Shown: positions 1-64,000 of the stretch, piece after piece
Layout of the letters: every line of letters starts with the position of its first letter
Position numbering within the stretch: the first letter of the stretch is position 1
NCBI RefSeq assembly: GCF_038025025.1
Contig: NW_027117345.1
Location: 1,674,001 to 1,738,000, forward strand
Origin: Phyllosticta citribraziliensis
Taxonomy: Eukaryota
Direction of reading: 5' to 3'
DNA: 64,000 nt
Program-made: the position numbers and the translations under genes
Notes under the pieces: generated by a model
The model's database searches: none
Told to the model about the DNA's origin: nothing
The model's input: only the letters and a program-made list of their open reading frames with translations

Positions 1-30
1 TCATGGCCTATTTATTGCCTTTCAACTCAG

Positions 31-248
31 GGAGCATTCAAACGCTATAACCGGTATAGCTGAGGAGCGTTCATACATGTACTCGTTGGACAGGAGGGTA
101 AGGAGCATTTAAAAGATACGACTGGTACAGTCTAGGAGCATTCATGCGTTTACTCCCTATATAGAAGGATAGGGAGCGTTCATAAGCTGCAGTGAGTCGG
201 CTTAGGGAGCATTTAAATGATACTACAGATACAGCCCAGGAGAATTCA
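31..248. repeat. Degenerate tandem array of seven GGAGCRTTYA cores in a TpA-rich (RIP-like) edge region
   Basis: Cores start at 31, 64, 102, 135, 173, 206 and 239 (spacing 33,38,33,38,33,33; the last core is GGAGAATTCA). Spacers of equal length resemble each other. Confidence 0.75.
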
Positions 249-370
249 TACCCACCCCTAACTGCCTAACCCGCCATATGCATATACACATCCTACACAT
301 TCCTAGTAACCGAACCTATCTTCCGTAGCACGTATTTCAATCCATTAAGCAGCCTTAATCCTCACCAAAC

Positions 371-519
371 AGCGGAGTGTCATAGTGGTTAGAGCACATG
401 CTGATGATAGTAGATCATAGAATTGCCCGATTGGGCAAGAACGTAGAACTGAAGTAAACCCTTTCATCCATTATAGACTATTTATCTAGTGATCCTCCGT
501 TCGAACCCAAGCCGCCGCC
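371..519 (+). pseudogene. Possible degenerate intron-containing tRNA / tRNA-derived relic
   Basis: A-box-like TGTCATAGTGGTTAGAGC at 378-395 and B-box-like GTTCGAACCC at 499-508. GCGG (372-375) can pair with CCGC (515-518). Stems are imperfect and no clear anticodon is seen. Confidence 0.2.
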
Positions 520-682
520 GCCCCTGTACCTAGTCTAGTATGCTGGGTTGTCTTTCTGCTGCTCCTTAAGGTGAGTGAGCAGCTTATGCGGCGGATTTTC
601 CAGCCTGCCGCCGACCTCGCGGACTACGTAGCCGCAATCAAGATTGAAGCCGGCCGGGTCTATGCGCACTATAGTTTGCCTA

Positions 683-1598
683 TCAGTCTACACTCCTATG
701 CAAATGCAGGGGAACTTTACCAGGGACGTAGTGGGTTGGGATGGTGCCAAACTCGCAGTCCAAGCCTCTGGCAACGCACCTGGCGCAGGGCCAGGAAAAG
801 TGCGCATGGCAGCGCCGATGCGAGATTGCGCGTTCGCCACAGCGGACAATCTTGTTGCCCCTGGTAGTGGCCTCAAGCGCGGTGTACGCGCGGACGAAAG
901 TGCCCATAGGCGGGGGAGGAAGGCCTTCGGTCGCCCAATGGGGGGGAGGGCCGTCAAGGGGCCGTTTACCCCAGCCTTTGATGTCCTTGACCTTTTGTGC
1001 ATGTTCGGCCGTGATGGGCGCGAGCTGGGCGGGAGTCGAGGGTGGCGGCGGCGGCGGCGGAGCGGCGAGAGCAGGGTCAGGGGCTGCATGGCCCAGGGGA
1101 AGCTGGCCAACAGCTGGAGCTTGGTGGTGGTGGTGGTGCTGGTACGGCAGCTGCGGTGGCATGTTGTAAGGGTTGTCGGGACCCTGAGCGTTCTCGGCGG
1201 CGTGCAGCAGCTGGAAGTTTGCCATCGAATTCACTGTGATTCATGAGTTAGAAGATCCTACTGACAGAAGAGTAAACAAAGTACTGACCTGGCACCACTC
1301 CTGGCACCACTTGCTCCTGAGGAGCTTGCAGCTGCGCGTACTGCGCCTGCATGTGCTGCTGCTGCTGCTGCTCCGTGTTCTGGAGGCCGTCCTGGGGGCC
1401 ATCCTGGAGCTCCTGGCGACCATTGTGATGATCGATGCTGCGTCAGAGACACCGCGCCCACTCGAGAGCGGCCCAGGAAAGGTTTTTCATCCCACGAAAG
1501 CGGTCCGGGAGCGGCGTGTTCTCCTCGTGCCTCTCCAGGTTGGTCTCGTACTCAGCAAAGAGCCTGCTGCATACTGGACACTCGCATTCTCCTGGCAT
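683..1598 (-). pseudogene. Two-exon Q/P/H-rich gene with a damaged Zn2Cys6-like cluster; probable pseudogene
   Basis: ATG at 1598 (MPGECECPVC...), in-frame TGA at 1445-1443, then the frame continues through a polyQ segment. A canonical intron at ~1234-1288 (GTCAGT..CTAAC..CAG) joins in frame to ORF 683-1234, which contains CGER-AISHRRC-HAHFSWP-CARC-VARGLD-C (second Cys replaced by Arg). Confidence 0.55.
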
Positions 1599-2159
1599 GA
1601 TGTGGCGATGATGAGGCTCAAATAGGTCGAGATGGGGTAGGGCGAAAGAATGGCAGGTGAGTGTTGAGGTGATGCGAAAGGTGGTGGGATGGACAGGCTC
1701 TGAGTGGGCAGTATGGAAAAACATTGACCACCAAACGAAGTAATTGCTGTCGCCCTCCAGGCGCAACGCCGGCGCCTGTTTTGACCCTAGCCTCGACAAG
1801 ATAGGCCTCTTCTTCCATCAACACTGTATGGACCAACCTCGACATTGGACAGTAATTCCCACATGATGGAATTATCTGAGTTGCCTGCAGGTACGTGAGC
1901 TTTACCGCGAGCCACGTGGCGTTCGTATCAAGGAGAGAAAGCAAATACGATTCGAGACTGAAGATGACAGCAAGGAAACTTCCACCGGCTCCTGGGCCTT
2001 TCGTCGAAACGCAAACCACTCTGGGATATTGAGCACAGCTCATCCGGTGCAAAGCGCTATTGCGCCAAAACACTTCTTTCAGCGGATCTCTCTCCCCAAA
2101 CAAAGAAATTGCGGCCCAGGCTCTTGAAACTTGTCGTAAGGTCATGAATCATTCATCCC

Positions 2160-2547
2160 TCATATGGGTATCGCATTACTGACAGCGCCACTTGTATCAG
2201 CAGGCGCGGCGAGCATCCTGTCCGGTGTTAACGAGTGCCCTTCGACGAGAATCGCACGGCTTACTTCTTGCCCGCGTCTGTGGCACAACATCCACAGAGG
2301 AGCGACGCTGGCCAACACACAACGGCCAGGCACACGGCGACGGCGAATCCAATCGTGGGGCCGACAACTTTACAATGGCAAGGGTTTTGGTTGCTGGCAA
2401 GGATTGATCAGGTCCACATTCCGCTGGAGGTCATTGAAGAGGCTGCATACGTTCCGCACTGGAAGCAGACAATCTGAAGAATTTGTTAGGCCCAGGACGT
2501 TTCAAAACAAGGCGCAAACGACTTACAGGAAGCGGGATACAATCCAT
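2160..2547 (-). CDS. 76-aa cysteine-rich small membrane protein, 4 coding exons
   Basis: Exons 2547-2527, 2473-2451, 2393-2265 and 2217-2160. Three GT-AG introns (53, 57, 47 nt) with branch sites splice in frame to MDCIPLPIVCFQCGTNQNPCHCKVVGPTIGFAVAVCLAVVCWPASLLCGCCATDAGKKMLAAPADTSGAVSNAIPI*. Confidence 0.85.
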
Positions 2548-3656
2548 ATTTGCAAGAGGAAAGCTGAAGCTGGGCAGGAACGAGCACCGCGAGAGTGAAT
2601 TCCAACGAAACGGGGCAACAAGAGAACGCGATCACCAACAGAAACACCAGCACAAGGTTGCTGGAAGAGAGAGGTAAGGCGTAGGTCGTGAGCTGATGTT
2701 GGAATTGAACGCCTACTGACGTCATGCCATGGTTTAACCGAACGCGCTAGCATATTGATAGGAAGCAGCTCCGAAATCCCCGACAGAGCAACACCACAGA
2801 AGCATCGCGTACTACTGCCAGCGGCACCTTCGGAGAGCCTCTTCTGCAATTGGAATACAGAGCAGACACTGGGAGCGACCCTTCTTTCAATGCCACCATG
2901 CCTTGGGAAAGGGATCACTTGGCAAAAACCACCCAAGCGAAACGCAACTCTTGCGGCGTGCTAGACTGAGGTGCTGGATAGGACAAGCGTGAATCCTACA
3001 GTCGTTGACACAGCAAAGTTTGAGACCATCGACTTGATTGGACTGGGACATCCTGGAGGCCAAACATCAACACCGGCAGAGAGCGCTTCGGGGTCGCCGT
3101 CGATCTTGGGAGCCGGACGCGGGACGGCTGGCAGTGATCGAGCCGGCGGATCAAACGGACGGGTGAGGACAGCGAACTCCCGAGCGCCTCCGCTACCTCC
3201 GTGGAGCACATGTGGTGGAGGAGACTGACGCTTGTTTTTATTTGGTCGGCACTTGAACCCCAGCAAACCAGTGACCACAGCGCGGGCCGTTTCCACTCCA
3301 GGCTCGATACGAGCGCAAGAGGCTTGGGGGACACCTCTACGGCCGCTCCTTATGGGAAAGCGGCAAAAAAGCGTGGCCGCGGCTCGATTACTCATATGCT
3401 GGACCTGCTCCTTTTCGGCATCGCCGACACACCCTGGATGTGACCATGACCATGTTTGTGGGCATTGTGTGGTCTTCTGCGCCGATGGCTCTGTGATTTC
3501 TCAACTCTCTCGGCCATTAAACCCTGCGAGAAACCCCGCGGGGGCAGAGTCCGGCATCAAAAACAAGAAGAAAAAATGAATCTTGTATCGCAGCCCGGGC
3601 ATGGTAAACCACCCGGAAGCCTGGCAGTGAGACATCCTAGCCTCACTGTATGCTGG

Positions 3657-3664
3657 CATATAAA
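3657..3664 (+). promoter_or_regulatory. TATA box of the MFS transporter gene
   Basis: CATATAAA ~125 nt upstream of ATG 3787. Confidence 0.5.
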
Positions 3665-3786
3665 TCTGGCGTGTCACAGATCCTTTGAAGCAATTTCGGA
3701 AGGCTTGTTCGAATCCAGTCGCAGTCATCTTTCTTTGAACCTCTGCCCCTGAGTGTTTTTCTAGAGTATTTGAAAGATTTACAGAC

Positions 3787-5574
3787 ATGGCCAACGACGA
3801 TGAGAGGAATACGACGCCGGATAGTCCACATGTAAAGCAAGATCATGACCGGCTGTCTCTCGACGTTGAAAAGGCCAGTTTGAGCGTTGGGGAAGACAAC
3901 AACAGCAACCCACCAACAGTGTCCTGGGATGGCCCCGATGACCCAGAAAATCCACGCAACTGGAGTCACTTGAAGCGTGCGGTGGTTACGGGTGTGATAG
4001 GCCTGGTGGCATTCATCGTGTAAGTGACGTGCCTATCCATCACTTTCGACATCCAAGTAATAAGCACATCCAGCTCCCTCGGGTCCTCTGCCTACACACC
4101 AGCAGTGTTCGAGATTAGAGAGAAGTTCAACGTATCCACAACCGCTGCTCTCCTCGGCCTTTCCCTCTACGTCGTCGGATTGGCCTTTGGGCCCATCATG
4201 GCGGCGCCAATCAGCGAGACGGCAGGACGCAACGTCGTCTACATCACCACCTTCCCCGTCTTCATGCTCTTCACCATGGGCGCCGGGTTCTCAGATTCGT
4301 TCGGATCGTTGCTGGTGTGCCGTTTCTTTGCAGGCTTCTTTGGCGGGCCGGTCATGGCCGTCGGCGCAGGGAGTGCTGCGGACATGTACGCGGATCGGTG
4401 GCAGATTGTTGGCACAGCGGCGTACATAACATGGCCTTTTTTGGGTCCGTCATTAGGGTACGCAGTGGCATCTCTCATCCCCGTCCAAGCCTTTCAAACA
4501 CGACACTGACCATTCGAACAGGCCCATCGTCGGGGGCTTCGTCGCCGAGCACAAAGGCTGGCGCTGGACGCAATGGACCATCCTGTTCGGAGCCCTTCCA
4601 ATCTACCTGATGACGCTCTGCATCCCCGAGACGTACGAGAAGACGCTCATGAAGCGCCGCGCCAAACAACGCGGCTTGCCTCCGCCCCGCAGAGAATATG
4701 AAGGCGCCGCCGCCCTCAAATTCTTAATCTCGGTCACGCTCATCCGGCCGATGCACATGCTCCTCGTCGAGCCGATTGTCACGTTCATCAGCTTCTACTG
4801 CGCCTTCTGCTTTGCCGTGCTCTTTGCCTTCTTCGAGGCGTACCCGCTCGTGTTTGGCGGCATCTACGGGTAAGTGACCGAAGACTCCATCGCCTTCGTT
4901 GTGTCGCCATCCAGACTGACCTTCAGCACAGCATGTCGCTCTCGCACGGCGGACTTCCCTTCCTCGGCATCGCAGTCGGCGTGCTCATCGCCGTCGTAAC
5001 CGCGCTCTGGGTCGACGAGAAGTGGTACCAGCCGCAGCGGCGGGCAGCGCTGGCGGCGGGCAAGAAGCAAGCGGCGCCCGAGCACCGGCTGTACGTAGCC
5101 ATGATGGGAAGCCTGGGGATGCCCGTGGGACTCTTTTGGTTTGGGTGGACGGCGCGCGCCGACGTGTCGTACTGGAGTCCCCTGCTGGCCGGCGTACCTT
5201 TCGCCTGGGGCACCATGGCCATCTTCATCGGCACCAGCAACTACATGGTCAACACGTACGGCCCGCTGACGTGCGCGAGCGTCTTTGCCGCCTTTGGCTT
5301 TGTGCGTTACGTACTGGGTGCTGCTTTCCCGCTGTTTACCATTCAGAGTACGTCTCGTTCTGTCCCATCACTTTTCTTTCTCTCCTTTTCCACCGCCTTG
5401 TCTGCGCATAATGCTAACCAAATAATCCCCACAGTGTACACAAACCTCGGTGTCGACTGGGCGTCGAGCCTCTTAGCCTTCATCTCGCTTGCGCTACTGC
5501 CAATCCCCTGGGTGCTGTTCAAGTGGGGCCCCAAGATCAGGTCCATGAGCCGCTACGACACAATTGCAGACTAG
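3787..5574 (+). CDS. MFS drug:H+ antiporter (DHA1 family), 5 exons
   Basis: Exons 3787-4019, 4074-4457, 4522-4869, 4932-5347 and 5435-5574 splice in frame. Motifs VSWDGPDDPENPRNWS, GPIMAAPISETAGR, RFFAGFFG, PEHRL and C-terminal PIPWVLFKWGPKIR; many TM segments. Confidence 0.93.
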
Positions 5575-6323
5575 ACTGCCCCCTGTCAGCTCGACCCATT
5601 CTTAGAAAGAAAAAAGAGCATCTGCTTTTCAGACGACAAGATTTTCTCTTATCGCTAGCCAGACCGATGACTTCAAATGTCAAGCAAGTATTCCTTGTCG
5701 GCTTCTCCGCTCGATCTTTTCCTCGGATTTCCGTGTTGGTATAGGCGTTTAATCTGTTTTAGTGGTCGAGAGGCACTTCGACCACGTGCGGACAAATTGT
5801 TTTCACATATACCCGGGACGTGGAATGTAATTCGGGCACTCCATGACATGCCGTCTAGCTAAGTGCAGATATAGATACCATACTAGAATCTAGATGTCTT
5901 GTTTTCCATGCGACTCAAGAAGAATTTGCAAAACGACAACCGGTCCATGTACGGAGGGTACCTGGATTGTCAGTCCTCGTCCAGCCAATGCTGAATACAC
6001 GAATGCTCGCCGTCCCCCTCTCTGCGTCCTATGGAGACGCTCTAAACTACCGCCATCGGAGCGCATTAAGCCACCTTGTCCTGAAACCCCTCAGGCATAC
6101 GAAACCTGCCTGCTCCTATACAGACAGAGCATTTCCCCTCTTTCACACTCAACATGTTCCATTGCTTTGATTGTGGTTGTGATTGATGTAAGCGAGGACT
6201 ACCCTATCTTACCTGACTACCAAACGTGCGGTGCCTCTCGTTCATCCATCCATCCTATTTCAGTCAATTCATGCCGTCGTGAGACAAGATAGGGGGGCAA
6301 AACAACAGCCCAGCAAGGCCCAA

Positions 6324-6356
6324 AAGAAGAAGAAGAAGAAGAAGAAGAAGAAGAAG
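6324..6356 (+). repeat. (AAG)11 microsatellite downstream of the PDE gene (likely its 3' UTR)
   Basis: Direct reading of the sequence. Confidence 0.95.
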
Positions 6357-6551
6357 CAAAGCGAAAAAAGTCCAAGCGAATCCGTTCCAATCCAGTCCAG
6401 TCCAACGCAGTGCGTGCCGTTCCATGCAACCCCAGAACCGCCCATTCACCCATCCACCCACCCCCTATATCCAATCCCAAAACCCATTCAAGCCAGGATA
6501 TTCCCACGTCAAATACACCAAAAAGCCCAAGAGAACCAGCTCAGAAAAGAC

Positions 6552-8857
6552 TCAAAACCAATAACTCCCACCATGCTTGCTGATGACAAACTCGCAGCCG
6601 AGCGGCTTTCCGAATTGCTCCGCGCAGACCCTCTCGTGCTCTTGCAGCTCGGCAAGGATCCGCTCGCCGACAAGCGGCCCGTCCGTGTGCGTATCTTTGA
6701 CGTGGATGATGATGACGCGGAGGCCTTTGAGCGGTGGCGGCGGAGGCGGCGCAGTCGATGCCGATGCCGCTGCCGCTGCGACTGTAGTTGTGGCGGCCGA
6801 TGCCGTGAGGGTGGCGATAGTGCTGGTTGTCGGCGCGGGAGCATGTTCTGATGGCCCCAGCATGAAGGAAGCGCGGCGGCTGAGCGGATGTGGATGGGGG
6901 AGAGGGTGATGGTTGAGCGTGGGCTGGTGGGCTGCTGCTGCTGCTCCTGCTCCATCTAGAGTTACGGCGCCAGTGATTGGGGAAGCACTCGACATGCCGC
7001 CAGCGACGGAGATAGAGAGAGACGGGGTTGGAGGTTGTTGGTGTGTCACCGCCTGCTGTTGCGGGTGTAGACGAGGCGTATCTGGACCAGGAGTGCTCGT
7101 TGCGGAGGCAACGGGCGTGTCGAGGTAATCGCGCGCATACAAGCGCTCACCAGGAGATAGTAGCTGCGGCGTTGTGGATGTGGCAAAGGCCGCAGAGGTG
7201 TTGTTTGTTGTAGTTTCAACCGTGGTTGTCGAGGTGCGCGCAGATAGGGCGGCTGCAGTCAACTGGCTGGCTGCCACCGACTTCTGGCGCGAGCGGCTGC
7301 GGCGTCGGCTGTGCTCGTCCTCATTGCCAGACAAAAAGCCATTGGGTCCGCTACGCTTGCGTTTTCGACTTTGACGAAGTTCTTCGCGCTCGCGTTCAAG
7401 CTCTTTGCGCGCTTCCCTAACCATGTCCGCCAGGTATTGCAGCTCAGCGATCAAATGTCGCGGGGCAAGATGGCCAAACAGAACAGCATCTCCTTGCGCA
7501 TCTGTATAGCTACACTCAATGAAGACGCCTGTGAGGATACCCGCAGCGATTTTGGGCGCCGCCTCCTGCCAAACATGGGCCGTGCGCGGAGACAAAGACA
7601 GCGTGTCTGGCTCGACATCGCCGAATATTAGTATCTCTCGCGCAGGCGTTGGACGGGAAGAGACGGCACTGTAAGGCGAACCCAACTCTGTGCGGATAAA
7701 GTAGGCAGAGCTGTCGATGATGCACTGCTGCACCCCGTCAATCTGCGGCATAGAGGTCGGCTGTTGTGCTGAGAACAAAGGGGTCCCAGGCTGCGACGGT
7801 TGCGAGATGGAAAGCGATCTGCCATCCGTCGCAGTCGCAGGATGTCCATGCGCGAGCGTATTCAGCCCAGTCTCTGACATTTGGGCGCTGCTTGCCCGGT
7901 GGATGTGTCCAGGTCCTCTCATACAGTTCCCGTGGCTGACTTTGAAGCCCTTGACGCCCAAGCCATCGCACACTTCAATGAAGCCTCTGCTGTGTCCATC
8001 TCCCAACGCAATGTTTCCACCCTCGGCAAGTCTTTGGAACGTGACAAATCCAACGCCGCCATCCTCATCTGTAAGGTTTGGCCATATGACGTCATTGAAA
8101 ATATGAGTCTTGATCGAATTCACAGTGAAAGGCAACGCGGCGAGGCGCTTGGGTTTCGACGTATTGTGGAATGCGGCAGTATTGATGACGAAGCCAGACA
8201 GGTGGTCCAGATGGGGATGTGTTATGAGATATGTAGCCACATGCTCCCGAACGACATGCACCGCGTTTGCGCGTGCCGACACATTTGGAAATGGCAATCC
8301 AGCAAAGGGTCCAGCCTCGAGCGTAGTGATTGGAGGCGGAGGCGTCGCGGATCGCCATGAAGCCCCGTCCGAGCTGTTGTCTGTGGAGAGGTCCTGCGGC
8401 GAGGAGCCCGTGTTGGTAGGGCTGGGGGACTCGTCCGTTTCATCGAAATGGACCCTTGCCGTGACAGGACTGGTTTGATCGACGGTGGGAAAGTCATGCT
8501 CCAGTATTCGGGTAATGGCCGACAAATGGGTCCCTGCATCCACGGCTAATATCGAGTTCTTGGACCATTTCGATGCCGTAGCCCGTACCAGAAAGCCCGT
8601 CACACTGTCTTCGCTCGGACCGCCACCGGCTCCCTACATTTCGCCGTCAGCAGAGCCATCGTTTTCTCCCCTGTCAATCACTGTGCGGTGGGAAAGATGG
8701 GCAGAACCACCAGTCGAGGCGCATCTGGTAACAGTCTTGATAATCACTCAACCGCGTTGCAGCAAAGCTTGTCCCGCTATCCAACACTTACCAAACAAAT
8801 CACCTGAATGGCTGCATCCTTTGGGGGGTGCTCCGCGTCTCCATCGGTTTTCTTCAT
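6552..8857 (-). CDS. PDE1: Low-affinity class II cAMP phosphodiesterase
   Basis: Exon 1 8857-8792 (MKKT...AIQVICL), intron 8634-8791, exon 2 begins GAGGGPSED. Class II motifs LAVDAG, ITHPHLDHLSG, HIFNDVIWPNL, IFGDVEPD, IECSY, LFGHLAP and IIHVKD. Confidence 0.92.
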
Positions 8858-10359
8858 GAAGTCGGCGAGGAGCCGGGGGTTCTACCAAGCGCAAGTCTTG
8901 TTCGTGCTAGTGTGGACCCCTTGTCTCGCGCGGATACCGTTGGTATGGCCAGCCCACAGCTTGGCTGGAGATGGAAGCGGGTTTGCCCGTCCGTCCGGAT
9001 GCTTGGAATCTGGGCGGGCGGCTTTGACCTTTGCGCAAGCTCGAGGTGTCGAATGACGGGTCTCTAGTGTCGGTCTTTCAGGCGCTGAGGCTTTGGTACG
9101 TGGCCGTGGACAAAGACCAGTGGCATCCGACCCTTGGGTATGATCAGATGGGTGCACCGTATTCGAAGCAAGGCCTCAGACAGATTGGCAAATGCAGGCC
9201 AAAAGTTGAGGCGGGTAGCGGAGTGACTGCAGCGAGGACTGGCTAGATGGTCTTGGATCGAGGCAAGTGTCGGATGCGCCAAAAGACGTGGGCTGGCAGC
9301 GGATGTCTCAAAGGATATACCTTTGCGCCTATAATCTCTGCGATAGGCACCAGCTTATGGATAGCAGCAGGCGGTCCCTGTGGGCGCACGGGTTTTGGAA
9401 TCGCTGGGATCGCGTCGTGGAATGCGTCGAGGCGGGCGACGTGGTGCGGGCCGGTCGACCTGGATCGTGTGGGGGTGCGTCAAAGAGTGCCGAGCATGGC
9501 TCTTTCCAACCCAAAGACGAGAGCGATGGCAAAGGAAAGGAAATTGGGAGGAGGGCGGGCCGTTGTGGTGCGGTAAGGCAAGGCGTAGAGTTGAGTAGAC
9601 CTGACAGGCTCGACGGCGGCGCGCAGGCGCCCTGCGAGGACCTGAAGCCAAGCGGTTGGTGCCGGGACCAATGGATAAGCACGCGGGTGGTGGCAGGCGC
9701 GCGGGCGAGTGGAGGGGAGGGAACGGCCGCGGGATCAAAAGTATGGAGTTGGGCGAGCAGAGGAGTCGAGGAAGAGAGAGGAAGAGAGGGACAGAGGAAC
9801 AGAGGGCGAGATGGGGAGAGGGGAGTCGGCGGCACAGCAGGTCGTGGCGCGTGTCGCGCTCCCAAGCTGTGTAAGTCCTCGTCCAGTCCAGTCGCAGTTT
9901 TGCGCGACTCGCGTCATAGCTGGCACTCCCCGGAATCTCGTCCACCTCCACTGCCGTGCACATCCCAGTCCCCGTCATGTGATTTCCTCCAGATCAGGTC
10001 CCGTCAGGTCCACCATCCCACCCACGATCAGATCACCGCAACCCCAGCAGACAGATCTCCTGTGCGTCATGCACTAATCCCAACTGCCGACCCCACGCCC
10101 CAACCAGCCCCCATCATCCAGGAACACGTTCACAGCAATACCAGGATGCTGCTTGCTTGTCAAGTTGGGGGAATCAATTTTTTGGTGCCCATTCGCTGCC
10201 TATCATAGAGCTACAGCACATCATGTCGTAAACCTTTGCTGAAAACAGCACTCGTCGTAAACCCATCCCGCCGTAAAACAAGCAATGCTGGAGAAGCCCT
10301 TCTATGCCCGCAGCAATGCAACGGTCCGACAGCCCTCGTCTCTACCGTCTTCAACTCGT

Positions 10360-11921
10360 CTACTTGAAGACCTTGCCGTCAGCCCACTCGTACGTCTTGC
10401 CGTTGACCTCGATGCCCTTGTCGCAGGCCCACTGGTCCTCGACGAACAAGCGGTCGGCGGCGCTCTTGGGGTCGAGCTTGGTGAAGCTGTAGCTCTCGTG
10501 GTCGGGAGCGACATCGAAGGCGGGGATAGCCTCCTGGCCGCGGACGAGGAAGGCACCCTTGATGATCGAGTCGTTGGTGACACCGTAGACGGAGAGCACA
10601 CCAAAGAGGTACTTGCGGCTAGCCTCGAGACGGGCAAAGAGACCACCTGGAACCCTTGTCAGTCCGACTTTCCTCAAAACGTCACTGGCTGAACCTTACC
10701 AATCAGGTTGGAGCTCATGAAGGTCATGGTGAGCTCGTCGTTGTACTTGAAGTCAACAGCCCAGATAGAGTACTCCTCGTCAAGGTTGACGTTCTCCCAG
10801 AACCAGGGCATGGCACCCGCGCGAGTGTCAGTCTCGTTGGAGTACTTGCGCTTCCAGTCGTCAATGGCGAGGCTAGGGCGTCCGAGAGCCTCAAGGGGGT
10901 GCTTGGGCTTGGGAGCGGGCGCCGGCTCCTCGGCAGCAGCCTTGGGAGCCTCCTTCTTGGGAGCGGCCTCCTTCTTGGGGGCCTCCTTCTTGGGGGGAGC
11001 AACGTTCTTGAGGGCCTCGTTGGTGAGAATGGCCGGCTCAGAGACGGCGGTCCAGATGGGCTGGTTGACAACAGTCTGGAACCAGCGGGTGGTGGCAGGG
11101 TTCTCAGACCTCCACTTGGGGTCGAAGAAGAACTGGAAGCCGCGGCTGATCATGCTAGCGACGAAGATGTCGGCAAGAGTGAGCCTCTCGCTGACGAGGT
11201 ACGTGTTGACCGTCAGGTGCTCCTCGAGGACCTTGATGGTCTTGAGGGCACCAGCCTGGGCCTCCTCGACGGCCTTCTTGTTGTAGGGAGCCCTGCCAAT
11301 CAGGGGGAGGAACCAGCCAGCAAGCTTGGGGAGGACCTCAGAGTTGCCGAAGGACATCCAGCGAAGGATGGAGGCGTAGTCCTGCTTGGTCTTGCCAAGG
11401 AGAGTGGTCTTCTCATTCTGGGAGGTGACTGTGCGCACATTAGCAATTGCTCAGAGGCGACTGGCTCATGTGCGGGCTCTTGATAAAAAGTTTGGTGACA
11501 AAGGACATCAGAGTAAAATCTCTCAACAGTAATTTTCAGACAGGGATAACTGTTTTGATAGGTGTGCTCATCTTTGGGAAAGGGTCCATTTGGGTGCGGA
11601 GCGATTGGTAATGACATACCGTAGACAGCAATGGCAATGCACTCGGAGAGGTTGTAGCCATCGGCACCAACAAAGGTGGGGATCTTGCCGAGCTTGTTGA
11701 CCTTGAGGTAGTCGGCAGAGACGCCCTCGGCGGGGTTGGTCTCGACAATCTCAATGTCGAGGCCGTTCTCCTTGGCAACAGCGATGATGGGCTGCGTGCG
11801 CGGCTGGCCCTGTCGAGGTTTTAGCAGACTGAGCGAGTAGAGTCATCGCGGGGCTGGTGTCGGCCCTGCAACAGAGCTCCACAACACGTACGTTGTAGCC
11901 GTAGAGCTTGCCGAAAGACAT
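10360..11921 (-). CDS. TEF4: Translation elongation factor 1B-gamma (GST-like N domain + EF1G domain), 4 exons
   Basis: Start MSFGKLYGYN; KLGKIPTFVGADGY, KPKHPLEAL, DDWKRKYSN, FMSSNLIGG, RLEASRKYLFG; ends WADGKVFK. Strong C/G-ending codon bias. Confidence 0.95.
11505..11577 (-). ncRNA. snR38: Intronic box C/D snoRNA, snR38 orthologue
   Basis: In eEF1B-gamma intron 2. Box C-like AAGATGA (11574-11568); guide CAGTTATCCCTGT directly before box D' CTGA (11539-11536); box D CTGA (11511-11508). The guide is complementary to conserved LSU rRNA ACAGGGAUAACUG. Yeast snR38 is encoded in the TEF4 intron. Confidence 0.88.
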
Positions 11922-12184
11922 GGCTGCTGTGTTGATTGAAGCGACTGGTATTGAAGAGGTGGGGATTGCAAAAGCCGCTGTCGTTGATCTAGACAGGCAG
12001 AGAGTTGTGGAGGTGTGTTGTTAGCTCGAGGTGGTGTGGCAGGCAAAGTCGCTAGAAATTTGCGAGACAGAGGGGCTAGCGCGAAGCTAGTGTGGCCCGA
12101 GCGCCGAGCCTCAAGCAGCGCGCGAGAAATGTCCACTCGACAACCAGATCAATCGCTTCCCTTGTCCAACGCCAACTCTCACCG

Positions 12185-13356
12185 ATGAAGGGCTCGACGC
12201 TCGTCACCGGCCTTCGAAGGGCCGCGGGCTCTCTGATTCAACCCATCGCACCGCGCATCAGCCCCGCGGCGCTGACGATACCCACCGCCAGACACTCGAC
12301 CGCATCCTTCTCGACTTGCATCTCCCGTCGAGCCGAGTTCCTCGAGGATGACCAGAAAGTCAAGGCCGCTCCTGAAATCGACTTTGATGGCCAAGGCGAC
12401 GAATTCCACAATGCCTTGATGAAGAGGGTGCGCGTCGTCCCAGCGTCACCCTCCTACTTCACCGGCAGACCGAGATTCACCGACGACTTTCTCGAGCTCC
12501 AAGCTCTCGTCCGCAAGTACGAAACATGGCCGCAGATTGATCCGCTTCTGGCGCCCAGAGTAGCCTGGAAGAGCTTGGACGAGTACCAATCGATGGGAAC
12601 GCCCGAGAGCATTAGAATTTCGAGATGGCGCAGGCTTCAGCAGCTCCTGCAACGGCTCAACTACATCCACCCCACGGTCATGCCCGAGGAGGTCTCTCAA
12701 GTGTTGGAACGGTACAAGCGACCGATCAACCCCTATTCGCGAGAGCCCGCCCCGAAGATACTTGATGAGATGGGAAGAGGCAAGGGCGTTGGTCGCAGAA
12801 AGACTTGCTCGGCTGTCGCGTGGCTGGTTGAAGGTGATGGCGAAGTCATAATAAACAGCAAGCCGCTGCACGAGGCATTCCACCTGCTTCATGACCGCGA
12901 GAGCGCGCTGTGGGCGCTCAAGGCTACAAACCGTCTGAGCAACTACAACCTGTTTGCCATTGTGAGGGGGGGTGGCACAACAGGCTGGGCCGAGGCATTG
13001 ACCGTGGCCGTGGCAAGAGCATTGTTGGTACACGAGCCAGGTTTGAAAACTGTTCTGAGAAGAGGTAGGCCTGACAACCCCGAACGCAACACGTCTTCAC
13101 TTTGTTTTGTTCGGAGTCGAGGCACGCGCCTCGCTCTCGCATTTGATTGCATTTCACAAAGCCCTATGTTTGCCTCACTTCGCGACTTCGTACCTAGCTT
13201 TGTCAAGCTCGAAACAAGAAAGTTGTTGCTAGGGTCAATGGCTAACTTTTGGTGTCTCAAACAGCTGGATGCATCACGCGGGATCCCCGCCAGGTGGAGA
13301 GGAAGAAGCCCGGCCATACCAAGGCTCGCAAGATGCCCGCTTGGGTCAAGCGTTAA
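12185..13356 (+). CDS. MRPS9: Mitochondrial small-subunit ribosomal protein S9 (uS9m)
   Basis: Presequence-like N-terminus; [30 protein letters not shown]. After a ~200-nt intron (~13065-13264) the last exon reads [29 protein letters not shown]. Confidence 0.93.
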
Positions 13357-16300
13357 GAGGTGGGACAGTCGTTATGCCGGTTCACCAGTGTCAATTCCGC
13401 ACACGGGGTTCGGATCAAAACCGTTTTCCATGGCAATCATGTCAATGTCAAGATTCCTTTTCAGCCAAATGGCGACAACCGAGCCGATCAAGACCGCTCC
13501 CCCTGCCGGCAGAGCGCCAATGTGCCGCGGTATTTGAGAGTTTGGAGCTTGGTCGCGAAAGAAGGAGAAAAACCAAACACATTGCAGAGCCATTGATTGT
13601 TTGCATCGAGTCAGTGCCATGTGTGGTGATGTGATAGCGGAACAGCTCGGGCCAGAGACAACTCACAAGGCGGAAGTCTATTTGCAACAGCCCTCGCTCG
13701 GGGTCCTGAACGCATGTTGGCCGACCCATGCAGCGTATATATTCGGATGAAGCGGTCTAGACCCGAAGGACCAGGGAGAGCACTGGTGAAACTCGTTTGC
13801 ATTGCAGGTCGTCTGGCACGGCATGGGGAGATGGGCAAAGCTGGAGGGAGTCGCGGGGGATTTGTGATGACAGCATCATCTGCCTCGCACTCGACGTCAA
13901 TTGATCCTGCTCACTCAGTCTCGGCCCGTTTGCCAGCCGTGTACCATAGCGGTTGGTGGCAGGCCAGGGGACGGAAGAATTTGCCAAAGGCAAAGATATG
14001 CTTTTGAAAACTGGCTTTTGCGATAGGTCGAATGGAACTGCACGGCCGGAGGTTGCGCCCAGTGGCTTTGCGATTTGGCGACATGAGCAGCAGAGCGCCA
14101 TGCATGGGCAAGCCACACAGAGGGTGCAAAGTTGGAAGCGAAGCTGTCAATGTCACGGGCGAGTCGCACAGAGACAAGATTCAGGGTCGCCCTTTGTCAG
14201 CGCTGCCGGGCCTGAGACGGAGCTGGCAGAGTCCGCAGAGGGCCATGTCGCTCGGAAGCAAACGAAAGCTTCTAGAAAGCAGAAATGGTGCAATTTGACG
14301 AGGATCCTTGCAGGTCGACGTGATGCAGCGACGGGAGCCGTTGGACGATCCGTGATACCACACGGCTCTAAATGAACGACGAACGCGGTTGACTGTTGGG
14401 CCGACCACAGCAAGACTGCCGCGGCGTCCTCAGTGCGCTGCGCAGGCAGCGGAGGCCGTAGGCTAAAACAGCCATGTCAAGTGAGCAGCAGCGCATGCGG
14501 GCGCATGAATCGCAGCCCAACATCCCCTCCTTTGCGGTTGTCGAGATCTACGATAGGGCGGCGGGATAGGGCGGCACCCCGGCGAGGCTTGAAAGGGCGA
14601 TCCGGGCGAGGGATCGACAAGACGATGGCTGTGGAGATGAGTCCTGTGCCTGTGCACCGCAAAGGCGTCGACAGCAGCACAGCGCAGCGCAGCGGGACGG
14701 CAAGCCTCGTTGTCCACGGCCATCGCGTCGCATCGCATTTCATCGGCACATCAGTCCAGCCTGTGTTCCGTTGTGTTTCGGCCTGGCCTGGGGCGGGGGG
14801 TCGTCTGCGACGCCTGGCAGGGCTGGTCGTGCAAGATGCGCGCGTGCGTCGTGAAGTCTGGTTCCTGGGCGTGGGTGGGTGGCATCCCGGGAGATGACGA
14901 GATGATGAGTACCGGACTGAGTGAGGAGCTTTATGGGTGTATCTGGAGGTGGTGAGGTCCAGCGCGTGCAGGTGAGGTGGTGGTTGAGTGAGGATCGTCG
15001 CAGCTACCTCGGGCTTTTCCTCCCTCTCTGCGCTCCTCTCTCTCGTCTGCCTTGCCTGTCCATCAACATGAACCTTGAAAATCCAAACACCACCACTACT
15101 GCACATCCGCCTGTCGAGCCTTACCCGTATCGTACATCGCTCCCTCTTACACCTTGGCGACCACTGCGCGCAAACTGGCCGCTGCTCTCAATTCGCCTGG
15201 CCATAGCACCCCATCTCATCCCGTCATGTCTCGCACGAGCCCTTGGCCGTCGAGAGCCGTGAGCCGTGAAGCAGCCCGGCGTCGCGTCGTGGCGCCCGGC
15301 GCGCGGCTGTGGTAGATGTTGACAAAAGCGTAAACCTGCTCTCGTCTGCCCTGTTGCCCTCTCTGTGTGCTGTGTGCGCTGGCTGACCTGGCGGCGCCCT
15401 GCTTCATTCATCACCCTTGATCCCGTCCTCATCAACCACCAGCTCCAGGCCAGCCCTAGGAGCGATCCCGAGCCGATCAGCTCACCTCCCCCGGTGGCCG
15501 TCTGTACAAACGGGGCCGTCAGGTCGCGAATGGGGCTTCACCGAACGCCATCCTCCTCCTCAGTAACCTCTTCCCAGTCCTCGAATTTCCAGCAGTGACG
15601 GCCTCGCCACTACCTCCACTCCCAAAAGAAGCCCATCCTGCACACGCGCCGTCTTTTAAAATCACCCTCTCGGTTGTCTGCTTGAAAGCAAGAAAAAATT
15701 GCCGTCATCCATCCTCACTCACTGTCGAGGATCCACCTTCCCTGCGGGCCGCGGGACGACGACTCGACGTTGGCCGACGCGACAAGGTTCCGTCTTCTTC
15801 ACTTCAGGCCGAGAAAGGCGTGGATCGCGCCGCCTCCTGCGCGTCTCCTCTTCGTCCGCCGATATCTTGCAAGGTTGCCCTTTCTCATCCCGTTTCGCAG
15901 CCCTGCCGAACACCGCTCTCCTCGCCGTCCAAGGATTCTCCCCGCTCTTTCACAAGCTTTGTTTTTTGACACCCGGGCAGGCACAGCCTGCGCGTTGTGG
16001 CCGGCCCACCCTCGCTGACGCGACCCGCCAGTCTCCGCCTCAAGAAGGGTCATTCCGAATTCTGTTCGATCGAGGTACCAGAGGCCACTCGTGCTGCCCA
16101 TCCCCTCTCCTCGAGGGTATCCTTGCGCCAATCATTGACGACTGTGAGGCTGCTACGCCATTCTTTCAACGGTGCAAACTCCGCCTGTCATTGGCCCGTA
16201 GCTCTGTTGCGTCGGGCCTGAGTCGCGTCTGTTTAATATCCCACACAGTCGCTGACTTCAGACCTTTGCGAGGTGTCAAACTCCTCTCGTTCAACCCACC

Positions 16301-16535
16301 AGCTCTGACTCGCTGATACGCGTCCCAGAGGCCGCAAACCAACTTCGCAGCCTGCTCGCACGCTACCGCTCGCTTGCTCGGCCGACCCACTCGACGTGTT
16401 TCGTTCGACTAGACCAGAATCAGAGCAGAAATTGGAAAGCTGGCCGTCTACGCGACTCCTCCTTCATCGCCGCAGGGGCAAAGGGGTGCGCTCGATCCGC
16501 CCATAGATCCCTCTCGCAAGGGCAGGTCGACTGGC

Positions 16536-17817
16536 ATGGACAATAATGACCGTCGGCAGAGGCAGCAGAATCCACCTGGTTACGCTCCACAACAAGGACT
16601 CATCCAGCAGCCTCAGCAGTATCCAGCCGTAAGCGGAGCCGACCGTTTTCGACAGAATCCATTGACGGCGCAGCAATCGCCATCTTCCGCGCCTTCGAGC
16701 GGACGGGCAGGAACCGGACAAGGGTACGGCTACGGCGGTTACGGCGAAGGCGCGCAGTTTGTAGGCTCGTCCATCCAGGCCGGAGCGCTGCAGTATCCCC
16801 CCGAGTACGGCCAAGATCAGCAAAGAACGCCCCAGCAATACTCGCAGTACGCATCCAACATGATGTACAATGTGCCGGCCCAGCAGCAGGCGGCTCCGCA
16901 GTCCCCGTACGAATCCGTGCAACAGTACCAGCCGCGGCAGTCTGCAGCAATAGAGGTGTTGTCAACCCAATTTGGAGTTCCACAGCAGTATTATGGTGTG
17001 CCCGGCGAAAGTGGGCCAACTAGCGCCCCTGCGGCTGGAATGGCCGCGCAAAACGTGCCATCACAGTACCCGAACCTTTCTTATACCACACAGAGTCCCG
17101 TCGGACGGGATCCTCTTGCCCCCGCGTACGCCACTGGAATGAGCGATCCGACGCAGGGAGGCTCGCACGGAGCATACGCCCAACCAAACTATCCGGCCTC
17201 GGGTGCGTCTTCGGATTGGGACAATGCCTACGCCGAGTACCAGACGCAGGTCAAGAGGACTTTTGAACTGATCCGCGATGGTCGCCTCAGCGAAGGCGGC
17301 ACCTGCTTGCTCCGAATCACGAAATGGCTGCTGGGAAACGCCGAGGCTTTGGGTAAGCCAAGTGGGTCGCGAAATTGCACGAACTGAGCAGCTGAATTGA
17401 CAATAGGACTAGTTCGAGATGACGAGTCCATGCAACAGGACCGCCTGAAGCTGTGGGAAGAATTCAACACGGCCTGGTTGAGCATCCTACAATCGCAAAA
17501 GGACATGTCGCAGGAAATGGCCGAGTCCGGACAACCCCCACGACCCCCGAGGACCATGATGGACTACGAATTCATGGAGTCCATGGGCAAGGAGCTCGTG
17601 AGCCTCTGCGACAACATGGAGAAGCATGGATTGGTCGACTACCAAATGGGAGTCTGGGAGGAGGAAATCATTGCCAGTTCGTCCACACTCCAAGCAACAC
17701 GGGCAACGCTTGCTAACTTTTGAGCCAGTCCTCACAAGGTGCCTCGATCTGCTCGAGGAACACACGGGAGCCGGCAGTGCCGGCGCTCAAACGACGTCTA
17801 CCGCGAGGAGGCGATGA
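16536..17817 (+). CDS. Fungal hypothetical protein: Q/Y/P-rich disordered N-half with a helical C-terminal domain, 3 exons
   Basis: ORFs 16536-17352, ~17407-17676 and ~17730-17817 join through GT-AG introns. C-terminal domain reads LWEEFNTAWL...LVSLCDNMEKHGLVDYQMGVWEEEII. Confidence 0.8.
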
Positions 17818-20800
17818 GGAGCAACGTCGTTACGATCAAAAGCCATCTTCTCGATAACGCCCCCGCAATGATGAATGCGTATGCTTTTATTGATCTCTAT
17901 ATTGTACGCCAGATGGCTGCGTACCGTTTTTCTATTTACATTACCACGTCCCTCTTTTCTTTCCCCTTCGTTGTACGCATATCCTCCCTTGCTGGTGCCG
18001 GGATCTTCAGCGCACCGGACCGTCTCGCGTTGGTCCTAGTCCTCCGCCGACCGTTTCTTTTCCATCACTTTCCCATTGTGTCCAATATACCAAACGCCGC
18101 GGGGTATGTGGGTTGTGGCGTTTTCGAGGAGGTTCTTTTTGTCACTGTACAAATATCGAGCATAGTTCGGGCGAGGCGCTAGGGTGGGAGGGTAGAGCTT
18201 CGAGTAATGGACTGGCATGGGGGCTGGGTCCGCAGTCGAGGTTTTGGGTCGGGCTGGGTGCGCCTGGGGAAGGGCCTGGAGGGAGAAAAAAGATGGCAGG
18301 GCCGGGTTTGTGATGACGGGACGACGATGATGGTTGGCGTTGGCGTACAAGCGCAAGGGAGGCGTCGAAGGTGGCTTAGCTGTGCAGCTGATGTCTTCCT
18401 CGATCTCTCTCGTGTCTTTGAGCGGGGGCTCCGGGGAGGAGAGGCTTTGGCACCTCGCACGATGGGAGGGATTTCAATTTCTTGTCACGCTGGAGATACC
18501 AAGAGGAGGAGTCGAGAGCAGGATGGGTGGGCGGCCTGGGGCCCGAATGAGGGGCAGGGATTGGTTGGGCAGCAAGCGATTGGTTGGAAGAGACGGATGC
18601 AAAGGCGACGGACGAGACGAGACGAGCTACGCATGGCTTGGTTTGGATCTGCCTGTCTTGACTACGTGTTTGTGTAAAATTATTCGACTGGCAGCAGTGG
18701 TTGCTGTCGTCTGCGGCAAAGAAGCAAGAGTATATCCACCGACCCTGATTCCGCTGCGGGCGCAACCTCCCACGGCCATGTCGCGAGTCTTGTGCTTGAC
18801 GACGACGGACGAGAGGAGGTTGCTGCGGCCGGTGAGAGTGAGGCTCCCACGTTCGTCTTGTACAGAGGCTTGTTGTTGTCCAGCCTGGCATTTGCTTTTT
18901 CCACCGCACCGAGTCGCTGCTGCGAGTATGGGAGGCGTGTGACGCAGCTGACTGCCAGCGCGTCCTTGTACCTGTTGCACAGCTTCGCAAGGTGAGCTCG
19001 CGCCTCTGGCTGACTGCTGAATGCCCGTCGACGCCTGTTCCGCAGCCAGGGCTTTGGTGCAATGCACGCGCGCCACCTTGCGCCGGCCAGGAAGTGTCCA
19101 TGTGCCCAGTACTCCTCTTGGTCCTAAACATTGCAGCCACCTACCAAGAGCAAACACGAGTTCCGCGAGTTTGAGCCTATGAAAGCTCCTTCACTATGCC
19201 TTGTAGACGAGGGAATGCTCCGGAGAAGTCTAGCGTATAGGAGCTCCAGACAGGCTGCCTATTGGGGTGCATCAATGTCTCTTATCTTCTCCTGGCTTGG
19301 TGTTGTGTCCGCGACTTTTGCAACCAAGTCTGCTCCTAGAAGACACGACCATAATACACACCGAAAGACACCCTTCAACAGCTGGTACCATCCAAAGATG
19401 ATGACGGCCATGATTTGCCGAACTGTCGCCAGACGCTCGTCTCCGACAACGCGGGCCGCGTTGTTTCTCGCTTCTCACACGCGACGCCCCTCGACCTCTT
19501 TGCCTCTCCTCTCCTCTGCTCTGCCACCCGCGACCTCGTCCATCGGCCCGCCGGAAATTTCCATGGGCTTTGCGGCACTTTGCTACTCCTGAATTCCCTG
19601 CCACCATGGTTCCTTCGCTTGCCGTTGCTGCTGCCAGGGAACACGCTCCGGCGCTGGCGGCAAGGGTCATGGGACAAGAGGAAGAGGGAAGAAAAAAGCC
19701 CCCCCCCCTCAGCCAGTGCGTCCTTGCAGCTTTGGCCAAAATGTGGTGGACCATCAATGGACAGGTACGCGTCGATGCCGCCTCTCACTGTTACCAGGCA
19801 CAACTTTGCTTTTGTGCTGGTCATGGCTCCCAATCCCACGTCGTCGGTCCTCTGCTGTGAGGCGTCCAGGGTGTCATCAGCCTGCAGCTAGCAAGTTGCT
19901 CTGCTGTCACTGCTCGCATCATGCGCTCTTTCCGCTTCCCTCTTCTCCCATCGCCTCGAGCAAACGGATTTGTTGACGCTAGATCATCACATCGTCCATT
20001 CATGTCGCCAGATTAACCTCAAACAGACCAATTTCTCTCAATGGCAAGAATCAGTCCAGCCCAGGTTTTGTTTTTCCGTCCACTCGAGCAATTTTTTCGG
20101 CCTTCCCGCCAGCCAGTATCCGAGGAATTGTGTCAGTCTTGCACATCGCGGATCGCGGGCGCGTCACATACTACTCATCTCCACTTGGCTGCTCGCCTGA
20201 CGCTCATTGGGGGTTGCCGATGAAATATTGGCTGTGGAAGAGAGACCCGTAGAGCAGCAGTGCAATGAGATCTGCACACTGCCCCTCCCAAACACCGATC
20301 AAGCACGTCCAACGTGGGACTTGTGGGAAACATGTGCCCCTGGCCGAGGGAACAAGAGCAGGGATTTCCAGACTGGTTTCAGCACTGCGACCGCACGCCG
20401 TGCGTGCTATGCTGCTCGTTAGTGGGACACGGCGCGCACTGATTGTTGGCTTGTTGGCTTGTTGGCTCTCAGAGTCGTCAGAGGCCCGCTGATGTTGCGA
20501 GTCCACATGCAAGGAAAACCCCAGGTCTAGATGCGTTCTTTGCCCCGTTTGTCAAGGCATTCGGATGCGGCCGAATATCATTTCCAGGAAACCACCTCAG
20601 GCATGCAAAAGCTGACAAGACGCTCCCTGCGCCTGCTGTTGCTCCCTTCATTCAGCTGCGTCATTCCGGCAAAGCCAGCAATTGCGCACCAAAATGCGTA
20701 TGTAACTCGCAAGTAGCTATTCGTCTTTCGGCACCCAAAGAAAAACCCGGGCGCCCCGAACGTCAGCATCGTCGATCAAGCTGCCCCAGACGCAGCAGCC

Positions 20801-23800
20801 ATACTCCTAGATCGCTCTGTGAACTCTCGCAACGGACAAGACAAGAAATAATCAACAAACGCCGAGGCTTTGATGGCAACATCATGTTCGGTGTCGCCAG
20901 AGATGACAACGCCTGGAACCAGGACTGCATCCATGAAGTATTCGTTCACTACATCCGATGAGCCTGGGGAGCTGTCGTTAGCTGCCACATTTGCGCTTAG
21001 AGACTGCCATTCGCTGTCGTAGTTGTGCCTAGAGTGTCTTTCACCACCGCGCATACTATGATGGCAGTGGCGACACCCGTTGCGGCCCGAGACTCAATCA
21101 CAGGTCGTCTTTCTCAGCTTACTCACGCGCCATGTCAGAATTTTTGCTCTCGTTGCTCATGTTGCCTTCGAAGTCTGAGTTGAAATGCAGGAGACGAAGT
21201 GCTGATTCGCTGCTCCTGATTCTTAAGCATCTATAAATACCAGTAGCGAGACGGCATCATTGGCTTTATTCCGAGCCCGCCCCACGCCAAAGCAGTAATC
21301 AACGCAGGGTCTCTGCCATTCTTGTCGTCTGTGCCCAGGACTTTCTCCACCACCATGAAAACTGCAAGTTCGCCTTCTCGGTCCCAGCCCTCAAGACGGC
21401 GTCGCCGACCATATACCACCGACGTCGGCTGGCTCAACCAGGCAAGTTGTTCATGCGATTGGCAGGAATCCTAAAATTTGACCGAGTTCCATCCGACGAA
21501 GGTCTCATCCAAACAGCTTTCCTGTTTTCCCCCTACGCCCATCAACAATGCCACACCACACGGCCATATTTGTAGCTTGGCCTCGGATCAATGAAGAACC
21601 GCTGCGGCAGCCAAGCGGCCAGCTACGCATCCAGCCGTCATCATTCGTCGTTCGATTGACCTGCCCGGAACCCGTTGCGCAGCAGGCCTGAAAAGATCTG
21701 AGACCTCACATGGCCCATTTGTCCAGATTGGCTTCTCAAGAGTTGGAAGCGGTCTCTGCGCCGCTGGGAGTCCCTCGTCATCCACGCGCCTCCATACAAG
21801 GACGAGGCACTTCCGCCGACGTGCTGGGTGCAGGCGCCGCTGCAGGGACTTATCCTGAAGCTCGCTGACTAGTCCCGCTGGGATGGACTGTCGGCTCTGA
21901 GACATTTCTTGCTCGGTCATCTCGACTGCATCCAATGAGGTACGCCACGAATTTTTTTTTTTTTTTTTTTGCGTCCTGACTTTTCGCTGGACGGTGGACA
22001 TTTCGTGCTCACGGCCCGACAAACGATGTCAAAGAGTTGCACCTTCCTGTCTTGGTGTTGCAGAATCAGCGACTTCCGTATCACTGACGGTGGATACGAC
22101 GCTCGTGACTGAGCCGGACGGCTTCTTCATTCATCAATCACGGCAATCCACATGTCATTGGCCGTCGTCTCATCCATCTCGTTTCTTCCGGGCTCACTCA
22201 GTTCAGGAATGACATGACCGGAAACGTCACGCACAACGCCAAACAACCTTCCCTACACCCGGCGGCATCAAATGCAGGGTCTCCCTTCCGCCACATCATC
22301 GAAACAGAGCCTCCGCGAAATAGGTATCCTGGGATGCCATGATACACAGGTTGCTCAGCCTCTTTTCTAGAAGCCGGCCTGCCTCCTGAGCTTCCTTGCC
22401 TTGATCATAGAACACTTGCATGATGCCGTTGCATGCTCACCCGCCCGCTGAACCTTGAGCCCATCCCGTGAGGCTCAACTGGCCCGCTTTCTCGCTGCGC
22501 TCCCGTCGGACCGTGCCTTTATTGCTGCGTCTTGGCCGGCTTTGTGTTTCCAAAGTTGAGGCAGTATTTTGATGGGGGTTCAGCGCATGTGCGAGAGCCA
22601 CTCACCACGCAAGAGTACAAGTTAGGAGAATTGAGGCACGGAGTGTACTTCAGTCCGCCGACGCTGCATTCCCTGCCCAATTCATTAACGAGTCCATTGT
22701 GAGCCGCAAGCTGTGAGCAAAGAAAGCTGTGATGTACACGAGTGGGAGCCCAATTTGAAAGGGGGATATTGCGCTTCTCAATCCTCCGGTGCGTCTAGAG
22801 ATTCTAGCTCGAATTCGGATTCGGATTCGGATGCTCGTTCACTCCCCTTCCTGTCTCTGGGAGATTCAGCGCGGCTTCTACATCTCTGTACCCCTCACCG
22901 TCCACCTCTACACCCTCATTATCTTGACCTGATCTGCCATGTCATCTTTCCTTAGATGTAGCCCCGGGGCCTGCGGCTTTTCCAACCTTTGGCAATTTGA
23001 GTCAGCGGCCGTATCTTCATGCTCGACAAGCCTACGCTCCCTTTGACTGCTCCTAGACCGCGCTTAATCAAAACTTTGCTTCTGAGACTACAAATTCTAT
23101 CCATCACGCCAACTAATGACGGGTCCATCTGAGCGGCCACCAGAAACTCCACCAAAAAGACGGTCTTTGTCCAGACAGCCACCAAAGCGAGTGACGTTTA
23201 TGACAAGGCTAGCATCTTCGTTGTCGTCGTCGCCGGCACCGTGTAAAGACTCGATTCAGTGAAGAGGGGGACAACGACCATACTCGGCCACGGCGATCTT
23301 CTTCCCTCCCCCCCTTCTCCATCGTACTCCTTCCGACTCTTCTGACGGCTTTGAAGACGACGGCATTGGTCAAATAAAAAAGGCGCAGAAAGCAACGACT
23401 GCGACTCCGTCGCCAGAGCCTTTCGCGGCTCCAGCCGCTTCGACTGTATTCCAGGCTCATAGTTCCGGCGGCAGCGAGTGCGCGAATGGTTCCCCGGGGG
23501 AAGGTGACTGCCACTCCAAATCACAGCACCAGTAACCTTCTTACCACGTCTGCAATTTCGCGAAAGGAGAGTATCCGTGCAGTCGGGCAACTGAGTCTCC
23601 CACAGTCACAATCAAATGTTTGCGCTAGTGGAGTGTGGCGCGTGGACGCGTTGTTCGTTTGCTCAGTTGTAGGTGCAGGCGGTGGGCTTTGCCTTTCGAG
23701 GCTTGTGTTTTCGTTTCCGCGACTGGCGGGTTGGATGCTCCTTGTGACTATTTCGTGGTGATTGAATTCCAGAAGGCTCTGGTGTGGAAGGGCTACGACT

Positions 23801-24302
23801 GGAAGAAACCGTGACAGATGACTGGATGCTTCGGTAGTGAATGAATGCTCCCTGAACGCTGCCGAAGTGTCAGGAGCTATCACGTCTTGGACGTGACTAG
23901 AAAGTTCCCCGAGTCTTGCACAGTAGTCACATTTCTTCCTTCTCGAATGCAGGAGAACTTTTGAATTGTGTCTTCTAGTATCTTGACATTATAGCACTCA
24001 TTACAGGATATAGCAAGTCCACAGCACCTACAACTTGGGAAGTGTGTCCAAGCAACTTTACACTCTCATCCTTTCTCAACCTGAACGCCTCGCTGAATCT
24101 GCGTGTATAGACAAGGAGGGAATATGTGAATAGAGGAAGGAAAAGTTTGTGACAGTCTGTGAGTTAAAGGGTACAGGTGAGGCAAAGAGAAAAAAACAAA
24201 GCAGACCAATCTATCAGGACATTGTCACAAAGGAACACAAGGAAAAAAAAAGAAACACATTGAGACAGCGCGCGGAAGCAATTTCACCACACGGTCTTGC
24301 CT

Positions 24303-27300
24303 CTACGCATTCTGCTTCTTCATCCTCCTCGTCGACTTGGTAGCCGGCCTAACTCTGAAGTAGTAGTACAGGAGCGTGGCGAGGCCAATGTTGAAGAAGA
24401 CGTAGACCCAGCCGAGGCCAAAGTTACGCCAGCGGTCAGCCCAGTAGATCTTGCTGGTGGCCAGGAACTGGTCGGCGTTTTGCAGACTGCAGTAGCGGCA
24501 GTCGGCCGTCGCGTCCGGGTTCTGCAGGGCGCCGGGCGCCGTCTCCAGGTATGGCGCCATATATTGGCCGCAAGTCATGTTGGCTGGTGGGTTGAAGACG
24601 GAGGTTTCCACCGACGAGCAATCAACGGGCCGCCCGTGTAATTCTGTTGCCGCAATTCCTGCTACCCAATAGGTAAAGGGCGATACACGGTACATCCAGA
24701 TCCAGAAGCCGGGCAGCGCGTTGGGCGTTTGCATGACGCCGTTGAAAGTCAGCATCAACGCGAACAGCGTCGTTGCGATGGCACCAGCTGTCTCGGTATT
24801 TGGAAGTCCCGCGATGCACATGGTCGCGAAACTGCTGGCAAACACAAAGAACTGACAGCAGTAAAGAAGGACCAGCACCTGGCGCTCCGAAGACTGGATG
24901 CCGTTGACCGGATAGTAGTATGTGGCGAAGACCAAAACCCCGACGAACAGCTGGTATGGGATTTCGACGATGATGTTCGCGATGAGAAAGGCCTTCCATG
25001 AGTAGGCTTTCGACGGGCGCTCGCGCACTTCGTACAGAGACCGCTGGGTGACGAACAAAGGCATGACTTGTTGGACGAGTGTGGAGAAAATTGTCGAGAC
25101 CATGAAGACGGAGAAGAGGATGTTTTGCATGCCTTGCAGCGAAGTGTTGGGTCTGTAGAAAGAGAAGCCAATGAAGAGACCGGAGGAGACTCCCAGTGCA
25201 ATCTTGGCCCAGATGTAGCCTGGCATGCGCCAGTATTGCTGGAAGACGCGATGGCTGACCCAGTAAAGCTGCGAGCGAAACGACAAGGCAAACTCGCCCT
25301 GATTGCCCTCTTCGTTCTCGCCTGCGACGGGTTCGTCAAGCATGTCGCGATGGATGCGGTCGAGTTCGTCTTGGACGGCCCCGGCTTCGTTCGAATGCTT
25401 CCACACCTCATGCCAGTCTTGAGTGGATTTGCCCGTGGCACCAGCTCCAACGCATTCCAGCATGTACTCAGCAGGGTTCTCGTCGTCTCCACACTTGCGG
25501 CCTCCGTTGGATTCAAAGTAGTCGAGCATGGTTCGCGAGTTGGGACCGATATCGCCGAAGTACACGGTTTTGCCTCCTTTTGCCAGGAAAAGAAGACGAT
25601 CGAATTCCTGAAAGAGGATAGCCGAAGGCTGGTGAATCGTGGAGATGACGGAGTGACCGTTGTTGGCAAGCTTGCGCATGAAGGCACAGATGGCCCAGGA
25701 ACTTTGCGAGTCGAGACCACTGTGTTGCATTAGCATCATGATCATGACTGGTAAAATTGTACTGACCTGGTCGGTTCGTCGAGGAATAAGAGAAGCTTTG
25801 GCTTTGCAGCAAGCTCCACTCCGATGGTCAACAACTTTCGCTGCTCGACATTCAAACCTTCGCCGGGAACACCAACGACTGCCTCGGCAAAGTCTTCCAT
25901 GTTGAGCAACTTGATGACATCTTCGACATAGGCTAACTTCTCAGACTCGGGGACGTTCTTTGGCTGACGCAGCCTGGCGCTGAACTGCAGACTTTCGCGT
26001 ACTGTCGAAGTTTCCAAGTGCAAATCTGTATGTGGTGGTCAGTCGAATGGTCCTTGACAGTGGATGAGGGCACAGTTGAATGCTTGTTGATGCTGGTGAC
26101 GACGTACCTTGCTGCTGCACGTAGCCAATGTTCCGCTGAAAACTTTCAGCCAAAGGTTTCCCGTTCACAAGCATGTCACCAGTGATGACGCCCATCGTTG
26201 TTCTCTGCGCGAGAGCATCCAATAAGGTAGTTTTGCCCGCACCTGACACACCCATAAGAGCGGTCAAAGTGCCTGGTTTGACCCAGCCAGACACATGGTC
26301 CAGTAGGCGGCGCGGTTCTCCCTTGATCTCAATGTCGTAGACCACATCCCGCCAGGTGAAGATGTCTTTCTGAGGAGCCAGGGCAGCTTCGCCATCGGCT
26401 TCGGCACTTTCCTTGGTCACTACATCGGCAGCGGACTGCTCTTCGTCAGAGGCCTTGGAGTCGTCCATGTAGCTTGGGACGTGACCCCTGCGGAACACCA
26501 AAACTTCGGCAGTCGAGGTCGTAGACGAGTTGAGTTCCGTCCCGGCAAAGTAGATGATCATGAAAACAACGAGGAAAGCGCAAAGAATTCCAAAGTTGCG
26601 CCACACGTTTGAATACGAATAATCAAAAGCGGCTTTGATGTAGTCGTCGCCGTTGACAGTCCGCTGCCCAGCAATCGCGCCTCGGGAATTGCAGATGAAG
26701 CTTTCGCCTTCCAGAGGCGAATAGGTTGGGACGAACTCGGAGCATACGTAATCGCGCGCGTGGTATTCGTTGGCCAGGAGGATTTCGAAAGCGTAGTAAA
26801 TCGGGTTGATCCAGCGGATCCAACCGAGGTAGTCTCTCATCAGAGGGCCTGGGATGACGAATCCCGTGTACACGACGATAGCCAAGACCAAGACTCCTGC
26901 TAGCGCCATGGCTTGTGAGACGGTCTTGGTGATTGCAGCCATGGTCCGGAAGACGGCGCTCATGACGAACATGGAGATGAAGACGACGAGGAAGTACAGG
27001 AAGAACTGGGCAGCCTCTTTTCGCAACTCAGACAGAAAGTAGAGGATCAGGTTGAAGCAAACCGCAATTACGAATTTGACCGGTATGTCAGATACGACTC
27101 CAGCGACAGCTTCCGTGAAAGGATGGTAGAAGGCGTAAGAGTTGTGTTTTTCCACAATCGATCGCTGTGCATATAGACTGTTGATTTCCGAAATGGCCAT
27201 GAGAGCGTTGAGAAGGACGGCAAAGAAGAGTGCTGCATTCTTTGCGAAAAATCCTTGGGTTGCGTCTTTGGTACCGAAGAAGATCGAGCCGATGATTAGA

Positions 27301-28986
27301 GCCATGAAAATATTGCTGCCGACATTCGCCAAAGTAGAAGTCTTGTCGTTCCAAATTCTCTGATATGCCCGCGTCGTGTTGAGCTTGATTTGCATAGGGA
27401 TGGAGATGAGGTACGGAGACTTTGGGTTCGTGTGCTTCGCTTGTTCTGCGCGTTTGGCATCTTGAAAGCTGGACACGACCTCTCCACCTACTGGGAATTC
27501 TCGGTCATTTTCAGCAATCTCCGCTTGGAGAGCTGCAAAGGCCTCTGACGATCTCCAGTAGCGTTCAAAGTCGTCCGGAGTCCTTGGAACTCTGTTCTCC
27601 CATCCCTCACGGGGTTTTCGCTCGAGGGGATTGGTGACTGAGGTGAGGAAGTCTCCAGTGGTTTGTCGGGGCGGGCAGTACCATCCCTGGTCTTCAAAAA
27701 ATTGCTTGGCCTTGCTAGCCGGTCCATAGTAGATTTCCCTGCCCTCGTAGAGAACAACGGCCTTGTCAAACACATCGTAGATTGCTTGACTGGCCTGGTA
27801 GATGGCGACGGCGTGCGTGGAGCCTCCCAAGTCCGCTGCCAACCGGAGGGCTTTGACAAACTCGAGCGCCGTAGCCGCGTCCAAGCCTCTTGTTGCGTTG
27901 TCCCAGGCTCCTATCGGTGCTCCTGCGACCATCATCTCTGCGACTATAGCCGCTGTTAGCTTGTGGTCGATGCACCCAAAAGATGTACTTACTGCTGACA
28001 CGCTTCCTCTCACCACCGGAAACACCTCGCACGAAATCGTTGCCGACCTTGGTGTTGTAGGTATGACTGAGTCCAAAGACTGTCATCACTACTTGCGTGA
28101 CGTACTTTGCCCATTGCTCGCGCGATGATGAATAGACACGGTTGGAGGGTGTGCGGTAGCTAGTCGCGAACTCTAGAGTCTGGCCGACGGTCAAGTGAGG
28201 GAAGTGCTTGTCTACTTCTTGGTTGTAGACCATTTCTCCCTTGAACTCCTTCATCATCTTCTTCAGCGGTATCCCGTTGTAGTGAATCTCGGAATCAACA
28301 CTCAGCTGCAATCCGTACAGCTCACCTGTCAACGATTTCAGGAGTGTCGAGCAACCGCTGCCAGGCCTTCCGAGAACGATCAACAGCTCCCCGCTCTTGA
28401 GAACACCATTGAAATCTTTCAGGATCCGCTTTTCAGTCTTCTTGCCAAAGGTTTCGCCAAGCCGGAAGGGAGCCATGAGGAGCGAGCCAGCCGTTTGTTG
28501 AAGAGTCAAAGCCGAGCCCGAACCAGAGACGTTCAAGTTTTTGAACGAAATTCCCGCTCTCTTGATCTTGACTTGCTCGTCATCCATGGCGCGAACAAAT
28601 TTGCGCAACCACTTGTAAAGGTCGAACTTATCGCTGCTTGGGTCGAAGATGGGATCGTCTTCTGAGAGGTCGGCAATGGTGTCAGTCGCTGACACTGTCC
28701 GCTCCGCACGCTCCATTGCGCTCATGCCGGTGGTGCGGCGGGACATGGAGGGGCGGTTGCCACCCCTGGACAGATTGGTAGCCAATCTCACCAACTCGGC
28801 TTCGTCCTCGGCGGAAAAGGCAGGACCCCGGTCATCGTCAGACTTTTCAGACTTCTCAACGTCCGTCTCAGAGTTGTAGCCATCGTTGTCTGGGCGAGTT
28901 GATCTGATGGGCATGAAAACCCGGCTGTCATCTTGGCCCTCAGGGCGGGGGGCCGATATTTCTTTCTCGTCGTATGATTCTGCCAT
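24303..28986 (-). CDS. Full-size PDR-type (ABC-G) multidrug transporter, 4 exons
   Basis: NBD1: [25 protein letters not shown]2: [31 protein letters not shown]. Two TMDs with Cys-containing extracellular loops. Introns at ~27938-27990, ~26026-26107 and ~25720-25766. Confidence 0.96.
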
Positions 28987-29190
28987 TTTGTTGAAAGGGT
29001 GTAAACAATTGGCCCAGGCAGGTGACGGAGGGGCTCGGAGGGAGGTTGCTCCTCACGAGCAAAAAGGGTAGTTTGTCGTAGATTCCCTGGATGAGATGCA
29101 CAGAAATGGCCTTTGAAAAGGGTCCAGGTGGTCGATGTCTCAAAATGTGTCTTTGTGGGTAGGTACCGGATACATTTTAGCGCTTGCGGG

Positions 29191-29211
29191 AGTCGACTAT
29201 ATATGTCGACT
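29191..29211 (-). promoter_or_regulatory. TATA element inside an inverted repeat upstream of the ABC transporter
   Basis: AGTCGAC-TATATAT-GTCGACT, ~205 nt upstream of ATG 28986. Confidence 0.45.
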
Positions 29212-32200
29212 GCTACCAACAGACCGTTTATGGCGGCATGTTCCATCCCGAGCATCTTTGTCCGCCTCCGCAGTATAGCGCGACACGTTTTCCCGAAGTG
29301 GGATGCCAGCTACGTGAAAGCAGGAACCCTCGGGCCCTGTGTAGCCCGCATCCGGATGTGGTTGGTGCGGTTTCCCGCAACAAAGCTAGAGCTCGGGAGT
29401 GACACAACCCCCGTTCCGCTTGTGAGCGGCGGGAGTTGGGGAAGCCTAGTCATGTCTTAATACGGACTTGGCTGACGTAGGGTGCCCTGTCAAACCGCTG
29501 AGCCAACAGCAAAACATGAAGCCACTTGGCTCAACAGCGAATCGCATTTGGCGGAGAGAATGATGACTGATCTCTGGCATTCGAGCATGATTTATTTCCA
29601 AAGCCTCAAGCTTCAAACACATTACCGAGCCGCCAATTTGCTTGGGGTCAGCGTTTGGACAGGTAGCCATGCAGGTGATGGTTTGCTAGACTAAGCCTGT
29701 CGTCTAGAAAGGTTAATGAAGCACGGACACCGGGCCAACTGCTTGGCATTGGCTGTACGGAAGATTCAGTTCAAAAACCCCGGCGTCCGCTGGCACAAAG
29801 TAACGGGTAGTGGTAGCAGGGCTTGAGGGTGACGTTGCTGCGGCGCGCATCAAGGGTGGTTGTTGGTAAGCAACAAGCGTGGTTAAGATTTGGACATTGA
29901 GTCATGCGCGGGATGGACTGGACTGTTTGGTGAAGGGGCAGTGTTGTCGGGAGCCGCAGAAATCACACCCGGTGTCTACGTCTGAAGAGTCAAGGCGGAC
30001 CGAAAGATCTCGGGAGCAAGCGAGACGACATCCGGGAGAGAGTTGAGATAGGGAGGGCGGACACCGAGAGCAGATGGCGACTCAAGTGGCTCGTGCACTG
30101 CTCCCGCTGGTATCCGGTCCCCTTGGTTGTCGACCAGATCCGCCAAGTCAGATAAGAATCCGCAGCTCGTCCGTGTAAGCTTATGCCAATCCGCAAAAGG
30201 GCCTGTCGATCTCCAAGGAAGTTGCGTCATCTTGTCTTGAGTAGTGCTGACGAACGTCGCGACTGTGGTATTCGATAGTCTGTCTGGACCAGTCTTGAAC
30301 TTGCGGCCGCGACTTTTCGTGTTCGTTCTTTTATTCGTTTCTTGGGCGGAAGACGCGGACGAAGCCGTGGTCCCCTTCTCTGCCTTCTAAGATCCCGTAT
30401 ACACAGCGCAAAATCATTTTTCGCGAAGTGACAGCCTCCATTCAGGTGTAGTTTCAAAGACACTGGCAGCCGAATCTTGCAGTCCGATGCATTTCGTCCG
30501 GCCACGAGTATGGCACAACTCGCAAGGATACGTCTGGGGCACTGTCGCCGGTTCCTAGAAAAATGTGGGATTGCGCTTTTGTCGAAGTCCGAAGCTTGGT
30601 GCCAAAAGTCGTTGGCACATACAAAACTAGGAAGTGTATGAGCCATACTATAGTTGGCTTACTACTTCGGATCTTTCAAGAGAAATTAAGCATCTACAAC
30701 GGACAGTAAAAGGCAGCATTCAACCCCAAGTTTGCGGAGCCTCACAGCTGTGACATTTGTGCAAGCCACGAATTTGCTCCCAAGCCTCACGCGGAGACAA
30801 CAGCCACGCGCATGGAATGCATGGCATGTGTTGACGTTGGAGGCGGGCCCATCAAATAGTCGAGCTTACGACACGGAACGATGACGCGGTTGGCGGCAGT
30901 AGAGGCGCCCATGAGGAATTGTAGAATCTTTGCGGCTGAAGTCTCGCCATTCCAGGCGGGAGGGAGAGGTGGGCGGGGTTGCTGGGTCTAGACTCATTCG
31001 CCGTCGATGACGATAGACACTGGTGTTCTGCCAAGAATGGTGATGCCAAAGATGTTCCTTGTGTCAGGTTGGCGGGCGGACAGAGGGACTGGCGTTGACG
31101 TTGACGACGGCGAGTGAGTGATGCACGACGTGAACGCGTCTCGCTTGGTTCCGCTGCCAGAGCACACCTCAGGCAGCTCCGCCGCGCAGCTCGTATTCGG
31201 GGCGGACACTCTTGGCAGAAAAAAGGCACCGCATCAGGTCCCCAGCTCCAGTCTTTCTTCTCACCAACGACAAGAAATAGCTCAACTGTTCACCACTCTC
31301 CGCGTGCATCGCCCAATCCATTCCTGACGACATGCCGCCAATATCCGTCTCCTTCCGGTCCTATTTCTGCTCTCTAGCCTTCTAGCCTTCCACTGCCGTC
31401 CGCTCCGCTGCTTAAGCCACGCCACCTCCGCACCCCGGGGCCTGCTCTCGGACAACTACTCGCCCTTAACATCAACTCCGAGGCCCGCCCATCCCTGCCA
31501 CCCACCTCGACTGCCGTACCCGCTCGGCATGACCTGCATATGTCCAAAATGCTAAACAGACGCGTTTTGAATGGCCTTTTGCACGCTGGAACTCCATACA
31601 TTCTTATCCCAGGCGGACGCCCTCACCACGTCACCGTTCTCCCTCATTCCAAGCAATCTGTATCATACCGCGACGACAAGATCCGGAGCGTCCACCGGTC
31701 GGATGCGCCCATCCCGGTCCACACATCCCAGTCACGACCTGTTGATGGCGACGCCCGGCACATCCACCCAGCCAACCGAACCGCCCTCCCTCGCATCAAA
31801 AAACACCAGGCGTCCCGGATGGCCCTGGCTGGCTGGATGGCTGGCTGGCTGTCTCGTGGGCTTGTCGCTGGCCGGCGGACGAACGTGTGCGGTCTGGGCT
31901 AGGCTGGGCTCGGGCTCTCCCTCTTTCTCTCCCTCTCTTTCCCTCAGCTCAGGGCAGGCAGGGGGCGGAGCGGCGGCGGCAGCGCACCGCAAAACGACGG
32001 CGAAGGCGAACAACGACAAGTGATGGCGAGCGGGGCGGGCGGTGCCGTTTTATCCACGAACCTCTTGTTTTAACTCTTGTCGTTCGTCAATCGTCTGGGG
32101 GGCTGCCTCGACGCGAGCGCCTGCCAACGGCGCGTGCGGCCGGTGACGCGCCCCCGATTCGAGGCTCCAAGGCCATGTGGCGCGCCCGCGCTGCTTCATG

Positions 32201-33921
32201 TTGAAAAGAGGTGGTATGATGGGCAAGGCACGTTCCAAGGCGCATCTATATTCTACTGGTGCCTGTGGGGCATCGACAGCGGCTGCAGCAGTGGCAGCAT
32301 CTTTACCCGGTAAAAGAGTGCCTCAGGGGTCGAGGTCTGGATTGCTGCGGAGTCGAGGTAGGTAGCCGCCAGAGTATGTACTGACTACTGCTGCAAGGCC
32401 AATGGGGTGCAGCTCGACGCATGCGCTTGCGCACGCGCACGCTTGGCCGCCTGTCCTTCCTCTACTCTACATACAGACAAGCAGGCTGACAGACGGCGCC
32501 GGCGCCAAATGACGGGCGCTGGCTACAAACTCAACAAGTCCCTTGAACAGATCGTGGGAGCAGGATGCGCCGACACGCGGCGACGCGTGGCGGACGGACT
32601 GGTTTGCCGCCAATTTAGTCCCGCTGAACGGCTAACCCACGACCTTGGTGGGATAGCTCCCACCTAACCCACAACACCCCGGATACGGTCCTGACTCTTC
32701 GCCGTTCGGTGCGTCTCGTCGCTGCAGACAAAAATGACGCATCAAGAGAAAACAAAAAAGCCTCAGCGGATGAAAATTGTCCCTTACGAACGCTGATCGG
32801 AGCAAGTGCGCCTCGAGGCCACGGCGCAATGGCTGTGTAGGTAGGTAGGTTCGCATGTTTACCGGTGAAAGATGGCGCGGAGATGGTGCGAATCGCCCAG
32901 CCGCTGCGGGACTGTCACAGTAGTAGGCGTCGAACAAATAATGGCTCCCTAGATGCGGCCGTGCCCAGTGCCAGGAGGCGTCATTGCTTTTGACACCTAT
33001 CGTCCTGCGACAGTGAAGAAGTGGAGACTTCAGTACGTGTCACACTGAGGCCGAGCAGGTAAGGTGTCAGGGGGCGACAGAACGGGAAAGCGCGCAGGCA
33101 AAGACGAAGAGTACATAGTGGTAGGTGAGCAGAATGTAGGATGTAGACAGGCACACCGCAAAGGAATCCCACATCTGGGTCAGACGAGATATACTACTGC
33201 ATGGGGCACTCCCTGCGGTTGATTGCACGAACTGGGCGGGATGCTCAAGGAAACAGGGAGTCGGATGATAATCGCGCCACTGCTACATCTGACTACGACC
33301 ACACCCACCCACACCCACCCTGCCTACATACACACCCCCGCGTTCCCAAACCAATCGAAGCCCGTGACGAGAGCGAGCCGGACCAGACGGACCGACGCCT
33401 CTGCACACCTTCACGCGCATCAATGGCAACAGACAGACAGACAGGCCCAAGGCTCAATTAGCCAGATGAAGACACCCCCCCCCCCAACCCAATGTCCAAA
33501 CAAAAAGAGTAACCGCTCATATGCCGTCAAACTACGGACTGCGCTCCATTAGTGCGAGAGGCGAACAACGACGCAAAAAAGGGCAGCAAGATGAAGTATC
33601 GCACCGGTACATTAGCACGCGAAGCCAAGAGCAAGGAAGAAGAGCAGCAGCACCAACGAAACAAAATTTCAAATGCAGGTTGTCGTCCGCTCCAGAGACA
33701 AGACAGACAGATATCATGGATCGCAACAACGACAGCACTCCTCCCTTGTTTGCAACATAAGGAAATAGAAAAAAACGCCGCCCCAACAAATGACATGATG
33801 GGAAATGTGTGAACCCGGGTCCCGCTCAAACGCATCTCAGAATGCAGCAACGTAATAGTGTGTGGATGTCATTTTCTTCGTCGTCCCAACTCCACGTCTT
33901 TTCCTCGGCGTCGTCTCCGTC

Positions 33922-35882
33922 TCACGCTACGAGCGATTGCAAGTTCGACTGGTGGTGCTCTTGTCCTTGCTGCTCCGGGCGTGGTTTGGATGCGCTCGCG
34001 TCGGGACCGTCTCGCCGCTCCTGGCCCAAGCTGTGGCCTTGGTGCTCAAACATTTGAGATTGGCCGTGCTGATGTTGCGTTTCCAATAAGCGCTCTTCCA
34101 TTCTTCCATCACCGGGCGTGATTTCCATCCTGCTCTCCCCGGAATGTGATGCCCGTCTCTCTTGCTTTGGAGGCTCTGCGTGCGTTGGGCCTGGTGTCGC
34201 GTGGCCCGGGTGGGCCTCTGTGCCTCCCATTCTAGCATCTTGGGCCTGGCCGACGCTCGCTACAGACGCCGAAGGTGAAGCAGAGGTCGGGCTGGCCAGG
34301 TTCTGCCTCAGGACGGAGCTTGGGTAGCCAGCCATTTCCACGTCCGAATGGCTTTGCTCACCCTCCCCGACTTGGCTCATCCGGAGCTCAGGCTCTCGCA
34401 CTTCTTTCCATGAGCACTTGGCGTGCTTCTTGGTGCACCCCATGCATGCTGTCAGGTTCTTGAGACAATCCATGTGTAATCTCCGACAGCGGTCACATGG
34501 TGGCAGGATTCTTTCTCCTTTCGAAAGACTTTCCATGCGAGCCACCATCTCGGCCTTGAAAGGACCACCGTCGTCCTTTTCGGTAGATTGGGGGAAAGCG
34601 GTGCCAGCCCGCGCTCCGTAAGAAGGGACAAGGTTTGATGGTGTGCTCGGAATGGGAATCGGCGACGCGTTCGAGAGGAGCAACTGCGAGTACTCTGCTT
34701 CGGTGTAAGGGAGTCCGTTGGAGCCAGCAGGTCCCGCGGTGGAGCTGTTGGGCCTCACTGCCTTGGCCCCCGACGAAGACTGGCCGCCAGTGGAGACAAG
34801 GCTCGCGCCAGAGCCTCGGCGCAGATGCTCGCCGTTGGAGCTCGGTTGGCCGCGGCGGTCGCTCACTGTGGTGAATTTGCTCAAAAGATCAGAATGGGTT
34901 GCAGGAGACGCGCCATTCTTGGCCGCTTCATTCCTGGCGGCTTCTGGTCCATTCGACTCGGGTGGTGGTCTCGTGTTGACGGCCACGAAGCCGCCTTGAC
35001 TGGGCGATTTATTCAATGCAGCCAGCGCAGCGCTCGCGTTTTGTCCCAGTCCGTTCATGAGTGCGACGTTGGAAGGACTGGATGCGCGCACGGCGGCCGG
35101 GGTGTTGGTCGCGCGTCGATCGAGAATGGCCTGCTTACGGCCCTTGAGACGGTGATTCAGTTGACGCGTGCGCGCAGCGACTGGTGGAAACAATCAGCAA
35201 AGCAATTTGCAGGCTTGGGAGGCCAAAACAAACCTTGGTCCGCCAACTGACAGACTTGAGCCAAGTTCTTCTCCAAGATTTCCAGAGTGCCGAGTTCTTT
35301 TTCCTCATCCTCGACTATGGGCTGCGGGGGGATCATCTTCTGAGGTATTCCGCTGCTGATCAAGACAAAGTCTTCCTCGCTGATCTGGACCCTGCACTGC
35401 TTGGTATAAAACTGGCAAACACGGACGCCCTCGCTCATTTGGCCCAGGGTAAACTGCTCGGGCTTGTTGCGCGCAAAGTCGACAACATCGAGCCAGGTGA
35501 CGGTGGCGCCGTCCTTGCCGTGGGATTTGAGAACCTTGGGAGGGCCGTCGAACAAGCGCTCAAAACGCTTTATGAGGATGGGGCCGAGCGGGCGCGCGCC
35601 AAGATTGCAGGCCATGCTCTCATGGCGGTCGAGGACGCCTTGGTACTCGCCCAACAATTGGAGAATCGAAGGTAGAGCGTCGTCGTTTGAGATGAGGGGC
35701 AAATCTTCCTGGTACTGGCGGGCGAGGTAGTTGATTTGGAGGTGGTTCGAGGTTTTTGCCGTCTTTGGCGGAGGGGCAGGCGCGACGTGGGCGGGGTCGT
35801 GCGAAGGACTCCGCTTGCGCTTCAGCTCGGCCGTCATGGTGGTGGAGGACGAGTGCGGGTGGTGGTGATGTTGGGGCTCCAT
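33922..35882 (-). CDS. Zn2Cys6 transcription factor with an internal binuclear cluster, 2 exons
   Basis: CDRCRRLHMDCLKNLTACMGCTKKHAKC. Globular-looking N-terminal segment (HESMACNLGARPLGPILIKRFERLF). Intron ~35181-35234 joins the two ORFs in frame. Confidence 0.88.
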
Positions 35883-36761
35883 GGCTCGTGGTGCGCTACG
35901 GGGTCAGGTCAGGGCTCAGGCAGAGCGGAATTGGGTTCGGAACGGGGAGTCTCGGCGGCGGTGCCAGCGCAGCGCAGCGCCACTGATAGGGCGAAACACG
36001 GCTACGGGGACGTGTTGCGACCGAGGGCGAGGGCGAGGGCGAGGGGCGGCGGAGCAGCAGAGGGAGGATGCAGAGAGCGGAACGAGGACTGAGGACGAGG
36101 CGAGAGAGGGAGGAGGGAAGAGTCGGGAGGGTGGGAGCTGGGAAGAGGTGCGGGTGCGGGTGCGGTGCGGGAGAGGGCGTTGATGAGGGCGCGGGCGGAG
36201 AGGGTGGACTGGACCGGACTGGACTGGGATGGGATGGGACTAGGCGGCGGCGCAGAGCAGCTGGAGCTGGAGCTGGGGACTGGGACCGGGACTGCGATGC
36301 GACGGGGTGGAAAGCGCGCGCGGGTAGTCGGCACGCAACCAAGCCAGCCAGCCAGCCAGGGCAGTGGAGGCGGCGGGGAGGAGGAGGAGGAACCCCATCA
36401 CGTGTCGCCTCCTCCTCCTCCGTCCACGTCCGTCTCCCCGGCCGAGTTCCCTCCCAGGTCGTTCTCCATACGAGCGAGCCTCTTTTGCTAATTACATTAT
36501 TCCCTACTGAGGCAGTGCATTCCGAAATACCCAGACAAATCATCCGTGACAATGCGGTAGTAGTCGCAGCCACCTCATCTGCATGGCAGGGCGCTCCGCC
36601 ATTCTGCCGCCCCCCACCGCCCCGTCCGCGCCGGCATCTGCCGTCATCTGCATCCCTCTAGCTCCAGTCCCGTCCAGTGCGCCGCGCTCCATCCCGCGAC
36701 ACTACCATCGCCAACTCCACTCCATCCCTTCCCTCCACTCCCTGCAAATTCCACTCCCCAA

Positions 36762-37264
36762 ATGTCGGAGCGAGGCCACTTTCGAGGCGGCAGAGGCGGT
36801 CCTCGTGGAGACCGTGGTGGTCGAGGAGGCGGCCGCGGCGGCGCCAATGCCGGCCACCACCAAGACCGCCCCAAGAAGGAAAACATCCTCGACCTCGCCA
36901 AGCTCATGGACAAGGAAATTTCGGTCAAGTTCAATGGTGGAAGAGAAGGTCCGTCCCGCCAAGCTCCGTTTTCCCTCCCTCCCCCGCCGCTTACTCGCTC
37001 CCACAGTCACCGGCACCTTGAAAGGTTATGACCAGCTCATGAACCTAGTCTTGGACAATGTCAAGGAGGTAATGCGCGGTAAGCTTCCACCCACCGTACC
37101 TGTCCTCGTACGAGCCGCTAAAACGGCATCCAGACGACCAAGGCAACGAATCTCACCGCTCGCTCGGCTTGATTGTCGCCCGCGGAACTCTTCTTGTTCT
37201 CATATCTCCGCTCGATGGCAGCGAGGAGATTGCGAACCCGTTCGCTCCCGCCGAGGATGAGTAA
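36762..37264 (+). CDS. LSM7: U6 snRNA-associated Sm-like protein Lsm7, 3 exons
   Basis: RGG-rich N-terminus; KKENILDLAKLMDKEISVKFNGGRE|VTGTLKGYDQLMNLVLDNVKE|...RSLGLIVARGTLLVLISPLDGSEEIANPF. Confidence 0.95.
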
Positions 37265-38941
37265 ACAGGACGATTCGATCACGATCAAAACTTTGACGAT
37301 ACATGCGCCGGAGCGCATCTTGACTGGACCTTGCAGTCAAACTTTGGCCAGACACGCTGCCACGCCATTACATACCGGGCCATTCTTCAGGCACATGCAG
37401 GAAAATCATTGGGGCCCAGGGAAGATTTGCAAAATCGCCAGAGGCGTGGCATCAAAAATGGGGAGAAATCATCGGGACACCACGAGCGCAATCCAAATCT
37501 GGGACAGCCGCGGCTTGGTCATTGATGTACTCACAACAGCAACCTCTCGATTGGCGACACAGGTCAAGGCTTTTGAGCCGCCGTGTTGCCAATCGGTAGT
37601 GGTTTCTCAACCCAATTCCGTCATCAGCTCAATGCAAGCTACTTATTCTTCAAAAGTACATTCATGGTCTGTGCCCACATAGACACTTCCTGGGAAGCTC
37701 TCGCTTTCAGCACAGCAACCGACCCGGGCATACGGTAATAGCCGAGCTCTGACGTCGGCGACAGATGTTCTGGCGGAGCTGTCGGACGTCCGAGATGCCA
37801 TGTCGCTTCCGTATTCGGTTAGCTGCTCTCCGGGCTCCGCGTCAGCGTTTACAGCGGGCATTGCACATCACTTACGCAATTGGAGCCGAGTCGAAGCCCT
37901 GCGACGACCGCTCCTGTTGTTGATACCCAAGCTGCAAAGGCTCTCCGTCGTCGTCTCCCTATGCTGCTCTTCGCAACACATTCCCCATTAGTACCCAACC
38001 ATTGCACCGGTGCTCCTCTGTAGCGACAGACCATCAACTCTCGACCCCCAATTTTCCATCCAATGCAGTAAATGAAGTGAAATCAGACGCATTAGTTATG
38101 CAACCAATTCGCGCTTTGGTGAGTCATGGAGGCGCACAAGAACAACACTGATGACCTAAACATCGACCTTAGAAAGAGATGGTCTTACATGGTCTTAAAG
38201 ATTAACAACTTCAGGAAAAGGCAATAGGGTAAAGCTAGGCGACCTTGCTGAATGCAAACAATTGTGTCAAGTGCGGTGCTCTGAATTCACCACAGATTCT
38301 GAGAAGTCGGAAATCTTCCTTCCCGTTCTGCAAGACGTAATCTGATTGGTCCATCTGACTAACGGGCCCGGCCGCTGACCAACCCCCCCGCGACCCCCCG
38401 CACACGTCGTCCTGGAGGAAAGTCCCCGCGGTAAGCCTCCTGGCCCTGCTGCCTGCATACTCTCCGCTGAGGTGGCCTCTGGACGAAAGGATTCGGCACT
38501 CGACCAATTCCAACTGGCTTAGGTATCCTCGACTTTATCGCAACCACTGCTGACTACCCACGTTCTTTCAGTCATCATATGGAGCTGCCACTGGAGTCAA
38601 GTGTCAAGAATAATCCAAAAGCCTCTTGGCAGGATTCGTCAAAATCCTTCGAATGACGCCCGCTCTGGCATTCACCATCAAGCATACAAAAGCGTGAATT
38701 GGAGCTACACCTGAGAAAATCTAGACATTAGATGACAAATGCGGTCAGACAGAGAATCAGCGAGAAATCCATCGCTAAGCAACGCATCCATTGCAGGAGC
38801 CTTCTTCTAAAGCGCAGAAGATCATCCTACATCTTTCACGCCCCCTTGTCATAGTCCGCAATTCCGATAGTGGTCGACAATCGCTCTTTGCCTATCGCTC
38901 CGGCACGAATGCTCCAGTGAAAGCCATAGACTGTGTTGATC

Positions 38942-41026
38942 ATGGCTCTCGTTGCAGTGAATTTCTCCGAAGGGGAAAGACGGATCCAGCGACTCATGAA
39001 TCCCTCCCTGAGAGAAATGGATAACCCCACTGCCCCGACACTCACACACCAGGCAGCCTTTGCACTTAACAACTTTCCCCTCATCGCTCTCGGTGCACTC
39101 GACTCTCAAAATCGGCCATGGACGACGCTTCTTGGCGGGTCTCCACCACTTGCACAACCGCTTGGGGATTCTCTTGTTGGAGTCCAGGCTAAAGTCAATG
39201 CAGAATCGGACCCGGTCATCGAGGCACTGTTTGATGGGAAGCAGCGCCAGGAGAAGGGACAAGTCACCCGGGATGACGCGCCTGGAAAAATGATTGGCGG
39301 CCTGCCGATTAACCTGGACACGAGGAAAAGAGTGAAAGTTTTTGGACGACTGGTTGCTCGGAAGCTCTTACAGGATACAGAAGACGAGCGTGTCGGGAAC
39401 GTTCAATTGTTCTTCAACGTTGAACAAAGTCTGGGGAACTGTCCCAAATATCTGAATTCAAAGCAAATCGTTCCCGCAACTCCCAGTCCGCATGTTGTGT
39501 CGACTGGGAGCATTTTATCACCAGAGGCACGAGAACTGATCCAAAAATCAGACCTTTTCTTCATAAGCTCTTCAAACTCTACAACGGACATGGACACAAA
39601 CCACCGCGGCGGTCCCCCTGGGTTCGTACGAATCACACAGTCGAAGGATTCGGAGACCGCCACTATTGTTTACCCCGAGTACTCTGGAAATCGTCTTTAT
39701 CAGACGCTTGGGAATCTGCAGTCAACACCTCGCGCCGGCATATGCTTTCCAGATTTCGAGACTGGTGATGTCCTCTATCTGACAGGAATTACGGAGACGT
39801 TGGCAGGTGCTGCTGCGGCGGCTGTTCTCCCACGCAGCAACCTCGCTGTTCGAATCACCGTCACTGCATCCCGATTTGTCCGCCAGGGGCTCTCCTTTCG
39901 TGGAATTCCAGGCGAGCGCAGCCCCTACAATCCCCCTGTGCGCCCACTAGCCTCAGAAAGCAGCGTCTCGGCAACTCTCGCCAACCTCGGACCAGCAGGA
40001 GTACAAGCAGGCGTGGACTCCAACAGCGCAACTCTCACTGCTGCGGAGCTCCTTGCTCCCACGATAGGTCGCTTCACCTTCTCTCTGGACCGGCCTGCGT
40101 TGATTCAGCCAGGCCAGTGGGTCGCGCTGGATTTCTCAGAGGAGCTCGACATTGGCTACAGCCACATGCGCGACGACGAGCCGCAGTCGCTCAACGACGA
40201 CTTCGTCCGGACGTTCACCGTGTCGTCTGCGCCTCGCCTCATTCTCCCGTCTCCCTCTCACTCCGATTCCACGTCTCCTTCGCCTGCCGCTTCCCCCGTC
40301 AACGTCGCTCCGAGCACGACATTCACCATCACCGTTCGCCTCATCCCCAACGGCCCTGCGACGTCGTTTCTCTTCAAACACATCCCGCGCTCTCCTGGCC
40401 GCCGCTCCGCGCTGCGGCCCCTCTCCCTGCCCGTCCGCGGCTTCGGCGGCTCCTTTTCGCTCCTCCCCATCACGTCCCCCCACTCACCACCGCAACAACA
40501 CCCTCCCCCCACATCGAAGTCAACCTCAAACAACATCATCCCCTTCGTCGCCGCCGGCGTCGGCATCACGCCCCTCCTCGGCCAACTCTCCGCCCTCGAG
40601 GCCTCTACCCACAGTGCCAATCCACCACGACAGCACAACACCAACACCGCCGTGCATCTCTTCTGGACACTACGCCGCGCCGACGCGCCCTTTGCTCGCG
40701 CCCTCCTGCGCGCCTGGCGCCACGACCCCGCCGCCCAGCGCGTTTGGGGCCGCGTGGCGCTGTTTCTGACCGGCGGGGCGGACGCCGCTGGCACTGACGA
40801 TGCCGCCGTGGTGCAGGAGCTGGAGGCGTTGGGTGCGGCGATCGTGACGCGCAGGATGGCGCGCGAGGATTTGCTGGGCGGAGCAAGCGGCCGCGATGGC
40901 GACGGCAGCGGGATCAACGGAGGCAGCAGGTGGTTCGTTTGCGCTGGGAGGGGCTTCAGGGAGGAGGTGAGGGCGTGGCTTGAGGCCGAGGGATGCGAGG
41001 TCGTGAGCGAGGAGTTTGATTTCTGA
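38942..41026 (+). CDS. Oxidoreductase with PNPOx-like FMN-binding domains plus a ferredoxin-reductase (FAD/NAD) domain
   Basis: Intronless ~694-aa ORF. GNCPKY, DTNHRGGPPGFVR, PEYSGNRLYQTLGNL, RTFTVSS (FAD), AAGVGITP (NAD), VCAG, terminal EEFDF. Confidence 0.85.
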   Translation: MALVAVNFSEGERRIQRLMNPSLREMDNPTAPTLTHQAAFALNNFPLIALGALDSQNRPWTTLLGGSPPLAQPLGDSLVGVQAKVNAESDPVIEALFDGKQRQEKGQVTRDDAPGKMIGGLPINLDTRKRVKVFGRLVARKLLQDTEDERVGNVQLFFNVEQSLGNCPKYLNSKQIVPATPSPHVVSTGSILSPEARELIQKSDLFFISSSNSTTDMDTNHRGGPPGFVRITQSKDSETATIVYPEYSGNRLYQTLGNLQSTPRAGICFPDFETGDVLYLTGITETLAGAAAAAVLPRSNLAVRITVTASRFVRQGLSFRGIPGERSPYNPPVRPLASESSVSATLANLGPAGVQAGVDSNSATLTAAELLAPTIGRFTFSLDRPALIQPGQWVALDFSEELDIGYSHMRDDEPQSLNDDFVRTFTVSSAPRLILPSPSHSDSTSPSPAASPVNVAPSTTFTITVRLIPNGPATSFLFKHIPRSPGRRSALRPLSLPVRGFGGSFSLLPITSPHSPPQQHPPPTSKSTSNNIIPFVAAGVGITPLLGQLSALEASTHSANPPRQHNTNTAVHLFWTLRRADAPFARALLRAWRHDPAAQRVWGRVALFLTGGADAAGTDDAAVVQELEALGAAIVTRRMAREDLLGGASGRDGDGSGINGGSRWFVCAGRGFREEVRAWLEAEGCEVVSEEFDF

Positions 41027-41689
41027 AGACATGTCGCATGTCGTTGGTTGGGCCCTCGTGTCTCTCGTCCTCCGCCTTCTTTGGTTGCATGTTGAGAGCG
41101 TCAAGTTGTTGTACGTGCTGTGGATAGTAAGGCAGCAGGGGAATCAGACTGCTAGGTGAATGTTCGTCGTGCCATTCTTGGCATGCTAGCTAGGCAGATG
41201 CTTTGAGCAGATAATTTCACTGGTTGCTTTCCCAATAAAGTCAATATCAAAGAGAATTGATCCACTGACTACCTACTGGAGCGGGGAGGGAAAAAAAAAA
41301 AAAAAAAGAAAAGAAAAGAACAAAAAAGACCCAAGTGGCGACACCATTCGCAAGGCCCATATCCGGTTCACTCCACCGACGAAATTGACCGATGACACCC
41401 CAAGGAACCACAAAACAACGCCGTTTCCAGACCCCGTTAACCCTGACTCGTTCCTCATTGGAAAAGAGGATTCTCGTTCGTTTCCTTAACAAACAGATCT
41501 GGACATGTGGACCGTTCGACGTCGGCTGCAGTATGCCCGACAGACGTCCCTGTGTGACGTATTTGTTCGTGCTTTGTTCGTGGGCAATCGTGTGTGATGG
41601 AGTTGGAAGGAAACAGTCGGCTCACGTCAAGGTAAGCAGACCGATATTTGAAGCGACACAAAGAAGATATCTGCTTGGAAGGGTTGGCC

Positions 41690-43300
41690 TCATGGGCCAA
41701 GACTGTCGGGCAACTTGGCCAGGCCGAGGAACATGGCCAGACCACCCGCAGCAAAGATGCTGGTGTCGCGGGCAACACGGCGCAAGAACTGAGCAGTGGT
41801 GCGCTTCCGCGGGCTTTCGGCTGGCGACGACGTCACTGTCTTGTCGTCGTCCTTTGGCTGTTTGTCCTGGCGTGGTTCGATGTCATCAAGCTCAGCCTGC
41901 TCGACAGTCCTCTTCTGAGGTCGGGGGCCCGTTGGTTTGTGGCCTGTCGACTCATGTGCTTTCGCGACGTCGGCATAGGCCTTGGCGATCAGGTTTTCCA
42001 TCTGTTGATGAACATCCTCGGCGGTCAGATCTTCAACCTTTTGGTCAACATCCACCATGTCTTCCTGGCTGGGGCGCGAGACATGACAATCGACCGCCGA
42101 AACAGCTTCCAAAGCAGCAGAATTGTCGCAGGCCGCCTCAGGAAGAGGCTGAACAACAGCCTTACAATGCTGGTCTTCGACATGTTCCTCAACATACTCC
42201 TCGATCTCCAGGGTGGTGTCCATGAAGCCAGGCTGGTCAAGGAGGTCGTTGATTTTGTTTTGAAAGCGCTTGACTGGGCCGAAACGGGTTTGTACTTCAT
42301 CAGTGCGGTCGATCTCGTCGGGCTCACCGGGAGGGGTCGTGGATCGGGGCAGAGGGCCATAGTAGGCACTGTCGCTGGAGCCGGAATCTGAGTCTGAGTC
42401 GGCGTCTTCCTCAACCTCGCTCTCCTCTGGATAGTCCATCTCCTCGTCTGGCGCTCCTTCGGAAATCGAAGAATCATCCTCGAAGTGGATTCCGTCGAAA
42501 AGACTGGACTTTTCTTCGTCCTCACCCTCATCTTTCATATTCAAGTACGTGTCGGGGATCACGATGTGGCAATCCTCTTCCTCGTCTGAGTAGGTGCTGA
42601 CATCGTCGGTATAGCCGCGCTTGATGTCACTGTAGTCGATGACCGGGTCGTGCTCGGACGGGCCAGGGGTGTTGAAAGGGTCCCAATGCCGATACTCAAG
42701 CCGGTACATGGCTGGCTTGTAGGATTCTGAGCCGGAGATTCGCATTAGTGCTGTTAATGGACGTGGAAGTCTGAGTGGTGTTGCGTGCAGTGTTGAGGTT
42801 GTGAGGAGTTGGGCGGGAGCCTACCTGACCCACGAATCACACTGACGCCAAACTCCAGGCTGGCGCCGGACGCAACAATGACTTCCCCACCGCGGGCTAC
42901 CACGACTCCGTCGACCTTGGTTCCATGCATGGATTTCAGGTCCTTGATAAAGACACGCTGGGGAAGGCAACGTCAGCATAGTCTGGGACCAAGGGGCATG
43001 AGTATCAAGGTGAGACGCACCTCGCCGGCAGTGTCGGTCCTAATCAATGCATGCTCTTTCGAAATGACTTTGTTGTCGATTTTGGTGTTGTCGTGGGAAG
43101 CAACAACGCCACGGTTGGAAGACGCACGGCCGATTGTGAGGGGGTCGTCGACGGAGAGGCGAACAGTGCGTTCGCGGATAGGATCACCGTCATTCAACGC
43201 GGTGAGCTTCACCTGCAGGGCTACGAAGAGTCAGCTTGGGGGCGTGAATAGAGTGTTCGTGAGCTGCAGCAGACGTACTAGTTGTCGGTGTCAGATTCAT
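41690..43300 (-). CDS. FHA-domain protein with an acidic disordered middle and a C-terminal hydrophobic tail, 4 exons
   Basis: Spliced N-terminus MNLTPTT|TLQVKLT...LTIGRASS...VISKEHA...|VFIKDLKSMHGTKVDG matches the FHA GR/SxxH/D..S.HGT pattern. Ends IFAAGGLAMFLGLAKLPDSLGP. Confidence 0.8.
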
Positions 43301-43860
43301 GGTCGCGTTGTGTGTTGAGTCAAGGTTGGCGGAGTGTCCGGTGACGAGGTGAGTTTGGTCCACAGTTTGTCCGCAACAGGCAAGTTGAAAGGCCGCGGGG
43401 CGTTGAGGTCTGACAGGACAAAGCGGTAGCAGCGATGGCCAAGATAATGTAAGGCTCTCCCGGACTAGGACCAGGACGAGTCGAGGAGAGCGGGTGGAAG
43501 CGAGGGGAGGTTGAAGGAGCAAGAAAGGTCAGGAGCACGTCAGGTTGTGGAGGTAGCGCAGCGGAGGTGGTGACTACACTAGCAAGCGGGCGCGGGGGAC
43601 TGGGTGGAGCACTGACCTCAGCTCAGCTCCTTCCCGGCAGCTGCCTCCCGGTCCTGGTCCCGTCGCTGATAAGAGATTGCCCGGCCCATCTCCGGCTTTT
43701 TGCGCCCCTCTGGGCTCTCAGCACATCCGCTGATGGATCCTCGCGCCGGGCGCCATCGCAGAATTTCTGGTCTTGACTCTACCGCTCTACAGTACCGTAC
43801 CTCCACCACACGCCCGCCACCCACCCCGTCGCACCCTTCGTCCGGTGTCCTACTCCCTCG

Positions 43861-43891
43861 CCCATGCCCATGCCCATGCCCATGTCCATGC
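43861..43891 (+). repeat. (CCCATG)n hexamer microsatellite forming a uORF upstream of RPC1
   Basis: ATGs at 43864, 43870, 43876, 43882 and 43888 share one frame ending at TAG 43903-43905. Confidence 0.85.
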
Positions 43892-43924
43892 CTGTTCCTC
43901 GGTAGCGACTGCTTCTTTCCCAAC

Positions 43925-46900
43925 ATGACTTCCCAAGGCGAGGTCAAAGAGCAGGTCGTCGACCGCGTGCCCAAGCGCATCACCGAGCTCCAATTCGGCA
44001 TTCTGTGAGCACCCTCACACCCGCTGTCAGCCAAGTCCACCTCTGACTACGTCCCAGATCCAACCAAGATATTGTCAACCAAGCCGTCATTGAAGTCTCC
44101 GACCGCCACATTTACGACGCCGGAAGCCAAGGTCCCACGCGCAATGCCACCAAACATGGTCCCCTCGACGGCCGCCTGGGCATTTCTGCAAAGTCGGCTA
44201 TCTGCGAAACTTGTGGCGAAGACCTCAAGTCGTGCAACGGCCACTTTGGCCATGTCAAGCTGGCCCTGCCCGCCTTCCACATTGGGTACCTCAAGATGAT
44301 CATCGAGGTCCTGCACAGCATCTGCAAGGTACGCGCATTCGCTTGATGGATTATCCTCCGACACTGACACGAAAGCAGGAATGTTCCAATATCCTCCTCG
44401 ACGAGCCAGCGCGGCAACGGCACCTCAAAAGCCTTCGGAGACCCGACATTGACAGCCTCCAGCGGACTGCCTTGTGCAAGAAGATTGCGGGAGAGTGTAA
44501 GAAGGTGAAAAAATGCCCCTACTGCGGCGCAGTGAATGGACCAGTCAGAAAAGTCCCCGGGCATCCGCTCAAGGTTGTGCATTTCAAGTTTGATGCATAC
44601 AACAAGTCAAATGCCAAGAAGAAGGAAATGCCGCGCGGCAAACCAGAGTTCGACAAATCATTCGACGTGGCCAAGCAAGGAAATAACGAGCTGGAGAAAC
44701 ACATGCGCAAGGCCGTCGATGACATGAATCCGCTGCGAGTCTTGAACTTGTTCAAGCGTGTCAAGGCCACAGACTGCCCACTTCTGGGCATGTCAAAAGG
44801 GAGGCCGGAGATGTTTATTTGGCAATATGTTCCGGCGCCCCCCGTCACCATCCGCCCCTCTGTTGCGCAAGAGGCTGCTACAACCGAGGACGATATTACC
44901 AACAAGCTCGGAGATATCATTCAAATTAGCTCCCTGATACGTGCGGGCCTGGAAAAGGGCCAACCAGTCCAGACAATCATGGAGCAGTGGGATTTTCTTC
45001 AGCTCCAGATCGCCATGTACGTCAACAGCGACCTACCCGGAATTCAACAGCAAGGAGTCGGAAAGCATATCAGAGGCTTCTGCCAGCGGTTGAAGGGCAA
45101 ACAGGGTCGTTTCCGAGGAAACTTATCTGGAAAACGTGTAGACTTTTCGGGCCGCACCGTCATTGGCCCTGACCCGAACTTGTCCATCGAAGAAGTCGCG
45201 GTTCCGGAGAGGGTTGCCAAGAACATGACGTATCCGGAGAGAGTCTCGCGATACAACATCGAGAAGCTGAAAGATTGCATTAGGAGAGGCAAATTCAAAC
45301 ACCCTGGTGCCAATTTCGTCATCAAACAGGACGGCCGCAAGTTGGTTTTGGAAGTTTTGCAAAAGCTCGGAAGACTAGGCCAGTCAGCAGATCAGTTGGA
45401 GATTGGCGACATTGTCGAAAGGCACCTTGAGGATGGCGACATTGTATTGTTCAATCGACAGCCTTCCCTGCACAAGCTGAGTATCCTCAGTCACAAAGCC
45501 AAAATCCGACCATGGCGAACTTTCCGTCTCAACGAGTGTGTCTGCAACCCTTACAACGCTGATTTTGACGGAGACGAAATGAATTTGCACGTTCCCCAAA
45601 CAGAGGAAGCCCGCACCGAAGCCATCGAGTTGATGGGCGTGAAGCACAACCTGGCGACACCTAAAAACGGTACGCCCATCATCGCGGCCATTCAGGATTT
45701 CATCACATGCGCTTTCTTGGTCAGTCGCAAAGACCTGTTCTTTGACAGAAAGACTTTCGCCCTCGTCTGTGGCTACATGTTCAACGACGAAGCTGTGAGA
45801 GACCCGGAAACTGGACAATACCACAGAATTGAGCTTCCTCCGCCTACCATCATCAAACCGCAGGCGCTATGGACTGGAAAACAGGTGTGGAACGTGCTCA
45901 TGCGGCCGTACAAATCATCCAAAGTTCTTGTCAACCTCGATGCCAAATGCAAACAATACAAAGGCAAAGCGAAGGATCTCAACGAGGATGATGCGTACCT
46001 TGTCATCCGCAACTCGGAGATCATGTGCGGTGTCATGGACAAAGCCACAGTCGGAGACGGCAAGAAAGACTCGGTCTTCTACGTAATGATGCGAGACTTT
46101 GGCCCTGACTATGCAGTGCAAGCCATGAACAGACTGGCCAAATTGTCCGCTAGATGGCTTACGAACCGTGGCTTCTCCATCGGTGTGAGCGATGTCACTC
46201 CCGGAAAAAAGCTTGTCGAGAGGAAGACCAAGCTGATCAGTGACGCTTACGTCGAAGCAAAGCATGTGGTGGAGCTCTACAACTCAGGCAAATTGGAAAG
46301 GGCAGCAGGCTGCGACGAGGAAATGAGCATGGAGAACAAAATTTCTGGTATTCTCAACAAAGTCCGTGGAGAGGCCGGTGACATTTGCTTCTCGGAACTT
46401 ACCAATTGGAACTCCCCCCTCATCATGGCCAAGTGCGGTTCCAAGGGCTCCAATATCAACGTTGCCCAGATGGTTGCTTGTGTCGGTCAACAGATTATCG
46501 GAGGTGCTCGAGTTCAAGACGGCTTCCAAGACAGAACATTGCCACACTTCGCCAAAGGTGGTCGTCTTCCTGATGCGAAGGGCTTTGTTGCCAACAGCTT
46601 CTACTCCGGCTTGACACCTTCCGAGTTCATCTTCCACGCCATGTCCGGCCGTGAAGGTTTGGTCGATACGGCCGTCAAGACTGCCGAGACTGGTTACATG
46701 TCTCGTCGATTGATGAAATCTCTCGAGGATCTTTCATCGCAGTATGATGATACCGTGAGAAATTCGGCCTCACAGATTGTACAGTTCCGATACGGAGACG
46801 ACAATCTCGACCCTGTGGACATGGAAGGCAAGGCGAAGCCTGTCAACTTTGACCGCTCATTCGATCACGCAAGGATGACCACCTGGAGCAACGAGGAGCC

Positions 46901-48475
46901 ATGCCTACAGCCTGAACAGATCCGGACCATGACAAGATCACGGCTGAACTCGGAACGCTCCAAGATTCAAAGATACTCTGAAAACGGCGACAAGCTTGAA
47001 TACAATACGGCAGACCTTGCGTCTGTTGACCAGAAAGAGTCACAGCGCGGCTTTTTCGACGAGGTTCAAAAGTTCATATTCGACAAGGCAGACATGCTGG
47101 AAAAACTGCTCACGCGCTTCATGGAAATCCAAAACGCTGAGGAGCAAAAGGGCGGAGAAGCTGCCGACGATGGTAAGCTGCCGTGTTGAATCTGTGCACG
47201 CAGTTGCTAACAATCCCTGCAGATGGGTTCGCAAACATCATCAATGGAGTCGCCAAGGTTTCGAGGAGATGTCTCGACTACTTTCTCGAGCTTTGCTTGA
47301 CCAAGCACGGCCAGTCTCATGTCCAGCCAGGCCACGCTGTTGGCGCTGTTGGTGCACAATCGATCGGAGAACCCGGTACCCAGATGACGCTCAAAACTTT
47401 CCACTTTGCAGGTGTGGCCGGTATGAGTATCACTCAGGGTGTACCCCGTATCAAAGAAATCATCAACGCTTCCAAGGTCATCTCGACGCCGATCATCGAC
47501 TGCGAGCTCGAAAACAGCAAAGATGAGTTGGCTGCTCGTGTGGTCAAGGGTCGCATCGAGAAGACGTTCCTCAGGGACATCATTTACTACATTGAAGACG
47601 TCTGGTTCGACAATGGGTGTTACCTTAACATGCGTATCGACCTCGACACTGTCAACGCCCTCGGTCTCGATTTGACCACCAACGATCTCCAGAAGGCCAT
47701 CCTTGGCGAGAAAAAGCTCAAGATCGGCTCTGAGGGTGGCACCATCGAGTTCAATCATCTCCACTTGCGAGTCCACGTCCCTGACCTAACTAGCCCGACC
47801 AGTACCGAAGGAGCTCCTAAGGCCAGAAAGGCTGCAGCAAGTCGTTCTGGCAAGAAGCCCTTGACTGATGACGCATACTTCTCCCGCATCCAATTCCTCA
47901 AGCGGGCTCTCCCTGAAATTGCAGTCAGCGGATACCCTGACGCAGCACGCGCCGTCATCAAGAAATCCGACGACGCCGAAGAGAAGGTCCGATTATTTGT
48001 CGAAGGGTACGGTCTGCGCCAAGTCATGGGCACTCCTGGTCTCAAAGGAGTCCACTGCAAGACCAACTCGGTTCTCGAATGTTACGACGTCCTTGGAATC
48101 GAAGCCGCGCGTACGACCATCATCAACGAAATTGCCAGCGTCATGGGCAACATGGACATCGATCCGCGTCACATGCAGCTGCTGGCCGACACCATGACGT
48201 ACAAGGGCGACATTCTTGGCATCACACGTTTCGGTCTTGCAAAGATGCGTGACTCTGTCCTGCAGCTCGCATCGTTCGAGAAGACGCCAGACCATCTGTT
48301 CGAGGCCGGCGCGAGGGGCAAGAGCGACGGCATCAATGGTGTGTCTGAGTGCATCATTCTCGGACAGACCATGGGCATCGGCACTGGTGGCTTCAAAGTC
48401 GTCCGGCGCTTGAATTTGCAGAGAGAGGAGGTTGGAAGGAAGGGCGATGCTTTTGAAGGGTTGTTCAGCTGGTAG
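43925..48475 (+). CDS. RPO31: DNA-directed RNA polymerase III largest subunit (RPC1/C160), 4 exons
   Basis: CETC..CNGHFGH zinc site, [20 protein letters not shown], catalytic [56 protein letters not shown]. No CTD heptads. Confidence 0.97.
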
Positions 48476-48748
48476 TGGTTGAACTGGACGACGGCGTTGG
48501 CAGTTTTCTTTCAGCATTTTGTGGGCGGCGTGGTTCAGCATAGCATGGCGTGGCGTCAAAAAGGGAAATTTCGTCTTAGCCTTGAGATGCAAAAATTGGC
48601 TTTGTTTCTTGCCAGTTCGCCTCAGCGATGAGCGTCGTAATGATCTTGTAAGGGCTCGGAAATGCGACGAGACCAACCAGTCATTTGAATCATCTGTCTT
48701 TATCTACCCGCTCGAAGCCCGAAACTGTACATGGAGCTCAATTAATCC

Positions 48749-50648
48749 TTACAACCCACAAATTCCGCTCCCACTCAGCTTGTCCCTCGGATACAGCACG
48801 CGAGGCAGCCCACTCTCCATGGGCACCGGAACAGACCCATCGCTCGCCGTCGTCAGCGTCGCACATGTCAAGACCTCGACTACCAGGTCACCACTGCTCC
48901 ACCCAGTACTCCCCAAGTTCAGCGTATACGCCGCGCCGCTCTCGCCGCGATTGCTCAGCACAGCAACAACCTGCGCGCCATCGAAGCCCTTGCGCAGCGC
49001 CAGCGTATTGGCGTCGCTGTAGATGGGATAGTTCTTGTACGTCAGGTAGGCGGCGTCGACGTACAGCGCGTGGTTGCGGATCTGGTTGACCGACGCGGCC
49101 AGCCGGGCCAGCGGCGCGCTGGCGTCGTAGCCCGACAGCCACAGCGCGGCGCGGTTGTCGGGGTCGCCGGTGCCGGCGTAATGCTGCTCTTGGCCCTGGA
49201 AGACGATGGGGATGCCGTCGTGCAGGAGGACGAAGGCCAGCACGTTGCGCGCTTGCGAGAGGTCCGAGGTTAGCGAGGCGAAGCGCGTCACGTCGTGGTT
49301 TTCGGCGAAGGTGCCGAGGAGCGTCGAGTCTTTGCAGGTCGATTTGACGGTGTTGATCATGGAGGCGAGGTCGGAGATGGAGCCTGATGGCGAGGTGAAG
49401 GCTCGGATGAGGGAGTAGTAGCTGCGTCGTGGTGGTTAGTGCGTTGAGCATAGAAGTCGGTTGTCTGGAAAGGGGGGAGGAAAAATGAGAGTGAAGAACA
49501 GGGTGCTTCTCCGTCACTGCTCTTTCTCTGCCCATAAACGTAAACTGGGAGAAAGGAAAGGCTTACATAGGGTAGTTCAGCACGCTGTCGAGGTAATCCT
49601 GGTATGGGCAGGTGTACGCCGGATCGCCGTCAAAGATCTCGCCCGTGCAAAAGACGCCGGCGGCGGCATTGAAATCAGGCCAGAATGCTTTGTCAACGTG
49701 CTTGACAGTATCAATACGCAGACCGTCGACTGCTCCTAGTCAGCTCATCCATCCATCCAGGAGCATAGAATACCCACTGGAGTAATTCGACACGAGATCC
49801 GTGATCCAGGAGTTGTAGCCTGAAATGACGGCAGAGCTGTCCGTGTTTAGATCAACGAGCTCGACGTTGGAACTGCCGAGCCAGCAGTCCTCAACGTTCT
49901 CTTGGTCGTCGTAGTTGGTGATTTCGCAGTAAGAGTGGTAGTCGCCCTGCGAGTTGAACGGGTTGAATTTGCTGTAGTCGACCGTCGTGTAATCACCCGG
50001 CCAGGCATTGTGATTTACCACGATGTCGACCATGAGGTACTGGAGAGTCACTTAATATCAACAGGTTTGGTTTCCCCAAGTGAGAACATACCATTCCGCG
50101 GTCGTGAATAGCGGTCGACAGAGCCTTGAGATCCTCGGCGGTGCCAAAATTCTCGTTCAGCCTGTACAGATCCTGTTGCCAGTAGCCATGGTAGGCGGTG
50201 CCGTCGCCAGTGTCCCCTTCCAAGTTGTACGTGATTGGGGAGATCCAAACCTGCCGGCTTCTGTCAATTTACAAGCGACGGCAGATTTTCAACTCTGCAA
50301 AACTCACCGCAGTGAAACCCATGTTCTGGATGTAGTCGAGCCGGTTAATGATGCCCCGGTAAGAACCGCCACAATATCTGCAACACGATCAGTTCTATTT
50401 TCAATTCCTTCGGCGATGGCAAGTCTTCGAGACATACTGTCGATCCGAGGCATTGCAAGCGGCAGTAGTACTGTTGTCTGCACGCGCAAATCTAGAATTG
50501 TCAGCGCAAGACGCAAATGGTGAGGATTTCTGTTTGCTCACCTATCTGTAATAACTTGGTAAACGATCTTCGAACGCCATTCGGCAGGCGTGGCCGCATA
50601 AGCTGGGCCGGCAAGAGCTGCAGCGGCAAGGAACAGGGGTGCCTTCAT
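48749..50648 (-). CDS. Secreted GH13 fungal alpha-amylase (Taka-amylase type, no starch-binding domain), ~7 exons
   Basis: Signal peptide [58 protein letters not shown] and FAENHD conserved regions; ends GSGICGL. Confidence 0.94.
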
Positions 50649-52699
50649 GGTCGAGAACCTGCAGCAGGAAACCCACGTTTTGTCTGTCAGAAAAGGCGCT
50701 GTAGCGTTTGCGCCGCTGTCTAAAAATCAAAGCTTTGGCGCGAGTGCGCAGCTATTTGGTTCATATAGAGGGACGATGTCCGCTTCGAGGCGTGCAAGGC
50801 AACAAGACCCTTGTCGACGGGCTCCGAGCGGTGTTCCTTTGGCTGGGGCCGGATTACAGCGCAATTTCTTTATATGGCCCCCAAGGTTGCGCGCGCTGCC
50901 TTCGACAGTCGCATCACAAGCCAATGGTCATATTCTTAAGCTCAGCTGCCCAGGGTGACCTCTAGTCGTAGACCAGTCGAGAAACCCGGTTTTTCGCAAG
51001 CACCCGCATGCTTTCGAGAATCCCGTCGGACATCGATTCCGTTGAGCCTGTGGTTCGACAGTGCAGGCAGCAAAATGGGAAGAAACAGCGGTTTTTCCGT
51101 GGCCAGATGGTGAGAACGTTCGATGGCTCGTACGGCGGCCTTGCTGGAGTTGGCAGGTCAGATGGAGGGCGTGGAGTCAGCTCGCGACGCGTGACGGATG
51201 AGCAGAAGCGTTGGCTGGCTATGATTTGTTCATGCGCCCCATCTCTCGCCCGTAGCGTGGCCAAAGCCACGGGCCCGTCTCCGCTCGGCCCGGGCCTTGT
51301 TTTGGCAGAAATGAGTCGCTGCTTTGCTTCCTTGCAAAGATCAACCAAGTGCCTGACCTGCTGGTCGAGGACGAGGTTCTGAAGCTGTGCACTGTCGCGC
51401 CGTCGTCTCTTGCGCCACAAACATCATCTCTCAATTCTTTTTCCACCAGCCACGTTTTCACGGTTAGGCCGAGGTGCAAATTATCGGCACCATGCCAGAA
51501 AACATTGCATCAGCCCAAAGAGTTAAGCATGAAGGTTTGGCGATCTGCCGCCGTTCACCTCGGCACTTTGCCAACAAATACGACTTTTGTATTCAAGGCC
51601 ATGCGTAAACACCTTGGAACAGCGTATGCAGCTATACCGTTCTTCCACAATGCGCCTCAGGTGAGCAATGATTCCTGGCAATATTTCGTCTTTTAAGCCC
51701 AGCCAAAGCCGACTCGGGGTGCACTGAAGGAGCTTGGGCGAGATTTCACGGCATAGAACCCAAAGATTCATGTACCTGGTTTCACATCGTGACTGTACAC
51801 TCGGTTCAAAGAAAGTGTCGTCATTACGTCATGCCGGCTGCTTCTTTCGAGCCAACAAAGGTCGTGGAATACAAATCTGCAACGTCTCAGTAGGGCCATG
51901 GTCGGGAACGTGTCTGCGTGTCATTCCGGGCACAGCCCAGATCCGGCCAGAGTAAGCATGAACAGCCTTGGCGACGCAGAAAAGCAGGTCATGGATGGGG
52001 ATTCTGACATGAGCCTCCGATGGGGAGGACCATGTGCCTTCTGAGCGGCGTAAAATTCCAACAAATGAAAGGCATTGGCGATGAGATCCGAAAGATTTCT
52101 AAGCCTAGGAATGCGAGATCAGCGCCAAAGAAGAGATGCTCGGACGACGGCAGCGTCTGGCACGCTGCAGGTGTGATTCAGCGCAGTGTGACTGCAATGA
52201 TCCGGGGTGAATGAGAGAGGATCATTCTACACGGCAAACTTCAGGCTTTCCCCGACCCAGCCAGTCGGTTTCGTGCTCAAGAACGTTTGAGGTACAATCT
52301 TTGGAACTCGTCAGCCGAGAATTGGGGATTGCGACGGCCAAAAGCTTGAAAGTCTTACTGCAGGGTTCCTCGCGGGTGTGTCATCACGTCTTCAACCGCC
52401 GCGTGGTCCAGCCAAATATTCGTGTCTCCAAAAGACACGCTCGCCAGGTCACCATCAATACAGTGGCCAGTGTGTTGGCAGTTTGACGCGAGTGCAGCCC
52501 GAAGTCCTCGCGCAAAACACGTCAACGGGTGTTCTGAGATGTTCCGTGCCGAACAGGTGAGATCCGGCCTTGGCGACCGTGAACACGGTGTTTGGTAGTC
52601 TGTGGGACTGAGATTAAGCTCTGTCCCTTTGCCGAAATCGGCCTCTTCTTCCGCGGCTTGGACTTCAGTGAAGCACAAACACGTTTCCAAGGAACAGAG

Positions 52700-53075
52700 G
52701 GTAAAAGTGGCTATCGTCAGTGAGGGCGACGACTGTCGTGTATCCCCGATACGCAGTCACATGCCTCTAGCGGTAGGTCTCGAGGCCACCTGCTCCATTG
52801 CTATTTGCTGCTTGGGCCATGAAGACGAGTAGATGGCTGGCGGGCACTGGTGCCTGCGCTAATGGACCACCAGCATGGCAAGGTGGCATGGAACCACGGC
52901 TACGTAGATGTTGTCGTCGCACATTTTGGCGCCTGGGTGCGAATATCCTTTGCATGGATATCTCCGAGGCGAATCAAAGCGCCCAAAGAAGCCGACTGGC
53001 TCTGAGTGCTCGCGCTCGGAAGGTGATGTTACACCCCCGGAGATTGTTGGGAAACATAGAGGTTCTGGTAACTGG
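52700..53075 (+). pseudogene. Possible frameshifted short-chain dehydrogenase relic
   Basis: Fragments KVAIV / GKVA, RTFWRLGANILCMDIS, EGDVT and LGNIEVLV occur in SDR order but in different frames and with compressed spacing. Confidence 0.25.
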
Positions 53076-53444
53076 AACTGCGGCTCGACAGGGTGGCTGA
53101 GATAGAGTGATTTCAAAATAGGAGCACAGCAGTTGCATGATGCTGGCGCGAGGAGATTCTTCCTGTTGCTGGCGCAGATATTCTGGAATGGCAGTGCAAG
53201 CGCCTGAGCACGTCGGTTTGTGTGGTCGATTTGCCTGTAGTAGACAGCGAAAGCCCCTGAGAAATCTATCCACATGACTGGGACCTTTCAATGCAGCACA
53301 TGTGTCCATAAGCAAGCCAATCAAGGTCCTTGAAATGCGATATGTTGGTTGATGAATGGAAAGAATACAGGTAAGAATGAAGCGGCCACAACACAAATTC
53401 TGGGCTCAAACTCCGTATGAAAGCAAGAAGAGCAAAACGCGAGG

Positions 53445-53873
53445 TCAGGTCCCGCCGCCTTTTTGATTTTTTTCGTCTCTTTTAGTTTCTTTGTGCTTGT
53501 CGCTTAGTCTTTGGTCGAGTGAAGATCCGTAGCCACTATAGCCTCCGTAGCCTCCGTAAGAGCTGGGAGAGCCAGCCAATGATGTGTTTGTTGACGTATT
53601 AGATGATTTACTCGGGCACTGTCGGCACATCTCTGTCACGACTCCCATGCCTTTGCAATTGTTGCAAATAGGGTTGCGGTAGCTGGCAGCTCGAGAATTA
53701 GGACGAAATTGCGTCCGACGGGACGTGAATTGGTGCGCTTACCCTTGAGGGTGCCCTGCACAAGCAGGACATGTAGAGATCAAAAGACCGCCAACGCATG
53801 CGTGGAGACTTGAAGTCGACGTCGGCTGAGGATCCGGTTGATTCCGGGCATTGCTTGCCCACGAGTTGGACAT
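53445..53873 (-). CDS. 122-aa small protein with a DnaJ-like CxxCxGxG zinc finger and a GGY-rich tail, 2 exons
   Basis: Exon 1 53873-53743, 60-nt intron (GTAAGC..CTAAT..CAG), exon 2 53682-53445. HACVGG...CPACAG...CNNCKGMG...CRQC. TATAAAA at 54048-54042. Confidence 0.75.
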
Positions 53874-55581
53874 TTCGAGGATGAATTCGTTTTGAGACTT
53901 TCCCCTAGAATATTGGATGGAGTCTTCGAGGGAAGAAAGTGCTAATGAAAAGCTTTATTCTTCGAGTAGACAGTATAGCACGGTCCTCAAGTAGTCTTGT
54001 TGCAGCTGCGATGGCAATTGATGGTGTAGGATGCATGCTCCTTTTATAGCATGCTGCATGGCCCTAATGCCCATTGAACGGCGCTGCATACCCGCTAGAG
54101 TATGTATGATGAAGTCTCTGGACCACAGACTGGAGACCGAGCGGCGTCAAGGACAGGGCAGCGGCCCGGTCGATTTCTTGGACTCAGACGCAAGATCAGC
54201 GGTATGCGTCAGGTGGACAAGATTGCTAGGGTGACTTGAGTTCTTGCAGATTCATTGTCAACCTTTTCCAAAGCTTGCCGGACCCAGTGGTTGGTAATGT
54301 CCGTCATAGTAAAGCATATCACCAAATTCTGGACGAATGGAAATGCGAACTCGGGGACACAGAAATCGAGGTGTCATAGCCTTCGACACGAGACTTCGCG
54401 GCCGTGCCACCGGGTGTTCTGTGGCAGCTGAGAAGCGGTGCCTTGAGTAAGCAAGATAGTGCTGTAGGGAGAAGTCGGCAGACCAAAGCACATGGCTGAG
54501 TTGGTATCGGGCTCCGAGCATCGTCCAGCGCCGTTGACATGGTGGTACTTGTGTCACCGCCCCACTGTGGCTTTTAGAATTGAGAACGCAAGGATACGCC
54601 CATGCGTTGTCCTCCAGGCCCCAGATTTACAATGCCATGATCAATTTGTTACGCTTTTTGGTTCCTTGCGCAGTAGACACGCAGCAAAGGAATGAAGCGT
54701 GGCGGCTGAAACGATTCTGCAGCGCATGATTTCCTGGTCGCTGTGATACAACTTTCAGAGGTAGCAACGCTTGCGGTCAGCCAGATCCGCCGGCCCGGAA
54801 AGTGGACAGCCAGTTGAATTACGGGTGGAAATGGTATTGTGCGACAAAGAAAAAGGTTGCGAGCTGCGCCGTTGTTTAGTAAGACCTGACAAGCGCATGT
54901 TTCGAGAAATGAATTTTGCAGCTTTTGAACATTCGCAAACGGGTGCTGCATGTCCAAATATCGAAAGCTTTAAGCCTTGGCTGACGTCGCACATGATAAT
55001 TTCGCCTCCGGTAGATATGCCATGCTGGCTCTGAAAGCCTGCCGCAAGGAGACTGACGCTTGGCCTTGATGCCTCCAGATGAGGGATTTTGAACTATCAC
55101 TTTCAACTCTGCTGTGGCGTTTTCCCAGACGAGAAAGATCCTCGGGGTCAAACAGAGAAAGGCGTCCCGTACCGATGCTGTGTACCCAGCAATGGCGCAG
55201 ACGACACGCTCATATTGAAGCATGCAGGTTCCCGACAGAGCGGTGAGCCACAATTCCCACTTGAATCAGGTGAGGAAAGAGAATGGCCACGCAGATGTAC
55301 AGGAAGGCAAATTCCTAAGGCTATCAGACGCGGCGGCATGCTTGTCGTAGACTGCGGTACAGCATAGGGGCCCGTATGCGCCTAGCCGCAGAAGGCTGGC
55401 AAGCCTCGAGTTTGTGATACAGATGACGTACACAGCCCGAAACCCGGACCAAAAAGTTGTCGTTGGATAAGAACCCATTGCTGCCCGGTTACGTGTGAAT
55501 TGGAGAGGTAGCAGAGCCAGGTCTTGGGAAGTGCGCCCACGTCAAGTTTTCTTTACCTCGTGGACAAGGCGCCTTGATATT

Positions 55582-56388
55582 TCACTCCAGTAGTTCAGCC
55601 GGTATGTGGAACTCCTTTTGAATCCTGCCGATTTTCGTCATGAGCTCCTCCAGCTTGATACGATCAGGGTTTGTTGAAGCGCCCATTTCTCCAGGCGGAT
55701 CCATTTTGGGCGGATCCGTATCGATTTCCAATGTCACCTAGGAAGATGGAGACGTCAGCAAGAAGCCAGAGGTAGAGACGACATGGGACAAGCGCCGGAG
55801 AAATATACCGCTTCATCCTCGCAGTGATAATCAACACCTACCGGGCCATCATTGACTAAGGCGACGTCCATCATTGCTTGGAAGATGCCATCTTTGACTT
55901 TGTCTTGGTCGTAAAGCTCTTGGACTTTTTTGAAAAATGAGTTGTAAAGCTCACGGGCTTGGTTCTCTGCCGCGGACCTGTGAAAGCTAGGTTTGTTGCC
56001 CTTTTTTGTGGATGCAAGAAGAGTGAATTGTGAGACACAGAGGATCTCTCCGCCAATGTCGCGGACGTTTTTCTTCCACTGCAGCAGATGCATCAATAAG
56101 GGTTGGAAACGTTGACCATTGCAAGATGGAAATACCTTGCGTTTCTTCTCTTCTGCCGCCTCGTCGTCCCACATTTGCAGCTTCAGGACCTTGTCGGCCA
56201 TCCTTTCGCATTCCTTTGGCGTGTCGTCCTTGCCCACGGCAGCAAAAACAAGCACACCCTTTCCTATGCTAGAAACCAACTTGCCATCGACGGTGACTGA
56301 AGCGCTCTTGACGCGCTGCAAGACGGCTTGAAGAGCATTAGCGGCGGTGCGGGTATGCAACTTTTCGGCAGCAGCGCTCACCCTTCAT
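55582..56388 (-). CDS. DTD1: D-aminoacyl-tRNA deacylase, 4 exons
   Basis: [50 protein letters not shown] (Gly-cisPro motif). Last exon VTLEIDT...IPAELLE*. Confidence 0.93.
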
Positions 56389-56640
56389 TGTGCTTGTTTG
56401 TGTCACGTGTAGAGTAATGCCAGGCGTCTCTCCCTCTCTTAGAGCGGCCAGAGGACAGACGGTTGGACACGGGAAGGGAGCGAGATGGAGGCGGCGTGGT
56501 CAGATTTTGGGCGGCAAGCTGCGCGTATTGGTATCCGTACAGCACAGCGGTGGTGGTCGAGGAGATGGATGGCGGACGGGCACCCAGGAGCACCGACCGG
56601 GATCCTCGCAGGCGCTTGGCGCTCGGGCATGTCCAACGCC

Positions 56641-56654
56641 GCGTCACGTGATGC
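56641..56654. promoter_or_regulatory. Palindromic E-box (GTCACGTG, bHLH/Cbf1-type) in the DTD1/NOT3 bidirectional promoter
   Basis: GCGTCACGTGATGC lies midway between the two ATGs. A second TCACGTG is at 56403. Confidence 0.4.
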
Positions 56655-56884
56655 CATTTCGCCAATCCCGATGGGTAAGGTACCTTGCGTCCCCATGGCG
56701 TTTGTCTCCCCAGACTTCTGATTCCACAACCTCCACAGTCGGCAACTTGCAAAGCGTGTCCAGCTTGCAAGCTCTATCGCGCGCCCGACCCGTTCGCACA
56801 TCCTCTCCCTCGCTCGGCCTCGCTGCACCGCGTCGCCAGGCCCCCGTCTCACGCGCTCGCCCAACGAGGCTGCCCTTCGCGACC

Positions 56885-58971
56885 ATGGCAGCAAGGAAAC
56901 TCGCCCAAGAAATCGACCGATGCTTTAAAAAGGTCGCCGAAGGTGTCGCGGCTTTCGAAAACATCTACGAGAAGCTCCAACAGTCGTCAAATCCCGCACA
57001 AAAGGAAAAACTGGAGGATGCTCTCAAGAAGGAAATCAAGAAGCTGCAGCGCTCGCGCGACCAAATCAAGGCATGGGCAGCTTCAAATGAAATCAAGGAC
57101 AAGAAGCCGCTGCTTGACCAGCGGAAGCTGATCGAGACGGTACGTGACACTCGTCGGAAGCGTCGGCCTGGCAATCGACATTGGAACTAACCTCTGTGCA
57201 GCAAATGGAGAAGTTCAAGGCAGTGGAAAAGGAGATGAAGACCAAGGCATACTCGAAAGAAGGCTTGTCCGCCGCCTCGAAGCTAGATCCCAAGGAGAAA
57301 GAGAAGATGGAAGTGTGCGAGTTCTTATCCAACATGGTCGAGGAGCTCGAGCGACAAATCGAAACCACCGAAGCTGAGTCGGCACATCTCTCAGCGAATA
57401 TCAAGAAAGGCAAGAAGGACACTGCCAAGTCAGAGAGGATAGCGGAGCTCGAGCGCATGACCGAAAGACATCAATGGCACATCAACAAGCTGGAGCTGGT
57501 GCGCCGGTCGTTAGAAAACGATGGCCTCGATGTGGAACAGGTCAAAGATTTGGAGGAGAGCATTCGCTATTACGTCGAAAACAATCAAGAGGTCGACTTC
57601 ATGGAGGATGATTCGATGTACGACGACCTCAACCTGGCAGACGGAGAGGACCTCTTCGGCATGGCGGTCGAAGGGGACAAGGTCTCCTCACAAGACACGC
57701 AGTCAGTCCAGGACAACGAGCCAGACGAGGGAACAAGAAGTGCGCCAGCACCAGTAGGAAAAGGCAAAGCGGTTGGAGAGACTGCTGCGGCGGCTCCGAG
57801 GAGGTCGTCAACACAGCTCAAATCGCCTTTACCGACGTTATCCACTCTGCATACGCCCGCGCCGAGCAATTCAAATGGCGTCAACACGACCAATATGAAA
57901 CCTGCGCCTCTTCCGACAAGAGCTCCAGGAGAACCTCTGAAGTACGCATCAGCTGCTGCTGCTGCTGCTGCAAGCGATAAGAATAGTGTGGGTATCGCAC
58001 CTCTACCTCCGCCGCCAGGAGCCGTCCAAACCACACCTGCTCTCACACATGCCACCGCCGCGAAGTCCAGTGCTGCACCATCTCCTGCAGTGTCTCATGC
58101 CCATCCGGCCACAGTCGCGCAAACAAGCCACCGACCTACAGTCGCCACTGCAGCGAGCAATGACGGCGCCTCGAGTTATCCCATCTCAGCCAAATCTCCA
58201 GCACTCAGCCATTCCAGCGCCGCGGCACCTAGTGCAGAATCCAACAGCGTACCGCCCACCCCTGCACAGGAAAAGAAGACTGCAACGCCAGCCAAAGCTC
58301 CGAAGCAAGCAGAACCATTGGATCGCATCACCAATGGAGAGAAGCATCCACAACAGGATGAGGAGGAGTCAGTATTCCATCTGCCCTCGAGCTTACAAGA
58401 TCTTCTCGAGACATTCGAGGCGACAAAGGGCGACTTCGTGACGTATCCGCAAATTGACGAGCGCTCGTTGGCTGCGTCGGGCGATCAGATGCCCAGTTCC
58501 AATGAAGTTGACAAGCCCCGCCACTACAAGCCTCAGAACCCTTACCCGTACACGCCGAACCACTATCCGCAAGAGCCGCTTGCAATCTTCGACGATCCGA
58601 GGCTGTATCAGCGCCTCGACACCGACTCTCTGTTCTACGCGTTCTACTACCGTCAAGGCACGTACGAGCAATTCCTGGCGGCGAAGGCTCTCAAGTCTCA
58701 AAGTTGGCGCTTCCACAAGCAGTACCAGACATGGTTTCAACGACACGAGGAACCAAAGTCTATTACAGAAGATTATGAGCAGGGCACGTACAGGTTCTTT
58801 GACTACGAGAGCACTTGGTAAGCTACGACCCCACTACCTGCCATCATGTTCTTGAACATAATTCTGCCATATAATCTATTTGCTGTTTTGTATTTGCTGA
58901 CATGCAAAAGGATGAACCGCCGGAAAGCGGACTTCAAGTTTGCGTACAAGTTTCTGGAGGACGACCTCTGA
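56885..58971 (+). CDS. NOT3: CCR4-NOT complex subunit Not3/Not5, 3 exons
   Basis: [41 protein letters not shown]-box [32 protein letters not shown]...[29 protein letters not shown]. Confidence 0.95.
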
Positions 58972-59068
58972 GCTAATGTTGTCTCAGGAGGGTGAACCGC
59001 CGGAAAGCAGACTTCAAGTTTGCGTACAAGTTTCTGGATGATGACCTCTGAGCTGATACTGTCTCAGG
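58909..59068 (+). repeat. 80-bp tandem duplication of the NOT3/5 terminal exon
   Basis: 58911 GATGAACCGCCGGAAAGCGG... recurs at 58991 as GGTGAACCGCCGGAAAGCAG..., with only a few substitutions. Confidence 0.95.
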
Positions 59069-62000
59069 ATGGTCAAGATGGTTGAACAGGGCAAAGAAAC
59101 TCGTCAGTGTTGGTCCCCGGTGTGAAGATCTGAGGAGGATTCACCGCGCCAGCATTTCTTTTTGTTCACACACCACCATTGGTCCCAGGCGGGAACAACA
59201 TGGAGAGCCGTCATAACCGTGTATGAGTTCGTTGATCAGCTTGGTGGTTGCTCTCTCTTTCGTTTCTTGGAGCAGCGATAGTGCACGAATACTCGATCGG
59301 AGCCCTTGCTGATGGAATGTTGGCGCATTGTTAGCACTTCTGAGCCCAATCCCACTGGTTTTATTGTTCCCTCTTGTGTGACTGCACGTTGGCCGACTGT
59401 GCGGCTGGCTTCTATTTCTTGAGGCGATTCCGTGCCAACTGATTAGATCCGCTTTCCAGAAGCATCAGCCACGACATATCAGGGAGGGTCACAGCCTCGT
59501 CTCGGAAGGCTTTGCGCCCTGCCATGCCACCTAGGTTCTGCAGGTTTGCATATCGCTGGTGAGCATCCAAATTCGGTGATCTACGAATGCGTGCTGACAA
59601 GACTTATGTCCGTTTTCGTTTTGATGGGAGATTGAGCATCAAGTGCTGAACGCGACCCATCGCTCGTAGGGTTCAACCTCTTGTGACTTCATACTTTGTT
59701 CTCGGTGGAGACGAATCGGCAGAGGGGCAAGCTCGGTTCCAAAGTATCGGTTGCGCGACGCGAATCCTAAAGCCACAGTTCAGTTGCATCGTCCTGACTG
59801 TCCTTCTCTACAGAAATGCAACTCACTTTGCGACACACCCGATTGGAGAAGCTCAACGGACTGGGTGCGCGAGGATTCAGTGTTTCGGGCCATCCAGCGT
59901 CTCGTCGCTTCACTCGAGACGTTGCCCAGGATAATAAGCTTTCGTCCTCGGTCAAGAAGGGGGGTTGTTCGCTAACCGCGCTGCTGCAGGTATGTCTTGT
60001 TTCGAACAACCCTCCGCGCTTTAGTACAGGGAACCTTGAGGTAACACAACATCTTGCAAATAGGGGCCTTTGTAGCAGATTGAGGCGCCCCTTCACCTGC
60101 AAAGACAACGAAGAGTTCTCAGTACATAAAAAACGATCTGTTTGCCTCTCCAGATTGCATTTTTCCTACTCGCTTTACAGATTCCTTCTTCTCTTCAGCC
60201 TTGCTCAAGAGCCCAAGCATTGCTCTTCGAGGGGCAGGGATTGGAGACTGGGCGCTTAGCCCCAAGTCACTGGAGAAAGAGAAGTCGTCTCAGACATGGG
60301 TCCAGAGAGTCACTGAACTTCGAGAGGGTTGTCGACACTTAAGATGTCTAAGGAGCAAGTCTTGACTTCGAAGAGGAGTCGCAAACGGCCTTGGGAAAGA
60401 GCTTTGGATGCAAGTCACTCCGTTCCTCACATATGGCTAAGCGCCCGGTCAGGTGCATGTGCTCTATGACGCAGAGTCTCCAGGGTTCGTCGTGGCTGCG
60501 AGACGTCCTTGTCTGAACGCCATGCCTCGCCCCCAAGGGCACCTGGGTACTCTCGTCTTCGGTCGAATGCTGCCTCTGGCGTGGAAACACGTATGCCAAC
60601 GTTTCGTTGAGGCATGCTGTTTGTGACAGCGTGGTGGGTACTGGAAGCTTGGATACTGATTCCTCCGGCAAACAGTCTCGCAGCTGGGGGCTGCTCGTCT
60701 TGACCGGAACTTGCAATCGGTATTGTCCCCGGCAGCTCCCCGGAGCTTTGCTGCATACAACAAATCATGAGAGGTCCGCAGCCACACCACTTCCACTCGC
60801 TTCACGAAACTCAGCCGGGTATTTTGGTGATAGGCCCGGGCTGGAGGGTCGTCTTCGTTTTGTTGAGAGCCGGAAACCCCAAGCCGCGTGCTAGGCAACT
60901 GTCGACATTGCGTGTCCCGAGTATGCCTCGACTGACGGCAAAGCGAATCCGCCAGTCGCGACAATTGTCTTGCTCTCGCCGCGGAACATGAGCATGCGCC
61001 ACAGGGCCGGGAATACCGCAGGCTGGCTTCCAGAAGCCATGGCCTACATGGCGTAGCTCTCACAGGCTTTGGTGGCTGAGCTGTCCCCGTACCCCCATCT
61101 CATGAGGGGGCTCAAATCGTATCCGGAATTCCTGCTTCAAGAATATCCAAGTCTTCCGGCCCTTCCTTCGACGCTGTTTCTTGTATCACGGCATGTCCCT
61201 CTTGAGTGAACTCGTAGCCTGGCTGGTCCTCGGAGGTTGAGGCCGTCCGCGGCTTGTTTCTGATGTCGGCGCTCGCGGTGGAAGGCAGACAGACTTTCTG
61301 GAACTCGGACCGCATGCGTCCCCTAATACCGGCATGTCGGTTCCGCGCGTCTGCGCAGCTGATATCCAATCGCTCTACTCCAAGATGGAGCAAGGAAGGC
61401 ATTCGTCGGTCTTGCGCGAGCCCTCCCTGGAGGACCTCTACCGTCCACCCGGGCTTCACTCCAAGTTTTGGTGGCGTTGAACATCTCGAGGCACATCAAC
61501 GACAACTACGTGTCACTATGAGTACGAGTCTTTCGACACTCCGCCCGGTCGCTCCGCCAGACTTCGACCCATGCAACCAATCCCCATGGAGAAGTGCTCT
61601 GGCACCTGGGTAGCCGTTTCTGCGGCCTCTCGACCGTGTGGCTCTGGCCTCTGACCTCACCCAATACGCTTTCGTCTTTTTGAGGAGAGCGAGGGGCTGT
61701 ACCGGTGCCGTCCGATGTACCTGGCCAGCTAGCTGGTCTGACCAAGAAACCACCATGCAAACGTCTTACGTCGATTCACACCGCTACTCAACCCTATCAA
61801 TCAAAGGCTTTGTTAGAGTTCCGGGGATGTCTTTGTGGGGCCCCTTTGACGTCTGTTGTGGCGAGCCATGCTGAGTGTTGAGGCGCATCCCGTGGCACTG
61901 ACCTCTGCTGAAGTCTGTCGGTCAGCTAGAGTGATTGGACCAAGGTAGTTTCTTCGACTGCTTAAGAAGGTACTCGCAAGTGTCTCTCTTCACAATCCCA

Positions 62001-64000
62001 GAGGAGCTCAAAATCTCTGAGTCCATCAAGTTCCAATCTGTCCTCAACTTGCGCCCCTGTACGAAGACAGCTTGACTTCGGTGCTATCCCAATGTCCAAG
62101 TATCTCTCCACTACGCATGTAAGACCTCCGATGCCCGTGTTGGATGCCAAAACCCCATCCTAGTTGCAACCGTGGTGCTTGAGAAGTCTCTGACATTGCT
62201 CTTAGGATTTGGAAATGACAAAGGGAGACGAGGACGGAAGCCAGTCCGGAGGAAGCTCTTCCGGGGATTGGCCACGGGATCCGGGCGGCCATTGAATCAA
62301 CAGTAAGGCTTCATTTAACCAGGACAGTTTGAGAGAAAAAGCCTCTAAAACAAGACATCACAAAAGGCAGGTCGTACCTCAATGGCAAAGCTCCAGAAAA
62401 CCGCAGCAACAAGCTGGTAAAGACCACTGCATTCTGGTTCTCGATCCTCATCAACGAGTCAAGCGCATGATACTGCGTAGTATACGGGGCTTTCATGCAC
62501 GCTGCCGTTGACATTCCGGTATCAAGAGACGATCTTGAAATGCAATCAAAAAAGAAAAGTCCCAACAGGGAAGCCACGGCGCGAGCTCTCACCCATCTCT
62601 TGGATTTTCCACACCTGATAAATCACATTGGTGGGGTATTACGTTTTTCCTGATTTTCTACTCCCGACGTACGTACGACGTTGAAAGCTCAGCATTCTCT
62701 CTCCCAACCCACACCATGCGGGTATCTGTATCATCTTGGAACGAAATTTTTGTACAAATCTACAAGAGACCTGCTTGCGCACCAACCTCGAAGGTGAATC
62801 TACACGCCGGTAGATGATCGCAGTGATTCACAACATGGTCCTTTTCCCACATCCGTGCGGCACTTTGACTGTCTATCCCGCATGTCGGGAGACACAGTTC
62901 CTGCATCCATTTCCCGCATTCACATGTTCGAGCGAGGACGCGAGCGTGTTAGTTTCCTGCAAGTCACACTGCGTCTCAATCTGCAAAAGTTCCAGGGCAC
63001 CTCCATGGTAAACAGTGGAGTATCTCCATTGGCCGATCGCACGGGCCCAATCACACCCAGAGGGCATGGCCTGGAAGGGACATGAGCGTCTGGTCGATGT
63101 GGAAGCTGGGGGAACGAGAGAGTCCCGGACAGAGGGGACAACGTCGAGGACACTCGGAATTCCTGCCCGCGACAAAAGCGAGCGAGCTGAACAGGGGTTG
63201 GCAATGCAAGCGATTGGCCCTATGGAGGGTTCCATTCGCCGACGAGAATCGCACACGCATGCAGGAACTGCCGATGAACCTTTGTCGCGAGTCGTTTGAC
63301 GTCAGCTTCCTCTGTCGCTCCCCTACCGGTCAGTGCCGCCGTGGGCAAATTGAACGACGGAACGAAGCTGGTCTCGGGAATTCCGCCCGCTAGTGACGTG
63401 CGGCCTTCGAAACGCTTGCAGTGCCTGCGCAAGCACGCAAGCAACCCCAGTTAGCTGCAGGAACTCGCGACGCAACCGCCACGTTCGTCGAACGACACTG
63501 TGGCTTGGGAAATGGGTCCATGTTTTGCTCTAGCTACTCAGAATTCCGTGTCTCTGGTTTCGGGGCTGAGCGACTAGGGGTCCTTTTGAGCTCCGCCGTA
63601 ATGAACGACTGTTTCTCTCCAGTCCCAAACTCCTTCTGAGTAATGGCAGTGTTTCTCCACAGCTTTGTCTCTTCCTAAGACGCCATGTGCGAGTTACCGC
63701 CTACATGGAAAGTCTGCCCAGTCAACCACTCATGCAGTGGGGAAATTCGCGGAAACAACCCACCGTCATCCCGCAAGTTGAACTCGGGAGAGTGAAGAGC
63801 AAGGCTGTGGATTCGTGCTAGCCAGGCTGGGGTGGCCCTGGCTCTCCCGCACTGATACCGTGATCTCCTTGGGCCTCGAGGAGGTGCTGTCCGCTCGACT
63901 CTTATCAAACCACGTCGTTGTCGTCGGCGGCGTTGGCGTTGGCTTCGTCGCGCAGCAGCCATCTGCAGGGGTGTCAGCCAATGTCTATTGTCAAAGGGGC

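Follow-up and report, generated by a model that had tools for sequence, protein, structure and literature searches.

A four-exon gene hidden from ORF-based views encodes a 76-residue fungal member of a protein family shared with green plants

The DNA analysed here, a 64-kb stretch referred to below as the window, carries a four-exon gene on the minus strand at positions 2160-2547, next to a divergent MFS transporter gene. The exons add up to 231 nt (21+23+129+58), which corresponds to 76 codons and a TGA stop, and the product contains 10 Cys residues. This arithmetic reproduces the single open frame put forward in the original prediction. The three donors listed there were found as stated, as were the branch-like motifs CTAAC, CTGAT and TTAAC, which lie near the 3′ ends of the respective introns; all three acceptors are AG. 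A protein-guided spliced aligner using dynamic programming returned the identical three introns, at residues 7, 15 and 58 and in phases 0, 2 and 2. Both ends of the gene were also recovered by tblastn with a protein of Aplosporella prunicola (P0003), whose residues 1-8 match 2547-2524 in exon 1 and whose residues 58-76 match 2219-2163 in exon 4 with 95% identity. Exon 3 is the sole exon that is seen as an ORF (48 aa, 2261-2407). The gene is therefore missing from the ORF track, as had been remarked. No second copy was detected by tblastn in the 64-kb window.

Features of the micro-gene locus and of its divergent neighbour (window coordinates)
Feature	Position	Strand	Remarks
5′ UTR, as far as the contig reaches	2548..2654	-	at least 107 nt; X1 contig ends at 2654
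Exon 1	2527..2547	-	21 nt; ATG 2547-2545; codons 1-7
Intron 1	2474..2526	-	53 nt; GTAAGT..CAG; phase 0, residue 7
Exon 2	2451..2473	-	23 nt; carries the C-x2-C pair; piece in run X1 contig
Intron 2	2394..2450	-	57 nt; GTATGC..CAG; phase 2, codon 15
Exon 3	2265..2393	-	129 nt; N-P-C-x-C-K, G-P-T helix start, W-P, C-G-C-C cluster
Intron 3	2218..2264	-	47 nt; GTAAGC..CAG; phase 2, codon 58
Exon 4	2160..2217	-	58 nt; C-terminal tail to I-P-I; stop TGA 2162-2160
3′ UTR (minimum)	1900..2159	-	X1 and X2 contigs colinear over 1900-2216, continuing past 1900
MFS transporter gene, divergent neighbour	3739..5574	+	Pfam MFS_1 E 7.6e-13 on 4024-4509

Contigs assembled from public runs were placed on the locus. 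A contig of 1952 nt from run X1 aligns to 1900-2216, 2264-2393, 2451-2473 and 2527-2654. The intervals skipped are therefore 47, 57 and 53 nt long, and their ends read CT..AC on the plus strand, i.e. GT..AG on the minus strand. This contig, from one public run, thus omits exactly the three proposed introns and joins, for instance, 2527 to 2473. A contig from run X2, which belongs to a different study, omits the same 47 nt of intron 3. All three junctions named for checking (2526/2474, 2450/2394 and 2264/2218) are accordingly joined in the X1 contig, and the third in the X2 contig as well; run X3 gave no contig placed on the locus. The source runs have no RNA on record and their kinds were guessed; the X1 and X2 contigs are nevertheless intron-free. 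Such contigs show neither true transcript starts nor expression rank. Taking the transcript and family data together, it is virtually certain that this is a real, transcribed and spliced fungal gene and that its product belongs to the family described below.

The X1 and X2 contigs run on for 1354 and 1124 nt, respectively, past the aligned stretch. On the 5′ side, no upstream ATG is present in 2548-2654. A further intron-like segment had been suspected in the 5′ UTR at about 2662-2721. This suggestion found no support: the X1 contig stops at 2654, no contig joins across the segment, and neither the X1 nor the X2 contig covers 2677-2787. Stress elements of the STRE type (AGGGG/CCCCT) are absent from 2548-3300, compared with 0.83 per kb for each motif across the window, which counts against the stress-related role considered below.

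Sequence variation was compared between the exons and introns of the gene. Among the differences listed against related X7 contigs over 2160-2547, at least 6 fall in the 231 exonic nt (4 synonymous, 1 stop-to-stop and 1 N16D) and at least 19 in the 157 intronic nt, 24 rows of the comparison lying outside this listing. Across 31 distinct metagenome loci the micro-gene was the only block kept. Its bin was matched, for each locus, by 26-31 other sequences (13 in the case of the plant-type locus L041), compared with at most 9 for the flanks. Intron 3 is found at the same position and phase in 26 of 30 modelled fungal-type metagenome loci and intron 2 in 6 of the 30; intron 1, after residue 7, occurs in none of them. 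A phase-0 intron after residue 38 is present in 30/30 modelled metagenome loci and absent from the window gene. The ORF downstream on the same strand (686-1240) has no counterpart among 80 loci.

The divergent arrangement with an MFS transporter, which formed part of the original prediction, is borne out by the MFS_1 match on the plus strand. It raises the question of whether the micro-gene product could be an accessory or trafficking subunit of this transporter, co-expressed with it from a shared bidirectional promoter and aiding its export, stability or gating. The two genes are about 1.2 kb apart, and the ends of transcript contigs point towards one another at 2654 and 2799, although contigs cannot show transcript starts. 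An orthologous MFS gene is likewise divergent from the micro-gene in four metagenome loci (L023, L049, L060 and L073) and also in two with shorter flanks (L047 and L065). However, the pair is kept in only 4 of the 25 distinct metagenome loci whose upstream flank is 3 kb or longer, and across the 31 loci general conservation does not extend beyond the micro-gene. Moreover, the small protein persists in plants and algae with no sign of such a neighbour, the plant-type locus examined being one moss-like metagenome cluster. We regard a dedicated role with the MFS neighbour as very improbable.

The product is identical at 72 of 76 residues to P0003, annotated as uncharacterized protein K452DRAFT_234248 of Aplosporella prunicola, which has the same length, Cys pattern and C-terminus. 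It is an orthologue of the small 'hypothetical' proteins annotated across Pezizomycotina: proteins of 75-80 aa from Elsinoe, Aureobasidium, Zymoseptoria, Alternaria, Botrytis, Aspergillus, Penicillium and Histoplasma represent the same gene. These fungal orthologues have no described function, and many fungal loci share the two phase-2 introns, in codon 58 and in codon 15. A search with the exon 3 ORF translation (P0001) gave 11 homologues with E values from 2e-20 to 1e-14. Profile A1 retrieved 175 cluster representatives at E<=1e-3, and profile A2 retrieved 361 proteins, fungal and plant members together. Counted by hand, the best 120 of these 361 matches comprise 73 land-plant, 22 fungal and 23 unnamed proteins and 2 from eukprot-coded algae. 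Profile A4 added members from Saitoella, Caulochytrium, Geranomyces, Chlamydomonas, Raphidocelis, Closterium and Diphasiastrum. In these profile searches the family spans, on the green side, land plants and both streptophyte and chlorophyte algae and, among fungi, many Pezizomycotina together with Saitoella and two chytrids, and among the matches listed plant and fungal members were retrieved jointly at E values of 1e-27 to 1e-33.

The plant members carry database names such as 'Little protein 1' or 'Cold-regulated protein' (e.g. in Vitis, Manihot and Turnera). This plant family ('Little protein 1 / SALP1 / cold-regulated protein') and the window product are homologous. Full-length identity between fungal and plant proteins is 40-47%, and tblastn with a Punica member (P0069) finds exon 3 in the window with an E value of 1.5e-7. 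In the ESM Atlas the rank-2 cluster is Streptophyta (score 0.93); when named clusters alone are considered, the best score is 0.77 and identifies no family. No Pfam family reaches its cutoff on the exon 3 translation or on 39 full-length members; the family features given here derive from our own alignments (A2 and A3), there being no curated model. The plant relatives named in the original prediction, with N-P-C-x-C-K-V-V-G-P-T-x-G-F and A-I-P-I, are thus borne out by the profile searches, which retrieve land plants and algae. The novelty is more modest than had been assumed. A plant-fungus family does exist, but the 75-80-aa protein is already annotated as 'hypothetical' in dozens of fungal genomes, the plant branch has a name and one rice member has been studied. 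The gene adds a member to a known, poorly characterised family of fungi and green plants.

The occurrence of one family in plants and fungi had been taken as a possible sign of gene transfer. In the tree, a fungal side faces a plant side, each branching roughly in organismal order: Caulochytrium, then Saitoella, then Pezizomycotina on the former; chlorophytes, then streptophytes on the latter. Pezizomycotina (97/92) and streptophytes (97/86) form separate exclusive clades, neither nested in the other. The separation of the two sides and their organismal order favour old vertical descent over a recent plant-fungus transfer, on a tree of 76 columns only. Horizontal transfer in either direction, in place of common eukaryotic ancestry, would be consistent with the 40-47% identity, high for lineages so far apart, with a patchy distribution in which no animal, Saccharomycotina or basidiomycete name appears among the matches listed, and with an AU test that did not reject an alternative deep-branch arrangement (p 0.419). 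However, these gaps were seen only among the best 120 matches per search, and holding all fungi together as one group was not rejected either (p-AU 0.143). Members in two chytrids, one taphrinomycete, two chlorophytes and three streptophyte algae, together with the un-nested clades, also speak against transfer, which we therefore consider quite unlikely.

The anatomy of the product was derived from its sequence, the alignment and a structure prediction. Kyte-Doolittle hydropathy (19-residue window) peaks at 2.3 over residues ~24-47. AlphaFold2, run with a 103-sequence alignment, gave a mean pLDDT of 85 and a pTM of 0.64; it predicts two strands (residues 12-13 and 22-23) and two helices (residues 25-47 and 54-73). 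The claimed single TM helix thus coincides with both the hydropathy peak and the first predicted helix, and the product is very probably an integral membrane protein. The Cys head, the C-G-C-C cluster and the I-P-I end that had been described are all present. C20, G26, P27, P43, P63 and P75 are invariant in the 103 aligned members, and C10, C13, G14, N18, P19, K23, T28, G30, F31, A38, W42, G56 and I74 are conserved in at least 90%. The head motif C-x2-C-G-x(4,5)-N-P-C-x-C-K-[VI]-[VI]-G-P-T-x-G-F is present in the window product, as are W42-P43, P63 and I74-P75-I76.

In the alignment and the predicted structure, the chain begins with a short N-terminal β-hairpin carrying four Cys (C-x2-C ... 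C-x-C). Three residues further on, an invariant G-P-T-x-G starts the single helix (~25-47), which contains the conserved W-P. The juxtamembrane C-G-C-C cluster that follows is specific to fungi, land plants being basic at this place. An amphipathic tail comes last, with its invariant Pro and an invariant hydrophobic-Pro-hydrophobic C-terminus. The orientation of the helix was deduced from its charged flanks. The mean number of K+R is 1.82 on the C-flank and 1.31 on the N-flank in 49 Pezizomycotina rows (48 database proteins and the window product), compared with 4.08 and 2.65 in 62 land plants. Since K+R is higher after the helix than before it, an N-out/C-in topology is slightly favoured. The K+R bias is small in fungi. 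AlphaFold2 packs the tail helix against the membrane helix; if this packing is real, both ends would lie on one side, against a simple single pass. The fold itself yielded no relatives: Foldseek found no match in the PDB at E <= 0.001, a wide VIA-align comparison gave a best Z of 4.6 with generic helical hairpins only, and profile A1 reached only a chance-level E of 0.45 against PDB sequences.

Literature on the plant branch suggests what such a protein may do. In a review passage little protein 1 is equated with SALP1 and described as plasma membrane-located and potentially osmoregulatory. OsSALP1 (Os01g0644200) is cited as improving the salt tolerance of rice via OsP5CS and proline. These statements are second-hand, from passages in PMC8558194, PMC12819948 and PMC11122936 and the reference list of PMC10179023, the primary source being Yuan et al. 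2016. 'Little protein 1' also appears in a table of drought-up-regulated Physcomitrella targets. The link between the fungal proteins and OsSALP1 is one of name, made through the shared database names of family members and the review sentence. A whole-word search for the name SALP1 in the literature gave no match concerning fungi; tick Salp15 matches only at the start of the word, and 'SalP1' in PMC9904508 is a sample label.

By homology with the rice member, a stress-related regulatory role is proposed for the fungal protein, as a tentative reading. The product would be a small, non-enzymatic integral membrane protein. It would most likely be inserted N-out/C-in, in which case the four-Cys knuckle would be extracytosolic and disulfide-locked. 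On the cytosolic side, the fungal Cys cluster would be a putative S-acylation site, and the very end of the chain could serve as a sorting or partner-binding peptide. The protein would not act alone but as a regulatory or adaptor subunit that modulates tolerance to ion, osmotic or membrane stress. For this whole explanation, from the real family gene through its membrane anatomy to the mechanism as a stress regulator, we estimate a probability of roughly 55%.

The Cys residues can also be read in another way. With the N-terminus inside, the C-x2-C ... C-x-C hairpin could be a cytosolic zinc (or copper) knuckle, and the fungal C41 and C-G-C-C could add thiolate ligands, giving a membrane-anchored peptide for metal buffering, sensing or handover at the membrane. 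Ten Cys in 76 residues would suit such a function, and all clades conserve the four head Cys (three of them at >=90%), which lie on a predicted β-hairpin, as in zinc knuckles. UniRef calls one family member (P0292) a 'LITAF domain-containing protein', and another has a sub-threshold match to a GRF-like zinc ribbon (E 0.067). However, the distribution of K+R argues for an N-out orientation. The fourth head Cys, C22, is found in only 50-90% of Pezizomycotina rows, which weakens a strict four-ligand model and equally a two-disulfide one, and the post-helix Cys cluster is missing in land plants. No zinc-finger or metallothionein Pfam scored above its cutoff in the 39 full-length members, and no metal-related neighbour is conserved in the 31 loci compared. 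Metal binding is thus an unlikely alternative to the stress-regulator reading.

A broader proposal, which we rate as improbable, is that this ~75-residue membrane protein is ancient, older than the divergence of fungi from green plants, and that it supplies a conserved membrane machine (a transporter, a pump or a trafficking complex) with a missing small subunit or an obligate regulator. A fixed partner would then explain why the near-invariant head, the G-P-T-x-G start of the helix, the W-P kink and the C-terminal tripeptide have been kept, at 40-47% identity, over more than 1 billion years, and the family would have been overlooked because its 2-5 micro-introns break most automatic gene models. 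In a bolder version, the modelled packing of the amphipathic tail helix would be real and the protein would oligomerise into a small ion-conducting assembly.

The gene is a clean case of a transcribed unit hidden from ORF-based views, with four exons of 21-129 nt coding for 76 aa. Automatic pipelines often mis-model the family: among 150 listed cluster representatives only 30 align with the whole profile, 6 carry an insert and 114 are partial, although aberrant models are over-represented in a set chosen at 50% identity and many of its sequences derive from fragments. The family has neither a Pfam model nor a solved or recognisable fold, yet its conservation between fungi and green plants exceeds that of most membrane proteins of similar size. 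Should the fungal members work as the rice protein does, they would open a way into the salt, osmotic and cold tolerance of filamentous fungi, many plant-associated ones among them, and tractable fungi could reveal the mechanism still missing from plant work.

Several known small membrane proteins bear comparison with the window product. LITAF/SIMPLE-like proteins and BRI3 are similar in style, with a Cys knuckle abutting a Cys-containing hydrophobic segment, a conserved Pro and then Cys-Cys. LITAF is defined by a second knuckle, H-x-C-x2-C, after the hydrophobic segment. This second knuckle is absent from the family alignment, where fungi have C-x-C-C right after the helix and land plants no conserved Cys. 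The LITAF Pfam model matched none of 32 members at E <= 10. BRI3 (PF10164) matched one of the 32 (P0029; E 0.011, 16.7 bits against a cutoff of 25.9), and neither the window exon 3 translation nor P0003. RCI2/PMP3 proteins (PF01679) provide a working analogy but are not homologous. They are very small cold- and salt-induced membrane proteins conserved from fungi to plants, with two membrane helices and no Cys knuckle. Neither PF01679 nor CYSTM (PF12734) matched the 39 full-length members or the exon 3 translation, at E values up to 1-10. A related 'little membrane protein' study in rice appears among the references of a 2026 paper on pea RCI2.

The closest known system is the plant Little protein 1/SALP1. 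It has in common with the window product a length of about 70-80 aa, the head C-x2-C-G...N-P-C-x-C-K-V-V-G-P-T-L-G-F, the W-P in the helix, the invariant Pro of the tail and the hydrophobic-P-hydrophobic end. Rice alone is the source of the functional data cited for SALP1 (plasma membrane, salt tolerance, proline and OsP5CS). The two branches differ at residue 41, just before W-P, which is Glu in land plants and Cys in the window product and other Pezizomycotina, and in the segment after the helix, where a basic stretch rich in R, H and K in land plants contrasts with the C-G-C-C cluster of Pezizomycotina. The window product, lacking the Glu and the basic segment that mark land plants, therefore represents a fungal subtype, and given these two differences its function may have diverged from that of the plant proteins.

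The micro-gene is transcribed and spliced, and it is under purifying selection. When its four exons were joined by script, they gave a single open frame of 231 nt, whose translation comprises 76 codons, 10 of them Cys, as originally predicted. A protein-guided spliced aligner run on the window returned exactly the same model. The three introns were proposed on the basis of their donors and branch sites, all of which can be read in the minus-strand sequence. As a stop-to-stop listing reveals exon 3 only, within a 48-residue frame at 2261-2407, the gene is missing from the ORF track. The start codon has an A at -3 and a G at +4, and a sequence scan found no ATG from position 2654 to this codon.

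Coordinates of the micro-gene and of the neighbouring transporter gene in the window
Feature	Position	Strand	Description
Exon 1	2547-2527	-	21 nt
Intron 1	between exons 1 and 2	-	53 nt; 5' GTAAGT, 3' AG preceded by CTAAC
Exon 2	2473-2451	-	23 nt
Intron 2	between exons 2 and 3	-	57 nt; 5' GTATGC, 3' AG preceded by CTGAT
Exon 3	2393-2265	-	129 nt
Intron 3	between exons 3 and 4	-	47 nt; 5' GTAAGC, 3' AG preceded by TTAAC
Exon 4	2217-2160	-	58 nt; stop codon TGA
MFS transporter gene	~3739-5574	+	MFS_1 match, E 7.6e-13, on 4024-4509

Seven public sequencing runs matched; none is recorded as RNA, and the library kinds were guessed. Four of them (X1, X2, X3 and X7) were compared with positions 1900-3000. 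A 1952-nt contig from X1, identical to the window, covers 1900-2216, 2264-2393, 2451-2473 and 2527-2654. The segments it omits, 47, 57 and 53 nt long and bounded by CT..AC on the plus strand, are exactly the three minus-strand GT..AG introns (the first joint could equally be cut one base further). The identical 47-nt intron is missing from a 1499-nt contig of X2, which comes from a different study. Since precisely the introns are absent, both contigs are cDNA-derived whatever their library label. The X1 contig bridges all three expected junctions (2526/2474, 2450/2394 and 2264/2218) and the X2 contig the last of them. An additional intron anticipated in the 5' UTR (~2661-2720) is bridged by no contig, X1 and X2 giving no cover at 2677-2787 and contigs being unable to show a transcript start. 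The X3 contigs had no match to 1900-3000. Those of X7 are related and DNA-like, 90-99% alike and continuous through the introns. Among the X7 differences listed within 2160-2547, at least 6 fall in 231 exonic bases and at least 19 in 157 intronic bases, counts that we take as supporting evidence only. Four of the six listed exonic differences are synonymous, one changes stop to stop and one is N16D, Asp being the commonest residue among homologues at this position.

The X1 and X2 micro-gene contigs extend 1354 and 1124 nt past position 1900. The stretch that they cover beyond the stop codon (window ~550-2159, minus strand) runs over the next same-strand ORF, 686-1240, which is Pro/His-rich with a sub-threshold Zn_clus match (E 0.0078) and has a counterpart in none of 80 related metagenome loci. 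This stretch is a very long 3' UTR or the result of read-through, unless the assembly has merged overlapping transcripts.

A search with the exon 3 frame (P0001) retrieved 11 proteins (E 2e-20 to 1e-14). Nine are 'uncharacterized' or 'hypothetical' proteins of 76-78 residues from Dothideomycetes; the others are a named 61-residue partial from another dothideomycete and an unnamed 50-residue fragment. The product is identical to the 76-residue Aplosporella prunicola protein (P0003) at 72 of 76 positions, the differences being N16D, A32G, C36V and A52L. Tblastn of P0003 against the window matched every coding part, in order, with no other convincing hit; the gene is therefore single-copy there. 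A profile built from nine fungal members (A1) and compared with 1.84 billion cluster representatives gave 175 matches at E<=1e-3, 73 of them at E<=1e-10. With 32 diverse members in the profile (A2), 361 proteins reached E<=1e-3. Counted by hand, the best 120 of these 361 carry 73 land-plant, 22 fungal and 2 eukprot-coded algal names, and 23 are unnamed. Plants among the matches listed include Amborella, monocots, eudicots, Cryptomeria, Sphagnum and Ceratodon, many of their proteins being named 'Cold-regulated protein' and those of Vitis, Manihot and Turnera 'Little protein 1'. A profile of the most divergent members (A4) added Saitoella (Taphrinomycotina), the chytrids Caulochytrium and Geranomyces, the chlorophytes Chlamydomonas schloesseri and Raphidocelis, Closterium and Diphasiastrum. 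It also added many Eurotiomycetes (Aspergillus, Penicillium, Talaromyces, Histoplasma, Nannizzia and others) and Leotiomycetes (Botrytis, Monilinia, Lachnellula, Cadophora, Pseudogymnoascus); two Sordariomycetes, Apiospora and Monosporascus, are among the matches listed. The nearest ESM Atlas clusters are Ascomycota (0.94) and Streptophyta (0.93). As profile searches and atlas both yield plant members, the similar small plant proteins named in the original prediction are borne out. No animal, basidiomycete or budding-yeast name occurs among the best 120 matches of each search.

Four members of 77-100 residues (P0257, P0285, P0222 and P0292) bear implausible source names: 'polyol transporter 2' in Lecanosticta acicola and Aspergillus fumigatus, 'CWF19-like protein mug161' in Elsinoe australis and, in UniRef, 'LITAF domain-containing protein' in Nannizzia gypsea. 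Pfam gave these names no backing in the members scanned, returning for the LITAF-named protein a chance-level zinc-ribbon match only. The names are probably propagated annotation errors.

The product is a family member with one strongly hydrophobic helix between conserved motifs. In the clade consensus lines, the core begins with C-x2-C-G, four or five residues and N-P-C-x-C-K-V-V-G-P-T-L-G-F. Ten hydrophobic residues and an aromatic-Pro pair follow, then a tail that contains a single invariant Pro and ends in hydrophobic-Pro-hydrophobic. Across 103 aligned members (P0003 numbering), C20, G26, P27, P43, P63 and P75 are invariant, and conservation reaches at least 90% at C10, C13, G14, N18, P19, K23, T28, G30, F31, A38, W42, G56 and I74. 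Among Pezizomycotina rows, 50-90% carry the fourth head Cys (C22). The residue before W/Y-P is Cys in Pezizomycotina and chlorophytes but Glu in streptophytes, and the post-helix segment carries a C-x-C-C type cluster in Pezizomycotina, whereas land plants have a basic R/H/K stretch.

No Pfam domain scored above its curated cutoff in P0001 and 39 distinct full-length members; a sub-threshold BRI3 match (PF10164; E 0.011, 16.7 bits against a cutoff of 25.9) was returned for the Saitoella protein, one of 32 members. The AlphaFold2 model, computed from the 103 members, is confident (mean pLDDT 85, pTM 0.64) and contains a short β-hairpin (12-13/22-23) and helices at 25-47 and 54-73. The second helix is not hydrophobic (mean hydropathy about -0.1, moderate hydrophobic moment); therefore its packing on the membrane helix may stem artificially from the lack of a bilayer in the modelling. 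Comparisons with known structures yielded nothing meaningful for the A1 profile against PDB sequences, no PDB match for the model with Foldseek, generic helical hairpins only in an exhaustive VIA-align search (best Z 4.6), and nothing assignable in the ESM Atlas restricted to named clusters (0.77).

The product would be a small integral membrane protein without an enzymatic domain. So short a protein is not easily targeted co-translationally, and its insertion is therefore probably post-translational. By the positive-inside rule, an excess of K+R marks the cytosolic side. Mean K+R is 4.08 after and 2.65 before the helix in 62 land plants, and 1.82 and 1.31 in 49 Pezizomycotina rows (48 database proteins and the window product). 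This excess favours, weakly in fungi, an N-out/C-in orientation, to which we give a slight preference. In the main rival, which the same excess speaks against and which appears unlikely, the topology is reversed: the knuckle would bind zinc or copper in the cytosol and the protein would handle metals. With N-out/C-in, the four-Cys hairpin would form a knob on the membrane surface, locked by disulfides in an oxidising compartment. In fungi, the Cys cluster would face the cytosol as a putative S-acylation site, juxtamembrane Cys clusters on that face being typical sites of this modification, and the invariant C-terminal tripeptide could be reached by cytosolic sorting or partner proteins. The helix opens with an invariant G-x3-G; together with the W-P kink, this motif points to a fixed helix-helix interface with a partner.

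Scanning JGI metagenome contigs yielded 80 loci of fungal or plant type; grouped by nucleotide identity of the gene (>=95%), they make up 49 clusters. Representatives of 31 clusters, 30 fungal-type and one plant-type (L041), were modelled with the spliced aligner from homology only, without RNA. Complete ATG-to-stop models, as in the window, were obtained for 22 of the 30 fungal-type loci. Each of the 30 has two to five introns, and intron length is 44-131 nt across all 32 models, window and L041 included. A phase-0 intron after residue 38 occurs in 30/30 fungal-type loci and a phase-1 intron at residue 30 in 8/30, both absent from the window gene. Phase-2 introns in codon 58 (26/30) and codon 15 (6/30) are shared with it, and its intron after residue 7 occurs in 0/30. 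The absence of intron 38 and presence of intron 7 indicate apparent lineage-specific loss and gain within a 231-nt CDS. Such dense micro-introns account for the poor database state of the family. Of 150 listed A1 representatives aligned to the A3 profile of the family, 30 match end-to-end, 6 with an insert and 114 partially, a split that is not an error rate, as picking representatives at 50% identity favours aberrant models and many of those picked are fragments. Breaks cluster near profile positions 31-34, 39 and 58-62.

L041-L045, a single cluster, encode a plant-type protein with Glu before W-P and a basic post-helix segment. The one locus modelled, L041, has a single intron near the N-terminus and none at fungal positions 38 or 58, which hints that intron positions may differ between the plant and fungal branches. 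In the best spliced model of L069, a stop codon interrupts the frame within the post-helix Cys cluster and the start is not ATG; this may reflect a pseudogene copy, or else a fault of the assembly or the model.

In a maximum-likelihood tree (56 named rows, 76 columns), Caulochytrium branches first on the fungal side and Saitoella second, before a clade made up of Pezizomycotina alone (97/92*). On the green side, chlorophytes precede a clade of streptophytes alone (97/86*). Dothideomycetes group together (98/95*), the window product adjoining Aplosporella. The sole join across kingdoms, Geranomyces with Chlamydomonas (95/30), is flagged as a long-branch pair. With 76 columns the deep branching order is not resolvable: constraining all fungi together costs 26 log-likelihood units and is not rejected (p-AU 0.143), nor is an alternative grouping of the deep long branches (p 0.419). 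Nevertheless, no crown group of either kingdom contains the other, and the gene is present in early-diverging lineages of both. Of the two options first raised, a shared family or a transfer, the former is upheld by profiles and tree, and the exclusive clades without crown nesting speak against a recent transfer. We favour old vertical descent with losses (probability about 0.8); a plant-fungus transfer between stem lineages is improbable.

P0220 (Apiospora) and P0271 (Monosporascus), the sole Sordariomycetes rows of this tree and both Xylariales, are nested in a dothideomycete, Pleosporales-like group (support 99/93*). Intra-fungal transfer, or poor resolution of the 76-column alignment, may explain this placement.

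The micro-gene is indeed divergent from the MFS transporter gene. An orthologous divergent MFS gene lies 1.1-1.6 kb upstream in 4 of 25 distinct loci with at least 3 kb of upstream sequence, and is also found in two more loci with shorter flanks. In an all-against-all tblastx of the window and 31 loci, the micro-gene bin is matched by 26-31 other sequences per locus (13 for the plant-type L041), and any one flanking bin by at most nine. The micro-gene is therefore conserved alone, not in a cluster, and a dedicated MFS partnership appears unlikely.

Opposite the end of the micro-gene contig at 2654, a 2775-nt X2 contig begins at 2799 and runs rightwards towards the MFS gene; an X1 contig on that side begins at 2823. 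This arrangement suggests a compact bidirectional promoter of ~150 bp with a ~1-kb MFS leader, contigs being unable to prove starts.

The micro-gene is real, and its structural reading, plant relatives included, is right. Annotation of the same protein, with no function assigned, already existed in dozens of fungal genomes; plant members had names, and one had been studied. What is new is an explicit cross-kingdom family spanning fungi, chytrids included, and Viridiplantae, chlorophytes included; its defining motifs and the differences between fungal and plant subtypes; the conserved intron positions; and evidence that speaks against both a recent transfer and an obligate MFS partnership. The literature searched for little protein 1, SALP1 or OsSALP1 contained no paper on a fungal member. 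A Physcomitrella table places 'Little protein 1' among drought-up-regulated miRNA targets (PMC5054160), another table equates Os01g0644200 with SALP1 (PMC12757826), and the reference list of PMC10179023 gives Yuan et al. as the primary OsSALP1 study. The tie between the family and OsSALP1 rests on database names and one review sentence. By homology with this rice protein, the fungal product might, tentatively, modulate membrane, ion or osmotic stress tolerance.
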